DNA of 62,659 bases, filler included, from Corallochytrium limacisporum Hawaii (lineage: Eukaryota > Protista > Pluriformea), in assembly GCA_002811645.1 (NCBI GenBank). It is 4 parts of 4 records of this genome, joined end to end, with 100 filler letters (N's around TTAATTAATTAA, not from the genome) between each part and the next. Parts side by side here need not be neighbours in the genome. Positions count along the whole stretch, not along the records: positions 1 to 31,424 come from PDIP01000116.1; 3 more parts are not named here. One strand, given 5' to 3'. Positions 1 to 62,659 of this stretch are shown in pieces. The position numbers and the translations under genes are program-made. The notes beneath the pieces were generated by a model, which was given only the letters and a program-made list of their open reading frames with translations, was not told the origin of the DNA and ran no database searches. Position 1 is the first letter of the stretch. The number at the start of each line of letters is the position of its first letter.

Positions 1-445
1 AGCGACGGCAGAGCTAAATCAAAATGAGTAGATTTGATACAATATTCCCAGACAGAGGGTGGTACTGCTGTGGGGCCCGTCCGCAAAAAGTGAGCAAGCA
101 ATACTGCCTTTGTGGAGAAAATGTCCACAGACTGCATGGAGCTGCAACAAACGCAGGCCACAAAACAGATCGGCAGGAGTCATTGTTCTACTCGGTGCTC
201 TCGACGAGAGCAATGACTCTGTTTGTCGCCTCAGGACTCAAGGTCTGTACTCGAAGTTTACAAAGGGAGCTGAATAAAGGGAATATTTTGCATAGGTATT
301 TGAAAATTACCAATTTCGACAGCACAGAAATTTTGCGATCTTGCCACTCTTGAAAAGCGATATAGGGTCGAGACCTCGACTACCCTTTTGGAACTTGCTT
401 GATACATTAGGGCTGTCAACTGAAAACAACACAAAGGGAACGTAA

Positions 446-3202
<2,757 letters not shown>

Positions 3203-3870
3203 AGATTTGGGCCTGACCTTTCCTTTATCGTTTCATGTTGTCCTCGTTTGGTCAAGAAAAGCACAAAATAGTGTCAATGGTAATAAAACATTGGAAGTCG
3301 ATATCACATGTCTTTTGCGTCGTCCACTTTGACAGAGTCTTTATGTTCGTGAGTGATCACCGTGGCTGTCTCCCGACACTGGGCAAGTCCCGCCTCCCAC
3401 CTCACCAACCTGGCCCCCTCTGCCCGGGGAGGGGGTCCCTTTCCTACCCTCTCCCGTGGGGCCCCATCCTCGCCAGTGGAGAGTTCGGCAGCAGAATTGG
3501 GCAAAACACTGGGGCGCCGCGTCCGGACACTTCTTGTTGATTCCAGCACTTTGGTCCCATCCGCAAGTTATGTACCGGCTTTTGCACAATTGAACTTACG
3601 TTGGTTTTGAAGAATCCAGTTGTGGTCAAGGGTAGTTGAGGACTGAGAGCAGCGCTATCGACCGAGATCAAGAAAGGGATTTACTTTGAGCGCGGAAGCA
3701 GGTGTGAGCCGAGAATGGAAGGGTTTCGTTTGAAGCAATTCAATTTAAGTCAGTAACCACAGAATATAGCATGACGTAAATTCAACAGTTACAAGAGTGT
3801 AGACTCACTAAATGGGGGTTTGTAATTTGCCCATTTGAATCTAGTAGCTAAGAGAGAGGCCACTTCGAGA

Positions 3871-6800
3871 ATGCCGGAGCCCTACCTCGCGGAAAAAGTA
3901 GCGGAGCTAGGCTCCGGGGCCACGGTTGAGTCCCTGGAGGTTTACAATGGCATTATTCTCGTCGGTACCAATAAAGGTACCTTGTATGAGTACGAAACCA
4001 AATTGATAGACAATCCGGACTATGGATCCGACAACATCAGTGTAGGTAGCGCAAGTAAAAGATTGCGGGGCCTCGGAAGCAAAACGTCCGTAGGTAGCGG
4101 ATCAGCAACACCGCAGGGTAGCACCTCGGGAGCTTTCGGTTTCACTGAAAAGTTGACAGCAGTCATGGCAGATCTGATAAACTTTGGTGACACAGAGAAA
4201 TCAAAGGCGACAGCACAGGACGAAGGAAACAAACCTCAAAATCTGATTCCGCCTGCTGGGGAAGGTGGAGAAGGATCGTCTCCATCGGGGTCGCCTGTGC
4301 GCAAGACAAAGATCGAACCGAATACAGAAGGAAGATTGCCGGTAACCATCGTAGATGACAATCGGAATCAACCGAAGCGCAAGGTTGTTGCTGTGTTGAA
4401 GCAAGAGATTCATGGCTTTGCGCGGAAGAGCATCACCTGGCTACACGCATTGAGCGTGTGGGGCTATTTGTTTAGCATAGCGGATGGCATGGTACATATT
4501 CACTACTTGAACACCTATGAGCTTACGCGAAGTCTGAACAAAACTAAAGGAGTGACTGCCGTAGCGGTGGATGTTCAAGATGGTTACGGTCACAGCCTGA
4601 CCCTGCGGGATCCCAACGATGCGCAGGAGTTGGCCGCTCTTGCCGCCGGAGGAGAAGTTAAGCTCCGTATTGCAATTGCCGCGAAGCGCAGGCTCTACAT
4701 CTATGAGTTGAGAGGTAGCAATTTCATCGAAACCCACGAACTGGAACTGCCTCAGCCGGCGTCGGATATTGTTTGGGCGGATTCTCGTCTTTGCTGTGCG
4801 CTCGGAAAAGAATACGTCCTCGTCAATGCAACAACGCCGGAGACCCTGCGGTACCGAACGACGCTTGACCAGGGTGAGAGAGACGGCGCTGCCAGTGATG
4901 ACAGCGCCTCAACATTCGCTTCTCGGTCCGAGGATCCGCACCGCATGGGCGGTGGGGCAGCTACATCGCGCCATAAGCAGCGTTTGGTTGAGCTGTTTAG
5001 TAGTGGCAAAGCAACACCTCGAATTGTCCGAAGTGCGGTGACACGGGAGCTATTTCTCTCAAAGGATTCCTACACAGTGGCCATTAATTACGATGGCCGA
5101 CCATCACGGGAGATGGTTCTGCTTTGGAGTGATTTGCCGAACCGAATCGTGCTTCAACAGCCATACGTCATCGGCATGCTCCCAGGATTTGTGGAGATCC
5201 GTACCATGGACACTCGTGAATTAGTGCAGACCATCGATATCAAGCGTACCCAGACTCATGCGCTGTGGGGTCCAACAGCTGGAGGCTATGATCTCAGCAC
5301 CGGAGATCGTCCGCAGGCCATCAGCGCCGGAGGTGGCACAGTGTTCAACAACACTTTGATGCGCACGTTGAGCATGATCAGTGACGGCACCCTGGCCTAC
5401 ACCGAAGACGACCATACTGAACCTAGGGCTGCCGCAGGAAACGGTGCTGCGAGGGAGGACACGCAGCTGGAGCGTGAGAACAGTGCAACGGATTCTATCA
5501 CGACCACCAATTCCGGTCGGCTAGTCCAGGATCGACCCCAGCGACTTTTGCTGTTGGGTACCACATTTGGAATTTGGAACCTGCGCCTGCGGGCCATCGA
5601 CCGACAGATTGATGACCTAGTCAAAGAGCGATGCTACAATGAAGCCCTCATTCTATGCGAATTATTGGATGAGGAGACGGAAATGCAGCGGGCTAAGCGA
5701 GTGCAGAGGATCTTACGACTGCAGTCCTCGCATCTCTTTGCACAGCATCACTTTCGGGAGGCGTTGGCGCTCATGGGCAATCTCGGATACGATACCGCTC
5801 AGATCATCTCCTTCTTCCCGAACATGTGGACCGTTGAGAAAGAGAATCCCGAGACGGGCCAAACTGAGCCCCTGAATACTTTCACGTACAACGCCATGAG
5901 GGCCAAGGACTCACATTCTACCCCAACTAGTCCACCACCGACCTTGGGCAAGGGCAAGCTCCGCCGGCGCGCCTCTCTACGTCACGCTTTCAGGCCACCA
6001 CTAGATCCACCAGTGCTCGAGGGCCGTGCAGAACGGGCTGCACTGAAGGAGCTCGAAGTTTGGCTCACCAAACGTCGCCAGGTCCTCGTCGGCTTGGGCC
6101 TTGCTTGGGATAGAGAAGAAGCCGAAGAGGCTGAACGCATCCGCCGCCGTCAGGAATGGTTGCGGCTACAGGACCAACAGCGTCAGCATCAACAGGAAAT
6201 GGCGGAACGACGGCGCACTAGCCAGGAGCGTCGAGAGAATGGCAGCATCACCAGCGCCGACCAGAAGGGAAAGGCAGCTGCAACAATTAGTGAAGCTGAT
6301 GAGGACAGTGAGGCCACTCAGCCGCTAAGCGAATCGACCACCACCACTAACGCAGCCGCACAAGGACCACAGATGGAGTTCCGAATGGACGCAACACGTG
6401 GTGTGCGTCAGCTACAGAGCTTCACTATTCCTAAGCTCCCTGGTGGTCAGCTCATGGGGGGCTACTCGGCACCCCACAGCGAGTTGACCACGCCACGATC
6501 CGCGATCGGGTCAATCGCAGAGGGAGAAATTGGCCACGGACCAGATGGCGACCATTTCGTAGACCAGGGCCCAACCGTGTGTCTAAACTTGCCTGGCACG
6601 CGCAGTGACCTGGAAAGGGAGCGTACAATCATCGACACGGCCTTGCTCAAAGTTTATCTGCGCACGAAACCCGTGCTTTTGGGACCCTTACTGCGCATTG
6701 ACAATATGTGCCATGTAGAGGAATCTGAACGCGTGCTGATGGAGGCAAGCCGGCTGCGAGAGCTAGTGGACCTGTACCGCGGCAAAGGGCTCCATCGCAA

Positions 6801-8259
6801 GGCCCTGGAACTGCTCTACAACCACAGCGAAGATGTCCAGAGCCCTCTTACCGGCATCTATCCAACAATTGACTACCTCACGCGCCTTGGCCAAACTGAT
6901 TGGGAAATTCTTGGAGAGTACGCCACCTGGGTGCTGAACGAGGACTGGGAGGAGGCAATGACTATTTTCACCGATGATCTAAAGCTGGGTGACCGCTTGG
7001 ATCACGAAACTGTGGCTAAATATCTCCGGCAGAAGTGCGAGGAGGACAAACTGAGCACAATGGCACTGCAACTGTATCTCGAACACGCCATCAATGTGTT
7101 CAAGGACCACTCTCCCTTTCTGCACACTCTACTGATGAAAACGTACATTGATCTTGGCGGAAACGGTTTAAACAATATGGAAGAACGAGACATCAATGAA
7201 GTGGACTGGTCGGTGTCTGCCACGGACTGTGCAGTGAATCCCGTTCTTTTGTCCCTGCGGTCTAAAATTTTGTCGTTTGCCGGTTCATCGCAAGACTACA
7301 ACCCTGATGAAGTTCTACGCGCGTTAGAAAAGGTGGCCCTACTGCCCAAAGGTACTGTCGTGCTTCCATTCAGCGAAGAGCGCGCGTATATCATGGGCCA
7401 GGCGGGCCGGCATCGCGAGGCACTGCGCATCCTGGCCTACACGATGGCAAACCCGGTAAGCGCAAAGCAGTACTGTGACTTTTGGGCCGCCAAGGGTCTA
7501 CCGTCTCTGCACACTGGAAAGGAGAGGGGTGACCATGCCGAAAAGTCCACCTCAACGGCGGCAACTAAGGTTAGTACGGTGGAGAAATTGGCCACACAAA
7601 GCGCAGTATCCGCGACGGCGACACCCACAGCCACGGACGAGCCCAAAGAAGCGCCCAAGACACTTTCAAAACGCAGTAAGCGGAAGCCAAACAAGCGCAG
7701 TGGAGCAAACAAACAGCAGCAGGACGCCACCGCCCGGGACGTTGGAACCAGTAGGGGCAGAGGTAGCGGTAGCGAAGCTGAGCAACACCCACACATGGTC
7801 CTTCTAGATCTGTATCTCAACCCTGAGGAAGGCCAGCAGGTCAACGTGGATGCGGCTCTTGCACTTATCAATGATTCCACGACACGTATTGATTCTGCTA
7901 AGGCCCTGAATTCTTTGCCGGCAGATACACCCATCATTCAGGTCAGCGAATTCCTGTCTGGTTCCCTGCGCCACCTGTCACAATCGAAGAAGGCCAGCAG
8001 TGTGGCCAGCGGCCTTTTGCGGCAGGAGAACTTGCAGGTCCGCCTTGATGTTCTGCGCGCCCAGCAAAGAGCCGTCTACATTGACAAGAACAGTCTCTGC
8101 ATTCTCTGCGGCAAGAAGATCGGAAAGGCGGCGACTGCCTGGCACCCGTACTCCGGGGCCACCGCCCACTACGCCTGCCAGGAGCAACAGGACATTTTGC
8201 AGGGGACAACTACACGGAACGCGCCCACTGGTCACAACACTAGCAACACTGCAGCCTGA
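3871..8259 (+). CDS. VPS39: Vam6/Vps39-like HOPS subunit (CNH domain, Vps39_1, CHCR repeat, Vps39_2 zinc finger)
   Basis: IDTALLKVYL..KPVLLGPLLRIDNMCHVEESERVL, ELVDLYRGKGLHRKALELL, C-terminal CILCGKKIG...HYAC. First ATG at 3871 (the ORF track starts at a TTG). Confidence 0.92.
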   Translation: MPEPYLAEKVAELGSGATVESLEVYNGIILVGTNKGTLYEYETKLIDNPDYGSDNISVGSASKRLRGLGSKTSVGSGSATPQGSTSGAFGFTEKLTAVMADLINFGDTEKSKATAQDEGNKPQNLIPPAGEGGEGSSPSGSPVRKTKIEPNTEGRLPVTIVDDNRNQPKRKVVAVLKQEIHGFARKSITWLHALSVWGYLFSIADGMVHIHYLNTYELTRSLNKTKGVTAVAVDVQDGYGHSLTLRDPNDAQELAALAAGGEVKLRIAIAAKRRLYIYELRGSNFIETHELELPQPASDIVWADSRLCCALGKEYVLVNATTPETLRYRTTLDQGERDGAASDDSASTFASRSEDPHRMGGGAATSRHKQRLVELFSSGKATPRIVRSAVTRELFLSKDSYTVAINYDGRPSREMVLLWSDLPNRIVLQQPYVIGMLPGFVEIRTMDTRELVQTIDIKRTQTHALWGPTAGGYDLSTGDRPQAISAGGGTVFNNTLMRTLSMISDGTLAYTEDDHTEPRAAAGNGAAREDTQLERENSATDSITTTNSGRLVQDRPQRLLLLGTTFGIWNLRLRAIDRQIDDLVKERCYNEALILCELLDEETEMQRAKRVQRILRLQSSHLFAQHHFREALALMGNLGYDTAQIISFFPNMWTVEKENPETGQTEPLNTFTYNAMRAKDSHSTPTSPPPTLGKGKLRRRASLRHAFRPPLDPPVLEGRAERAALKELEVWLTKRRQVLVGLGLAWDREEAEEAERIRRRQEWLRLQDQQRQHQQEMAERRRTSQERRENGSITSADQKGKAAATISEADEDSEATQPLSESTTTTNAAAQGPQMEFRMDATRGVRQLQSFTIPKLPGGQLMGGYSAPHSELTTPRSAIGSIAEGEIGHGPDGDHFVDQGPTVCLNLPGTRSDLERERTIIDTALLKVYLRTKPVLLGPLLRIDNMCHVEESERVLMEASRLRELVDLYRGKGLHRKALELLYNHSEDVQSPLTGIYPTIDYLTRLGQTDWEILGEYATWVLNEDWEEAMTIFTDDLKLGDRLDHETVAKYLRQKCEEDKLSTMALQLYLEHAINVFKDHSPFLHTLLMKTYIDLGGNGLNNMEERDINEVDWSVSATDCAVNPVLLSLRSKILSFAGSSQDYNPDEVLRALEKVALLPKGTVVLPFSEERAYIMGQAGRHREALRILAYTMANPVSAKQYCDFWAAKGLPSLHTGKERGDHAEKSTSTAATKVSTVEKLATQSAVSATATPTATDEPKEAPKTLSKRSKRKPNKRSGANKQQQDATARDVGTSRGRGSGSEAEQHPHMVLLDLYLNPEEGQQVNVDAALALINDSTTRIDSAKALNSLPADTPIIQVSEFLSGSLRHLSQSKKASSVASGLLRQENLQVRLDVLRAQQRAVYIDKNSLCILCGKKIGKAATAWHPYSGATAHYACQEQQDILQGTTTRNAPTGHNTSNTAA

Positions 8260-8852
8260 ATATTGAAGCTTTTGACATTCTTATATGCACTGATAAACCG
8301 CGTTAGCATCATCTACCTACTATACAATGACTCCGTTCGCTCCCCCTCGGCCCTCTCTGGCGGTGGGTGCGTGGCTCCGACCCCGCGATTCTCGTAGATG
8401 GTACCACATCGAAACACTAGAGATTGGTGACTGAAGTGCGCAAAGAGGGAAGCCAGGTGGGGGGGGGGAGAGGCTGGTTGGCCCGCAGTGTCCCTCAGCC
8501 AAGGGGAAGGCTTCGCGGACGCACGTGACAAAATAGTAAAATGAAAATCCTTGGGAGGGCGGGTTTCTACACATCGAAAGGAGAGGAGCCGTGAGCACAT
8601 AGTTGCACATCAGAGCAGAGCACAGGGTAGTTCAGAGATCACAGGTGTTTTGTCTCAAATGTGGGCACAGAGTATCGCACTGGTCTAAAAATGGTCAAGG
8701 GAGATATAGCGAAATGGTCGAAAATTTGATGTCGTGAACTGAAGGAGATAAGGGCTGAGACCCGTACGCACGTGTGCCATCAGAATTACGCGAGCCACCA
8801 TGACGACATTCTAAAGGATAAAGAACATTCTGTAGTATATTTAATTAGGATC

Positions 8853-11800
8853 ATGCTACATAGGCTGAATCACGTACGTACTGTGGGATTTAACGCTGTG
8901 GCGGGATGCGGAAGGGGATTCGGCACGTCTAGGTTCCTACGTTTCCACCCTGGCAAACATCGGGCACCCACAAATTCCAACAACATATCATACCGTCTGG
9001 ATACAAAGACCACAGCAAAACGGAGACGCCTGACACCGATCGAGCGCACTGATAACATAGTAGTCGGCGAAGTCACTACCAAAGCCAAGGGAGAATCGCT
9101 GAGGAGTCTAGCCGGAAGGGATGCGCTGGACGCGCAGAAGGAAGGCGGAGTGGGACGGCAGCACGTTGGCATCGGCCGTACTGCCGCAGAGCAGGAAATT
9201 ATGGCTGCCGAGGGCCTGTGTTTTAATGAGGATGATGGAAGAGCAACTGACTTCACCGATGAGACTTTTATTTCAGGTGAATCAGCAGGAGCAATGGAGG
9301 CGGCATCACAACCCGGTACAACCGAACGAAAACCGAGAAGTGTAGATCATTACGAGGAAAGAGGCGTCCAGGGATTGCCTCGGGGTTTCATGCTGACTTT
9401 GCGAAGTCTCAGTAATGTTCGGGACGTACAAAGCTTTCTGGCAGAGAACATACCACGAGGTACATCGCCGGCGACAGACGCGCTTATTCGGGCTACAGCA
9501 GTGATCCATGGGTCCCTGCTTGTGCGCCAGGGTTTGGCCCCCCCAGACGCCTTGCAGGCATTGGTGGCTTCCTCGCGGGTGTTTGAAAAGTTAGCAGATC
9601 TACCAACAGATGTAGCAAGCGTGAACGTGCCCCCAACAACATTCTACAACCTAGTTACGGCCGTCGCGGTGCACGGGCTCAAATTGCCGGATACGCATCC
9701 GGTGACACTTTTAGCAAGGAGTAACCTACCAACAAAATTATCGAGCAGTGGGTTTCACATGGGCCCCTTACTGTACATCATGCGTCACGTTAGGCTTCCT
9801 TCAGCACTGGAGCAAAATGTGTGGCATACCATGATCACAACATACAAACCATTGGTGGCCAGAATTGTGGAAAACAAATTCCAACTCTTGCGAGAAAAGG
9901 AGCTGTGGGCCCTGTACCTCAAAGGGTCACCAGAGCAGATGGTTCGAGTCCAGACCTCAGTTCCTGGGTTAAGAAAGGACGATCCCGACTACAGACGCAA
10001 AGTCCAAGAGTACCGGAATGATGTAGAACGGCACACTGCAGCGTTTCAGCGTTTGACAGTCATCGACCGCATTGAACGCTTTCTCTCAGAGTTCAATGTG
10101 TACCTGACTGAATATTTCCATAGCAATGCTTGGCGTAGTCACTCAATGTTCTCAGATACAAGCAATGGTACACCGGTACGGAATGATGTGGATGGAACTG
10201 CGCTCTCTTCAAGTCTTCGCAACCATTTGCGGTTGACCCTGGAAGCGGGCATTGTAGACTCGCGGCTGATGAATTACCTAATGTCTCGGGAGGCTCTGAT
10301 CAATGGGCCCAAGCCACAGAAACCCTGGCTTGAGAATTTGCACCTGGCAAACTACTTGCCACAGGCAGAAACCATGCGTGGTTTTCTGCAGATTGCAGAA
10401 GGTCGCAGGATTGTAGAACGCATCATTTCCCAAAACAATTCACCACAACCTTTACCCAGACACCTAGTGATGAGTCCGGATCAAGCTAGCGTGGCGCTCC
10501 ACTTCTGGGAACGTCATTATAATGTCAAGGGAGGACATGAGTTCTTGCACAGTATCGTGGTTGCCACCATGCGTTTGCAGTTCGAAAATATGCGGGGCAA
10601 TCTTCTGCATGTACAGCACATTTGTGATAGCATACTTAGAGGTACCAAGGACCTGGGAGACATCCCTTTGCGTCGCATCCCACGAGACGAAGTGTTGAGT
10701 AGGCTGGTCAGCAATACGAATTGGGGAGGTGTCCGGAACGCTCCAGATGAGTTTGAACAGCTGACAGGCTCCGCCGACTTGGCAAAATCAGATGGTACGG
10801 GTAGTAGACTAGACTTGCAGACTTTGAGACCATCTATGGATACCTTGGAGGCAGACCGGGCTGGCTTTCTGTTCAGCATGAATCGTACGCTCCACGACTG
10901 CTTGGATATGAATGCCCGATACCTACTATTCCGAACTAGTGAGTCTCCCTCATCAAGTGGAACTCCGCTCTCTGTCATCAAAGACTTATCTTTATATCAA
11001 AAGGACGAGATTCCAGAGAAGACCAGGGGTACACAAGAGTTTTGGGACACAGCCTTCGGCCGGTTTTGTTCGCCCAGCGAACTCATGCAAAATCTGTCGA
11101 CTTTCATGGAAGCATCTCTCCAGGGATCCCGCGTGACATCAATGAAGACGCATCTGGAGGTCAACCAGAGGATCGAACAAGCTCTTCTTGCCTATTTGCG
11201 GGACAAGTGGATGGATAAGCAGTTGCGCAATTACGAACCTTATCTCTTTACCTGGGCTGGTCCACGCAAGACCGTACGTAACGTTAAGCCAGGTCGGCTT
11301 CGATTGGAAGGATTACACTCAATCGCCGCAGGCATGTTCAGTACAGGTTACCTATCGCGGGAGATGTGCATGGAGTTGGTGGGTGAATTGGCGAGCGATG
11401 CCTGCCTTGTTGAAGATGACAATGACAGAGCGAAGACGCTGCATACAGCTGCCATTTGCTGTACACCATGGCGGCAAGCCAGTTTACTCAAGGATGACCA
11501 GGCCAGAGAACAACTGGCAAGGGTGCTCGAACGCTGTGACATCGATGCTGAAGCCTTCTTTAAGTCCCGTTTCCGTTGGAAAGCCACAGAGGGCAGTGAG
11601 GGACGCCACAATTTCACGACGGCGCTCCTGCGTGCAGCTTATGACAAGCAGGTCAACGCCATCAGCCCCGGCACTAAACGGACGGCCGCCTGGATGAGCA
11701 GCAGGAATCTGTTACAGAAATCTTTGCCATTCTATCCGTACATGACCACATTGCAACGCAACATTGTTCGCAACATGCAACAGAAGAGCGAAGGTTTGTT

Positions 11801-12146
11801 ATTCAATGTAGGCCCCATGGAGCCCTTCCGACATTCCCTCTACAAATTCGCGGATACCGAGGTAGGCCAGCACACCATTTACATTGACACGATGGCTACG
11901 GGGCACTTCTTTGTTGAAGATGGAGAAAAGTTGCGAAAGAATGCGTTGTGGGATGTGCTTTCAGCGGAAGAGGAGGCTGGCCTCGTGCGGATCCAGAGCA
12001 GTCGTCTCCTGACTGTCTATGGGCCAAAGTATGGCAGTGCCGCACGTCGCGAGATGCTGCGTAGAACAGTGCTTGAGCACCAGAGCAAGCGAAACGAACA
12101 CCAATCCCAGATGGGATTGTTGCCGGAAACAAAAATCAACCAATAA
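8853..12146 (+). CDS. Uncharacterised ~1100-aa protein, probably mitochondrial, with a degenerate C-terminal RAP-like domain
   Basis: Long uninterrupted ORF. Arg-rich, acid-free N-terminus (MLHRLNHVRTVGFNAVAGCGRGFGTSRFLRF). C-terminal TIYIDTMATGHFF...LRKNAL...GLVRI loosely resembles a RAP domain. The CDS is secure but the function is speculative. Confidence 0.75.
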   Translation: MLHRLNHVRTVGFNAVAGCGRGFGTSRFLRFHPGKHRAPTNSNNISYRLDTKTTAKRRRLTPIERTDNIVVGEVTTKAKGESLRSLAGRDALDAQKEGGVGRQHVGIGRTAAEQEIMAAEGLCFNEDDGRATDFTDETFISGESAGAMEAASQPGTTERKPRSVDHYEERGVQGLPRGFMLTLRSLSNVRDVQSFLAENIPRGTSPATDALIRATAVIHGSLLVRQGLAPPDALQALVASSRVFEKLADLPTDVASVNVPPTTFYNLVTAVAVHGLKLPDTHPVTLLARSNLPTKLSSSGFHMGPLLYIMRHVRLPSALEQNVWHTMITTYKPLVARIVENKFQLLREKELWALYLKGSPEQMVRVQTSVPGLRKDDPDYRRKVQEYRNDVERHTAAFQRLTVIDRIERFLSEFNVYLTEYFHSNAWRSHSMFSDTSNGTPVRNDVDGTALSSSLRNHLRLTLEAGIVDSRLMNYLMSREALINGPKPQKPWLENLHLANYLPQAETMRGFLQIAEGRRIVERIISQNNSPQPLPRHLVMSPDQASVALHFWERHYNVKGGHEFLHSIVVATMRLQFENMRGNLLHVQHICDSILRGTKDLGDIPLRRIPRDEVLSRLVSNTNWGGVRNAPDEFEQLTGSADLAKSDGTGSRLDLQTLRPSMDTLEADRAGFLFSMNRTLHDCLDMNARYLLFRTSESPSSSGTPLSVIKDLSLYQKDEIPEKTRGTQEFWDTAFGRFCSPSELMQNLSTFMEASLQGSRVTSMKTHLEVNQRIEQALLAYLRDKWMDKQLRNYEPYLFTWAGPRKTVRNVKPGRLRLEGLHSIAAGMFSTGYLSREMCMELVGELASDACLVEDDNDRAKTLHTAAICCTPWRQASLLKDDQAREQLARVLERCDIDAEAFFKSRFRWKATEGSEGRHNFTTALLRAAYDKQVNAISPGTKRTAAWMSSRNLLQKSLPFYPYMTTLQRNIVRNMQQKSEGLLFNVGPMEPFRHSLYKFADTEVGQHTIYIDTMATGHFFVEDGEKLRKNALWDVLSAEEEAGLVRIQSSRLLTVYGPKYGSAARREMLRRTVLEHQSKRNEHQSQMGLLPETKINQ

Positions 12147-12781
12147 TGAGAATCAGACGTCCAGCAATGCAAAACAACTCTTGGAAATAAATGTCCATGT
12201 GTGACTTGTAAGAAGCACTCTTTGTGATGTCGATTGATTATATCGGAACAATAGTGGATGCTGAGACCTAGTGGCCTATGTGAGCGACCCCTGGATAGGG
12301 GGACAGCCAGTTCTGATTCTCCCGTTCCTCTGACAATTTTCGATAACAAATTACCCATTTGGCCCCTTCGGTGCCATCACGTAGCTTTCGGTTTGGGAGG
12401 GAGTCTGTTTTCATCACCCACGGCGTACGCAATGAGTGCGGGTCTCGGCAGCTCAGGGAACGCCCAACCCCGATATCCTCCTGTTGGTAGTGGGGAGAAG
12501 GGCAGTCGAGCAAAAAAGAGCCTTGAAGGGGTGTAAGAAGCCGGCACCCACAAGGCCACGTGCAATTGGGACCCAGGGTCGGCGGATTGTTTTAGTTTGG
12601 ATTCTGGTGACATCGTTTGTCAAAAGAAGATATTCAAGGAAGATTGTGTTCTCATACTACTTGTTTACAAAGTACCTGGCAAAAGTTTGGCACATATAGT
12701 GCATGATCCGGGATCAGGCGCAGGTTCTCATGTCACAACCTTGTGCATAGTTGTAATGAGTTCGGAATTGGCCACATAAAC

Positions 12782-14620
12782 ATGGGCCAGACCGAACAAA
12801 TCACGCCGCGCACGAAAGCACGGCTTCTGAGGTTTGCAGATCTGAACGAAGAACAGAATCGGACATTGACTGAAAAGAACAAAGAGTATGGTAGGGCACT
12901 TGTGGATGCCGAGGACCACGGCATGGATCCACCTACTCCGGATAGCACAGCAGAAGAAATCTACCGCCATCCTGTGGGAACGGATGTGCTGAGACGGGGA
13001 AGTCATCCGTTTGGAATCAAACCCCTAGGCAACGTATACGATATTGGAGGACCCGCAGTGGCACTGCGGCGCAGGAGGGAATCGCTGGGTGCTTTGGCAG
13101 TACTTTCGGACGAGCTTCTCGTGGAAATCTTGGGATTGTTGGACAATGGTCAGGATATGGCGCAGTTTATGGAAGCTTCAAAGTATTGCTATGCCTATGG
13201 TGGACAGGAAGATCTGTGGCGGAATCTGAATTTCATGAACGATGGGCAGACGTTGGGACGATTCATCTACTCACCACCAAATTGGCGTCATACTTACATT
13301 CACCGCTACACGCGACATCAATTGCAGAAGCAAAATGTCAGCGAAAGGAAGAGCGTAGATGAACAGGAAGTGATAGAGCGGTGTAGCTATTGTCGGACAG
13401 GATCTCAGTCCCTGGCGCGTGCGACCGCTGACGATCTGTGTAGTCGACTGCTGTTCACGCCCTGGCACTACGCATCCCTCGCTCTGAGCACGAACTGGCG
13501 CGGCGGTGCTTACGATAAGATTCCCAAAGTCAAAGGACTAAGCGTGGAAGAATTTCACAGCCGCTATGGACAACCAAACAAGCCGGTTGTTCTGCAAGAC
13601 GCCATGGATGAATGGGCCATTAAAGAATCGTGGGCGGTGGATGGAAGCGCCATAGTTTCCGAAAATAATGCCAGCAAATCTTGGCTTGAAACGTACGCAA
13701 AGGAAGTGTTGTTTGAGGCTGAAGGTGCGCAGATAGCTCTAGCAGATTTCCTCACTTACAGCCGGACATGCATAGAAGAGAGTCCACTGTATCTTTTCTG
13801 CAAAGATTTCATCAAACGTGCACCAAAAATGGCTGAAGGCTGGGAGGTACCCCCTTACTTTCGACGTGATCTCTTTGCAGTGCTCGGTGAGAGGCGTCCG
13901 GACTATCGTTGGCTCATTGTTGGTCCGGCGCGCAGTGGCTCGACCTTCCACAAGGATCCGAATGCCACCAGTGCCTGGAACGCAGTGGTCAAAGGGCGTA
14001 AGCTGTGGGTCATGTTCCCCCCATCTGTGAAGGCACCACCAGGCGTCATACCAAGCGAAGACGGCAGCAATGTATCCACCCCGCTCAGCGTCCTAGAATG
14101 GTTTGATCAGTACTATCCCCTATGCGCAGACCTTCCACCGCATGAACAGCCGATCGAGTGCATATGTGAGGAAGGTGAGCTCATGTTTATTCCGCATGGT
14201 TGGTGGCATGCAGTGCTCAATTTGGACTTTAGTATTGCCCTTACCCAGAACTATGTGGATGAGCACAACTTAGCCAACGTTCTACACTTCCTACGGCATC
14301 AGAAGAATGCTATATCTGGTCTGGGCTGCGGTGACCTGGAGACACAGAAGCGCGTAGATGGCATTGCGGAGGAATTTGAGCAGGCCTTGCGGATCCATTC
14401 ATCTCAGACTCAAGAGTGGCTTGAGGGTGCACTGCGGGACCTGGCATCGCGGGAGCGAGTAGTGCTAGATCACGGATCTGCAGAGAAGGCAGCAGTGAAA
14501 CGCCGCAAGGTCGACGAGGGCCAGGGAGACAGTGCCAACGATACCATCAAATCAAGTGCATGGGAGGCACTGACCGCAGATGCACATAATGATAGTGAAG
14601 AGTTTTCCTTTGGCTTTTAG
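12782..14620 (+). CDS. F-box plus JmjC-domain protein (JMJD6/PSR-like 2-oxoglutarate oxygenase)
   Basis: F-box-like LAVLSDELLVEILGLL. JmjC motifs RPDYRWLIVGPARSGSTFHKDPNATSAWN and GELMFIPHGWWHAVLN. C-terminal FSFGF. Confidence 0.93.
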   Translation: MGQTEQITPRTKARLLRFADLNEEQNRTLTEKNKEYGRALVDAEDHGMDPPTPDSTAEEIYRHPVGTDVLRRGSHPFGIKPLGNVYDIGGPAVALRRRRESLGALAVLSDELLVEILGLLDNGQDMAQFMEASKYCYAYGGQEDLWRNLNFMNDGQTLGRFIYSPPNWRHTYIHRYTRHQLQKQNVSERKSVDEQEVIERCSYCRTGSQSLARATADDLCSRLLFTPWHYASLALSTNWRGGAYDKIPKVKGLSVEEFHSRYGQPNKPVVLQDAMDEWAIKESWAVDGSAIVSENNASKSWLETYAKEVLFEAEGAQIALADFLTYSRTCIEESPLYLFCKDFIKRAPKMAEGWEVPPYFRRDLFAVLGERRPDYRWLIVGPARSGSTFHKDPNATSAWNAVVKGRKLWVMFPPSVKAPPGVIPSEDGSNVSTPLSVLEWFDQYYPLCADLPPHEQPIECICEEGELMFIPHGWWHAVLNLDFSIALTQNYVDEHNLANVLHFLRHQKNAISGLGCGDLETQKRVDGIAEEFEQALRIHSSQTQEWLEGALRDLASRERVVLDHGSAEKAAVKRRKVDEGQGDSANDTIKSSAWEALTADAHNDSEEFSFGF

Positions 14621-14687
14621 AGCTTGCTGAATCGATCAACACGTTAGTATTGTGTTATGTATAGTTTTGTTCTAGGTCTCAATTTGT

Positions 14688-17486
14688 TTACATGATATTA
14701 CAGGAGAGACTGCTGCTATGATCATCGGCCAACCTCACCTGATTGAACAGGTTGGTAACCGTTCGCAGTCGTTTAACGGTGTCTGTAGTCTCAACCAGTG
14801 GGTATTTCATGTGGTCATGCAATGGTAAGAGGGCGAGCAACCAGAGACCCATTTTCTCAGGATCCTCGCCCGGCACCTCACCAAATCTCTCGCGGAAGGC
14901 GTCATCGTCTGTACCATCACCAAGCATGTTACCAATATGAGAAGCAATCTCACGGGCATGATCCATGTACTGCTGCACGTCGTCCTCATTCGGATCCACA
15001 GGATCGTCCTGGATCCACTCGACCTCGCCAACGTGATAACCGTCTTTCATACCGCGTTCAATCACCTTGAAGCGACGCACGCCGACACAATCCACCAGCG
15101 ACCGACCGTCAGGCAGCATGGTCAGGTTACGAATATACAGAAGAACACCAACGTCCATGAATGATCCAGCGGGAGATGGCAGACACATTCCAAATTGACG
15201 AGTGCCAGTTTCCACACATCGCCGCATCATCAAGCGGTACCGCGGTTCAAAGATGTGGAGTGGACAAGGAATGCCCGGGTAGGCCAAAGTGCATACGAAC
15301 AAGGGGATGTTCTGTGATGTTTCTTCTTCCTCTTCGTACTGTTTGGTGCGTTCCTCATATTCTTTATCAAAGCGCATCTTGATGAACTGCTCGAGCACGC
15401 GGTTCACACCGTGTCGCTCGGTGAGGTATCCCGGCAGCTCGCTGCGGCAGAATGGACAGCTAGAGCTATGGTCAAGGGTACGACTCAGACATCCGCGACA
15501 GTATGTGTGCCCGCAGGACGTTGTTGTGGGCATGTGCAACAGATTCAGACAGAGCTGGCATTCCAAGTCGGTCCTGGCATCCTCTGGGTGATACACACTA
15601 GCACTGTCGTACAGCCTTCTGCGTTTGCTAGGAGAAGGAGGTGGGTGCCCAATCGCCCCGGAGGACGTACCATCGTCAGTGGGTTTGCCATATATGTCCA
15701 TCAGGGCGCTCAATGAAATTTTGCACGTCGCATCTCCGGTGCGATGGTACAATTGAGCAAGACGCTGGAGACAGATCATAACCGTGTTGAGTGTGCGGCG
15801 CATGGCACCGCCAAGGAGATGGCCGTTCATGGCCTGTGTTAGCGCGCTCTTCGCAGTCGCAATTTGCTCACCTGTGGACATTGTAGGATCGGAATAGCTA
15901 TGCTTGACTAAAGCTTGTGCCAGGGCAAGTTGTCCCTTGCCATTCCGCGGCTGCTTTTTGATGGCATCTTGGGCAAAGGAAGTGCCTTTCTCAGTGTTGC
16001 CGATCTTTGTATTAACCAATGATCGTGTAACGTCCGTGTACTGCGATCCTGGAAATAGCTCTGCTGCACGGTCTAATTCCTCCAAGGCCTTCAAGACTTT
16101 CGCGCGAATACGTAACCGCTCTTCATCTGGCATGGAGAACGATGCGTTGGTGATGGTGTTGTTACGATTGCTTTCAAGGGTTCTGGTTGATACAGCTGCA
16201 CTGCTGTTGCTTTCCATCGTCTTACTTTGCTGCGAAATGTTTGTGCCATCCGTGGATGGATGAACGGGCGCATCCTTCAATATGTCGTGCAGGATCTGCA
16301 ACTCCGAATAGAGATCCGCAGCCAAAAAGTTGCGCTCATGGGCCCTGACATACCGCCTGCTGAAGCGATCCCGGATAAGCTGTTCCTCTGCACTCATAGA
16401 CGTAGTTGACCGAATACTATCCGTGCGAGTACGAGCCCTGTTTATTTCTGGGCCCGTTCCTGTCCCTTCAGTCGCTGTGTGATCCTCTGTTCCCTCGGTA
16501 GTTGGGTCCTCCTGCGGCTCTTGGTCGTCTTCTGCCCGGTGATCCGCTTCTGCTTCCTGCTCACTGTCTTCGTCATTGACATCTGCAGCCAGCCGAACGA
16601 GATCTGAGGTGAGGCCACTGAGCTGTGTTGATCCGTTGCCCGTAGCCTCCTGGATGCGCTGCAATATTGCAGTGATAGCACTTTGCATGACGGGCCGCCC
16701 GTTGGTAGCAGAAGCGGAGGCCCCTGATCCCTTTCGACACGTTGTCCACGCTAGTTCATGCCGCGTGAGCTCATTGTTGACATCAAATAGAATATTATAA
16801 GCTTGTCCTTCACTGGGAAAGGCCTTTTCAATCACCAACTTCAAGGTCACACAGCTGGAACTTCCGAAAGTATAGGGTAGCAGTGAGTTGCAAATTTCGC
16901 AGGTGCGGCTGCGCCAGGGCTCATCAATGCAAGTTCTGCAGAATGTATGTCCACAGAGTGCTGTCACTGGGTCAAAGAGAAGATTTGAGCACTTAAGACA
17001 CTCAAAGGCATTGATGTCCTGCTCTCTGCTGTCCAGTGGATTCTTGTGAATCAGTTGATGGGCCTCTGCATGTTTCCGCAAACGGTCCCTGAGTAGTACA
17101 GCCATCACGGTCATTGGCATGCTTAGTGCATGGAGATCGATAGCACGGTCAGCCTTTGGCACGAACGCATTGAAAAGATCTTCAAATGCCTCGTCAAATC
17201 GTTCCATGCGACGAAGACATTCTCCCCGTTCACTCTGTAGCTCAATCAACAGCTGCTCCTTCTCCCACACAGAGATACTGCCTTCCCGGGCCTGGGCCTC
17301 AACCTTGGCCTTCTCTCCTGAGATTCGTTCAAGGGCCTGTGAGTATTCCTTGGCTGCGTAATGTGCCCTCAAGTCTTCAACGATGGCCATGAAACCGATA
17401 TCACTGCGAGGGGTAGCAGGTTCGGCAGGAGAGTCATCCCCATCTTGACCAGCATTTTTGGGTCGTGACTTCCTGGGGTCTGCCAT
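14688..17486 (-). CDS. LONRF: LON peptidase N-terminal domain and RING finger protein (TPR-RING-TPR-RING-LON)
   Basis: Two C3HC4 RINGs (CLKC...CGHTFCRTC and CQLC...CGHTYCRGC...CPFCR). LON substrate-binding domain PLHIFEPRYRLMMRRC, LPDGRSLVDCVGVRRF. Confidence 0.93.
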   Translation of the reverse strand: MADPRKSRPKNAGQDGDDSPAEPATPRSDIGFMAIVEDLRAHYAAKEYSQALERISGEKAKVEAQAREGSISVWEKEQLLIELQSERGECLRRMERFDEAFEDLFNAFVPKADRAIDLHALSMPMTVMAVLLRDRLRKHAEAHQLIHKNPLDSREQDINAFECLKCSNLLFDPVTALCGHTFCRTCIDEPWRSRTCEICNSLLPYTFGSSSCVTLKLVIEKAFPSEGQAYNILFDVNNELTRHELAWTTCRKGSGASASATNGRPVMQSAITAILQRIQEATGNGSTQLSGLTSDLVRLAADVNDEDSEQEAEADHRAEDDQEPQEDPTTEGTEDHTATEGTGTGPEINRARTRTDSIRSTTSMSAEEQLIRDRFSRRYVRAHERNFLAADLYSELQILHDILKDAPVHPSTDGTNISQQSKTMESNSSAAVSTRTLESNRNNTITNASFSMPDEERLRIRAKVLKALEELDRAAELFPGSQYTDVTRSLVNTKIGNTEKGTSFAQDAIKKQPRNGKGQLALAQALVKHSYSDPTMSTGEQIATAKSALTQAMNGHLLGGAMRRTLNTVMICLQRLAQLYHRTGDATCKISLSALMDIYGKPTDDGTSSGAIGHPPPSPSKRRRLYDSASVYHPEDARTDLECQLCLNLLHMPTTTSCGHTYCRGCLSRTLDHSSSCPFCRSELPGYLTERHGVNRVLEQFIKMRFDKEYEERTKQYEEEEETSQNIPLFVCTLAYPGIPCPLHIFEPRYRLMMRRCVETGTRQFGMCLPSPAGSFMDVGVLLYIRNLTMLPDGRSLVDCVGVRRFKVIERGMKDGYHVGEVEWIQDDPVDPNEDDVQQYMDHAREIASHIGNMLGDGTDDDAFRERFGEVPGEDPEKMGLWLLALLPLHDHMKYPLVETTDTVKRLRTVTNLFNQVRLADDHSSSLSCNIM

Positions 17487-19995
17487 CGTCCCTCTTGATA
17501 TCGGCTATGGCTGTAATATACTAAACTCCACTCTAGAGTGTTTGTGGTGCACCTATGTGATCACCATCTCTTTTGATTTACCGTTGACAGTCAAGGCGCT
17601 CGCACCTCCAAATCAAACTATAGCACATGACCTTGAATGTCGCTGTATTACAACAAAAATCTTTTCAGAAGTACCCACACAACGGAAAAGGGTTGTGTGA
17701 TCAGCAGAGCTGGGCAGTGCGTCAATAAGGACGAACGCTGACGCTGGTTCATCTCTCCTTCCGATGCAAGTCGGGCACCAGATGGAGACTGCTGCACATC
17801 ACCGGGACACCGCCATCCCAGAGGAGCCGGGGGTGTGCCCAATGCCAGCCAAGTGGTCGCGTCCGAATGGTATCTCCCAGTTTATCCCCCCTGCCGCTAC
17901 AGCCTTGCATGAAGGGGTTTCCGCCGGTGTCTGCAGTACCCCACACTCGCCAGCAGCGGTCCCCGTCGGTCAGGTGCCGTCAGGGGCTCGAATCCGAACT
18001 AAACTGCTGCCACAGCTCGGTACGATACCCAGTGTGGGCCTATTCTCTCACTATTGAATTGCAGCTGGAAGGGGAAAGGAAAATTTAGGGGCTGTTCCTC
18101 GCTATCTCCTCCCGGGCGGGACTACAGTATTCTACGGGCCCGGCTTAGGTTGTCGTCTGAACGAGGAGTGTGCTAAAGCGGGGCCCAAAAGAGGGGGGTA
18201 GGGGGGAGTGTGAGAGGCGGGAGTGAGCCTTGCCGAGATTATGTGGGTCTCACTTTCTTCTGCAACATCATTAGCTAATTAGTGATCCCATGTTAGGGTA
18301 ATCAGCTATAAAGTCTCTGCAAGTTGAGCGGGCTGCTGATATTTTGGGTTTAGTCCTGGTAAGGGGTCTGCAGTTTGTGCGTGGGTGTGATGATGTGGCC
18401 TGCAGTCAGGGACGGTAATCTCTACCATGGCCGGATAGGCAAGTATGGAAAGCATTGTTCTCTGTGTGTACATACACGCTGAGAGAAGCAGGTGCTATCA
18501 ACAACACTTTGGTGATGTGAAAGCAGGATGAGAAGTCCCAGCAGGCAATGTGAAAACTGCAGAATCTGCGTGGGGAAGGCAAGACATGCCCAGCGTGCAG
18601 GAGCAGCAGGCTGGGTTTGGTTCGGAGCGGGCAAATTCCTGACCGGGCTGCGGGAAGAAAAAAGTTACTCATTCATATCAATTCAAAAAACATATAGAGT
18701 ACACATAGCACAAAAGCACACGGATATACACTCATGAATGAATCGGTCACCAAAGCTATGCTGTCCAAAATTTGCAATTCGCGGAGAGAGCCGATGCAAC
18801 TGTGTCTCATTTCCGTGCACAGGGGCGTGCTCAATGTATAATGTGACGATAACACAAACAACCGGGCCAACCGTGGCTACTCCCGATATGATCCAATGGC
18901 TACTACAGTCGACAAACCAAACACAGGTCAACACGGACCAATTGCCTCCACTCGCCCGGGCCCTCCGGCCGTCGTTACCGCAAAAGACTGTGGTACCAGC
19001 GCGACAAATGGCCAATATTTCTTCACTTTCTTCTAATATTTTTTCCCGTCTTCTCTCCCCGCACGATGCCCCCGGCGAAAACACGCAGGATAAATCCAGC
19101 CGGCGGAAGTTTGCCCGTACTGGTCTTATGGGAACTTGCTCTCTTGGAGGTGATATGGGAAATTGGACAGGTATCCCCTGAACAAACCCCAATCCGTACT
19201 CTGTTCTCAACCGGGGAAGTGAGGAACCCGCAGCCCCAAAGTTCGGCACAACCTTCGAAGCTCTTTGTTTGCTCCGCCAAGTTTTGGGAACAATAAACAG
19301 CCATTGAGTTCGAGTGGTTCCATACTGAAAGTGCTGGATATGCAATCCGATGTTGTCTTAGGTTTAGCCATTCCTCCGTCTGCCGTAGGGTCGCTGTGTT
19401 GTGCACCACGGTGGTAACTCACCCGATCGCTGAGTTGCGGAACAAGTCGCTTGGGTGTGTTTCGCTTGTGGGTGTGTATGTTTGTGCGTAGGAAAGGGAA
19501 AAAGAACGGTTGGTCTGACCCCGGCAGAAGTGGGCAAGTTTGGGCAAAGTGTAGCCGCCTCGGCTTGTGTTTTGATCGAACGGTAGGGACTGCGCAGCGG
19601 TTCCCATTCCGTCAGTACTGTAGAGGTTGTGGAGTCGGTGTGGTATGGAATAAGCAAAAAAAATAACTCACCGCGTACACAACTCGTGGCAGGGATTTGT
19701 AGGACACAACAGCGCTGCGGTAGGATATGACTCTTGCGCCGGTAGGTATCATCTGGGCGTGCTTTTGGCAGTCCAAAGTACACTTCAGGGTAGGTGTCAC
19801 GAGCAATGTGACCTACGAGATTGTTCCATGATTTCTGCAAAGCTTGTAACAAAATCATCAAAGTGAGCAGAAAGGTTCTTGAGGCTTGAGACTTTACACA
19901 ACTTGGAAATGATGCCTCCCTATCATCAAATCAGAAGAAAGAACATCAAAACAGAAAGGTTAATTCTGTAAGAAGTTTCATAACAATCAATCAAA

Positions 19996-21075
19996 ATGCC
20001 AAGTGTAGAAGCGGACATGGCGCAAATGACCACTGCGGTTCATGACATCAAAACCCAGGTCTACAAACTTAGTAGGCAGAAGCCCAAGGGTGATATCTTC
20101 ATGCCCAAGGATCTGATGCCGTTCCTGGAACAGCTGTACGAGCTAGATGTCAAGTTGACAGAAGAAGCAGATTCCCATCCCGAGAACAAGAAAGCAGCTA
20201 AGAGTGCAAAGGCTATTCAACACCAGATTGACACTGTGTATGCCAAGATCTGGTCCATGTTGCATGATACTACTCGCGTCGATCCCAGCGCTAGGCCCGT
20301 GGTCGGTCGCCTGCACGAACTATTTGTTCAGCTCCATGACCTCAGCAAACGCGCCTACACGGAAGCTGATGTGCGCGTCTTGCAGGAGCAATTGGTGGAC
20401 ATTGAATCCGGTATGAAGGATGGTAAATTCGTAAACGAGGATGGAGAGATCGTGGAAGGCCAAGCCGTGATTCGGTCCCTGTTGCACTACTGCTTCCGCG
20501 AGGCCCACAACATGCTAATCAAGCTGGAGAGTGTGGATCCTGCCATGCAGCCCACTATGGACAAGGTTGGTGCGATCCGTCGGGCATTGCGTCGAATTCA
20601 TGACAACAGTGATACCATTCCTAACTTGGACCCTCTGAAGCACTCGCTGGATGAGATCGACAGCGAGCGAGATGCTACTGGTTCCTTCCGCATGCAGGAC
20701 GAAATGGGTGAGTGGTTCCTGCCTGCAGGCCAGGCCATGGTCAGTGAGATGCTGGACGACTGCTACGGAATCCTCTATGAATTGCAGTGGTTGCAGGAAG
20801 CCCTGGATAAGGACCTCTTCCTGAAGCACCAAGAACTAATGCAGATTGTCAGCGATTTGCGTAACTGTGACCGTACGGGAGTATTCACTGGCCAGCACAT
20901 CCGGGAGCTGCAGCAGGGACTGCAGACCATTGACAACGAACGGGTAGATGGCAAATGGATGATCCAAGGCCGTTCCGATGTGCCCAAAGGCCAGGCCGAA
21001 CTCACCATGCTACTCGAGGAGGGATTTGAAATTGCGCACAAACTCATCCAGATTCCTGCCAGCATGACTGGTTAG
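19996..21075 (+). CDS. DUF2408 (yeast Cub1/YPL260W-like) repeat protein
   Basis: Three internal repeats of L..ID..R.dGkF......pxGQA....LL..c. Strong aaaATG start context. Confidence 0.75.
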   Translation: MPSVEADMAQMTTAVHDIKTQVYKLSRQKPKGDIFMPKDLMPFLEQLYELDVKLTEEADSHPENKKAAKSAKAIQHQIDTVYAKIWSMLHDTTRVDPSARPVVGRLHELFVQLHDLSKRAYTEADVRVLQEQLVDIESGMKDGKFVNEDGEIVEGQAVIRSLLHYCFREAHNMLIKLESVDPAMQPTMDKVGAIRRALRRIHDNSDTIPNLDPLKHSLDEIDSERDATGSFRMQDEMGEWFLPAGQAMVSEMLDDCYGILYELQWLQEALDKDLFLKHQELMQIVSDLRNCDRTGVFTGQHIRELQQGLQTIDNERVDGKWMIQGRSDVPKGQAELTMLLEEGFEIAHKLIQIPASMTG

Positions 21076-21538
21076 ATTATCAAAGGCAAAGATCCGTTGG
21101 AGGTGAACTCGGAAAAGTTCCGTTATGGAATATTTCAATTGAGATGTCAGTGCAAAATCAAGTTCAGATTATACAAGCACAAGCGTCATAGTCCAAGATC
21201 AAAACCCATAGGTTTACAGACGAGCAAAACAAATGAAAAAGAAATACACAAAACGGTAAGAAACGTAACATGGCAAGTCAGCCACGACGCATTCCCTGTT
21301 GCTGTAACATCCGATGTACGTGCTTTATTGGGTTCGGAAGGTTGGCGTGGAGTGACAATCAATCACATGTCATGTAATGAGTGCTTTTTAAAGATGATGC
21401 TGGAAAAATTCAATGTTAAGCTATGAATGGAAAGAATGTTAAGTGCTTGGTTTGGGTAGTCCGACAGGAGTGCTGTCCGTATGGAACAAACTGGACACAG
21501 ACCACTCGGCTGTACTCAGGAGGTGTTGTCGTTGTCGT

Positions 21539-22309
21539 TTAGTCAGTACTCCCCCGGCTGGAAGCTGCAGGGCTCCACGTCTTAGAAGAGGAAGCGTCTG
21601 AGGCTTCTGCAGCGAAGGCACTGACAGCAGCTGAAACAATGGCCTCCTGCCTGGCCTCGACCTCCTTGGCCACTGGGCTGATCTTCTTCATAGTTGGGTC
21701 CTTGCAGACGTAGCCACGCGAGCTAAAGTAGCCAGGGCCGTAGGTGTAGAATAGCTCTTCACCAGCTTTGATATTGCGAATTGCGTACAGAGCATGGCTC
21801 CATCCAAACTTGTAGTCAGCGCGCATGCGAATGTTGCGGAAGGCCGGGGACGAGTGGTTGATGAAGCGGGTCCAATTGGAGTGAACACCCTGCCACACTC
21901 CCTTAGTGCCGTCTTTAAAGGTTTTGGCCTTGATGTCTTCACCCTTAATGATACGGCCATCGAAGGTCATTAGAAGACCCTCCGGATCAGCAGCGTCACG
22001 ACCACCTGGCTCACCCTCGAAAAGATAGTCCGAATCCTCATTCTCCTTACCACCGCGCTTACCGATGTAGTATCCAACAACAGTGCCACGCTTGATAGGC
22101 ACCAGCGTGTAGGCACCACCACCACCGACCTTGATTTGAGACTGCGCGATGACAACATTTTTGCTGATGTAGTCGGCAGACTCGAGGTACTTACGGTAGC
22201 GCCAGCGGTGAGAGTTCTTGCTGGGCTGCAAATCCGCAGTGGATAACGACTTGGTGCCCTTTTTGCTGCCTCCCTTGAGAGATTTCTCTTTCATGACAGC
22301 AGCAGACAT
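21539..22309 (-). CDS. Small stand-alone SET-domain lysine methyltransferase
   Basis: GGGAYTLVPIKRGTVVGYYIG, WTRFINHS, IKAGEELFYTYGPGYF. No pre-SET or post-SET Cys clusters. Lys-rich N-terminus. Confidence 0.9.
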   Translation of the reverse strand: MSAAVMKEKSLKGGSKKGTKSLSTADLQPSKNSHRWRYRKYLESADYISKNVVIAQSQIKVGGGGAYTLVPIKRGTVVGYYIGKRGGKENEDSDYLFEGEPGGRDAADPEGLLMTFDGRIIKGEDIKAKTFKDGTKGVWQGVHSNWTRFINHSSPAFRNIRMRADYKFGWSHALYAIRNIKAGEELFYTYGPGYFSSRGYVCKDPTMKKISPVAKEVEARQEAIVSAAVSAFAAEASDASSSKTWSPAASSRGSTD

Positions 22310-22345
22310 GGTTTCTTTGGTTGAACTTTGTAGAAAGCCTTAAAA

Positions 22346-22750
22346 TTACTTGAGATCAGCGAGTCCGGCTTCAAGGCTGGTTGCTAAGCTGTCTGCTCTT
22401 GCTCTGATATTGCCAACGGGAACAAGAGTGCTTTGAGAGTACACGACAAGTAGAAAACCAAAAGTGTCACAGACCTTTCGGCAAACACAGCAGGCACCTT
22501 CGGGTTCGTCAAATACAAGGATAAACTCCTCCAATTCTTGGGAGAGATACTTTGATCCGTTGTTACGGTAGCTGTGCCAGATGTGGTTTACAATGGCTGC
22601 ACTTAACGCTTCGTCACGCTTGCTGTCACCTCCGTAGGCAATAACCGATCCTTCGTTATCAAGAAGAACTGCAGTGACAGTGTCTTGCTCGGTGTCTTTA
22701 TTGGTGTTCACCTCACCCAAAAAGTTAGAGATGGCCTTGGCCCTTAACAT
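22346..22750 (-). CDS. LAMTOR2: Ragulator complex protein LAMTOR2 (p14, roadblock fold)
   Basis: MLRAKAISNFL..VNT, VLLDNEGSVIAYGG and AAIVNHIWHSYRNNG match LAMTOR2 (MLRPKAL...LLLNNEGSLLAY...AAIASNIW..Y..NG). The only ATG is at 22750. Confidence 0.88.
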   Translation of the reverse strand: MLRAKAISNFLGEVNTNKDTEQDTVTAVLLDNEGSVIAYGGDSKRDEALSAAIVNHIWHSYRNNGSKYLSQELEEFILVFDEPEGACCVCRKVCDTFGFLLVVYSQSTLVPVGNIRARADSLATSLEAGLADLK

Positions 22751-23934
22751 ACCTGTAGGTAGGGGCACACTGATCAGCACCTATGAAGTCTGATGCCTTC
22801 GTTAGATTTAAAGTTGTGGAAAGGTACAGCGCCAGTGCACTACTTTCCCGTCTGTTTCAAACAAATAAAGAGATATGGGGAACTAACAAATGAGGACACT
22901 ACAAGTTTGGTTCAGAGAAAGTGAAGCGACCTTAAACCAAAGGGTACGTTACTTTATTCTCGTTTTAAAAAATATCACTCGACTCGTACCCTTTCTTCGC
23001 GGTCATTCTGCGGAAACGAAGTCAACATGGACGGCATCCTTAGAAAAAGCCTTAAAGGAGAACGGAGAAGACTCTAATTCAAAATTCGCGCGCGCGAATG
23101 AAGTCCTTTAAATGCGAACGAGAGCACCTGTGTCTGGGAGCCGTCTGGAGCAGCAGGGTCGAGAACACCTCCCTCCCCTTCCGCAACTCCCAGGGTCGTT
23201 TGATATTGACCCCTTTCGATCCAAACACAACATCGGCTACGACTGCGGCTGTGCCACAGGCTGCTGGTGGTGGCGGGCTGCCAGGGCTTGAATAGTCGCG
23301 GAAGGAACGCACACCCGGGGACCAAGCAGGCAGAAAATTGAAATATTGGCAATCTGCTAGAACATCATCAATAAATTAAATATTTTTAGTATTGAAAAGG
23401 GCTAGTGCACAAAACTGATTGTGTGTCAAAGTGTTGAACAGAGTGCCCGAGACCACAACTCTTATGCGGCCTGATTATTTCGAGGATCTTCTCCTCGGGC
23501 ATTTAGTGGAATTTTCTTCAATGATTTCTGCGTATTTCCCGCGCAAAGAAGGGGGGGGATCCCGAGGTAGAACGGGCGAGCTCAGTGCTGACGTGTACCA
23601 GGCAGGGGAGACCCGAGGGAGAGACCAGATGGGTTTTATGGGTGGCTGCGGTGTGGCGGTAGAGACCCAGGCTGGCCAGAAAGATGCACCAAAGACAATC
23701 GGTTTTAGGGGGAAGGTTTTGGGAGTGGGGAATTGGGGTTTGGAGAGAGATGAAAATCCAAAACCCGCTGTGGTGACTGCAAACGAGCTGGAAGATTGAA
23801 TGATTGAATGATTTGTACGTACGAATCAAGGGTGGGGGAGGGGAGATGACTAGGGTTCTCCTGGGCGGCAAGGCAGGCTAGCATTGCAGAAGCAGACACG
23901 ATCGACTTCATACAACAAACAGACAAGATGCGAT

Positions 23935-25332
23935 TTATTTGGTGCAGTCTGGCTGATCAAGGTACAGAGGCATCCAGAAGAATTTTTGGTATGTGCTTCG
24001 CAAAACCTTACGCAGCTCCTCAGAATGTTCCTTGTTCCGTGTCTCCACGATCACCTTTACCTCGACGGAGAAGATATCAGAATCGAGCCAGGCGCGTTCG
24101 TGGAAAATATCTTTGATGGAGGCACCCATCTGGTCAAGGATCGCAGTGAGATTGGAGATGCCACCGGGGCGATCTGGTACGGTGACGACGAAGCGGCACA
24201 AACGGTGATCAGCGGCTAGACCTCGATCCAAGCATCGACCCAGGACAGTTGTGTCCACATTGGCACCGCAGAGGGGTACAACAACTCGCTTTCCTTCCAA
24301 GTCCGGTAACAATCCCTTAGTCACACAGGCAGCCAGGCCCGTGCATCCCGCACCCTCCACAATGAGCTTCTCATTCTCCACCAAGCGCAGCACAGTCTTT
24401 GCGATACAGTGCTCGGTCACAGTGACAATCTTGTCAATGTACTTGCGACCCGTTGCAAACGCATTCGAGCCCACTGTAGGCACTGCCAAACCATCAGCCA
24501 AAGTTGGAGTGACATCCACAGGCACGGGTCGTCCGGCTTCGAGGGCTTTCTTGAAGCTTGCACATCGCTGGGGTTCCACTCCGATAATCTGAATGCTCGG
24601 AATCAAGGTCTTCAAGGCTACTGCACAGCCAGCGATTAATCCACCACCTCCCACTGGGATAATCATGGCATCAATGTCCTCTTCCATCTGGTTAACAATT
24701 TCCAAAGCCATGCTACCGGCGCCGGCAATAATTTCTACGTCATTGTAACCGTTGATATACGTTAGTCCCCGTTCTTCCACCAGACCTTGGGCATACTCCT
24801 TCGATTCTCCTATGTGCTGGCCGTAGCTGATGACCTCGGCCCCATAGGAGATGCATCGACTGCTCTTGGCCAAAGGGGCGTTCTGGGGCATTACCACAGT
24901 CACAGGAATACCTAATTTCTTGCCGTGGTATGACAGGGCGAGGGCGTGGTTTCCGGCACTTGCTGCTACAACACCCTTCTCCCGTGCCTCCTTGGAGAGA
25001 CAAAGCAGAGCATTGCGAGCCCCACGTTCCTTAAAGGAACCAGTCGGCAGAAAGATGTCCTTCTTAAACCATATTTCCATTCCACTTTCCTTGCACAGGG
25101 CATCGGAAGCCAGCTCCAGAGGGGTAGTCTTAATACCGCTCTTGATGAGCTTCGCTGCCCGGCTGACGGAGGCAAAGTCAACTTCGACTCCCGGGTTGTC
25201 CTCTTCGGTTTGAGCATAGTCCTCCATGCCCATGCTGTGAGTGCGGGCGCGCTTCAAAAGGCATTCGCCATCGGCACCGCTCAGCCGGGTCAGCGGAGCT
25301 GGCAGCGCCCGTTTCTTTGGCTCTGATCCCAT
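23935..25332 (-). CDS. PLP-dependent L-threonine/serine ammonia-lyase with C-terminal ACT domain
   Basis: PTGSFKERGA (PLP lysine), ASAGNHA, PVGGGGLIAG, ACT domain VPDRPGGI. Confidence 0.95.
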   Translation of the reverse strand: MGSEPKKRALPAPLTRLSGADGECLLKRARTHSMGMEDYAQTEEDNPGVEVDFASVSRAAKLIKSGIKTTPLELASDALCKESGMEIWFKKDIFLPTGSFKERGARNALLCLSKEAREKGVVAASAGNHALALSYHGKKLGIPVTVVMPQNAPLAKSSRCISYGAEVISYGQHIGESKEYAQGLVEERGLTYINGYNDVEIIAGAGSMALEIVNQMEEDIDAMIIPVGGGGLIAGCAVALKTLIPSIQIIGVEPQRCASFKKALEAGRPVPVDVTPTLADGLAVPTVGSNAFATGRKYIDKIVTVTEHCIAKTVLRLVENEKLIVEGAGCTGLAACVTKGLLPDLEGKRVVVPLCGANVDTTVLGRCLDRGLAADHRLCRFVVTVPDRPGGISNLTAILDQMGASIKDIFHERAWLDSDIFSVEVKVIVETRNKEHSEELRKVLRSTYQKFFWMPLYLDQPDCTK

Positions 25333-26436
25333 AATTTGTATGTCAATGTGTGAATATGTATAGGCCTATGCTGTCTTCTACAGTGCATAAGATCCATGCA
25401 CATGTATCAGCTGGTACTGCCTTATGTACTTAATTGTTTGCCAGCGGACATTGAAATATCTTCCTGCCCGAAGTACAAAGTAGGGACATAGCACCCCCTC
25501 CCCCCAATTGTACCTAGAGCACTCGTCGACGACGAGAGGGATGTCCTGCCCCGATTCATACGCGACCGATGGTGTGGCAGACGCCCTACTGAGAACTGAG
25601 AGGATAAAAACAGGCGGTGATCGTTTAACGATGACTTTGGACGGACGGGTTGGTTGGTGCATTCCCAAGACCTACGACCCCCCGGGCTTTAATTCTGAGC
25701 GGCTTATTGACCCGCTATCTCCGCTAAAATTTCGTACTGCGCCGTCGTCGCCCGTCCCCCGCGAGGCACTTGCACAATCCCGGTGAGACCCGGATAGCAA
25801 CCTGGTGGTGACTGTGAGATGTCACATATGGAGACTCTCACTGTACGAAAAATGCGTGTACAGTAATTTCGGAGACGACGGATTTTCCCACCAGCGCCCA
25901 ACAAAAACTCGGCAGGGGCGTAGAACACCGTCACAACTGCGGTGGACAAAACTTCAATATTTAAAGTATAGAGACGCACTGCCCCATACGCGATAACAGA
26001 GAAATCTGCGTGTCCCCAAGTTCTCGGCCGAGCCTCTGTTATTTTGTCTATAAGAGAATGGTTTCTTTCTCACACGAGCCGGTGGGGTCGCAGTGTAAAT
26101 GTGCATGGTCAAATATGTGCATTGTAAAGCATGGTGCAGTACCGCATTCGGCTTGTTTCATCCTGCAAAATTGAAGCAATGGTGACCGTCATCATGATGC
26201 TCGGCATCTCTTTATAGGCAATCAATCTAAACTTATTTCTAAGATGGGCATCTGTCAAATTAGAGAGTTGTATATTGTTGTTACTTCTTATTCTAGTGGC
26301 AATCAATAAGGCCACTAAGACTATTTTTCCTTGTCGTGCTTGGAGGGGTGCCCTCCTATTTAGAGCGAATGGAGACTGGATAGGTTCAATCCTGCCTTCG
26401 TCCCGTCCTTGGGAGGGCAGGGCTCAGAAATAGCCT

Positions 26437-28113
26437 CTACGTGATAACGGTGGGTTTGTCGCGCCCAGTGTACTGTTCAAGCTTGATTACCTTCAGTGCA
26501 ATGTCAATGATAGGCTTCAGAGCATCCTGCGCATCCTTCAGCAGGTCACCATCAGGGGCTTCGTAGCGTTCAATGTATAGGCGCACAGTTGCGCCTGCAC
26601 TGCCCGTACCGGACAGACGAACCACGAACCGGGATCCATCCTTAAAGTAGAAACGGTAGCCCTGCTTCGTAGACACAGAGCCGTCCACGGGATCAGTGTA
26701 ATCGAAGCTGTCAACCTTGGTGATCATGCGGCCACCTCCAAGATCTTCATTGCACACTCCCGATGCACTATTATCATCGACAATCGTCTGGATGTAGTCC
26801 ATCATCGTCTTTGGACCATCGCCATCAATGTTTTCGTAATCGTATCGACTGAAATAGTTGCGGCCGTAGGTGCGCCAGTGGTTCTCCTGAATCTCCTTGA
26901 CGCTCTTGCCAGTCTGGGCCAGAACCGAGAACCAGGCCAACATGGTCCACAAACCGTCTTTCTCGCGGATGTGATCGGAACCGGTGCCGAATGATTCCTC
27001 TCCACAGATGCTCAGGCGTCCCGCATCCATCAAGTTACCAAAGAATTTCCACCCGGTGGGCACCTCGTGGACTTCAACACCAAGGGCTTTACCTACACGG
27101 TCTAAGGCTTCGGAGGTGGGCATTGAGCGGGCAACACCTTTGAGACCATCCTTGAAGTAAGGAATAGATTCCTTGGCGTGGGCAGCCAAGATGGCCACAG
27201 AGTCAGATGGGGTGACGAAAGACTGACGTCCAAGGATCATGTTGCGGTCACCGTCACCATCAAAGGCACAGCCAAAGTCGTACTCCCCAGAGTCCATAGC
27301 CTTTACAAGATCAGCAGCGTAGGTCAGATTCGGGTCCGGATGGCCGCCACCAAAATCTGCCAGGACAGTGCTGCGCATAACATTGGACTTATCTACGCCC
27401 AGTTCCTTGATCATGATTCGCTCAGCATACGGGCCGGTTACACCGTGCATGCAATCAATGAGCACCTTTTTACCGCCAAGGAATGTCTTGATTTTGTCGA
27501 AATCATATATCTCTTTCATCAGATTGACGTAGTCCTCCGTAGGATCGACGACCTCAACGACAAAGTCTCCGTCACGAAGTGTCGTTACTCCTAAATTGTC
27601 GATATCAATATCAGTCGGACAGCTCAAATCCTTTGGTTCCATCCAGCGATTAATGGTCGTGGTCTTTTCGTATATAGCGTTGGTGACCTTCTCCGGGGCA
27701 GGACCACCGTTACGTCCATTAAACTTGATACCAAAGTCTTCATCGATGCCACCAGGGTTGTGAGAAGCACTCAGAATGATGCCACCCAGACACTGGCGAT
27801 GGCGGATGCTAGCAGACACGGCAGGAGTGCTGTAGATTCCAGACTTGCCAAGCACAATCTTGCCAATGCCGTTGGCGCAAGCGATGCGGATGATCATGTC
27901 CACTGCTTCCTTCAGGAAGTAACGACCATCACCACCCACGACGATTGTCTGACCCTTGATGCCCTCCGGCTCCGTGTCGTTCAGAGCGTCGAAGATGCTT
28001 TGGACAAAGTTTTCTGTATAGTTCTTCTCCATGAAGACACGAGTCTTCTTACGGACACCACTGGTGCCGGGCTTTTGCCCTGCGAATGGGGTAGTCGGGT
28101 GTTCTACGTTCAT
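26437..28113 (-). CDS. PGM1: Phosphoglucomutase
   Basis: QKPGTSG, ASHNPGG (phosphoserine), DGDGDRN, CGEESFG, RLSGTG, C-terminal PTVIT. First in-frame ATG at 28113. Confidence 0.97.
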   Translation of the reverse strand: MNVEHPTTPFAGQKPGTSGVRKKTRVFMEKNYTENFVQSIFDALNDTEPEGIKGQTIVVGGDGRYFLKEAVDMIIRIACANGIGKIVLGKSGIYSTPAVSASIRHRQCLGGIILSASHNPGGIDEDFGIKFNGRNGGPAPEKVTNAIYEKTTTINRWMEPKDLSCPTDIDIDNLGVTTLRDGDFVVEVVDPTEDYVNLMKEIYDFDKIKTFLGGKKVLIDCMHGVTGPYAERIMIKELGVDKSNVMRSTVLADFGGGHPDPNLTYAADLVKAMDSGEYDFGCAFDGDGDRNMILGRQSFVTPSDSVAILAAHAKESIPYFKDGLKGVARSMPTSEALDRVGKALGVEVHEVPTGWKFFGNLMDAGRLSICGEESFGTGSDHIREKDGLWTMLAWFSVLAQTGKSVKEIQENHWRTYGRNYFSRYDYENIDGDGPKTMMDYIQTIVDDNSASGVCNEDLGGGRMITKVDSFDYTDPVDGSVSTKQGYRFYFKDGSRFVVRLSGTGSAGATVRLYIERYEAPDGDLLKDAQDALKPIIDIALKVIKLEQYTGRDKPTVIT

Positions 28114-29498
28114 GTTGCTAATCCTTCGTAGGAATAAGTTAATAGAACCTCCACCATGAGGCTGTTTGGACAAGATCGTTGGTCTTCAAGTACCCGTGTA
28201 GGCACTGATATGTCCGACTACCACCAACCTTACAAAGCCCCCACGGCCCGGAGATACAGTCATTCGGTGGCTGTGCTTGTGTTATGATGCCTGGTGGCGC
28301 CGGAACATAGCGAGTCCATTAGAGGCTTCCCGGTTGATGTCTACCACTAGTTGAAGTGTGTGGGTGCACTGAGAAACAAACGTAAGATTCGTGTCCCGTG
28401 GTATGGCCTAATCCCCGCTATGTTCCGCGCTCTACATCTGTGTAGAAGATGTGAGCAGAATAGCTACCACATTGTTTTCGCTTTAGCATTATGTGCAATC
28501 GCAATTTCACCGTCCACCCCTTTTTAGGCCAGCAGTATGATTTAAAATAAACAACTACAGAGCTAAATATTTTGCTATACAGAAAATATTGCAGGACACT
28601 TTACAGAAGGACGGATATTAAAAACATCACTACCCTCTTCCACCCTCTAGAAACTCTCCACCCATTGCACATTCATACTTTTTCCAAATAGGAAACCTCG
28701 GTGGGTAGGTGACGACAGTGCCGCTCACACGCGAAGGTGTACTGGCCCTGGCAGGCGTCATTTGATTGGTGGGTAGGTGTATACGCTCATGCGAAATGGA
28801 AGAAAATGGTGGAAGCCGACAACGATAAATAGTAGGGCCACAAATTAAAATGGCGACGGCGGATTGTTACTGAGCATACTACAGTATGGCTATTGTAATG
28901 GAGAATCAATGTGACTCCGGTCCGCTTTGGTATTGAGAGATGGATACCATAATCGGGGTCGATTGCCTGGGCGCGGGCAGGCAGTTACAACTCCTTCCAT
29001 GTCATAGCCGATCGTGCTGCTCAATTGACACACACTTCTCATTCTGTGACACCACCACGGTGACAGCGATGTAACTATCCCCGTCGTATAGCCCATGTCG
29101 AGGGCGCCGTAAGTGCGATCAGTATTTTAGGGCGGACATACTGCCTGGGGTGCTAGCCGTTTCCTTCCTTTTTGGGAAGATGGAGATGGCAGTATTTCCC
29201 TAGTTTCACTGGGCGCCGATTCTGATCCATCGCGCTGGTGGGGGAGCGGCGCAGGGTTAAAGGGGACCAGGAGGGTCTGCGCGGAACAGTGTAAAGCAGA
29301 AGATCTGGAAAATATGAGGCAAGACATTTGCCCACAATGGACAACCACTCTTGGCAACTGTGAATGCAGTGGAGATTTAGGAGCTCCGGACACTAGTGTG
29401 GCCGATCGTTGCGAGTGATTGAGGAATAGGAATAGGTCTGGCATACAGTGTATACTTTGGGACATTTTGGATGTGATGAAACATAAGTAACGTTCTCT

Positions 29499-30368
29499 TT
29501 ACTTGAATTCTTTGGCAGCATCACTGACAGTGAGCCGATAAATGCGCTGTGCATTAGTACAGAAAATTCTTTGCACAGCATCGTCTCCCTTCGTCTGAAA
29601 GTACCGGAACACAACATTGAATTGCTGCGCATAAGTAAGACCAGTCACTTCTACAACTGGCCAATTACTGCCATAAAGCAGACGATCCTGGCCAAAAGCA
29701 CCCCAAAGACAATCCAATAGAGGTAAGTATGGCTTAGTATCGGTAGACGGCTGGTCGTGCTGTTCAGTGACCGCGGAAACTTTCATGGCAATATTAGAGC
29801 GCTGTCCAAGATCCGCATACAAAGTTTTCCATTCTTTCGGTATTTCTTTGCCATCAATCGGCATGTGGGCAATGTGATTCACTACTATCTGTAAACTCGG
29901 TACCTGGTCCGCCATTTCCAAAACTCTTGGTATGTGTTTCTTGAACACCAGGACATCAAGAGTTAACCCACTGTCCGCCAGAAACTGCAAATTTCGTTTC
30001 ATTTCCTCATTAAGTTCATTTTCCAAGACATGAGGCTGGAAGCGTACACCACGAAGACAAGGATTCTTTGCCAATGCGGCAAGTTCATCCCGGAAGTTTG
30101 GTCCCTGATCCACCTGGGCCACGTAGCCGATGATGGCACTGTCTTTCGCAGCAAGGTTCAACACCCACGTATTTTCATCTGGTCTTGCGATTGCTTCGAC
30201 AACTACTGCTGCGGTCACATTTGTGCCCTTTGCAGCACTACGAAAACTATCAGGCAACACAGTTTTGTGCAAGAAACCATAGGTGGGATCATTGGCCAAA
30301 GGAAATGAGATACCCTGCTCAGGGAAAGCTTCAGGATCCCAGAAATGTGCGTGTGTATCAATATACAT
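29499..30368 (-). CDS. Amidohydrolase-2 family, L-fuconolactonase / sugar lactonase-like
   Basis: IDTHAHFWD, LRGVR, VVNHIA, MKVSA, FGQDRLLYGSNWPV. ATG at 30368. Confidence 0.88.
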   Translation of the reverse strand: MYIDTHAHFWDPEAFPEQGISFPLANDPTYGFLHKTVLPDSFRSAAKGTNVTAAVVVEAIARPDENTWVLNLAAKDSAIIGYVAQVDQGPNFRDELAALAKNPCLRGVRFQPHVLENELNEEMKRNLQFLADSGLTLDVLVFKKHIPRVLEMADQVPSLQIVVNHIAHMPIDGKEIPKEWKTLYADLGQRSNIAMKVSAVTEQHDQPSTDTKPYLPLLDCLWGAFGQDRLLYGSNWPVVEVTGLTYAQQFNVVFRYFQTKGDDAVQRIFCTNAQRIYRLTVSDAAKEFK

Positions 30369-31411
30369 AGTGTTAGCAGTCAAAGATTCTTTACCATATA
30401 CATAGTGTTGAAATAAGTACTTAGATTCAGGAGCCAGCGAGAGTATTTGCAAATACCTTTGCGTCAATGGCAAGTAGTGCCAACTAAATGCGCACGATTT
30501 CCGAAGCCCCTACCAACTATTGCAGATACTCACCGTTAGATGAATTTCAGATTGTGTACCAACCGTATCAAAGCCTGTTGAAGTTATGGTATAATCGGAG
30601 GACAAGGAAATACTGTTGCAAACGTTATTCAGCTCTAAACCTTTTACTGTACCAACCGGTTACGGAAATGGATTGAGCCCAAAAATTTCTCTTCGCACCA
30701 GTTGCAGATGAAGAAAAAGAAAACCACGGCTCTAGTACATTCAATACCGAAAGCCCCTCAAGAGGCGTGGTAGTATTGCGCAACCACAGATTGAATTGGG
30801 TGTGGCGAGGTTACTGTTTTAATACCTGATTCAACCGAGGATTGGGAGGATTGGCGCAGTTGTCGACACTGTATCAGCAATTTTTCGTGGCCGTCGACGG
30901 GTTCCATTGTGTGTAAGCATAGTTTAGGTGATCATAGTTTAGGAGAGAGACAAACCTAGAGATTTCAGGATTAGAATGACTGGAGGGTTTCAGTTGTTCG
31001 ACGCTTCAGGGCTCCTGGACAACTCTCAATATGGGACGGGAACCCGCTCCCGGCACTTCCTTGATGCTTTTCCGGCCCAAGCGCAGTGAGTTTTATACCC
31101 ACCGCCGGCCCGGTTCAGAAAGGGAGAGCTAGGGAAGGAAGGGCAAGGGAAGAGGGGCACGGAAGCAATAGAGTGGTATAGTACTTGGTACGGTACTGGT
31201 ATAGGACACCCATTGCTTCAATGCTCAATGCTGCCGTCGGCAAATATCGGTGCGCTCCTCTTACCGATTTCTTACAGCGGAGAGATTTGGCTTGCCCACG
31301 AATGTGACGCACTCGGCAAGAGTGATCTTGGCATTCAACTTGCACCATTCGGACCAACCGCACATTATTACCACCATAATTACCAGTGAGCCGCATAACT
31401 CCATCCTTGTG

Positions 31412-31424
31412 AGGTTAGGGTTAG
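31412..31424 (+). repeat. Telomere-type TTAGGG repeat at contig end
   Basis: aggttagggttag runs directly into the spacer, with the G-rich strand pointing toward the end. Only about 2 units are visible. Confidence 0.65.
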
Positions 31425-31524
31425 NNNNNNNNNNNNNNNNNNNNNNNNNNNNNNNNNNNNNNNNNNNNTTAATTAATTAANNNNNNNNNNNNNNNNNNNN
31501 NNNNNNNNNNNNNNNNNNNNNNNN
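31425..31524. other. Artificial contig spacer 44N-TTAATTAATTAA-44N
   Basis: The identical 100-bp construct occurs three times. Its 12-mer has stops in all six frames. Confidence 0.98.
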
Positions 31525-31785
31525 GGGGGGGGCAGGGTAGTGAAAGCGGGCAATCGAAACTGTACACCGGGCCATCCACCGGTTCTCCCAGTACTACGAA
31601 ACTGCCAACAAAACGCCCGCAGGGGGGACTTCCGTACCGAATGTACTGTGAAGTTATTTTTATATACTGACTTTCAATTTGCGATATTTCTGCCGTGACC
31701 GGTTTTGGTGAGTCTTGGGTAGCTAGAAACTTCCCGCCAATGGACATGGGAGTATAGATGCATGTTCTTTTGAGATACAACGAGT

Positions 31786-32961
31786 TCAGATAGCAGAGTA
31801 CTTGGGTAAGCTGTCAATCAAAAGTTCCGTGAAATGGGGTGCGACAACCTCTGGTGTGTCCAGATGCAGATGATGGGTTCCGGCCATGTTTCGCACTTCA
31901 AATTTAGCCTCCCGATTGTAGAGGATGCGGCAGACTTCCTGGAAGTAGTCCTCGGGATACTTCATCCCTTCTGAGCCGGCAATAAGGGCTATCGGACACC
32001 TGACGCTGTGAAGGAAGCTCCGCACATGAGGCACGGTGAAAGGCATGCCAGTAAAGTTTCGCAAACGCCGATCGTGGCTGAAAATGTAGGTGTTGTCATC
32101 CTGCTTCACTACGCCCCGCTCTACGATACACCTTACACTTTCAGTCTCCAGATAGGGGTTGACCTCACGGAGCCTGTCCATTGCCTCCTGAACGGTCTCG
32201 TACCCACGCGGCTTAGTCCTGCAAAGTGGACCATCTGAGGAAATTACATCCCTGAGATGGCGAGCGGTATCCTCGACCTTTCGTCCAGGCCACGGAACCA
32301 ATCCGTCCACAAGGATAAGGCGACTGACCAGCTCAGGGAAGGTGCCCGCTACCAAAGTGCTGATGGCAGCCCCCATGCTGTGGCCACAAAGAACAATGTT
32401 GCGCGACGGTTCGCTTTCATCCTGGTCGCGTTGAATCCAACCCAAGGTCTCTAGCGTGTAGTAAACGTCTCCGACCCAGTCTGTGAAATGATAGCCATAA
32501 CCATCAGGCCGGTGATCGCTGAGCCCATGTCCGGGCAGATCTATTGCAACGAAACTGGCGCTCACGTCTTTGCCGAGCCCTTCAATAACGCGGGGAATCA
32601 ACCGATCCCAAGAGCCAGAGTTGTCCAGCCAACCATGAACGAATAGGACATGGACGTCCAAACGGGGATCTGTATGCTTTTTTCCCCATTCTTTAACGGC
32701 AATCTTGCCGCGGTGGGTACGCAGTTCCAGACTGCGAGGAGCTTTGTCCATTCCGACTGTGCCTGTTGCAATGTGCGAATAGAGCCGAGTAGCACGCCTA
32801 ATCATGGGGCGGTCTTCAGAACTGTCCATGTGCGACGAACAAACCTTGAACTTAAAGTGGTCGCACCGACAATTGGTTTTTAGTTTGCCGGAAAGAAATC
32901 CCAGGGAGGCCGTAAAAAGATTTTGAATACCAGCTCCCACCTCCTTCCTGCCGCCATCCAT
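31786..32961 (-). CDS. SERHL: Serine hydrolase-like alpha/beta hydrolase (true start may be 32829 or 32805)
   Basis: HGWLDNSGSWD, IDLPGHGLSDH, GHSMG nucleophile elbow, GTHHLHLDTPE. Confidence 0.88.
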   Translation of the reverse strand: MDGGRKEVGAGIQNLFTASLGFLSGKLKTNCRCDHFKFKVCSSHMDSSEDRPMIRRATRLYSHIATGTVGMDKAPRSLELRTHRGKIAVKEWGKKHTDPRLDVHVLFVHGWLDNSGSWDRLIPRVIEGLGKDVSASFVAIDLPGHGLSDHRPDGYGYHFTDWVGDVYYTLETLGWIQRDQDESEPSRNIVLCGHSMGAAISTLVAGTFPELVSRLILVDGLVPWPGRKVEDTARHLRDVISSDGPLCRTKPRGYETVQEAMDRLREVNPYLETESVRCIVERGVVKQDDNTYIFSHDRRLRNFTGMPFTVPHVRSFLHSVRCPIALIAGSEGMKYPEDYFQEVCRILYNREAKFEVRNMAGTHHLHLDTPEVVAPHFTELLIDSLPKYSAI

Positions 32962-33612
32962 GTTCCGTGCGACGGCCTCTACCGGCAGCGTGTTCCCTGC
33001 CGGGCTGCTCTGGTTACGGTATCAGCTGACCTCACCCCTAAAAATGGGAGTCGTGCGTGCGTGTCGGCGCGGGACGGGCCGGTTCGGTGTGTACTTATTT
33101 TGAGGAATGTCCCTTTCCACCATCGCTCGAACCCACCCCGAAAATAAGAACACCCGGGTAGGGGCAAGGAGGGCCCGGAGAATACTCATCGCTTCACAGG
33201 TCCCGTCGGGGCGAAAGAGGGGGGGGACTGTGAACCGTGGATATTTTGACATACTGGTATATTTTAAATTGGGTTCCGGTCAGTGATGCAGTTCATTCGG
33301 TACCGGAGACCCCTTCAGTGGGCCAGGCGGAGGGCTCAGTCACATGGAGAAATGAGCTCCCTCCCGGGGAGACAAGGTGGCTGGAGTCCATATTGATATG
33401 CGAGGCTACGTCCACGCAAGTGGAGGTATTCAAAAGGTTGGAGAGCATATTCGCATCTGAACATAGGAATTTCGTTCCGTACAAAACTGCTGCATTCGGA
33501 CGATGCCTATGGAAGCGATTTATAACAGCGCCATGTAGGAAAATAGATAAGACGGATTGTATAGAACGCATCAGTGCACGTCAGGCTCAACAAAGAATAC
33601 AAGACATTCAAG

Positions 33613-34131
33613 ATGATGCGCGTTTTTAATACCACGGGTCGCACCGGTGAATGGCTGCACAAGGCTCGTCTGGTAGGTTTGACAGTCGCGGGAAGTGAAA
33701 AGCCCCAGACCACCAAACAATTGGCGTATCTGTTGAAGAATCAACTAACACCGCACAATATGCGCGTGAAAGGACTGCGACCCCTGGTCCGAAGCGACCT
33801 TGTGGAAAAGGGTTACACTATGACTGAGAACGGTATGGAAGTTGCATGGCGAGTAACGCCAAAGTGGAAAATCTGGGAACGTTTTATGCGCGACTGGGAA
33901 GCAAAAGGAAAGGGGTACCGATGGCCAGCCATGAACCATCCTTTGCTGAACAATGCCCTCAGTGGCCAGAAGGTGCGGTACTACAAGGGACAGGCTTTTG
34001 TGGTGCGCGATGAGTTCGGGGATGTCGTCATGGAGCCTAAGAAGACATGGAATGACCGATACATGTCCATTGTGGAGTCTGCAAGGCAGCACGTCGCTGC
34101 CATTCATCGCGAGGAAGCCGTAAAGAAGTAA
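33613..34131 (+). CDS. Small basic protein with a probable winged-helix region
   Basis: Coding-like ORF with aagATG context. The pattern TTKQLAYLL...LRPLVRSDLVEK...WRVT fits a wHTH. Confidence 0.65.
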   Translation: MMRVFNTTGRTGEWLHKARLVGLTVAGSEKPQTTKQLAYLLKNQLTPHNMRVKGLRPLVRSDLVEKGYTMTENGMEVAWRVTPKWKIWERFMRDWEAKGKGYRWPAMNHPLLNNALSGQKVRYYKGQAFVVRDEFGDVVMEPKKTWNDRYMSIVESARQHVAAIHREEAVKK

Positions 34132-34711
34132 ACAAAACCGCGAGGACAAGCGGCTGAGAAAGGAAGTACAGTCAGTAGCTTGATGCGATGCCTCCGTAAT
34201 GGTTGATAAAACCTGAACGATAACGACGTGAAGGTGCACCCTCATCTAGTGTAACAAGAAAACGAAATAGATTTTTAGTAGACAATACAACAGTTTATAA
34301 TAAGCAGTGATAAATGGTAAAATGGGCCAGCCAGTGGTGGGCTGTCAGTGCTCCTTGTGCATGCGTGCGTGTGTGCGTGTGTGTGTGCATATGTGTTTCT
34401 GTCTTGATTTCGGAGTGCGGTGTGCAATCTGCAAATGGATGCGCAAGTGAAAAATTTCACCTACCTTACATGATATCAACCAGAGACTCTCATGAAACAT
34501 CCAAAAACGGCAGCCTCAAACGAATGTCCAAAAAATGCCATAACTTCTTTAACCATCAGAGAGCGATCAAAAAAACTTTTCAGATTCCATCCTGCAGTCG
34601 ATACCATACCAGAGGAGTATGGCAGCCTGTCTTGAACAGTTTCACAAATACCATGGACTTGACCCAGGAGCAAAGTGGGTGTTGTGTAAGTTTTGATATT
34701 TTTCACTTATG

Positions 34712-35131
34712 TCATTGATCCTTATGTCTGTCATTCTGGACCCGCATGCTCTGAAATGCTGCAAAAGCATCCGCAAATTTCGGCGGTGTGGCCGGTGTGT
34801 TCATGGGTGTGTGGTGCTTCTGTGCCTGTCTCTGACGGGCTCCCGGGATCATGAGTCCCATGGGCTCAGAATCTCCCTGTGCCAGATCCTGGTCAAAGAA
34901 TTCCTTGGCCAGTTCAAAGTTCCAATTTGCCCGGTTCAGCAATTTAATTCCCTCGTCCCCGTTACAGCCGGTTGCATACATGAGGTGATTTAACATGGTC
35001 TGCCTGCGAAGCTGTTCAAGCTCCTGATTCTGTTGAGGAGGTTCCTTAATTTCCATGGTGTTCATTGTGTCTGTAGTTTGTCGAGACTCTGATCGTCTGT
35101 CAATCTTTGCCTCGTTCTGTTCCTTATTCAT
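34712..35131 (-). CDS. UBALD1: UBA-like domain-containing protein (FAM100/UBALD)
   Basis: UBA-like ATGC..DEGIKLLNRANWNFELA..FF plus the family motif PMNTPATPPKFADAFAAF. Confidence 0.85.
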   Translation of the reverse strand: MNKEQNEAKIDRRSESRQTTDTMNTMEIKEPPQQNQELEQLRRQTMLNHLMYATGCNGDEGIKLLNRANWNFELAKEFFDQDLAQGDSEPMGLMIPGARQRQAQKHHTPMNTPATPPKFADAFAAFQSMRVQNDRHKDQ

Positions 35132-37784
35132 TTAAATGTGCTCATATATTTGGTGGACTTCACTCAATGAACCTGTAGAGAAAGTTCCTTGTAGTGAAAT
35201 TAAATATGGTTACAAGAGGTTCTCATTCCTCGACAGAATTGGCGGTTTTTTAATATGATACAGTGTTTCTTTCCGAAAACCTAACTGTTCCTGTCACAGG
35301 GACAGCTTGATTCCAGAAATACCTCCGCACAAGAATCAATGGTAATAAACCTTGTACACACTTCAGGCCAACTCCATGTGACAAGATACTCACATCCTTG
35401 TCTCCGTCGCGCCCCTGGTTTCATCTTTTGATGAGATAAAGAATACGTAGAAGAACACGCTCACTCGTAGCCCCAGTATAGGGGACCCAAAAGTTCCAGC
35501 ACAGCCGCCGAGCGCAGCGCACGGACCCGGGGGGAGGGGAGCAGTGGTGATTTTACACCTCGCTCCCTTGCGCCTTCCTCACCCTTTTTTTTTAATCCAT
35601 TCTCCTTCCACCACTTTCTCCAGCCATTCACAGTATAAAAAAAAGGGCGGGGCTGCGGGAGACAGCACGGACAGCCAAGAGAGAGAAGCACAGAAGGAAC
35701 GGCCCCCACCGAGCAAAAGGAGTGAAGGCAGAAAGGACAAAGGAAGGACTGGGTTTTGGTTGGTTGATTCAAAAGTGGGGCGCTGCCACCGACCAAGAAA
35801 GAAGGAATGGACAAAAAGCTATAGTGAGCAAATGACAGAAAAAAAGGGAATTGGGGGGTGGTGGGGTTGAGGGGAGGGAAGGCAAAAGAAAAGGAAAGGG
35901 AGAGGGGAAGAGAAGGGGGAAGGCGAGAAAGGAAGAAGCGGATCGGGGAAGAGGTGAAATCCAACCGCACGGGTAGTAGCCGGTCGGGCAGACTCTACCA
36001 CCAACCAAACGCATTAAATTCATGGCAAGGAGAGCTGCAGAGCCAACGAAAACGGGGAAATAAGCAAAAATTAAAACAAAAAAAATGATCGGGACCTTTC
36101 AGGAGCAGGGCAAGGAAAAAAAAAAACAGAGGGAAGGAGGGGGAAGAGGAGAGGATGAGAGGGGAGGAGGGGGGAAATGGTGAAAGAGAATAAAGAACAA
36201 CCGTCCGAAAATGCGTGTCACTCTTTTTTTTCTTTCCTTCGCTGGTCTGAGGCTCCCCTGCCCCTTTGCGTGTCTGCTGCTGCTGCTGTTCTTGCTTTTC
36301 TCTCCCTCTCCCTCTCCCTCTCTCTCTCTCCTCTCTCTCGCTCTGGCTCTGGCTCCCCTTCCCTCCGTTCTTTGCCTCGCTCTGCTCGTTCTACGCCCTC
36401 TTTGGCTCTCTCCGTCTCGGCTCTTCAAGGTCTCTCCGTCTCACCCGTACCCCCGCCGCCGCGGGGTGAGGGGTGTCTATCTCCGATCCGAAAAAAATTT
36501 GGTTTGTTTAGCATTTCCTGCCAGTTTCGTCTCTCCCTCTCTCTCTGACTGACTTTTTTCTTGGCAATAAAAAGTTGGTATCATTGCCGTCTGAAACTCA
36601 CCGCCGCAGACGTTCCAGTTGCTCAGTCTATACATTTTGTGTGTCAATGTCAGTGTACCTCTCCCCACTGCGCCCGGTTTGTTTCAGTCGCTGCTCTGCC
36701 TTCTCCGATTAACTGCCCTCCCCCTTGTCCGTCCCGCTATCTGCCTGTGACGGGTGGGTGTGCTGTCACACAGGCCCGCCTCGATGTTGCGCGTGTGATT
36801 CGCATGGAAAGGGGCACCTCTCCGATCACACACTCCACACGAACAGTCGGACATAGCCCAATTACCACCACCCGTCCGACCCGTGGGGAGTGTTTGTCCG
36901 CTTCCGCCCTTCCCCCAATTTCTTCTCCGGAGCGGCCGGCGCGTGGTGGTGGGTGCGGAGGCAGGGAGTGAGACAGTGTGTGTGTGTTTGTGTGTCCGTT
37001 GTAACTTGCAAAGTAACGGGAACCGCCCCCCCCCCAGAAGTGGCTGTTTTTCGACCGGTTACTCGCGGATTGGGGGGGGGGGTGGTGTGGCGCCGATGGA
37101 ATGCTGTATTTTTTATATGCCGGAGGGGCAATTTCTGGGCTTTCTGGTCTATCTTGAACTGGGCATGGGAGCCGGAGCTTCGGTGAAAGGAGTGTTACCC
37201 TCCGAACCCGCTTCACACACACCCGCACTATCTCTCCGTGTCTTTCGCTCTCATCTCCCCGCTCGCCACAAATAGATTTTTTTTTCTCGCACTTTTATTG
37301 TTCGGAGTTCAGTACTAAATAATGAAGAAACACGCATAGTGGCGCGCTGTGGGCAACCGGGAAACCCGTATACACTCCACCAAATCGGCGCGCACCCGTG
37401 CTCGATGCCCCAGAAGCCACTTCTTAATATCACACACACACACATACACACGCGTAAACAGAGAGAGTTTGAAAGGACCCCGGGGGAGAAAAGTTTAGCC
37501 TGACAAATTACTATGGTTTTGGGAAGGGGGAGGGCGTTGTGGGCCCACGGTGGTTGGAGACCTCACTCACACACACACACTCACTCAACCCACGGGTACA
37601 CCGCTGCTGTGTCCGGGTCCTTGCTGCGTATGCAAAATGTTTCTGTGAAATAGACATGTATGACACACCGATAGACTAAACATCTAATTATGTGTCTTGT
37701 GGTATGATAGGGGATTGAGATGCGTCTCATACTTCACTTTAATGGTCCATCAGTCATGGAATATCATGGTCAATTTAAGTTTAC

Positions 37785-37845
37785 GTGTGTGTGTGTGTGT
37801 GCGTCCTTGTGTGTGTGTGTGTGTGCGTCCTTGTGTGTGCGTGTG
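37785..37845 (+). repeat. (GT)n microsatellite with a duplicated (GT)8-GCGTCCTT unit
   Basis: gtgtgtgtgtgtgtgtgcgtcctt occurs twice in tandem. Confidence 0.85.
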
Positions 37846-37954
37846 CGATCTACCCGTGAGTGTGTGACTGTGTGTGGGTGGCTGAAATGTGCAAGGGGGG
37901 ACACCCCACACGGGAACTTCATGGCCCTAACCCTTCTCCCTCCCTCTCTCCCTC

Positions 37955-37961
<7 letters not shown>

Positions 37962-38004
<43 letters not shown>
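37962..38004 (+). repeat. (CT)n microsatellite
   Basis: About 21 perfect CT units. Confidence 0.95.
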
Positions 38005-38005
<1 letters not shown>

Positions 38006-38928
38006 CAGGCGATTTACCCAGCTTCTTCTACCCTACCCGCCTTTTGCCTGTCCCTGCCTCCCTCCCCCGTCCCATCCTTCGCCGGGGTCTGTTCTTCCTT
38101 CCCGTCCTGGCCTTCTCCTTTTTTTCCACTTACGCTAACGATGTTGCCTGTGTTGCTTCTTGGCCCCCCCCCCAAACACTTTCTTTTTGGGTAGACGAAA
38201 AGACAGCCGTTTGGGTTCTCATGCCCCACTCACCGCCCGCCACGAGAGCGCATAAGGTCTAATATTAAACTTCTGCGTCGGAGGGAGGATACTATAGGTA
38301 TTTTATGGACCTAGTCCTTTAAAAACAGAAGTAATGTATAACAGATAAGTACCATAAAGTTTAACAAGGAGATTACCGATGCGTATCTCGTGGGATTCTT
38401 GAATCCCTGTCGCTCACCCCCCAACACACACTCGCTCTCTCACATGCGGGCGGGGCGGGCCGGGGATGTGTATTCGAAATCAATGCTTCTCTCAGCTTCT
38501 CTCCCAATTCAAGCGAAGCTCTCATACTGAAACTACTTGTCTGAACCACTCCAAATCCACGGACCCATCCCCTTCTTCTTCTTCATCTGCCCGGTGTTTC
38601 CAGCTGGCATTGTACTGCCGCCTTTTCCCTCTCGCGTGACCGAGACCCGGACCAAAGGAGGGGCATTTTGGATACAACCCGCAATTTTTAAGCATTTATC
38701 AGCTGAAAATTCCCTGGAAAATATATAACCTGGGCAAACACTTGGTGGCCGGGAACGCGGACGAAAGGGTTGTAAGAGTAGCCGCATGCATGGAGGCATT
38801 GTGAGTGAACGTTGGTGGGGAGACACGGAGAGTGTGTGTGTGTGTATGTGACGGTCGGTCGGTTAGTCCCTGAAAACCCCTCACTGAAAGTATATAAATA
38901 ATGACACGGATGTATGTGGTTGTGCACG

Positions 38929-38930
<2 letters not shown>

Positions 38931-38959
<29 letters not shown>
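38931..38959 (+). repeat. (TG)n microsatellite
   Basis: About 14 perfect TG units. Confidence 0.95.
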
Positions 38960-38961
<2 letters not shown>

Positions 38962-41900
38962 GTGAAGGTGTCGGTTGTGGTGTGGATGAGATTTTGAGCC
39001 CCCTTTGGTGTTGGATGCCGGGACAACAACGATACAGATGTGAGTGCGTACCCGTGAAGTTGGCGGACGGTGACAAAAATCATTGGTCAGGAACGGTACC
39101 AACAAAGACATACTCAATATCTTGGTCATGTCGCCGCCTCCGTCTTCCTGCCTTCCTCCTCGTCCCCGACCGGGCTTCCTTGCGATCTCTCCTTACGATC
39201 TTCCTGCCATTGCCACCAATGCCTGAGAATCTTTGCGGCGAGCCGAGGCTCAGAGGACGTACACTACCCCTCTCTTTGGGTCGGCTAAGAGTGTGCGAAG
39301 TGGGGTCCGGAGAGGGGCGCTTGCGTGCGCTGTGTCCTTCGCACACCACCCCGGGAGTGTGAAGTGTCCGGCTCGTTTCCTTCGTGAACGTGTCAAGCTA
39401 GAGAGCCGGAAACTAATAGGAGGAAGGACGCGTAGAGAAGACGATTGTTCGACGCAAGCTCTCGCCAAATGGATTCTCTTTTGGGCTGCCCTCTTTCTTT
39501 CTTCGGTCCCCGCAAGAGATCGAACAACACAAACCAAGCGAAAAAACACCAACACCTACGACACGCGCCTGTGTGTCATAGACATTACCATTCTTGTGAT
39601 CGCAAAGAGAGAAACGACGAACCCAAAGTCGACGTTTGTACCGTGACGGTAGCGCACCAACCAATACTTAAAGTACGGTCCTTACCTCGTTGCCGCGTTC
39701 CACCCATGTGATTCATTACTGCAGAGATCGATGAAGCGGACAACAAAGCCGTCGCAAAGGAAGAGAGTTTCTAAGAGGAAGACAAACAGTGGGATTGAGA
39801 CAGCATGGACGCGCAGAGCTCTCCGGAAGTTTTGGCCTGACGAGTTCGTGGTTGGGGGTGGTTGTGTCTCGATTTTGCGCGTTGCCTTTGCATGCTACAA
39901 GGTGGTAGCTATTTTGGCATGGGGCGCCCTGGTTCTTGATGCGAGTCCTGAATGGCTGTGCTTTGTCTCCTGGATGGGGCAAGACCAGGCAACACACCCG
40001 CGCTTCCTGCTGAAAAGTACAAAGCATACCCCAGGATGTTTATTGCATGATGGAACAGCAGGCATCACGGAACACATCCCCTCTCAATATCAATGCACCA
40101 CATCTTTCCCTGATACCCAAAAGAAATGTACACACCATATACTTGTCAATTGCTTTCAAATATATACAGCAACTCCTATCAATCTCCACCTATAAGCAAA
40201 ACGGAATAATGGGACGAGACAAAGATCGGCAGACCTCGTGTTGCACGCAATGTGATACCACTTTGTGATTCCCGCCATTATCAACGCATCTCTCTGCTCA
40301 CCTCTGACTCACCCATTTTTTGGGCCCGTTACCCACACACCGGGGAAGGAAGGAAGGAAGGAGGGGGGGGGAGGGGGTGGGCTCTCGGGAAAGTGTTAGG
40401 AAATAGACTCCCATGGTCCCGTGGACACCCCTCTGTTTCTCCTTTAGCGCCGATCGCCGTGATATGTTTTTGGTCTCGGTCCTAACAGGCTATTTTCGTC
40501 CCTTTTTTTCCTATGGAAACTTTTTTTTTCGTCGTTTTGCTTTCAATTTTCGGTTGGTAGTGGGGGGAGTCTCGTCGCTCCACCCCACCCCGGCTCTGTG
40601 CGTGCGTGTGTGAGAGACTCTCCAAGGTCCCCCGCTTTCTACTTCTTCGCTACGGGCCGCGGGCCCAGAGCCGCGCCGGGGCCCCCCACGGGGGAGGGGG
40701 GGGGGGCCACCGACGTTTTGAAATTTTCAGTTTGGTGGTATGTGCGCTTCGGCCTATTTTCCTTATCGCCCCCCTCCCCTCCCTGGTGGTGGCAGGGGAC
40801 AAGACAACCCACCCACCATTTCTTTCAATAATGGAACCACCACCACCCAAGACGCTAAGCACATCCGGTCGACCACACACACACACACACACACCGCCCT
40901 CGGTGCTCCCTAAAGATCCTTCCGTTTTGACAAACTTCCCCCCCCCTCCTTTTTTTTTCAAAAAATTCATTTTTCTTTTGTGCTGTGTGCCCATTCAATC
41001 AATCAAACTATCGCACAACGGCTTAATGCGTTAGTAGTAGAAATACTATAGTAATAAATGGGCAAGGGGCAATGGGAACATTCCAGGACACCCCCAGCAT
41101 CACCGTGAAGCACTGGCTGCTGGATTGCCCGTGACCGTCGCAGTTGGATTCGCGTAGCAGGGAGCCCAGCAGGGGCAGGACATGACAGAGTGTGGGATGC
41201 GATGGCGATAGCTTTGCGGTGTCGACGCACTACAGTGGTTGCTGGGCCCATGCGATGATGATTAAGGCATGCCGGTACCATCTCAGCCACACACACAAAC
41301 GTTTACCGGCATCATTTGCCCCGGGCCCTCCTCCAAAAGGTCGGTTGTGACCCAATTCCACCAGGCACCACCATTCGCTGTTACAGGGGAGAAGGGGGGA
41401 GGCAGGAGGCTAGCGAGATTCCACGGAGGAGCGTAATGGATACGCCCGCTCCAGAGATTCCATTCATGGATACACTCACCAAGACCTCGGAAGGAGGGGG
41501 AGGGGAGGGACATGAATTGCGAAGGGACGAAAAATTCTTTTTGTGTGTGTGTGTGTTGGGGTGGGGGGGTGGGGGGTCGGTTCCTTTGTGGGGCAGGGTC
41601 GGAGGCGCGCGAAAAAGTAGTCCTTTAAAAAAAAAATGGCGGCGGAGAGCGGAGTGTTTTGTGTGCCTGTGTGTGTGTGTGTGCGGGTTCAAGTCCCGAG
41701 GAAATCGACCCGATAAAAAAATGGTAGAAAAAAACTATAAAAAAAAAGAAGAAGAAAACTCTCTCGCAGGGGCACACGCCCCACACACACGCCCCGTGGT
41801 TCCGTTTCGGAAGGGAAAAGTGTAAACCCGCCTGTCGACCCAGGGTGATGTGCTCAACTGGAAAGAAAAAAAAACCAAGAGTGGTGTCCGAGCTTTTTGG

Positions 41901-42317
41901 TCAAAACCATTGCCCTTGGTGCAAGTAAAAAAAAAGAAAACAAAGAAAACAAAGAAAACACAAAACAAAAGCGCCACACCCGTTGATGAGCCGAGGGTCT
42001 CTGGGCATCGGGTGGGAACTTTGACCCCCCCCCCTCCCCTTGTGTTGCCACACACACATCAAACCGGGTCGGGACGTTTTGAAAGAAAAAAAGTTACAGA
42101 GAGAAAATTACTGCGGCAACGTTTCTAATGTGGTACCAAAAGAGGGCCGTAGTGTGGCAGAGTGCAGGGGGGCTTTAAGGCGAAAAAAAGCAAAAGGCGG
42201 GTCAATTGGGACGCTTGCGCATCGGGCTCATGGTTGCGTGGTCGAATTGAAAGTATTTCTTCTCGCGACATTTTCTTTTGTATTCTGAAATAAGGTATAT
42301 ATTTTGTAGTGGTGCCT

Positions 42318-44840
42318 TTATTCCGCCAGTGCCGGTGCTGTGACCCCTGATTTCAGACGTTCGATTTCATCGCCCAGGGTTTCCACTTGGATGCGAGTGA
42401 CCTGCTTCATGTCTTCGAGGTCTTCCGTGAGTTCCTGAATGCGTTCCACTTTCTCGCCGTACAGGACCAACAGTCGGTCATACTGTTCCTTGACCTGCTT
42501 CGATTCCGACACGTGACGTTCCAGGTCGCGTTGTCGTTGTTGAAGCTGCTCGTTTTCGGCTTGCAGTGCGTACATGTCTTGACTGGCCTGATCGCGAGAA
42601 CTCCGCATGGATTCCAGCTCCTTGCGCAGATAGGCCATGCGACTGTCCAGATGTTTGATGCGGGCTTTTAGTCGATGGGCCTCCGCGACGGTAACATAGG
42701 TATTGTCCGACTCTGCTCCGTCCGCGTAGGCGTCATCGTCTACATGGCCGTTTTCAGGCACGTCTCTGTCTCCTCCCAGGGCATGCTGCAGAGCGGCCGA
42801 TCCGGTCAGCTTGGCGGATGCTTCAGCAGCGCCCTTGGAGAGAATCTGCTCTTGCTCCGCGGTCGGCTGCGGTGACGGCTTCTTCTCCGTAGCACCAAAC
42901 CCGAAGGCAGCCGAAGCGTTTGCGCTGCGTGCTTCTTCGAGTTCCTGGCGGAGCTTGTCCGTTTCAGCGTTGCGCTCCTTAATCTGCCTGCGAAGATTCT
43001 CCTTGTCGTGGATCAGGCTCTCGGTCTGTTCTTGCAAACTCTGGCGGCTCTCCTCCAACTTCCTCTTCATTTTCTCAAGCTCTGACTGTAGGTGTTCCTG
43101 TGTGCCGGTAAACTTCTTCTCCAGGTTGGATCTCTCTGCCTGCATGCGCTCCGTATCCTGCCGAAGTGCGATAATGGTATCCTTCAGGTCATCCCTTTCC
43201 TTCTCCAGGCGTTTTCGGCGCTCTTGCTCTCGACTCACATCCGCTTCCAGGCTAGACACTCGAGTCTCTGCGGTGCGCTGCTTATCCTCAGCCTGCAGAA
43301 CTTGCCGACGTAGGTCATCCTGCTGGCTCCGATAGTCCCGTTCGAGATTTTGCCACAGATCTTTCTGCTGGGCATGGGATGTCCGCAGAGACTCCAACTG
43401 TCGCATCAGGGGTTTAGTTGAGTCCGCCATGGAATCGGTTAGTTCCTGGGATCTGCGGTCGCTTTCTTCCAGGCGCATTTGCAGCTGTTGGACCTCTCGA
43501 CGCCGGCTTTCTTCAGCCTGTGCGATCTGAGCCTCCGTGTCCTCCAGAGTGTGGGTCAGTTCCATGATCTTACGACGATACTGGGATTCGACGCGTTCAC
43601 GTTCTTCCTCTTGTTCTCTGGACACCTGAGTGAGTGCTTCTTTGCCCTTCGTTTCGTTATCGAGCAGCTCTGTGATACGCGCCTCTGCCCTTTCCGCACG
43701 AGTTCGCTGTTCTTCGGCCACCGCCTTCTCCTTCTTCACCGTGTCCGCAGCACTCTTGTACTCTTTGAGGTCGGTTTGCAGGGATGCGACGGTATTTTCT
43801 AACTTGACCCTGGTTTCCAGTAAGTCATCCTTTTCATTTGTCACAGCCTCCAGTTGTCTCTTTTGCTCGATGCCGGCGGCCTTGAGCTTCTTGATTGCCT
43901 GGTTGCGCTTCAGGATATCCTTCTGCAGAGACTCGCCCTCCGCCAAGAACTCGGTCCGGGCCTGGGTCAGCTCTTCCACCTGTTCCCGCAGCTTTCGAAG
44001 GTCACTACTGGCTCCACTGGCTGCTTTCAGCTGCCTTTGTAAGCCTGTAATCTGATCCTTGAGTTCATCATTTTCCGCCCCTAGTGTAGCCGTCTTTTGG
44101 CTCAGTTGTGCCATCCGCTCCATCAGCTCGTGGTTGTCTATACTTGGCTCTGTGCTCGCCCCGACCGCTGGCTCTGTTGCCATCGGCATGTTCTCCGCAG
44201 CTGACCCTGCAGAATGGTTCTCCGGGACCGGACTCTGCTCAGTTCGGACCTCCTTCTCGGCAGACATGCTAGTCACTGGCTTTGGGTTGACTGGGAGTTG
44301 GTTGTCACGGGCATCGTCGCTTGCTCCGGCTCCCGACGGCGCCGGAGGTGCTGGTTCCGCGGCGGTCTCTGTCTCTGGTATCTCTGGGAACTCTTCTTCA
44401 CCGTCATCCCATCCCGCCTCATGTTTTGTTTCTACCTCATTCGTTGTCGAGGCATCCATTGTCTGAATGGGCTCCTCCTCTTCTTCCACAGCGGCCGACG
44501 GCTCTGGTTTCCCGACGGACGTCTGCGCAACCTCCTCCGCCGGCGGAGCAGGTGTGGGGGTTCCCTCTTGCTTTTGTTCTTCATCAGGTTCTTCATCATC
44601 CGACGGTGCAATATAGACTCCATCTTCAAATGAAAAGACTGGTGTCTTCTTTCTCTTTATTGGATTGCCGTCGGCATCAAGTTCCGGCTCCTGGTCCTCA
44701 ATTTCGAGCGCTTTGTCTATCCGGTCTCTCGCCTGAATGGCCGCCTTCTGTGCAGCCTTGCTAAAATTCTGGAACTCCTTCGCAAATGAACCACCCGAAA
44801 GGTTCTGAAACCCCTTCGAGTAGTCCTTCAACCAGCTCAT
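42318..44840 (-). CDS. TMF1: Golgin TMF1 (TATA element modulatory factor)
   Basis: N-terminal MSWL...AAIQARDRIDKALEI, EGESLQK, STKPLMRQLESL, long coiled coil, C-terminal LLVLYGEKVERIQEL..DL.DMK. Confidence 0.9.
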   Translation of the reverse strand: MSWLKDYSKGFQNLSGGSFAKEFQNFSKAAQKAAIQARDRIDKALEIEDQEPELDADGNPIKRKKTPVFSFEDGVYIAPSDDEEPDEEQKQEGTPTPAPPAEEVAQTSVGKPEPSAAVEEEEEPIQTMDASTTNEVETKHEAGWDDGEEEFPEIPETETAAEPAPPAPSGAGASDDARDNQLPVNPKPVTSMSAEKEVRTEQSPVPENHSAGSAAENMPMATEPAVGASTEPSIDNHELMERMAQLSQKTATLGAENDELKDQITGLQRQLKAASGASSDLRKLREQVEELTQARTEFLAEGESLQKDILKRNQAIKKLKAAGIEQKRQLEAVTNEKDDLLETRVKLENTVASLQTDLKEYKSAADTVKKEKAVAEEQRTRAERAEARITELLDNETKGKEALTQVSREQEEERERVESQYRRKIMELTHTLEDTEAQIAQAEESRRREVQQLQMRLEESDRRSQELTDSMADSTKPLMRQLESLRTSHAQQKDLWQNLERDYRSQQDDLRRQVLQAEDKQRTAETRVSSLEADVSREQERRKRLEKERDDLKDTIIALRQDTERMQAERSNLEKKFTGTQEHLQSELEKMKRKLEESRQSLQEQTESLIHDKENLRRQIKERNAETDKLRQELEEARSANASAAFGFGATEKKPSPQPTAEQEQILSKGAAEASAKLTGSAALQHALGGDRDVPENGHVDDDAYADGAESDNTYVTVAEAHRLKARIKHLDSRMAYLRKELESMRSSRDQASQDMYALQAENEQLQQRQRDLERHVSESKQVKEQYDRLLVLYGEKVERIQELTEDLEDMKQVTRIQVETLGDEIERLKSGVTAPALAE

Positions 44841-45267
44841 GATGCCTTGTCAGTGAGTTGCCTCTACGATTTCCAAAGGGTCTTCATGGCTACTCCGTTT
44901 CCATTCAGCCCGGCTGTCCCCAAGCACTTCCCATTTGCAATTGGTCAATTTTATCTTGAGGTCTTCTTCATCGAACTCTTGCCCAAAAGATCTGTCCTAA
45001 ATACGTAGTAACACTAACCTGTGATGCTTAATTCTCCGGCATTGGACATGCGTCCCAAGTTTCCTCTCTTCCGGTCAGACTCTCTCGGCCTCTGCCAACT
45101 CAGCCCGGGCACCGCCGCCAACGGATGGGATGGGTTACTTGGCACAGCGCGCTAAATATGATATACTTATTCTATAAAAACTGAATATTATACATCCCAT
45201 ATATCATACTGATATTTTAAATATCACATCACGGGGTTTGCCGTAGCCACTGAACCGCATCCAATGT

Positions 45268-45298
45268 CCCCCCCGGGGGGGGGGGGGGGGGGGGGGGG
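45268..45298. promoter_or_regulatory. C7G24 element in the TMF1/SMC4 divergent promoter
   Basis: About 430 bp from the TMF1 ATG and about 400 bp from the SMC4 ATG. Same motif as the other intergenic copies. Function is inferred. Confidence 0.55.
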
Positions 45299-45698
45299 AA
45301 GAGGGGAGGGCGCGCTCTCTTTTTTCTTCTCCTCTCCGGTGCATTGTGTGGACGACGGGACGGGAGTGTTGCCGGACAGATTTCCCGCGCAAATTTCAAA
45401 TCCCCTGTTCCGGAGGGTGCCGGTTGGCCTCTCTCTCTGTCCCTCCTTCATCGCGACCGAACACTTTAAGCGGGCACGAGTCTCATATCGTCATTCTACT
45501 TTCTTCTTCTCCCAACCCGGGAGAAAACTTTTATTCATCGGTGCAGTGGCGGGAATTTGTGTTCCATCCTTTGCGGTGTTTGCAAATCAGCTGTTTGAAA
45601 CTTGACCTGCGAGGTACTAGAATGGGCACCGGCGACCAGCAATTGTGTCATTTGTCATATCTTGCTCTTGGTACGGGCGGTGTTCATGAGTGACCACA

Positions 45699-48600
45699 AT
45701 GGAAACTGAGATCGAGAAGGGCACGGTGCAGGCCGTCCCTGCTGTAGAGCAGCAGGGGCAGCCAACGCGCCTAATCATTACGCAGATGGTCTTGGAAAAT
45801 TTCAAAAGCTATGCGGGCGAGCGTATTCTGGGGCCTTTCCACAGCAATTTTTCCACTATCGTGGGACCTAATGGCAGTGGCAAATCCAACGTCATTGACG
45901 CCATGTTGTTTGTGTTTGGTTTCAGAGCCTCAAAGATGCGCCAGAGCAAGGTTAGTGAACTGATTCACAACTCTCAGAAGCATCCAACCCTGTCGTACTG
46001 CCAGGTCAATGTACACTTCACGGAGGTATGGGACTTGCCCAACGAAGCCACCGGAGATCCTTTCACGGAGGTTCCTGACTCTTCCTTCATCGTGACCCGT
46101 CGAGCCCACAAGGACAATTCCAGCTCATACGCTGTGAATGGTAAGAAGAAGACGTACGGTCAGGTGCAGGATCTGTTGCAGTCCAAAGGAATTGACTTGA
46201 CTCACAATCGGTTCCTGATCCTGCAGGGTGAGGTTGAGGCAATCGCTATGATGAAACCCAAGGCTGAGGACCCCAACGGTAGTGGGGGTCTTTTGGAATA
46301 CCTGGAAGATATTATAGGAACTGCTGAAATGAAGCAGCCCATCGAGGATGCCGCGAAACAGATCGATGTTTTGAATGAGGACAGGGCCGAGAAGATGCGC
46401 AAAGTGAACGTGATTGCTGGCCAAAAGGACGACCTGGAAGAGACAAAGAACGCTGCCTTAACCTATTTTAGTGCCGTCAATGCACATGCACGCCAGGCCA
46501 ACCGTTTCTTTCAGTACAAACAGTGGAATCTACAGAATTCTCGTGCCAACAAGGTCGAGAAGAACGTTGAACTCGAGAAAAAGCTTGCGGTCGAGGTAGA
46601 GAAGACCAAGGCTCTGCGTGAGGACATGGAGGCCAAGCAAGTCGAGCTGCAGAAGCTTGCCAAGGACGCCAAGGAAGCTGATAAGGCCCAGAGGGCAGCC
46701 AACGATAAGTTCCACAAGCTTTCTCTGGAGCACACCGGTCTGGAGACTGAGCTGAAGTGTCTGAAGAAAAAGGGCAAAAAGATTGAGCGCGATGCCATGG
46801 AGGGTGAGATGAAGATGAAGGAAATAGAAGAGTCGCTGAGCCACCAGCAGGCTGATCTTGACACGGCCACAGCTGAGTACAACAAGCTGAACGAGCAGTT
46901 GCAGGTCGAGAGCGATGCTCTGGACTCCATGTACGATGAACTTCGTGGCACCACGGACCAGCTGCAAAAAGAGCTCGAAGCAAAGCAGAAGGATCTTTTG
47001 CCTTTCAGCACCAAGTCCACTGCACTGAAGCAACAGCGAGAGCAGCTGCAGAGCCAGGTTGATGACATTCGCAGTGTTACCGAATCGGCCGCTGACAAGA
47101 TGACCGAACTGAAGGGGACCCAGGAGGAGCTTCAGAGCGGCATCCAGGAGTTTGATGCGGACCTTGCACAGATCGCCAAGGAGTTGGAGACACAGGATGC
47201 AGCCAAGGCCGACCTGGAGAAGGACCTGGCTGAAACTGAGGCACTTCGTGACGAGCTGGTCGGTAAAATGCGCACTGCCCGAGACAGCCTCGAGGCGTCC
47301 AAGGTTAAGGAGCAAGCAGGTGGTGCCCGCAGTGGTGTTGTGCAGGCACTTCTTGAAATGCAAAAGCGCAAGAAGCTCTCTGGCATTCACGGCCGCCTGG
47401 GAGACCTCGGGTCCATCGATGATGCCTACGATGTTGCTGTCACCACGGCGTGTGGTCATCTGAACAGTGTGGTTGTGGAAACAACTGCTGAGGCTCAGCG
47501 GGCTGTCGAGTACTTGAAGAAGTCGGGTGCTGGTCGTGCCACATTCATCATCATGCAACAGATTGCCGGTAAGGTTGGACAGAGTGTGGACAAACCCTTC
47601 CAGGCCCCCGCGGGCTCTGAACGTCTGTTTGATCTCGTGCGACCGGCCGACGCCAAGTACCGCACCGCGTTCTATTTCGCCCTACGTAACACTCTGGTTG
47701 CCAAGGATTTGGACACTGCCACTGCGGTGAGCAAAGGCAGCAATAATACGCGCCATCGTGTGGTGACACTGATGGGCGAGGTGATTGAAACGTCCGGTAC
47801 CATGAGCGGTGGTGGTGCCAAGCCCCGCAGTGGTGGCATGAGTTCCGCGGCCGCGAAGGCGCCGTCCACCGATGACGATGGTCAGTCAACGGAAGAACTC
47901 CAGACACTCTGCCAGGAACTGCAGGGACAGCTCACCCTGGCCAAGTCCGAACTGCAGCGCATAAAGAGCGAGTTGGTTGATGCGACCAAAACCACCAAGC
48001 AGCTCACCAAGCGACAGGCATCCATGAAGGCCAACCGTGACTCTTTGGCCGTTCGTCTGCAGTCTGTCACAGAAAAACTTGCAGAGATTGAGGCTGACTC
48101 CAAGCTCAGTACCACAGATGAGGGCAAGATCACAAAGTTGGAAAGTCAGATTGCTGACATTGTCAAGCAGGAGGAGGCCATGAACGCCAGTAAAAAGGAC
48201 CTGGAGGCGGCCATTGAGCAATTGCAGGATGACATTATCCAGGTTGGTGGCTACAAGGTCCGTGTGCAAAAGGGCAAGGTTGACTCCCTTAAGGACAACA
48301 TGGAGCTCATTGAGACCAAAATGGACAAGCTCAAAGCCGCCGTGAAGAGCGGTCAACACCAGAAGACCAAGACCGAGAAGTCCATGGCCGGCACGCAGGA
48401 GCAGCTTCTGACCATGAAGGAAGACTACGTCAAACTCAAGGAGGCTATTGCCGAACTGGAGGAGACGGCCGTTGGTGTAAAGCAGACCCTGGACGAAGCC
48501 ACAGAGCATGTGGAAGCGCTGAAGCTGCAGCACGCCAATCTGGCCAACGCCATCGAGGAAGCCGAACGCGAGCTGAGTGCGTTCCAGTCCGAAGAGTTCC

Positions 48601-49505
48601 GCATCTCTGCCGAAATCAAGGTCCTGCGCGAGGACCTGGAAGAGATTGACGAGGCCCTTGCTTCACTGGCCCATGGCCTGGATGGTCTCAAACTGGAATT
48701 GTTCGATGGTGAAGTCATCGGCGAGGAGCGCGACACGGACGCTGATGCCGACGACGGTGACGAGGACAACATGCATGTGGACCAGCCCGGTGAGTTTGAA
48801 GGGCTTGAGCTGCAGACTTACTCTGAGGACCAGCTCGAAGCAATGGACGGCGAGCGAGTCGTTAACGCGTACAAGCACTCTGTCAAGGCCCTGGAGGAGG
48901 CCCCCATCAAGGACATTGGTGCCCTGGAGGAGTACCAGGCCAAGGAAGATGAGTATTTGGCAGCCGTCGGAGAATTGGAGGCTGTGACCGCGCAACGTGA
49001 CGGCCAGCGCCAGGCCTACGAAAATCTGCGCAAGGACCGTATGGACATGTTCATGGTGGGCTTCGGCATCATTAAAATGAAGCTGAAGGAAATGTACCAG
49101 ATGATCACGCTGGGCGGTGACGCCGAGCTCGAGCTGGTCGATTCGCTCGATCCCTTCACTGAAGGTGTTGAGTTTGCTGTGCGTCCACCCCGCAAGACCT
49201 GGAAGAAGATCCGCAATCTTTCTGGTGGAGAGAAGACCCTAAGTTCACTCGCCCTGGTCTTTGCACTGCATCACTACAAGCCCACACCTCTGTACGTCAT
49301 GGATGAGATTGACGCTGCTCTGGATTTCAAGAACGTCAGCATTGTGGCCAACTACATCAAGGAGCGCACAAAGAATGCCCAGTTCATTATAATCTCTCTC
49401 CGCAACAATATGTTTGAGCTAGCGGACCGTTTGGTGGGCATTTACAAAACCGAGGACTGTACCAAGACTGTGACGGTGGAGCCGAACTTGGTCTCCGCGG
49501 CCTAG
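45699..49505 (+). CDS. SMC4: Condensin subunit SMC4
   Basis: ENFKSYAG, Walker A GPNGSGKSNVIDAMLFVFGFRA, hinge GRLGDLG, LSGGEKTLSSLAL, DEIDAALDFKNVSIV. Confidence 0.98.
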   Translation: METEIEKGTVQAVPAVEQQGQPTRLIITQMVLENFKSYAGERILGPFHSNFSTIVGPNGSGKSNVIDAMLFVFGFRASKMRQSKVSELIHNSQKHPTLSYCQVNVHFTEVWDLPNEATGDPFTEVPDSSFIVTRRAHKDNSSSYAVNGKKKTYGQVQDLLQSKGIDLTHNRFLILQGEVEAIAMMKPKAEDPNGSGGLLEYLEDIIGTAEMKQPIEDAAKQIDVLNEDRAEKMRKVNVIAGQKDDLEETKNAALTYFSAVNAHARQANRFFQYKQWNLQNSRANKVEKNVELEKKLAVEVEKTKALREDMEAKQVELQKLAKDAKEADKAQRAANDKFHKLSLEHTGLETELKCLKKKGKKIERDAMEGEMKMKEIEESLSHQQADLDTATAEYNKLNEQLQVESDALDSMYDELRGTTDQLQKELEAKQKDLLPFSTKSTALKQQREQLQSQVDDIRSVTESAADKMTELKGTQEELQSGIQEFDADLAQIAKELETQDAAKADLEKDLAETEALRDELVGKMRTARDSLEASKVKEQAGGARSGVVQALLEMQKRKKLSGIHGRLGDLGSIDDAYDVAVTTACGHLNSVVVETTAEAQRAVEYLKKSGAGRATFIIMQQIAGKVGQSVDKPFQAPAGSERLFDLVRPADAKYRTAFYFALRNTLVAKDLDTATAVSKGSNNTRHRVVTLMGEVIETSGTMSGGGAKPRSGGMSSAAAKAPSTDDDGQSTEELQTLCQELQGQLTLAKSELQRIKSELVDATKTTKQLTKRQASMKANRDSLAVRLQSVTEKLAEIEADSKLSTTDEGKITKLESQIADIVKQEEAMNASKKDLEAAIEQLQDDIIQVGGYKVRVQKGKVDSLKDNMELIETKMDKLKAAVKSGQHQKTKTEKSMAGTQEQLLTMKEDYVKLKEAIAELEETAVGVKQTLDEATEHVEALKLQHANLANAIEEAERELSAFQSEEFRISAEIKVLREDLEEIDEALASLAHGLDGLKLELFDGEVIGEERDTDADADDGDEDNMHVDQPGEFEGLELQTYSEDQLEAMDGERVVNAYKHSVKALEEAPIKDIGALEEYQAKEDEYLAAVGELEAVTAQRDGQRQAYENLRKDRMDMFMVGFGIIKMKLKEMYQMITLGGDAELELVDSLDPFTEGVEFAVRPPRKTWKKIRNLSGGEKTLSSLALVFALHHYKPTPLYVMDEIDAALDFKNVSIVANYIKERTKNAQFIIISLRNNMFELADRLVGIYKTEDCTKTVTVEPNLVSAA

Positions 49506-49668
49506 CCTGGGGCACCGGGAAACTCGGCAACCAAAAAAAAACTGACGATCACATCATTCGCCATGCCTTAGGCATGCACAATACGAATATCTATATTATT
49601 GTAACCATTCCTTTTCTTCTGGGTATTTCATAGTGAAATGGAGTGCCTTGCTAACGCTCTGCGTCTTC

Positions 49669-50355
49669 TCAGCCTGCCTTGTCGTACATGTCCATGACAT
49701 TCTGATTCTCCAGTGCCTTGGTAATGTCCCACAGCGAGAGTCCTTTCGTCGAATTTGGCGCGTTGGCAGGCTCAAACTCCGCCCTGCGGAGCAGATGCCG
49801 CTCGACGCCACGCATTCGCAGTGTATTATCCCAAGTGTCATGGCTGTGGCCGAAGATGTGGCACATGCCGTGAGCAATACAAGCGTAGGTGTAGGTCAAT
49901 GGATCCACACTACATTTGTCGCTGCGACGAATCAGCTCTTGTTCGCAGAGGATTAGTTCTCCGAGGTCAATGTTATCCCCCATAGGATGGCCGTCGCCAT
50001 CCGTATCCATCTTTGGTAGGGTGTTGACCGTTTCCGGGGCGTCGTCACTGGGAAATGTTAAAATATCAGTCGGTTCGTGGGCATCGCGGTAGCTTATGTT
50101 GAGATCTCGGACTTCTGCCGGGGACTCTGCCGCAATGTTGAGGATCCAGGGGTACTGCAGGGAAGGCATACTCTTTGCAGGGTCTGTGGTGCCCAGACGA
50201 TGTGCACGGGCGGCCTGCGCCACGTGTGTAACGATTGCGGCCCGAAACATACGGTTGACACATTCCTCAGATCCAGACATATGGGTGAGGAAGTCACTGT
50301 GCAGGACTACCCGCGAGTCTTTGACAAGACCGCGCAATGCTTGCCTGAGCGCCAT
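49669..50355 (-). CDS. YBEY: Endoribonuclease YbeY (mitochondrial rRNA maturation)
   Basis: LN..YR....PTDILTFP, LGELILC, metal motif HGMCHIFGHSH. ATG at 50355. Confidence 0.87.
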   Translation of the reverse strand: MALRQALRGLVKDSRVVLHSDFLTHMSGSEECVNRMFRAAIVTHVAQAARAHRLGTTDPAKSMPSLQYPWILNIAAESPAEVRDLNISYRDAHEPTDILTFPSDDAPETVNTLPKMDTDGDGHPMGDNIDLGELILCEQELIRRSDKCSVDPLTYTYACIAHGMCHIFGHSHDTWDNTLRMRGVERHLLRRAEFEPANAPNSTKGLSLWDITKALENQNVMDMYDKAG

Positions 50356-50729
50356 CGTGTTTGTGTGAATGCACTTTCTCAGTGATTGGTCCAAGTATTT
50401 TTGGGGAGAATGAAGCCCCTAGGAATGTCTCCTTGGGTCAGATGGACATCCCGTTCATTTCTTTTTGTGAAGGGCCAGCCTCTACGTATGGTGCCACCAC
50501 ACTGCCGGCAGAGCACTTGGCTTCCCCAGTGTTGAATACCAAGAACACCACCGTGTCGATCTCATTCAGCACAAAAAAAGAAAACCTTAAGCAGCGACAA
50601 TAAACCCAAAGTGTCTTTCACATGCAAGCAAGTTTCTGTGGCCATCATCACCACGCACCGCAACAAACTGGGGCGGTGGTGGGAAACAAAGGGCGTCGAT
50701 CCCATCCCCTCCCCCAAAGCCCCCCCCCA

Positions 50730-50829
50730 NNNNNNNNNNNNNNNNNNNNNNNNNNNNNNNNNNNNNNNNNNNNTTAATTAATTAANNNNNNNNNNNNNNN
50801 NNNNNNNNNNNNNNNNNNNNNNNNNNNNN
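50730..50829. other. Artificial contig spacer
   Basis: 44N-TTAATTAATTAA-44N. Confidence 0.98.
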
Positions 50830-51499
50830 CCCCCCCGGGGGGCCCCGGGGGGGGGGGGAAGACCAGCGGAAAGGGGCTTGCGTCACACACCGGTATGAAG
50901 CTGTGGACGGGAGGGGGAAAGGGACGGCTTGCATGCCGCTGACTCTCACCTTCTCTAGTCCCCGAGTTGTTTACCTGTACCTGTGACTAGCTTCTGGTCC
51001 GTTTCTGTCCATGACCAGTTGAGAGATGGTACGGATCCGGAGTCGAATCAGCACTACCGATACAAAGGAAGGGCACAGGCTCCTTCGAATTTTAGATCAG
51101 TCGGAGCATGCATTCCGTCCTAACTGGAGTGGAGCCACCGGCATTCGTACCAATACCAAATCAGTAGGGGGTCCGGCAAATTGAGTTCTATGCATGCTCA
51201 TTAGAAGTTTAAGGATGTTGATGGATAGTTCTTGAATGTGTCATGTGTTCGTTTCCGGTTGGCATTTGTGTATAAGTCTTTCAGAGCGATCTGCATTTCT
51301 CTTCTTGATGTCGCATTTCATATGTCGTTTTGCGTTTAGCATAGCGCAAGATAGTGGTGGTGTATGATGTGAACCGTGGAAGTGAACAAGAGCGGCTGGG
51401 CATTCTAACGCGAGAGAGACGTTGAGGGAACGACGAGGATTGCAGACTTCATTCCCTGCAGGGGTGGAGGCGGGAGAAGGGGGGAAGGGGAAAAGGGCG

Positions 51500-51519
51500 C
51501 CCCCCCCCCCGGGGGGGGG
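51500..51519. promoter_or_regulatory. C11G9 element upstream of the FAS1 gene
   Basis: About 440 bp upstream of ATG 51961. Function is inferred. Confidence 0.5.
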
Positions 51520-51960
51520 AGGGTGGAGTTGACACTGTGGCTCCGACGGGGGGAAAGGGGGAACGCCAGATGACTTCTCTCCTTCACGAAGGTTGTAATG
51601 TTCTGTCGAGATCGACATTGTTCCTCCTGATACTTTACCTTTTATCGGGACAGACCATGTTTAGGACGGACCATTCTAGCCTTTGTTGATCGAGATGTCA
51701 TGTCGGAACAAGGCGACATTGAACCAGAATGTTGGGCAAAGGATTGGGATGTTCTTAGAGGCTGTCCAAAACCCGTAGTACAGTTGTGTCATATCAACTG
51801 ATTTCATTTCCTAGCCAAGTGGATTTCTTCAGCTTTAGTTTTGTTTTGAACCAGCCGGGTACTTAAAGGCAAGATCCATGGACACTCCACGAGGTAACCG
51901 TGATTATGCAATTCGTTGTTCTACTCGACAGGCAGCTTTCATCAAGACAAACTAGCAAAA

Positions 51961-52884
51961 ATGTTGGTGTTCACTTTCGTTTCCTTCGCAGTGGCCGGCT
52001 GGGCTACTGTCGCCCAGGGGCAAGACCTATTGACAAAGCTTGCCAGTATTCCTGATTGCGCCGTTGTTGCTGAGGTCGCCGCCAGCAATCCTGTTATCGT
52101 TGGCGCTGCTGCGGATCTTGAAGAGGGCACTATTGTGTGCCCCTCGGCGGCCGCCATTGAGGCAGCCGGTGGACGTGGGGTATTAGACACTCCTACTGTG
52201 GCCCATCATGTTGCTGGCTCTACCTTCAGAGCCGAAGACCTCATCGCCACCTCTCCTGGCTCTGCTGCCGGTGTTTTGGGCTACCCATGGAATTATGACT
52301 CGCCGGATGGCCAAAGCGTTATCCTCAATGGATGCAATGTTACCAACGCGAACAATGAAGCTGATAATGGTATCATCCATGTCATCGACTGCGTACTTGG
52401 ACTTACTGACGACCCTGATTTCGAAAGCGATGGCGGCGATGGCGGTGATGGCGGCGATGGCGGTGATGGCGGTGATGGCGGTGATGGCGGTGATGGCGGT
52501 GATGGCGGTGATGGCGGTGATGGCGGTGATGGGGGTGATGGCGGTGATGGCGGTGATGGCGGTGATGGCGGTGATGGCGGTGATGGCGGCGATGGCGGCG
52601 ATGGCGGCGATGGCGGCGATGGCGGCGATGACGTCTTGACAACCCCTTCCATGGGTGAAGATGAGCCTGAAATTGACGACGGCAACGATGAAGAAGGTAC
52701 TGAAGCGGACGAGGTAGGTGCTGGTGCTGCCAGTGCCGCATCCACTGGAGGCTCTATCAGCGCTGGCGCTGCCGTCGGAATTGCCGCTGCCGGTGTTGCT
52801 GTCGTTGCCGCTGCTGGCTTCACAGCTTACAAGGTTCGCGCACGCAAGGCTACCGATGCTGAGTCCGTTAACATGGAAGCCTAA
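51961..52884 (+). CDS. Type I membrane protein: signal peptide, fasciclin (FAS1) domain, (DGG)22 linker, TM helix
   Basis: Signal MLVFTFVSFAVAGWATVAQG. FAS1 H1-like TIVCPS..AI and H2 ADNGIIHVIDCVL. TM GAAVGIAAAGVAVVAAAGFTAY followed by basic KVRARK. Confidence 0.87.
   Translation: MLVFTFVSFAVAGWATVAQGQDLLTKLASIPDCAVVAEVAASNPVIVGAAADLEEGTIVCPSAAAIEAAGGRGVLDTPTVAHHVAGSTFRAEDLIATSPGSAAGVLGYPWNYDSPDGQSVILNGCNVTNANNEADNGIIHVIDCVLGLTDDPDFESDGGDGGDGGDGGDGGDGGDGGDGGDGGDGGDGGDGGDGGDGGDGGDGGDGGDGGDGGDGGDGGDGGDDVLTTPSMGEDEPEIDDGNDEEGTEADEVGAGAASAASTGGSISAGAAVGIAAAGVAVVAAAGFTAYKVRARKATDAESVNMEA
52429..52626 (+). repeat. 9-bp coding minisatellite GATGGCGGY x22
   Basis: 198 bp encoding DGG x22. Confidence 0.95.
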
Positions 52885-53062
52885 TTTCAAGATCTGTCAA
52901 CATCAGAGTTCTTTTAATTAAATATCCCTTCATGGTACAATTTACACATACATTTAACAGATACAATATGTGTCCTTTCGGAAAGTGACATAATTGCCAC
53001 TTCAGAATGACAAGCTGTGAGGAAACTACTAAAGTGAGGGATCCATAGACATGCCAGACATC

Positions 53063-54064
53063 CTATGCTTCGATCGCTGCGGCATTCTTTTTGACAATAG
53101 CTTCCGCTTCAGCAATGACATTGTCAATTAGCTCCTGACAGGTGGGGTTATCGTTAATCATGCCGATTACGGGACCTGCAGACCAGATACCATAATCGAC
53201 ATCACCGCGCTTTTCCCCCTCACGGCCACGGGCACCACTGACCAACGGCTGAAGATCGGTGAAATCAGTGGGACCAGGTTTAGCCTCAATGGCTACAACC
53301 TCCTCTGCAACTTTGTTCTTGTAAACACGAGCCGTGTTGCGCAGGGTGCGGAAGATGAGAGATGTGTTCAGCTCGCTACCATCAATGCAGGCCTGTTTGA
53401 AAGTGTCTGGCCAAGGAGATTCTTTGGTGACAGCAAATCGTGTTCCCATGTTAATTCCCACCGCCCCCATACTCAGAGCTGCAGCCAAACCCTTGCCATT
53501 GCCAATACCACCGGACAGGATAAAGGGTACCTCCAGTCTTTCAGCCGCAATGGGGGCGAGGATCATGTTTGGCATGTCGTCTTCTCCTGGATGTCCAGCA
53601 CACTCAAAACCATCTAAAGAAATGATGTCCACACCAAGCTTTTGGGCACTCAAAGAGTGACGCACAGTGGTGCACTTGTGAATGCAGGTCAGACCAGCCT
53701 GCTTGAACAAAGGGATCCATTTTTTGGGACTGGACCCTGCAGTTTCCACAATCTTTACTCCCATGTCAATTATACCCTTTGCATACTCTTCGTAAGGTGG
53801 AGGATTGATCGTTGGCAAAATTGTGAGGTTGACAGCGAATGGCTTATCAGTCAGTTTGCGGACTTCCTCGATATCCCTTCGCATGTCATCAGGGCTACCA
53901 CTGGTCAGTGCAGTCAGGGTTCCCAAACCGCCTGCGTTGCATACAGCCGCTACAATTTTCGGCACTCCTACACCAGTCATACCACCCATGACAATGGGGT
54001 GCTTGGTGCCAACAATTTTCTGGAAAGCGGTCTTGATCGTCATCTTGATAGCACTCTTTTCCAT
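53063..54064 (-). CDS. Nitronate monooxygenase / 2-nitropropane dioxygenase family flavoprotein
   Basis: HPIVMGGM, NAGGLG, DGFECAGHPGEDD, SGGIGNG, NMGTRF, WSAG. Confidence 0.93.
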   Translation of the reverse strand: MEKSAIKMTIKTAFQKIVGTKHPIVMGGMTGVGVPKIVAAVCNAGGLGTLTALTSGSPDDMRRDIEEVRKLTDKPFAVNLTILPTINPPPYEEYAKGIIDMGVKIVETAGSSPKKWIPLFKQAGLTCIHKCTTVRHSLSAQKLGVDIISLDGFECAGHPGEDDMPNMILAPIAAERLEVPFILSGGIGNGKGLAAALSMGAVGINMGTRFAVTKESPWPDTFKQACIDGSELNTSLIFRTLRNTARVYKNKVAEEVVAIEAKPGPTDFTDLQPLVSGARGREGEKRGDVDYGIWSAGPVIGMINDNPTCQELIDNVIAEAEAIVKKNAAAIEA

Positions 54065-55699
54065 GCGTTCCGGTTCAACATTTTAGAGTCATGGTGATTG
54101 GCCGACCCTTCGGTCTCCCATGCTTCAAATATCTCTCCACACATAAGCATACAGACTCCTGTACTTTGTCACTGGGGCCAAAAACCAAGCAGTCGATGAC
54201 AAAAGGGAGGGTCGCCTTGGCATGATGGGTGAATCAGATGAGTTGTGTGTGCCGAGCCCTCAAAAGAAAGGCACACTCCAGGTACATGTCTAATCCCCGT
54301 CGTACACTACGAACCAACCCGTGAATCCCCCGCCCTGAGGCTACGCCGTTCTCCAAGCAATGGGTATTCCTTCAGGATCCCTGCCGTAACAATCAATCTG
54401 GTGACAACAACTGAACATCCTCCATGGAAAAGCGGATGGGAACGGTCCCCATCAAACTCATGTCGCGCGTGAAGGGCGCAGTCCTTGTATTTAGGCCCAG
54501 TGCCGTGATGCTATTTTTAACCCACCGGGAATCGGAAGGAGCAGCTAGAGAGTCATTTGGGCAGGGAGAAGGCGGGGAAAGGAAAAATAACAGTGACTAA
54601 CACAACGATCACAAGAAGATCTCCATTAAAAGACATACGGGAAGTGTGAAAACGAAAGACTTCAATGGTCGCGAAATCTATGTCAGGTTCTGATCTGCCA
54701 TTTCATAGAGTCCCGTTCCGACCCTGCTGGGGATGTCTCGGGACTGCTGGTGCACGTCCTACGGTTCGATCCTATACCTCATTCCACCTCTCCACTTTAA
54801 GCGCGGTGGGAGGGTTTCTCCCACAGGCGCGTGGTGTCACGGGCCTGCCAGACTGTGGATACTAAAACAAACTGCTTCCCTCCCTCCCGTATGTATACTT
54901 TGCAATCCGAGGAACTCAGATTAAGGTTTCTTCAGACATTAGTGATTGGTTGGCACATCCCAACTGGGCAAACCCACGAACAATTTACCGGCGGGCTTAA
55001 GCTAAGGCAGACAAAGTTGTAAGCATGAGGCCGATGGCCTCCAACGGAATCCCGGACTCTACAATCAAATGGTTTGCTACTTCGTGCATATACCAGAACT
55101 CATCTACCCATCACCTTTGTTGTATAAATACTCTCCGCCAATTTCGGCTTCATGTGTGTATGAGTGTTCAGCAGAGATGCCAATGAATGCCGCGCTAGGA
55201 TTAACCTTCACACACACAAGGGTCTTGGGTGTGCGAATAGTGATGAGATCCCACTTTCAGTGAATCGCTATCTGCGGAGCTCAATTTTCACAATCTTCAC
55301 CGGATGGTATATTCTACCGCACAAGCGCGGGACCTTATCGATCATCAGCTCGCCATGTAACATCATTGGCTCAGTCTCTATGTGTGTACAGGATTGATAA
55401 CATTTGATGCCTGTTCAAGTCTCTTGCGAGAGCTCCAGACCACCCGAGTTGGTACCCGTCCGCGCTCACTCATTCTCGTGGTCGGACCTCGGCTTTCGAA
55501 ACCTCTACGTTCTGCGGCAAACATCTTCTCTTCCTGCCGTTTGTACCGCCGCCAGCAATCGAGCCCCGCATCCGCGCATCCACTGGTTGCGGCTCATTCT
55601 CTCTAATCGCCAAAAATCCCCAAAACCTTTACCTCCTCCCCTTTCTCCTGCGTAGACGGCAAATCACCGTGCTGAGAACATACGAAACTGGTACTTACT

Positions 55700-55733
55700 C
55701 CCCCCACCCCGGGGGGGGGGGGGCGGGGGGGGG
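55700..55733. promoter_or_regulatory. Cn-Gn element upstream of the START gene
   Basis: C6AC4G13CG9, about 500 bp upstream of ATG 56229. Function is inferred. Confidence 0.5.
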
Positions 55734-56228
55734 AAGACGACACTAGTAACACCATCGTCTCCAACATCAAGAACAATTCCAAGCCACTTGTAGAAAGTAT
55801 ATCGACTATGAGGTGGTACCGCGGTCCAAAAGGAAAACAGTCACAATCCACACCACAGAATTAGAGTTTTCAATCTCTGTCATCACTAAGTTGCTCGCGG
55901 GCGCGGTGAAGCCTTGGCCAAGGGGCTCGGCTGCGGTGGAGCAGTTCCATACGCCGTTACAGCCGCGGCATCAGCACTTCGAGCAAGAACAGCAATTCAA
56001 AACAGCTAGGGGCTGGGAGCCAAGGGCCACTTACCACAGACCGCACTGCTGTAGTATAGTAGGTAGGTCACTAACTGCGTAACTCACCTGTTGTGGTATA
56101 TGGGATAGCAACCTATCGGGTTCCTTCGTGACGGGTACTCATAAAGATTCATAGACCACTGTTCACAGCAAATCAACTGTACGAGACGTCAGTACGAAAT
56201 CTACGAGTCATACTAGCCATTACTAGCC

Positions 56229-56849
56229 ATGCCTGCCGATAAATCTGCCATTGACAGTATTGTTGCTAAGTGGTCAAAGTACTACACGGCTGCACTTTCC
56301 GACAGCTGTCAGTTCCGTTGCGAGCGGACTGCAGGTCTCAAAGTCTACTGGGATTCCGAAAACGGTGGGTCCTGGCCTTTCCGGCTGGGGAAGGTGTCCG
56401 TCAACTGCTCAGCTGAGAAGTATGCAGAAGTCCTCTGGAATTACCCTCTCCGAGCTGAATGGGACAGCCTGAACACTGACGCTATTGAGGAGCTTAAGGT
56501 TGAGACCGATACCTCCAAACTTGTCTGGCTCCTGGGTAAGCCTAAGCCTGGCCTCTCTGCTCGTGACTTTGTCTTCCATTCTACTAAGATTCCCCAGGAC
56601 GACGGCTCCTTCCTGTTTGTCCAGACCGATGCTGCTAAGGATCCCGCCAAGCCGGAGGACCAGAGTGTAGCCGTTCGTGGCAATGTTAATACTCTCATGT
56701 ACATTAAACCGGCCGGGGAGAGCAGCTGTGATATCACATACATCATGGAGATCCAGGTAAATGGATGGGTCCCTAATTTCGTTGTTGACGCCGTGATTGA
56801 CGATGTTCCTGAATCTGCTGGTCTGCAGAAGGTCTTCTGCGAGAAGTAA
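56229..56849 (+). CDS. START-domain lipid-binding protein
   Basis: RAEWD, PGLSARDFV, VRG, ITYI..I...GWVPNFVV. Confidence 0.88.
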   Translation: MPADKSAIDSIVAKWSKYYTAALSDSCQFRCERTAGLKVYWDSENGGSWPFRLGKVSVNCSAEKYAEVLWNYPLRAEWDSLNTDAIEELKVETDTSKLVWLLGKPKPGLSARDFVFHSTKIPQDDGSFLFVQTDAAKDPAKPEDQSVAVRGNVNTLMYIKPAGESSCDITYIMEIQVNGWVPNFVVDAVIDDVPESAGLQKVFCEK

Positions 56850-57519
56850 TCGTCGATGAGAATAGATGAGAGGCCCCGCCATGTCGTCCTCCGTGCGGCT
56901 CGAAGTATTCATCCACAATCAAGAAACATACTTTGTTGCAACCTATCTGGTCCTTCATTATACTGCGTTTGCTGCCGCACTCAGGTGCTGCCTATGGAAG
57001 AGACCCAAGAACAGTATTGCTCAGTTCAGATTGCTGCGCATGCCTTTTGCAAGCAACAGTCTTGAAGATGTCAACATACAAGGCTACAGCGATGGGGTTT
57101 GATAGCAGTGACCAGCCCGCTCTTCGTTCTTGTCCATACAGAAATACGGACGCAACCCCTCCCCTCTAGCTACCCACCCTTTGTGCTCGAAAACTTCGTC
57201 CAAACTGATGCGTTTGTTTTTTCTTTCCCTAGGTCCCAACGTTTGTCCAAAATCATCTGATAAACAGAAGAGCATCCTGCTCCTTTAAGAAAAGATTGGA
57301 ATAAACAGGTCCCGAAGTGGAATAGGTTGGCAGAGAATTAAACAACTGAGCACGTTGTGGAGGCAAAGCGGCTATTCCTACAAAGGATGAATGTGAGTTC
57401 GCTTACTGTTGACGACCTTCAATCCTAAGAGGTGGTGCTGTTTACGAACTCTTGATTCCTTTTTCACAGCCATTTACTTACATTTTGCTTGTTCCTGGTT
57501 GTCTGCCCCGGAATAACAA

Positions 57520-57635
57520 CCCCCCCCCCCCCCCGGGGGGGGGGNNNNNNNNNNNNNNNNNNNNNNNNNNNNNNNNNNNNNNNNNNNNNNNNNNNNNNNN
57601 NNNNAACTCCAACCCCCCCCCCCCCCCGGGGGGGG
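57520..57635. promoter_or_regulatory. C15Gn element upstream of SQOR, seen on both sides of a 60-N scaffold gap
   Basis: aac-C15-G10, gap, aac-C15-G8. About 505 bp upstream of ATG 58141. Confidence 0.5.
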
Positions 57636-58140
57636 AAGGGGAGGAGAGAGAGAGGATGGGCGTACACGGCAGCGGTGTCTATGTCTACCGGCTTTCCACG
57701 ATATTTGTAACAAAGTTCATATCATTAGTCCGTAAATTCCCCACTCCCGAAATCAGCCAATCGTAATCGAGGAAGATTTGTGCAGAAAAGCCACTCCGGA
57801 GGTGAGCAAGGGCATCTGTGTCCGGGAAAACAAATTTTACACAACAGGTGGGTTCAACGTCATCACATCGTGTGGAGCTTACTTTCTTGGTAGAGCCATA
57901 AAGTACTGTAGCTCTGGGGTCTATTATAAGTCGTGGCTCGCTAACCGTTCGTAGTTTGTTCAAATAGCTGGCCATCGAGAACATGTGGTAACTTACTTGC
58001 ACCAAGGTGTATCGAAACAGATGTTCTACATCACCTTCCTCTCTTCGAGGTCGGACAGCACGTATAAATGGGATGTGCGTCTTTGATGATGATATCTTCA
58101 AGAGAGTTGTTTGTTACATACCTTGTAAACAACAATAACT

Positions 58141-59487
58141 ATGGTACTCTCCACTGCCGCATTCAGGAATCTGAAGGGGTCCTCCTTTCCCATCCGCGCC
58201 GCTGCGGTGAGTGTGTCAACCCGCGCTGCGAGTACAGCTCGTGTTGTGGTCATCGGTGGGGGTGCTGGTGGCCAAGCAGTTGCACACCAGGTGCTCAATA
58301 GAGTAAAAGACGTCAGTATGACCATCATCGAGCCTCATGGCCTGCACTATTATCAGCCGGGGTGGACAATGGTAGGCGGTGGAATTCTTGCGAGAGAGGC
58401 CACTGCCAGACGAATGCAGGAGTGTATGCCAGAGAAGGCAAAGTGGGTGAAGGATGCTGTCAGTGAACTTGATCCGGACAACAACCGGGTGAAACTCGCT
58501 GACAGCGGCGGCTACGTTGACTATGACTTCCTTGTAGTCGCACCTGGATTAACCATTCAGTGGGACACAATAAAGGGCCTGGAAGATGCATTGGAGGACC
58601 GGGAGCATCCTGTATCAAGCAATTACTCCTTCATGTACTGCTCCAAAACTGCGCGCCTTATCGACCATTTCAGCGGTGGAAAAGCTGTTTTCACGCAGCC
58701 ATCATGCCCCATAAAGTGCGCGGGTGCACCTCAGAAGATCATGTACCTTGCTGAAGCAAAGTGGAGCGATAAGGGTATCCGCAGTAATGCCCATATTCAT
58801 TTCTACACGGGTATGCCAACTAACTTTTCTGCTCCGGTGTATGCAGCCAAACTGAGAGAGATTTGCAAAGAGAAAAATTGCAACATCCACACACTGCACA
58901 ACCTCAAAGAAGTACGAAAGGGTAGTAAGGAGGCTGTGTTCAGTAAATTGAAAGACGGTAAGGAAATCGGCGACGAAGTGGTTAAGTACGACTTAATGCA
59001 CGTGACTCCCACCATGATGACCCCTGCGTTCCTCAAGAATTCTCCCTTGGCAGCTGCAATGGGTGGATTCTGTGAAGTTAACAAGGAAACTTTGCAACAC
59101 GTACGTTATGAAAATGTTTTCAGTCTTGGAGATGCATCCAGCCTCCCTACTTCCAAAACTGCTGCGGCCATTTCGGGCGAATGCAAGGTCCTAGTAGAGA
59201 ACCTCTTGAAAGCTATGGATGGGCAGCAGGCATCTGCGATCTATGATGGTTACACAGCTTGTCCTATCCCAGTTGGCCATGAGAAGGTGCTTCTGGCCGA
59301 ATTCGACTATACTTTGAGCCCCAAGCCATCGTTCCCTATGGATCCGACTAAGGAGCGCGAATTCTACTTCTACCTCAAGCGGGATCTGATGCCTGCGTTG
59401 TACTGGAATCAGTTGATTCGTGGTACATGGCTCGGTCCCTCCACCATGCCCTTTGGGTTTCTCAAGAATCAGTTTGGGTTTTACTGA
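58141..59487 (+). CDS. SQOR: Mitochondrial sulfide:quinone oxidoreductase
   Basis: Presequence, GGGAGG FAD motif, HYYQPGWTMVGGG, IKCAGAPQK and YDGYTACP catalytic Cys pair, SKTAAA. Confidence 0.95.
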   Translation: MVLSTAAFRNLKGSSFPIRAAAVSVSTRAASTARVVVIGGGAGGQAVAHQVLNRVKDVSMTIIEPHGLHYYQPGWTMVGGGILAREATARRMQECMPEKAKWVKDAVSELDPDNNRVKLADSGGYVDYDFLVVAPGLTIQWDTIKGLEDALEDREHPVSSNYSFMYCSKTARLIDHFSGGKAVFTQPSCPIKCAGAPQKIMYLAEAKWSDKGIRSNAHIHFYTGMPTNFSAPVYAAKLREICKEKNCNIHTLHNLKEVRKGSKEAVFSKLKDGKEIGDEVVKYDLMHVTPTMMTPAFLKNSPLAAAMGGFCEVNKETLQHVRYENVFSLGDASSLPTSKTAAAISGECKVLVENLLKAMDGQQASAIYDGYTACPIPVGHEKVLLAEFDYTLSPKPSFPMDPTKEREFYFYLKRDLMPALYWNQLIRGTWLGPSTMPFGFLKNQFGFY

Positions 59488-59639
59488 ACCTTCTATGCGT
59501 GAGGAGCTGGGTATGCAATGTTTCGAATGCACCGGTGTTCTGTACCTAGACGTCTTAAGTGAAAGACCCTCACGTTGGAATCGATGCGCTCCCACAACAA
59601 AATGAGCTTATCAGGCACACTCACCGAGATCTAATTGCC

Positions 59640-59645
59640 AATAAA
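59640..59645 (+). terminator. Putative SQOR polyadenylation signal AATAAA
   Basis: AATAAA about 150 nt after the stop codon. Confidence 0.5.
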
Positions 59646-59655
59646 TATTATGGTT

Positions 59656-59678
59656 GGGTTAGGGTTAGGGTTAGGGTT
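59656..59678 (+). repeat. Telomeric (TTAGGG)n at contig end
   Basis: gggttagggttagggttagggtt runs into the spacer in the correct orientation for a chromosome end. Confidence 0.88.
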
Positions 59679-59778
59679 NNNNNNNNNNNNNNNNNNNNNN
59701 NNNNNNNNNNNNNNNNNNNNNNTTAATTAATTAANNNNNNNNNNNNNNNNNNNNNNNNNNNNNNNNNNNNNNNNNNNN
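59679..59778. other. Artificial contig spacer
   Basis: 44N-TTAATTAATTAA-44N. Confidence 0.98.
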
Positions 59779-60999
59779 GCAAAATGTTTCCCGCCACAGC
59801 GGTCGGGATTCGAATGAATGTGATTTGAATAGATTCGGCCTAATATTATGAGACAGAGGGTGGTAGGTTATTCCCCTGACAATCCCGCCGTATCGAGGGG
59901 GTGAGTCTCAGGTAACACATGGGTTTAAAACCCGTGAATTGCCTCAATCAAAGGCGTACCGGACAGATTCAAACTGTCGAGCCCGACTTACTTCACAATC
60001 AGCAAATACCGATTGATGGGCAGGACCGGATGGTCACCAATGTGCCGAATAGTGAAGTTAGGTACTTGACATGGACTTGTAAGCCAATTTCATTGAGTCA
60101 ATGCACTTGATGATGTCCGCTCCCAGAGATCAGTTGTTCTAACCGACGTGCAGAGACTAAGCTTGATTGGCAGGTAAATAGTAACCCTTATTGATCTAAA
60201 GATAACCTATTTACGGGCCCCTAAAGTCCTGATCTCTCATGGTGGCCTTCCTATGACTTGGGCAAGTTATCCCCCTATTCAGTGTGCCCGTATAGTCGTC
60301 AAAGTAGTCCCCAACAACCGTTTCTGGTACAATGCGGGAATGGGAATGCATGCGACACAGACTGTGAAGTATTGATCTTCCGGAGCAAACCTTTCAATTC
60401 TTCCCTTTCGTGTGGGCAAGTGTCTGAAACCAGCCAACAGGAAACCATGCGGTTAACTACACCCAACAGAAAAGTCCCGCCCCCCCCCCTTCACCTTTTT
60501 TCTCGTCCCCCTTAGCCCGCCAGCAATGTCTGCTTGTTCTGTTCCTTACAGTCCAATAGTATTACCAGTTGGTACCACTGCCCAGCTAAGCTTCTTTTCT
60601 GACTGCTCTGTTCCCTGTGAAAGGCTGTGTTCGTTCTCCTCCAATTAAGTTTGGTTGTGGCATGTGATAACATGATGTGAGCCGAAGTTTGGGGCTCTAC
60701 GCCTCTTTTCCTTAAGTAGTGCACATTGAGTGCGAGTCCGGAAACCTCCCATCGTGATGTGGTCACCACACGCTCAACAGATAACCAGGATCTTGGTAGA
60801 CGCCAGACCCCTGTGAGGAGAGCACAGCATAACCACAGAACGATTAAGCTGGTGGTGACACTTACAAATATGGGCCAGTGTGCGCAAATGTACTTTCACA
60901 GCGTATCCCATCACGAATTCCATCGCTATGGTACGGCAACTTTAGGTTCAACCACATCCATTGGAGGAGAGAGACAATACTTGTTGCTTGTGAAGCAGT

Positions 61000-61570
61000 G
61001 TATGCTTTGAATACAGGACGGGATAACTCAAGCGTGGGTTTTGACTATGCCGATCAACAAGAGCCCGCGGAACTAGCCGAGCGTCTCTCTCAAGCTTGTG
61101 AGTAAGATCCTAGACCTGGTTGTAAAGCTGCGACCGTCTTATCCAAACCTAATCCGTGAGATCAGGTCTGCGTGTCTCTGCCTATGGTCTCCTGGTTTTG
61201 GCGACGCACGTGAAGTGCGCCTGGAAGTGGGTAAATGGAACCAAAAGCCAATCGAAATCCGTGAATCTAGTTCCTGCGCCGGAGGTGTTTGCGATGGGCA
61301 AAGTAGTGGTATGGGAGTGGCCATGATATGTTCACAGGTGCGCTTCCGCGTATCAACACTATTGGGTATCGCGGTTTGGTTCCGCCATCATTTGGTCTGC
61401 TCCCTGGATACCAGTTTTGAGACCCTTGTGAGTTTTAGTATCGGTCTATGATGAGCGTTGTGCGCAACTTCAAGTACCCAACCTTTGTGCTCTTTACCAG
61501 GGCAAACAATAAACAGTGTTGCGTTGAATGGTGACTCGCAACTTGTGGGAAGCCGGTCGACACAAAGGCA
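61000..61570 (+). pseudogene. Possible decayed WD40-repeat gene
   Basis: WD40-like fragments in shifting frames: TGRDNS, CDG/KVVVWE, GSAIIWS, QPLCSLPGQTINSVALNGDSQLVGSRS. Confidence 0.3.
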
Positions 61571-62659
61571 TACAAGTAAACGGATAGTGAGCCCGCGTAT
61601 CATTGGACAAACCCGCGTAGTTGCACATTGGTCCCTTATCCAATTACGCACTCCATCGCCATGGTACTGTGGCTCGCCTCAGGCCAAAGATAGTAGTAAT
61701 GATTGCAACATGTACAGTCGTGGTAAGAATCGGAAGTGGGAACCAAGATGGATAGGGCATGGTGTCCCCATCTGTTCACCATGCGATACCTAATTTAGTA
61801 TTATTGTCAATGGGGACCAGCTGTGGAGGCCGCAATGGTCTGATTGCCTTAGAGAAATTGCCGCTCCCGTCCCTCCCAAGTTCCCTGACTCAGAGGTTAG
61901 ATCGCGGGACGGGAGCGAACCGGGCCGGGATGAATTTTGCGGGGGAGGGGGGGGTGGGTGGTAATAGAGTATTATCGCAGGAATGCGGGCAATAGAATTT
62001 TTCAAATACTTTTTGTATAAGTATATTAAAAATAGTTAAATATTATATATTTTACGATATTCCGTATGTATAAATAGGGCCACCAAACACAGTCTCCCTG
62101 ATTCCAAGAAGACTAGAATGCTTTATCTGGATGCAATTCTGAGCTTGATTCTTATTGATCTAAATTGTCAATATATATCAATAATATTGGTGATTTTGAA
62201 TTCCTACTGGTGCCCCCATTGGCACTCGGCTAGATGCGGGGAACACTAACCTGCCTTTTGATTTCTGGCCGTCCGGCGTGAGACAAAGGTTTGCGGTCTC
62301 GCCTCAACNNNNNNNNNNNNNNNNNNNNNNNNNNNNNNNNNNNNNNNNNNNNNNNNNNNNNNNNNNNNNNAGAACGGAAACACAATTGCATGGGCGCCGA
62401 TGGCCAACCGTAGGTTCCTATTGGGTTCGGTGCCGTGGCTCAACCACACGTCGTTGATGTTACGAGCTCCACCCTCATGGTTTGGTCTTTGGCATGTGCG
62501 CGATTAACACAAGTGCCGGTGTATTACGAAATTTTTTGTCATAGTCGTAGTACTTATCCGCATCGTCGTCGCCTTAGGATTTCACTAAAGATAGCGTACC
62601 AGAATGAAAGGTCGTTGTATTACACAGTCACACTATGTCCGCAGACGTACCTCCACCGT

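Follow-up and report, generated by a model that had tools for sequence, protein, structure and literature searches.

The window analysed here is a stretch of 62,659 nucleotides (filler included), joined from four parts of the genome of Corallochytrium limacisporum Hawaii (GCA_002811645.1). The locus lies in the part that comes from PDIP01000116.1. The genome is compact and intron-poor, and its genes are long uninterrupted ORFs; the published Corallochytrium assembly has 24.1 Mb and 7535 genes (PMC5560861). As a separate observation, the C-terminal domain of PGM1 is of the vertebrate/fungal type.

Two minus-strand ORFs are arranged head to tail in the same frame, with start codons 441 nt apart (Table 1). 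The first encodes LAMTOR2 and the second a small protein with a SET domain. A sequence-only reading of this DNA had placed both ORFs and the 36-nt spacer between them, and the coordinates and ORFs are exactly as it claimed. It had also described the spacer as lacking AATAAA, which is correct; the hexamer is found inside the LAMTOR2 coding sequence (22702-22697) and at the 3′ end of the locus. Gaps between same-strand neighbours elsewhere are at least 594 nt in 118 kb (the PDIP01000116.1 part of the window and contig C1 of 86.5 kb), which agrees with the earlier statement that other tandem genes are hundreds of base pairs apart. A spacer of 36 nt is too short to contain both a terminator and a promoter.

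Table 1. Features of the LAMTOR2–SET locus, with positions counted along the window
Feature	Position	Strand	Details
ATG-free stretch from nearest upstream ATG to 5′ end of X1 contig	23005-22924	minus	AT-rich TATA-like run
LAMTOR2 5′ leader as covered by X1 contig	22923-22751	minus	173 nt, no ATG
ORF1, LAMTOR2	22750-22346	minus	ATG 22750; TAA 22348-22346; 134 aa; context acaggtATGt
Inter-ORF spacer	22345-22310	minus	36 nt, no ATG, no AATAAA
Second in-frame TAA, within spacer	22342-22340	minus	
ORF2, SET-domain methyltransferase (predicted; small, stand-alone)	22309-21539	minus	ATG 22309; 256 aa; context gaaaccATGt
3′ untranslated region	21538-21324	minus	X1 contig end 21330; AATAAA 21329-21324

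The encoded proteins

Residues 1-131 of ORF1 align with residues 1-120 of the solved mouse and human LAMTOR2 structures (phmmer E 1e-13); the initial Met residues pair with each other, and the register is kept to the C-terminus. The Pfam Robl_LC7 match is 19.3 bits, below the cut-off of 23 bits. The alignment identifies ORF1 as a true orthologue of LAMTOR2, the Ragulator subunit with a Roadblock/LC7 fold. The best matches are metazoan, and in an exhaustive HMMER search of 1.8 billion representatives the closest relative, also metazoan, is 39% identical. The genome also encodes LAMTOR3, with which LAMTOR2 forms a heterodimer (PF08923, 50.5 bits, contig C7).

The SET domain of ORF2 is full length (PF00856, 44.9 bits against a cut-off of 22.4, covering profile positions 3-105 of 105). 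In the alignment with EZH2, RFINHS stands opposite YINHA, and GEELFYTYG opposite GEELFFNYG. The NHS and ELFYTY motifs are intact, and ORF2 thus has both motifs expected for cofactor binding and catalysis (NHS, and ELxF/Y-x-Y, which carries the catalytic Tyr). Among solved structures, the best match is to the SET domain of EZH2 and is limited to its C-terminal half (E 6.5e-5), and the look-alikes in the Atlas are small stand-alone SET proteins. No close relative of ORF2 was found in the libraries, and no close characterised relative. On its domain and motifs, ORF2 is predicted to be a SET-domain lysine methyltransferase. Neither ORF was on record in an exact-protein look-up, and a word-indexed homologue search with both ORFs gave self-matches only. 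LAMTOR2 and the SET gene are each single-copy in the assembly, so neither has a monocistronic back-up.

Transcript contigs and strain comparison

Two public runs from 2015 (X1 and X2) cover the locus. They come from two studies, carry the same organism code and represent two strains about 0.7% apart. Both are flagged only 'RNA?', and each comprises 13 Mb in 10,000-17,000 contigs. Coverage in X1 and X2 halts in the intergenic intervals 21217-21329 and 22924-23401, depth varies from gene to gene, and the ranking of genes by depth differs between the two; X1 and X2 behave as transcriptomes. In X1, a single contig of 1594 nt (21330-22923), identical to the genome, contains the leader, LAMTOR2, the spacer, SET and the 3′ untranslated region. 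In X2, a single contig (21383-22729) also crosses the spacer and stops within the LAMTOR2 coding sequence, 21 nt from its start. The neighbouring genes, 113 and 479 nt away, are on separate contigs in these runs. No joints that would mark an intron were found in the X1 and X2 contigs over the pair, nor loose contig ends at the pair hinting at a spliced leader or an internal poly(A) site. A contig over two genes does not in itself prove a single molecule, its strand or its ends, and the ends of contigs are not the ends of transcripts. The X2 end at 22729 may be an effect of assembly or may mark a second transcription start.

The X1 contig gives LAMTOR2 a leader of at least 173 nt, compared with at most about 35-42 nt for two neighbouring genes. 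Transcription of the LAMTOR2–SET unit probably starts within 22924-23005, where an AT-rich TATA-like run lies about 25-50 nt upstream of 22923. A core-promoter comparison of three 5′ ends found no common motif. The C-rich tract noted about 420 bp upstream of LAMTOR2 is well upstream of the 5′ end of the X1 contig (22923).

The contigs and the stop codons bear directly on whether the two ORFs could yield one LAMTOR2–SET fusion protein, by readthrough of the stop codon or by splicing out a mini-intron. In favour of such a protein, the frame of the two ORFs is the same, and a GTAA...AG string spans the stops. The candidate intron is only 24 nt, however, two in-frame TAA codons separate the ORFs, the contigs of X1 and X2 are collinear with the genome with no joint, and ORF1 ends where mammalian LAMTOR2 ends. 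The two TAA codons and the unspliced contigs rule out a fusion for practical purposes.

The coding differences between X2 and the genome are all synonymous, five of five in SET (including codon 16) and one of one in LAMTOR2; the same holds for 11 of 11 differences in two neighbour genes. That all six differences in the pair are synonymous indicates that both frames are read as protein, and both ORFs are under purifying selection. The spacer carries two SNPs in 36 nt between the strains, neither of which creates an ATG, and its sequence is weakly constrained.

Start contexts and the absence of ATG

The two start codons differ in context. Of 27 genes from this part of the window and contig C1 whose products have 200 aa or more, 91% carry A at −3, as the sequence-only reading had said of nearly all other genes. 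The LAMTOR2 start has G at −3 and U at +4, and its score against the position weight matrix (−1.65) is the third lowest of 28. The SET start has A at −3 and matches the consensus, with a score (+2.98) above the median. The claim that the first start is the weaker of the two is borne out. The LAMTOR2 start is moderately weak rather than poor, since G at −3 is still a purine.

On the minus strand from 22750 to 22309, the only ATGs in any frame are the two start codons themselves (441 nt from start to start, 438 nt between the two codons). The nearest ATG upstream of the LAMTOR2 start is at 23006, leaving 256 nt before the start free of ATG. Both counts match the earlier estimates of none over about 440 nt and none in about 250 nt upstream. 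The ATG-free distance upstream of the SET start is 441 nt, while in other genes the corresponding distance is 22-236 nt.

The size of this depletion was judged against several nulls. At the pooled density of 10 other window genes (0.0195 ATG per nt), 7.9 ATGs would be expected in ORF1 and no internal one is seen (P(0) = 4e-4); among 5597 in-frame windows of 405 nt in those 10 genes, none is ATG-free. When the protein is held fixed and synonymous codons are redrawn, P(0) is 0.018 for ORF1, and when the order of codons is shuffled it is 0.0225. A first-order Markov model of the stretch itself, the most conservative null in that it absorbs the low AT dinucleotide count of the stretch, puts the probability for ORF1 together with the spacer at 0.015. 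Over the 614 nt that separate the SET ATG from the 5′ end of the X1 contig, the same model expects 6.4 ATGs and one is present, the LAMTOR2 start (P = 0.010). The earlier figures of about seven expected and P about 1e-3 hold at the pooled density, but under the strictest null the probability is only about 0.01-0.02. By each of these nulls, the depletion of ATG exceeds chance.

The depletion has two independent layers, the loss of Met and the choice of codons. Each of 38 LAMTOR2 homologues has between two and seven internal Met residues, and the Corallochytrium ORF1 has none. In four columns of the alignment, 66-76% of the homologues have Met where ORF1 has V, P, V and N; these are the mammalian positions FILM, DCME, LCMY and GML, whose replacement had been proposed and is seen in the alignment. 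At the level of codons, all five Asp, Asn or Tyr codons followed by G in LAMTOR2 are NAC, as had been noticed, compared with 58% NAT at such sites in other genes. About 6% of the possible point changes in the stretch would make an ATG, so the ATG-free state needs maintenance.

Two further minus-strand runs of at least 439 nt without ATG occur in the window, and neither is bounded by two ORF starts. The run 846->407 is antisense to a low-complexity coding stretch rich in Q, G and Y, and the run 19304->18810 lies in a stretch that looks non-coding; both were rejected as further dicistrons.

These runs are one point in favour of coincidence, in which the two genes would be close neighbours (by a recent deletion, for example), a short gene would be ATG-free by chance, and the translation of SET would be unrelated to it. 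The local Markov probability is only 0.015, and the locus was selected out of a very large scan. Against this, the interval is bounded exactly from start to start, and this coincides with a 36-nt gap that is unique in 118 kb and with a weak context followed by a strong one. All four commonly conserved Met residues are lost, the pair is on one contig in each of two strains, and of the other long runs, one is antisense to low-complexity sequence and the other apparently non-coding. We regard coincidence as very unlikely.

How SET may be translated

The arrangement is best read as a dicistronic mRNA, translated by leaky scanning, that carries LAMTOR2 and SET; we give this a rough probability of 0.55. 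One transcription unit would yield a mature mRNA of about 1.6 kb with both ORFs. The 40S subunit would load at the cap and scan the ATG-free leader of about 170 nt, and most subunits would initiate at the LAMTOR2 AUG, which lacks A at −3. A fraction would pass this AUG, meet no other over 441 nt and initiate at the consensus AUG of SET. The LAMTOR2 coding sequence would double as the leader of SET, purged of Met codons and of out-of-frame ATGs so that the scanning path stays open, and how leaky the first start codon is would determine the ratio of LAMTOR2 to SET.

That the ATG-free interval is bounded exactly by the first and the second start counts for leaky scanning, as do the two layers of the depletion, the weak first and consensus second context, the short spacer, the single contigs of X1 and X2, the synonymous strain differences, the single-copy state of both genes and the likeness to the green-algal dicistrons described below. 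The long leader (at least 173 nt) and the only moderately weak G at −3 count against it, as do the X2 contig end at 22729, the probability of about 0.01-0.02 under the strictest null and the absence of a second such locus from the 118 kb.

A dicistronic mRNA could also supply SET by termination and reinitiation, or by internal ribosome entry in the spacer. The short 36-nt spacer and the single contig over both ORFs would suit either route. Neither, however, needs an ATG-free ORF1 or a weak first start; a purge of ORF1 in all frames is of no use to them, which favours scanning subunits. Reinitiation after an ORF of 134 codons is inefficient in eukaryotes, and ORF1 has this length. The two SNPs in the spacer, together with a search of 21200-23100 against Rfam that gave no match, argue against a structured entry site. 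Both routes are in our view very unlikely.

The most substantial alternative is a set of nested transcripts. A second transcription start, close to or slightly within the beginning of the LAMTOR2 coding sequence, would produce a SET-only mRNA with a leader of about 420 nt, and this would be the main source of SET; the long LAMTOR2 mRNA would still run through SET to a common 3′ end, and the purge would serve the leader of about 420 nt. Such a start would need the depletion of ATG equally. It would fit the X2 contig, which is the deeper of the two over the pair (754 compared with 133 in X1) and stops at 22729, whereas the X1 contig reaches 22923. The sequence TTTAAAT is found about 50-60 nt before the LAMTOR2 ATG, and the depth of the pair relative to other genes differs strongly between the two runs. 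Holes and contig ends in such assemblies prove nothing, however. The depletion begins exactly at the LAMTOR2 ATG and extends also over the 256 nt before it, which fits scanning from an upstream start site; the weak LAMTOR2 context would have no role, and a leader of 420 nt is very long compared with the 35-170 nt seen here. We consider nested transcripts possible, though not the favoured explanation.

Under leaky scanning of one mRNA and under nested transcripts alike, ribosomes would arrive at SET by scanning across the LAMTOR2 coding sequence, and we hold this shared part to be very probable. The sequence-only reading had proposed that one mRNA yields both proteins by leaky scanning. The sequence tests and the single contigs of X1 and X2 support this proposal, and a possible SET-only transcript is what still stands against it.

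Its further suggestion, that such loci form a genome-wide system in this lineage, is unsupported: none of the 32 other ORF-genes in 118 kb has the pattern. The 34 ORF-genes of these 118 kb include one closely spaced tandem pair and one ATG-free gene, those described here. The LAMTOR3 locus is ordinary and monocistronic, with internal Met present. The MoaE locus is also ordinary, and no upstream MoaD-like ORF was found there among ORFs of at least 50 aa.

Comparison with known dicistronic loci

Protein-coding dicistrons translated by leaky scanning are proven in green algae and in a few plant and animal genes. In the green algae Chlamydomonas and Auxenochlorella, exclusively bicistronic nuclear loci have been described, with leaky scanning shown in vivo; they number 36-87 per genome and tend to have short leaders (PMC11892635). 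Such loci are recognised by an ORF1 start in a weak context ahead of an ORF2 start that fits the consensus, by upstream AUGs that are few or absent, and by a short distance between the ORFs (PMC11892635). The Corallochytrium locus is similar in that its ORFs are independent, each with its own start and stop, the spacer is short, and the ORF1 protein is small and conserved; the ORF1 start is likewise sub-consensus, the ORF2 start is consensus, and there are few or no AUGs in any frame before ORF2. It differs in that the organism is an opisthokont protist and not a member of the Viridiplantae, the leader is at least 173 nt, and the case is one locus known here from sequence and contigs.

The CDC26–TTM3 bicistron of land plants and green algae, which PMC11892635 cites, likewise joins a small subunit of a conserved complex (ORF1) and an unrelated enzyme (ORF2) on one mRNA. 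CDC26 is, however, much shorter than the 134-aa ORF1, and the CDC26–TTM3 pair has been kept for hundreds of millions of years. Among animals, human MOCS2A/MOCS2B is a dicistronic gene translated by leaky scanning, in which the ORFs overlap and encode two subunits of one enzyme. The Corallochytrium pair would share with it a holozoan host, two proteins per mRNA and a first AUG that is bypassed; the ORFs of LAMTOR2 and SET, by contrast, are separate, and no functional link between the two is known. PMC9607355 serves as a pointer to animal dicistronic genes such as MOCS2A/MOCS2B.

Upstream ORFs (uORFs) are comparable in that a leaky upstream start sets the flow of ribosomes to a downstream start, but ORF1 here is a full-length, conserved, single-copy housekeeping gene, LAMTOR2, rather than a short peptide with a regulatory role. 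Read-through or overlapping polycistronic transcripts are described in fungi and in Cryptosporidium (10.1101/2025.01.17.633476), and like them the pair has adjacent genes on one RNA in a compact genome. Those loci, in contrast, usually also give monocistronic RNAs, and their first ORF lacks a purge of AUG. The 36-nt spacer and the purge together point to obligatory co-transcription, with scanning through ORF1.

A literature search found no report of a bi- or polycistronic mRNA for Corallochytrium, and none for other unicellular holozoans among the matches listed. The leaky-scanning dicistron is a known kind of locus, and none has been described for this lineage in the literature searched.

If leaky scanning operates at this locus, a full-size conserved protein would have been recodable as the leader of a second gene, with all its internal Met residues replaced and its synonymous sites avoiding ATG. 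The locus would be a compact natural test case in an organism near animals, and Corallochytrium is transformable. Annotators would be warned that two adjacent 'genes' here would share one promoter. The signature (tandem gaps below 100 nt, an ATG-free ORF1, and a weak start context followed by a strong one) can be searched for genome-wide, and confirmation of the single mRNA or the finding of more loci would widen the significance.

That unicellular relatives of animals have a whole set of obligately dicistronic genes translated by leaky scanning, of which this locus would be the first to be seen, with the dosage of LAMTOR2 and SET coupled, is a tentative and on present evidence doubtful extension. 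Should such a set exist, the mechanism of the green algae would also have been used on the animal stem lineage. In this organism, a Ragulator/TORC1 nutrient-sensing subunit and a lysine methyltransferase would then be coupled in dosage, and their ratio could track the stringency of start-codon selection and hence the nutrient or translation state of the cell.

The LAMTOR2-SET pair in two transcriptome-like runs

A single contig (21330-22923) covers LAMTOR2 and SET, the candidate dicistron, in X1, one of two public transcriptome-like runs from two strains (X1 and X2). In X1 its depth is 133, the lowest among three neighbouring genes, whereas in X2 it is 754, the highest of the three. Contig depth is a poor measure, yet this large difference in relative depth between the runs suggests that regulation of the pair depends on condition or strain. 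The start of LAMTOR2 is embedded in cctacagGTATGTt (22745-22760, minus strand), which resembles a 3' splice acceptor (pyrimidine run followed by CAG) and also a 5' splice donor (GTATGT). Neither X1 nor X2 has a contig in which this start is spliced.

Neighbouring genes and the intergenic stretch

The first ATG of the DUF2408 ORF, at 19996, lies upstream of the 5' ends of the transcript contigs from both runs (20005 in X2, 20032 in X1; both within 19996-20040); translation may in fact begin at Met8 or Met11; otherwise the leader is extremely short. Some 2.5 kb (17487-19995) without a convincing ORF separates two divergent genes. ATG is unusually scarce here on both strands, GC content rises as high as 0.62 and there are strong swings in GC skew; the part checked for RNA, from 19600 onward, has no coverage. 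The stop codons of the JmjC and LONRF-like genes are just 67 nt apart, which leaves room only for overlapping or very short 3' UTRs.

Coordinates of ATG-poor runs and of the convergent gene pair in the window
Feature	Position	Strand	Context
ATG-poor run	19304->18810	minus	within 17487-19995
ATG-poor run	18268->17910	minus	within 17487-19995
ATG-poor run	17909->18241	plus	within 17487-19995
JmjC gene	ends 14620	plus	convergent with LONRF-like gene
LONRF-like RING/LON gene	ends 14688	minus	convergent with JmjC gene

Gene structure in the assembly

On C1, an 86.5-kb contig of the genome assembly G000, eight paralogues lie in a tandem array (26049-51219, loci L004-L007), six on the plus strand and two on the minus; each encodes about 360 aa. 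The start context (t/c)t(g/c/a)aacATGg is found in five of the eight and differs in the other three; the one member tested is a 2OG-Fe(II) oxygenase (Pfam DIOX_N and 2OG-FeII_Oxy). The same contig encodes, at 70300-74874, a protein of 1524 aa that has four matches to transferrin. Across the assembly, nearly all genes among the Ras-family matches (n = 39) match the Pfam model over its whole length within one open frame, confirming how poor in introns this genome is. Scanning the full assembly for dicistrons on the basis of ORFs would therefore be feasible.
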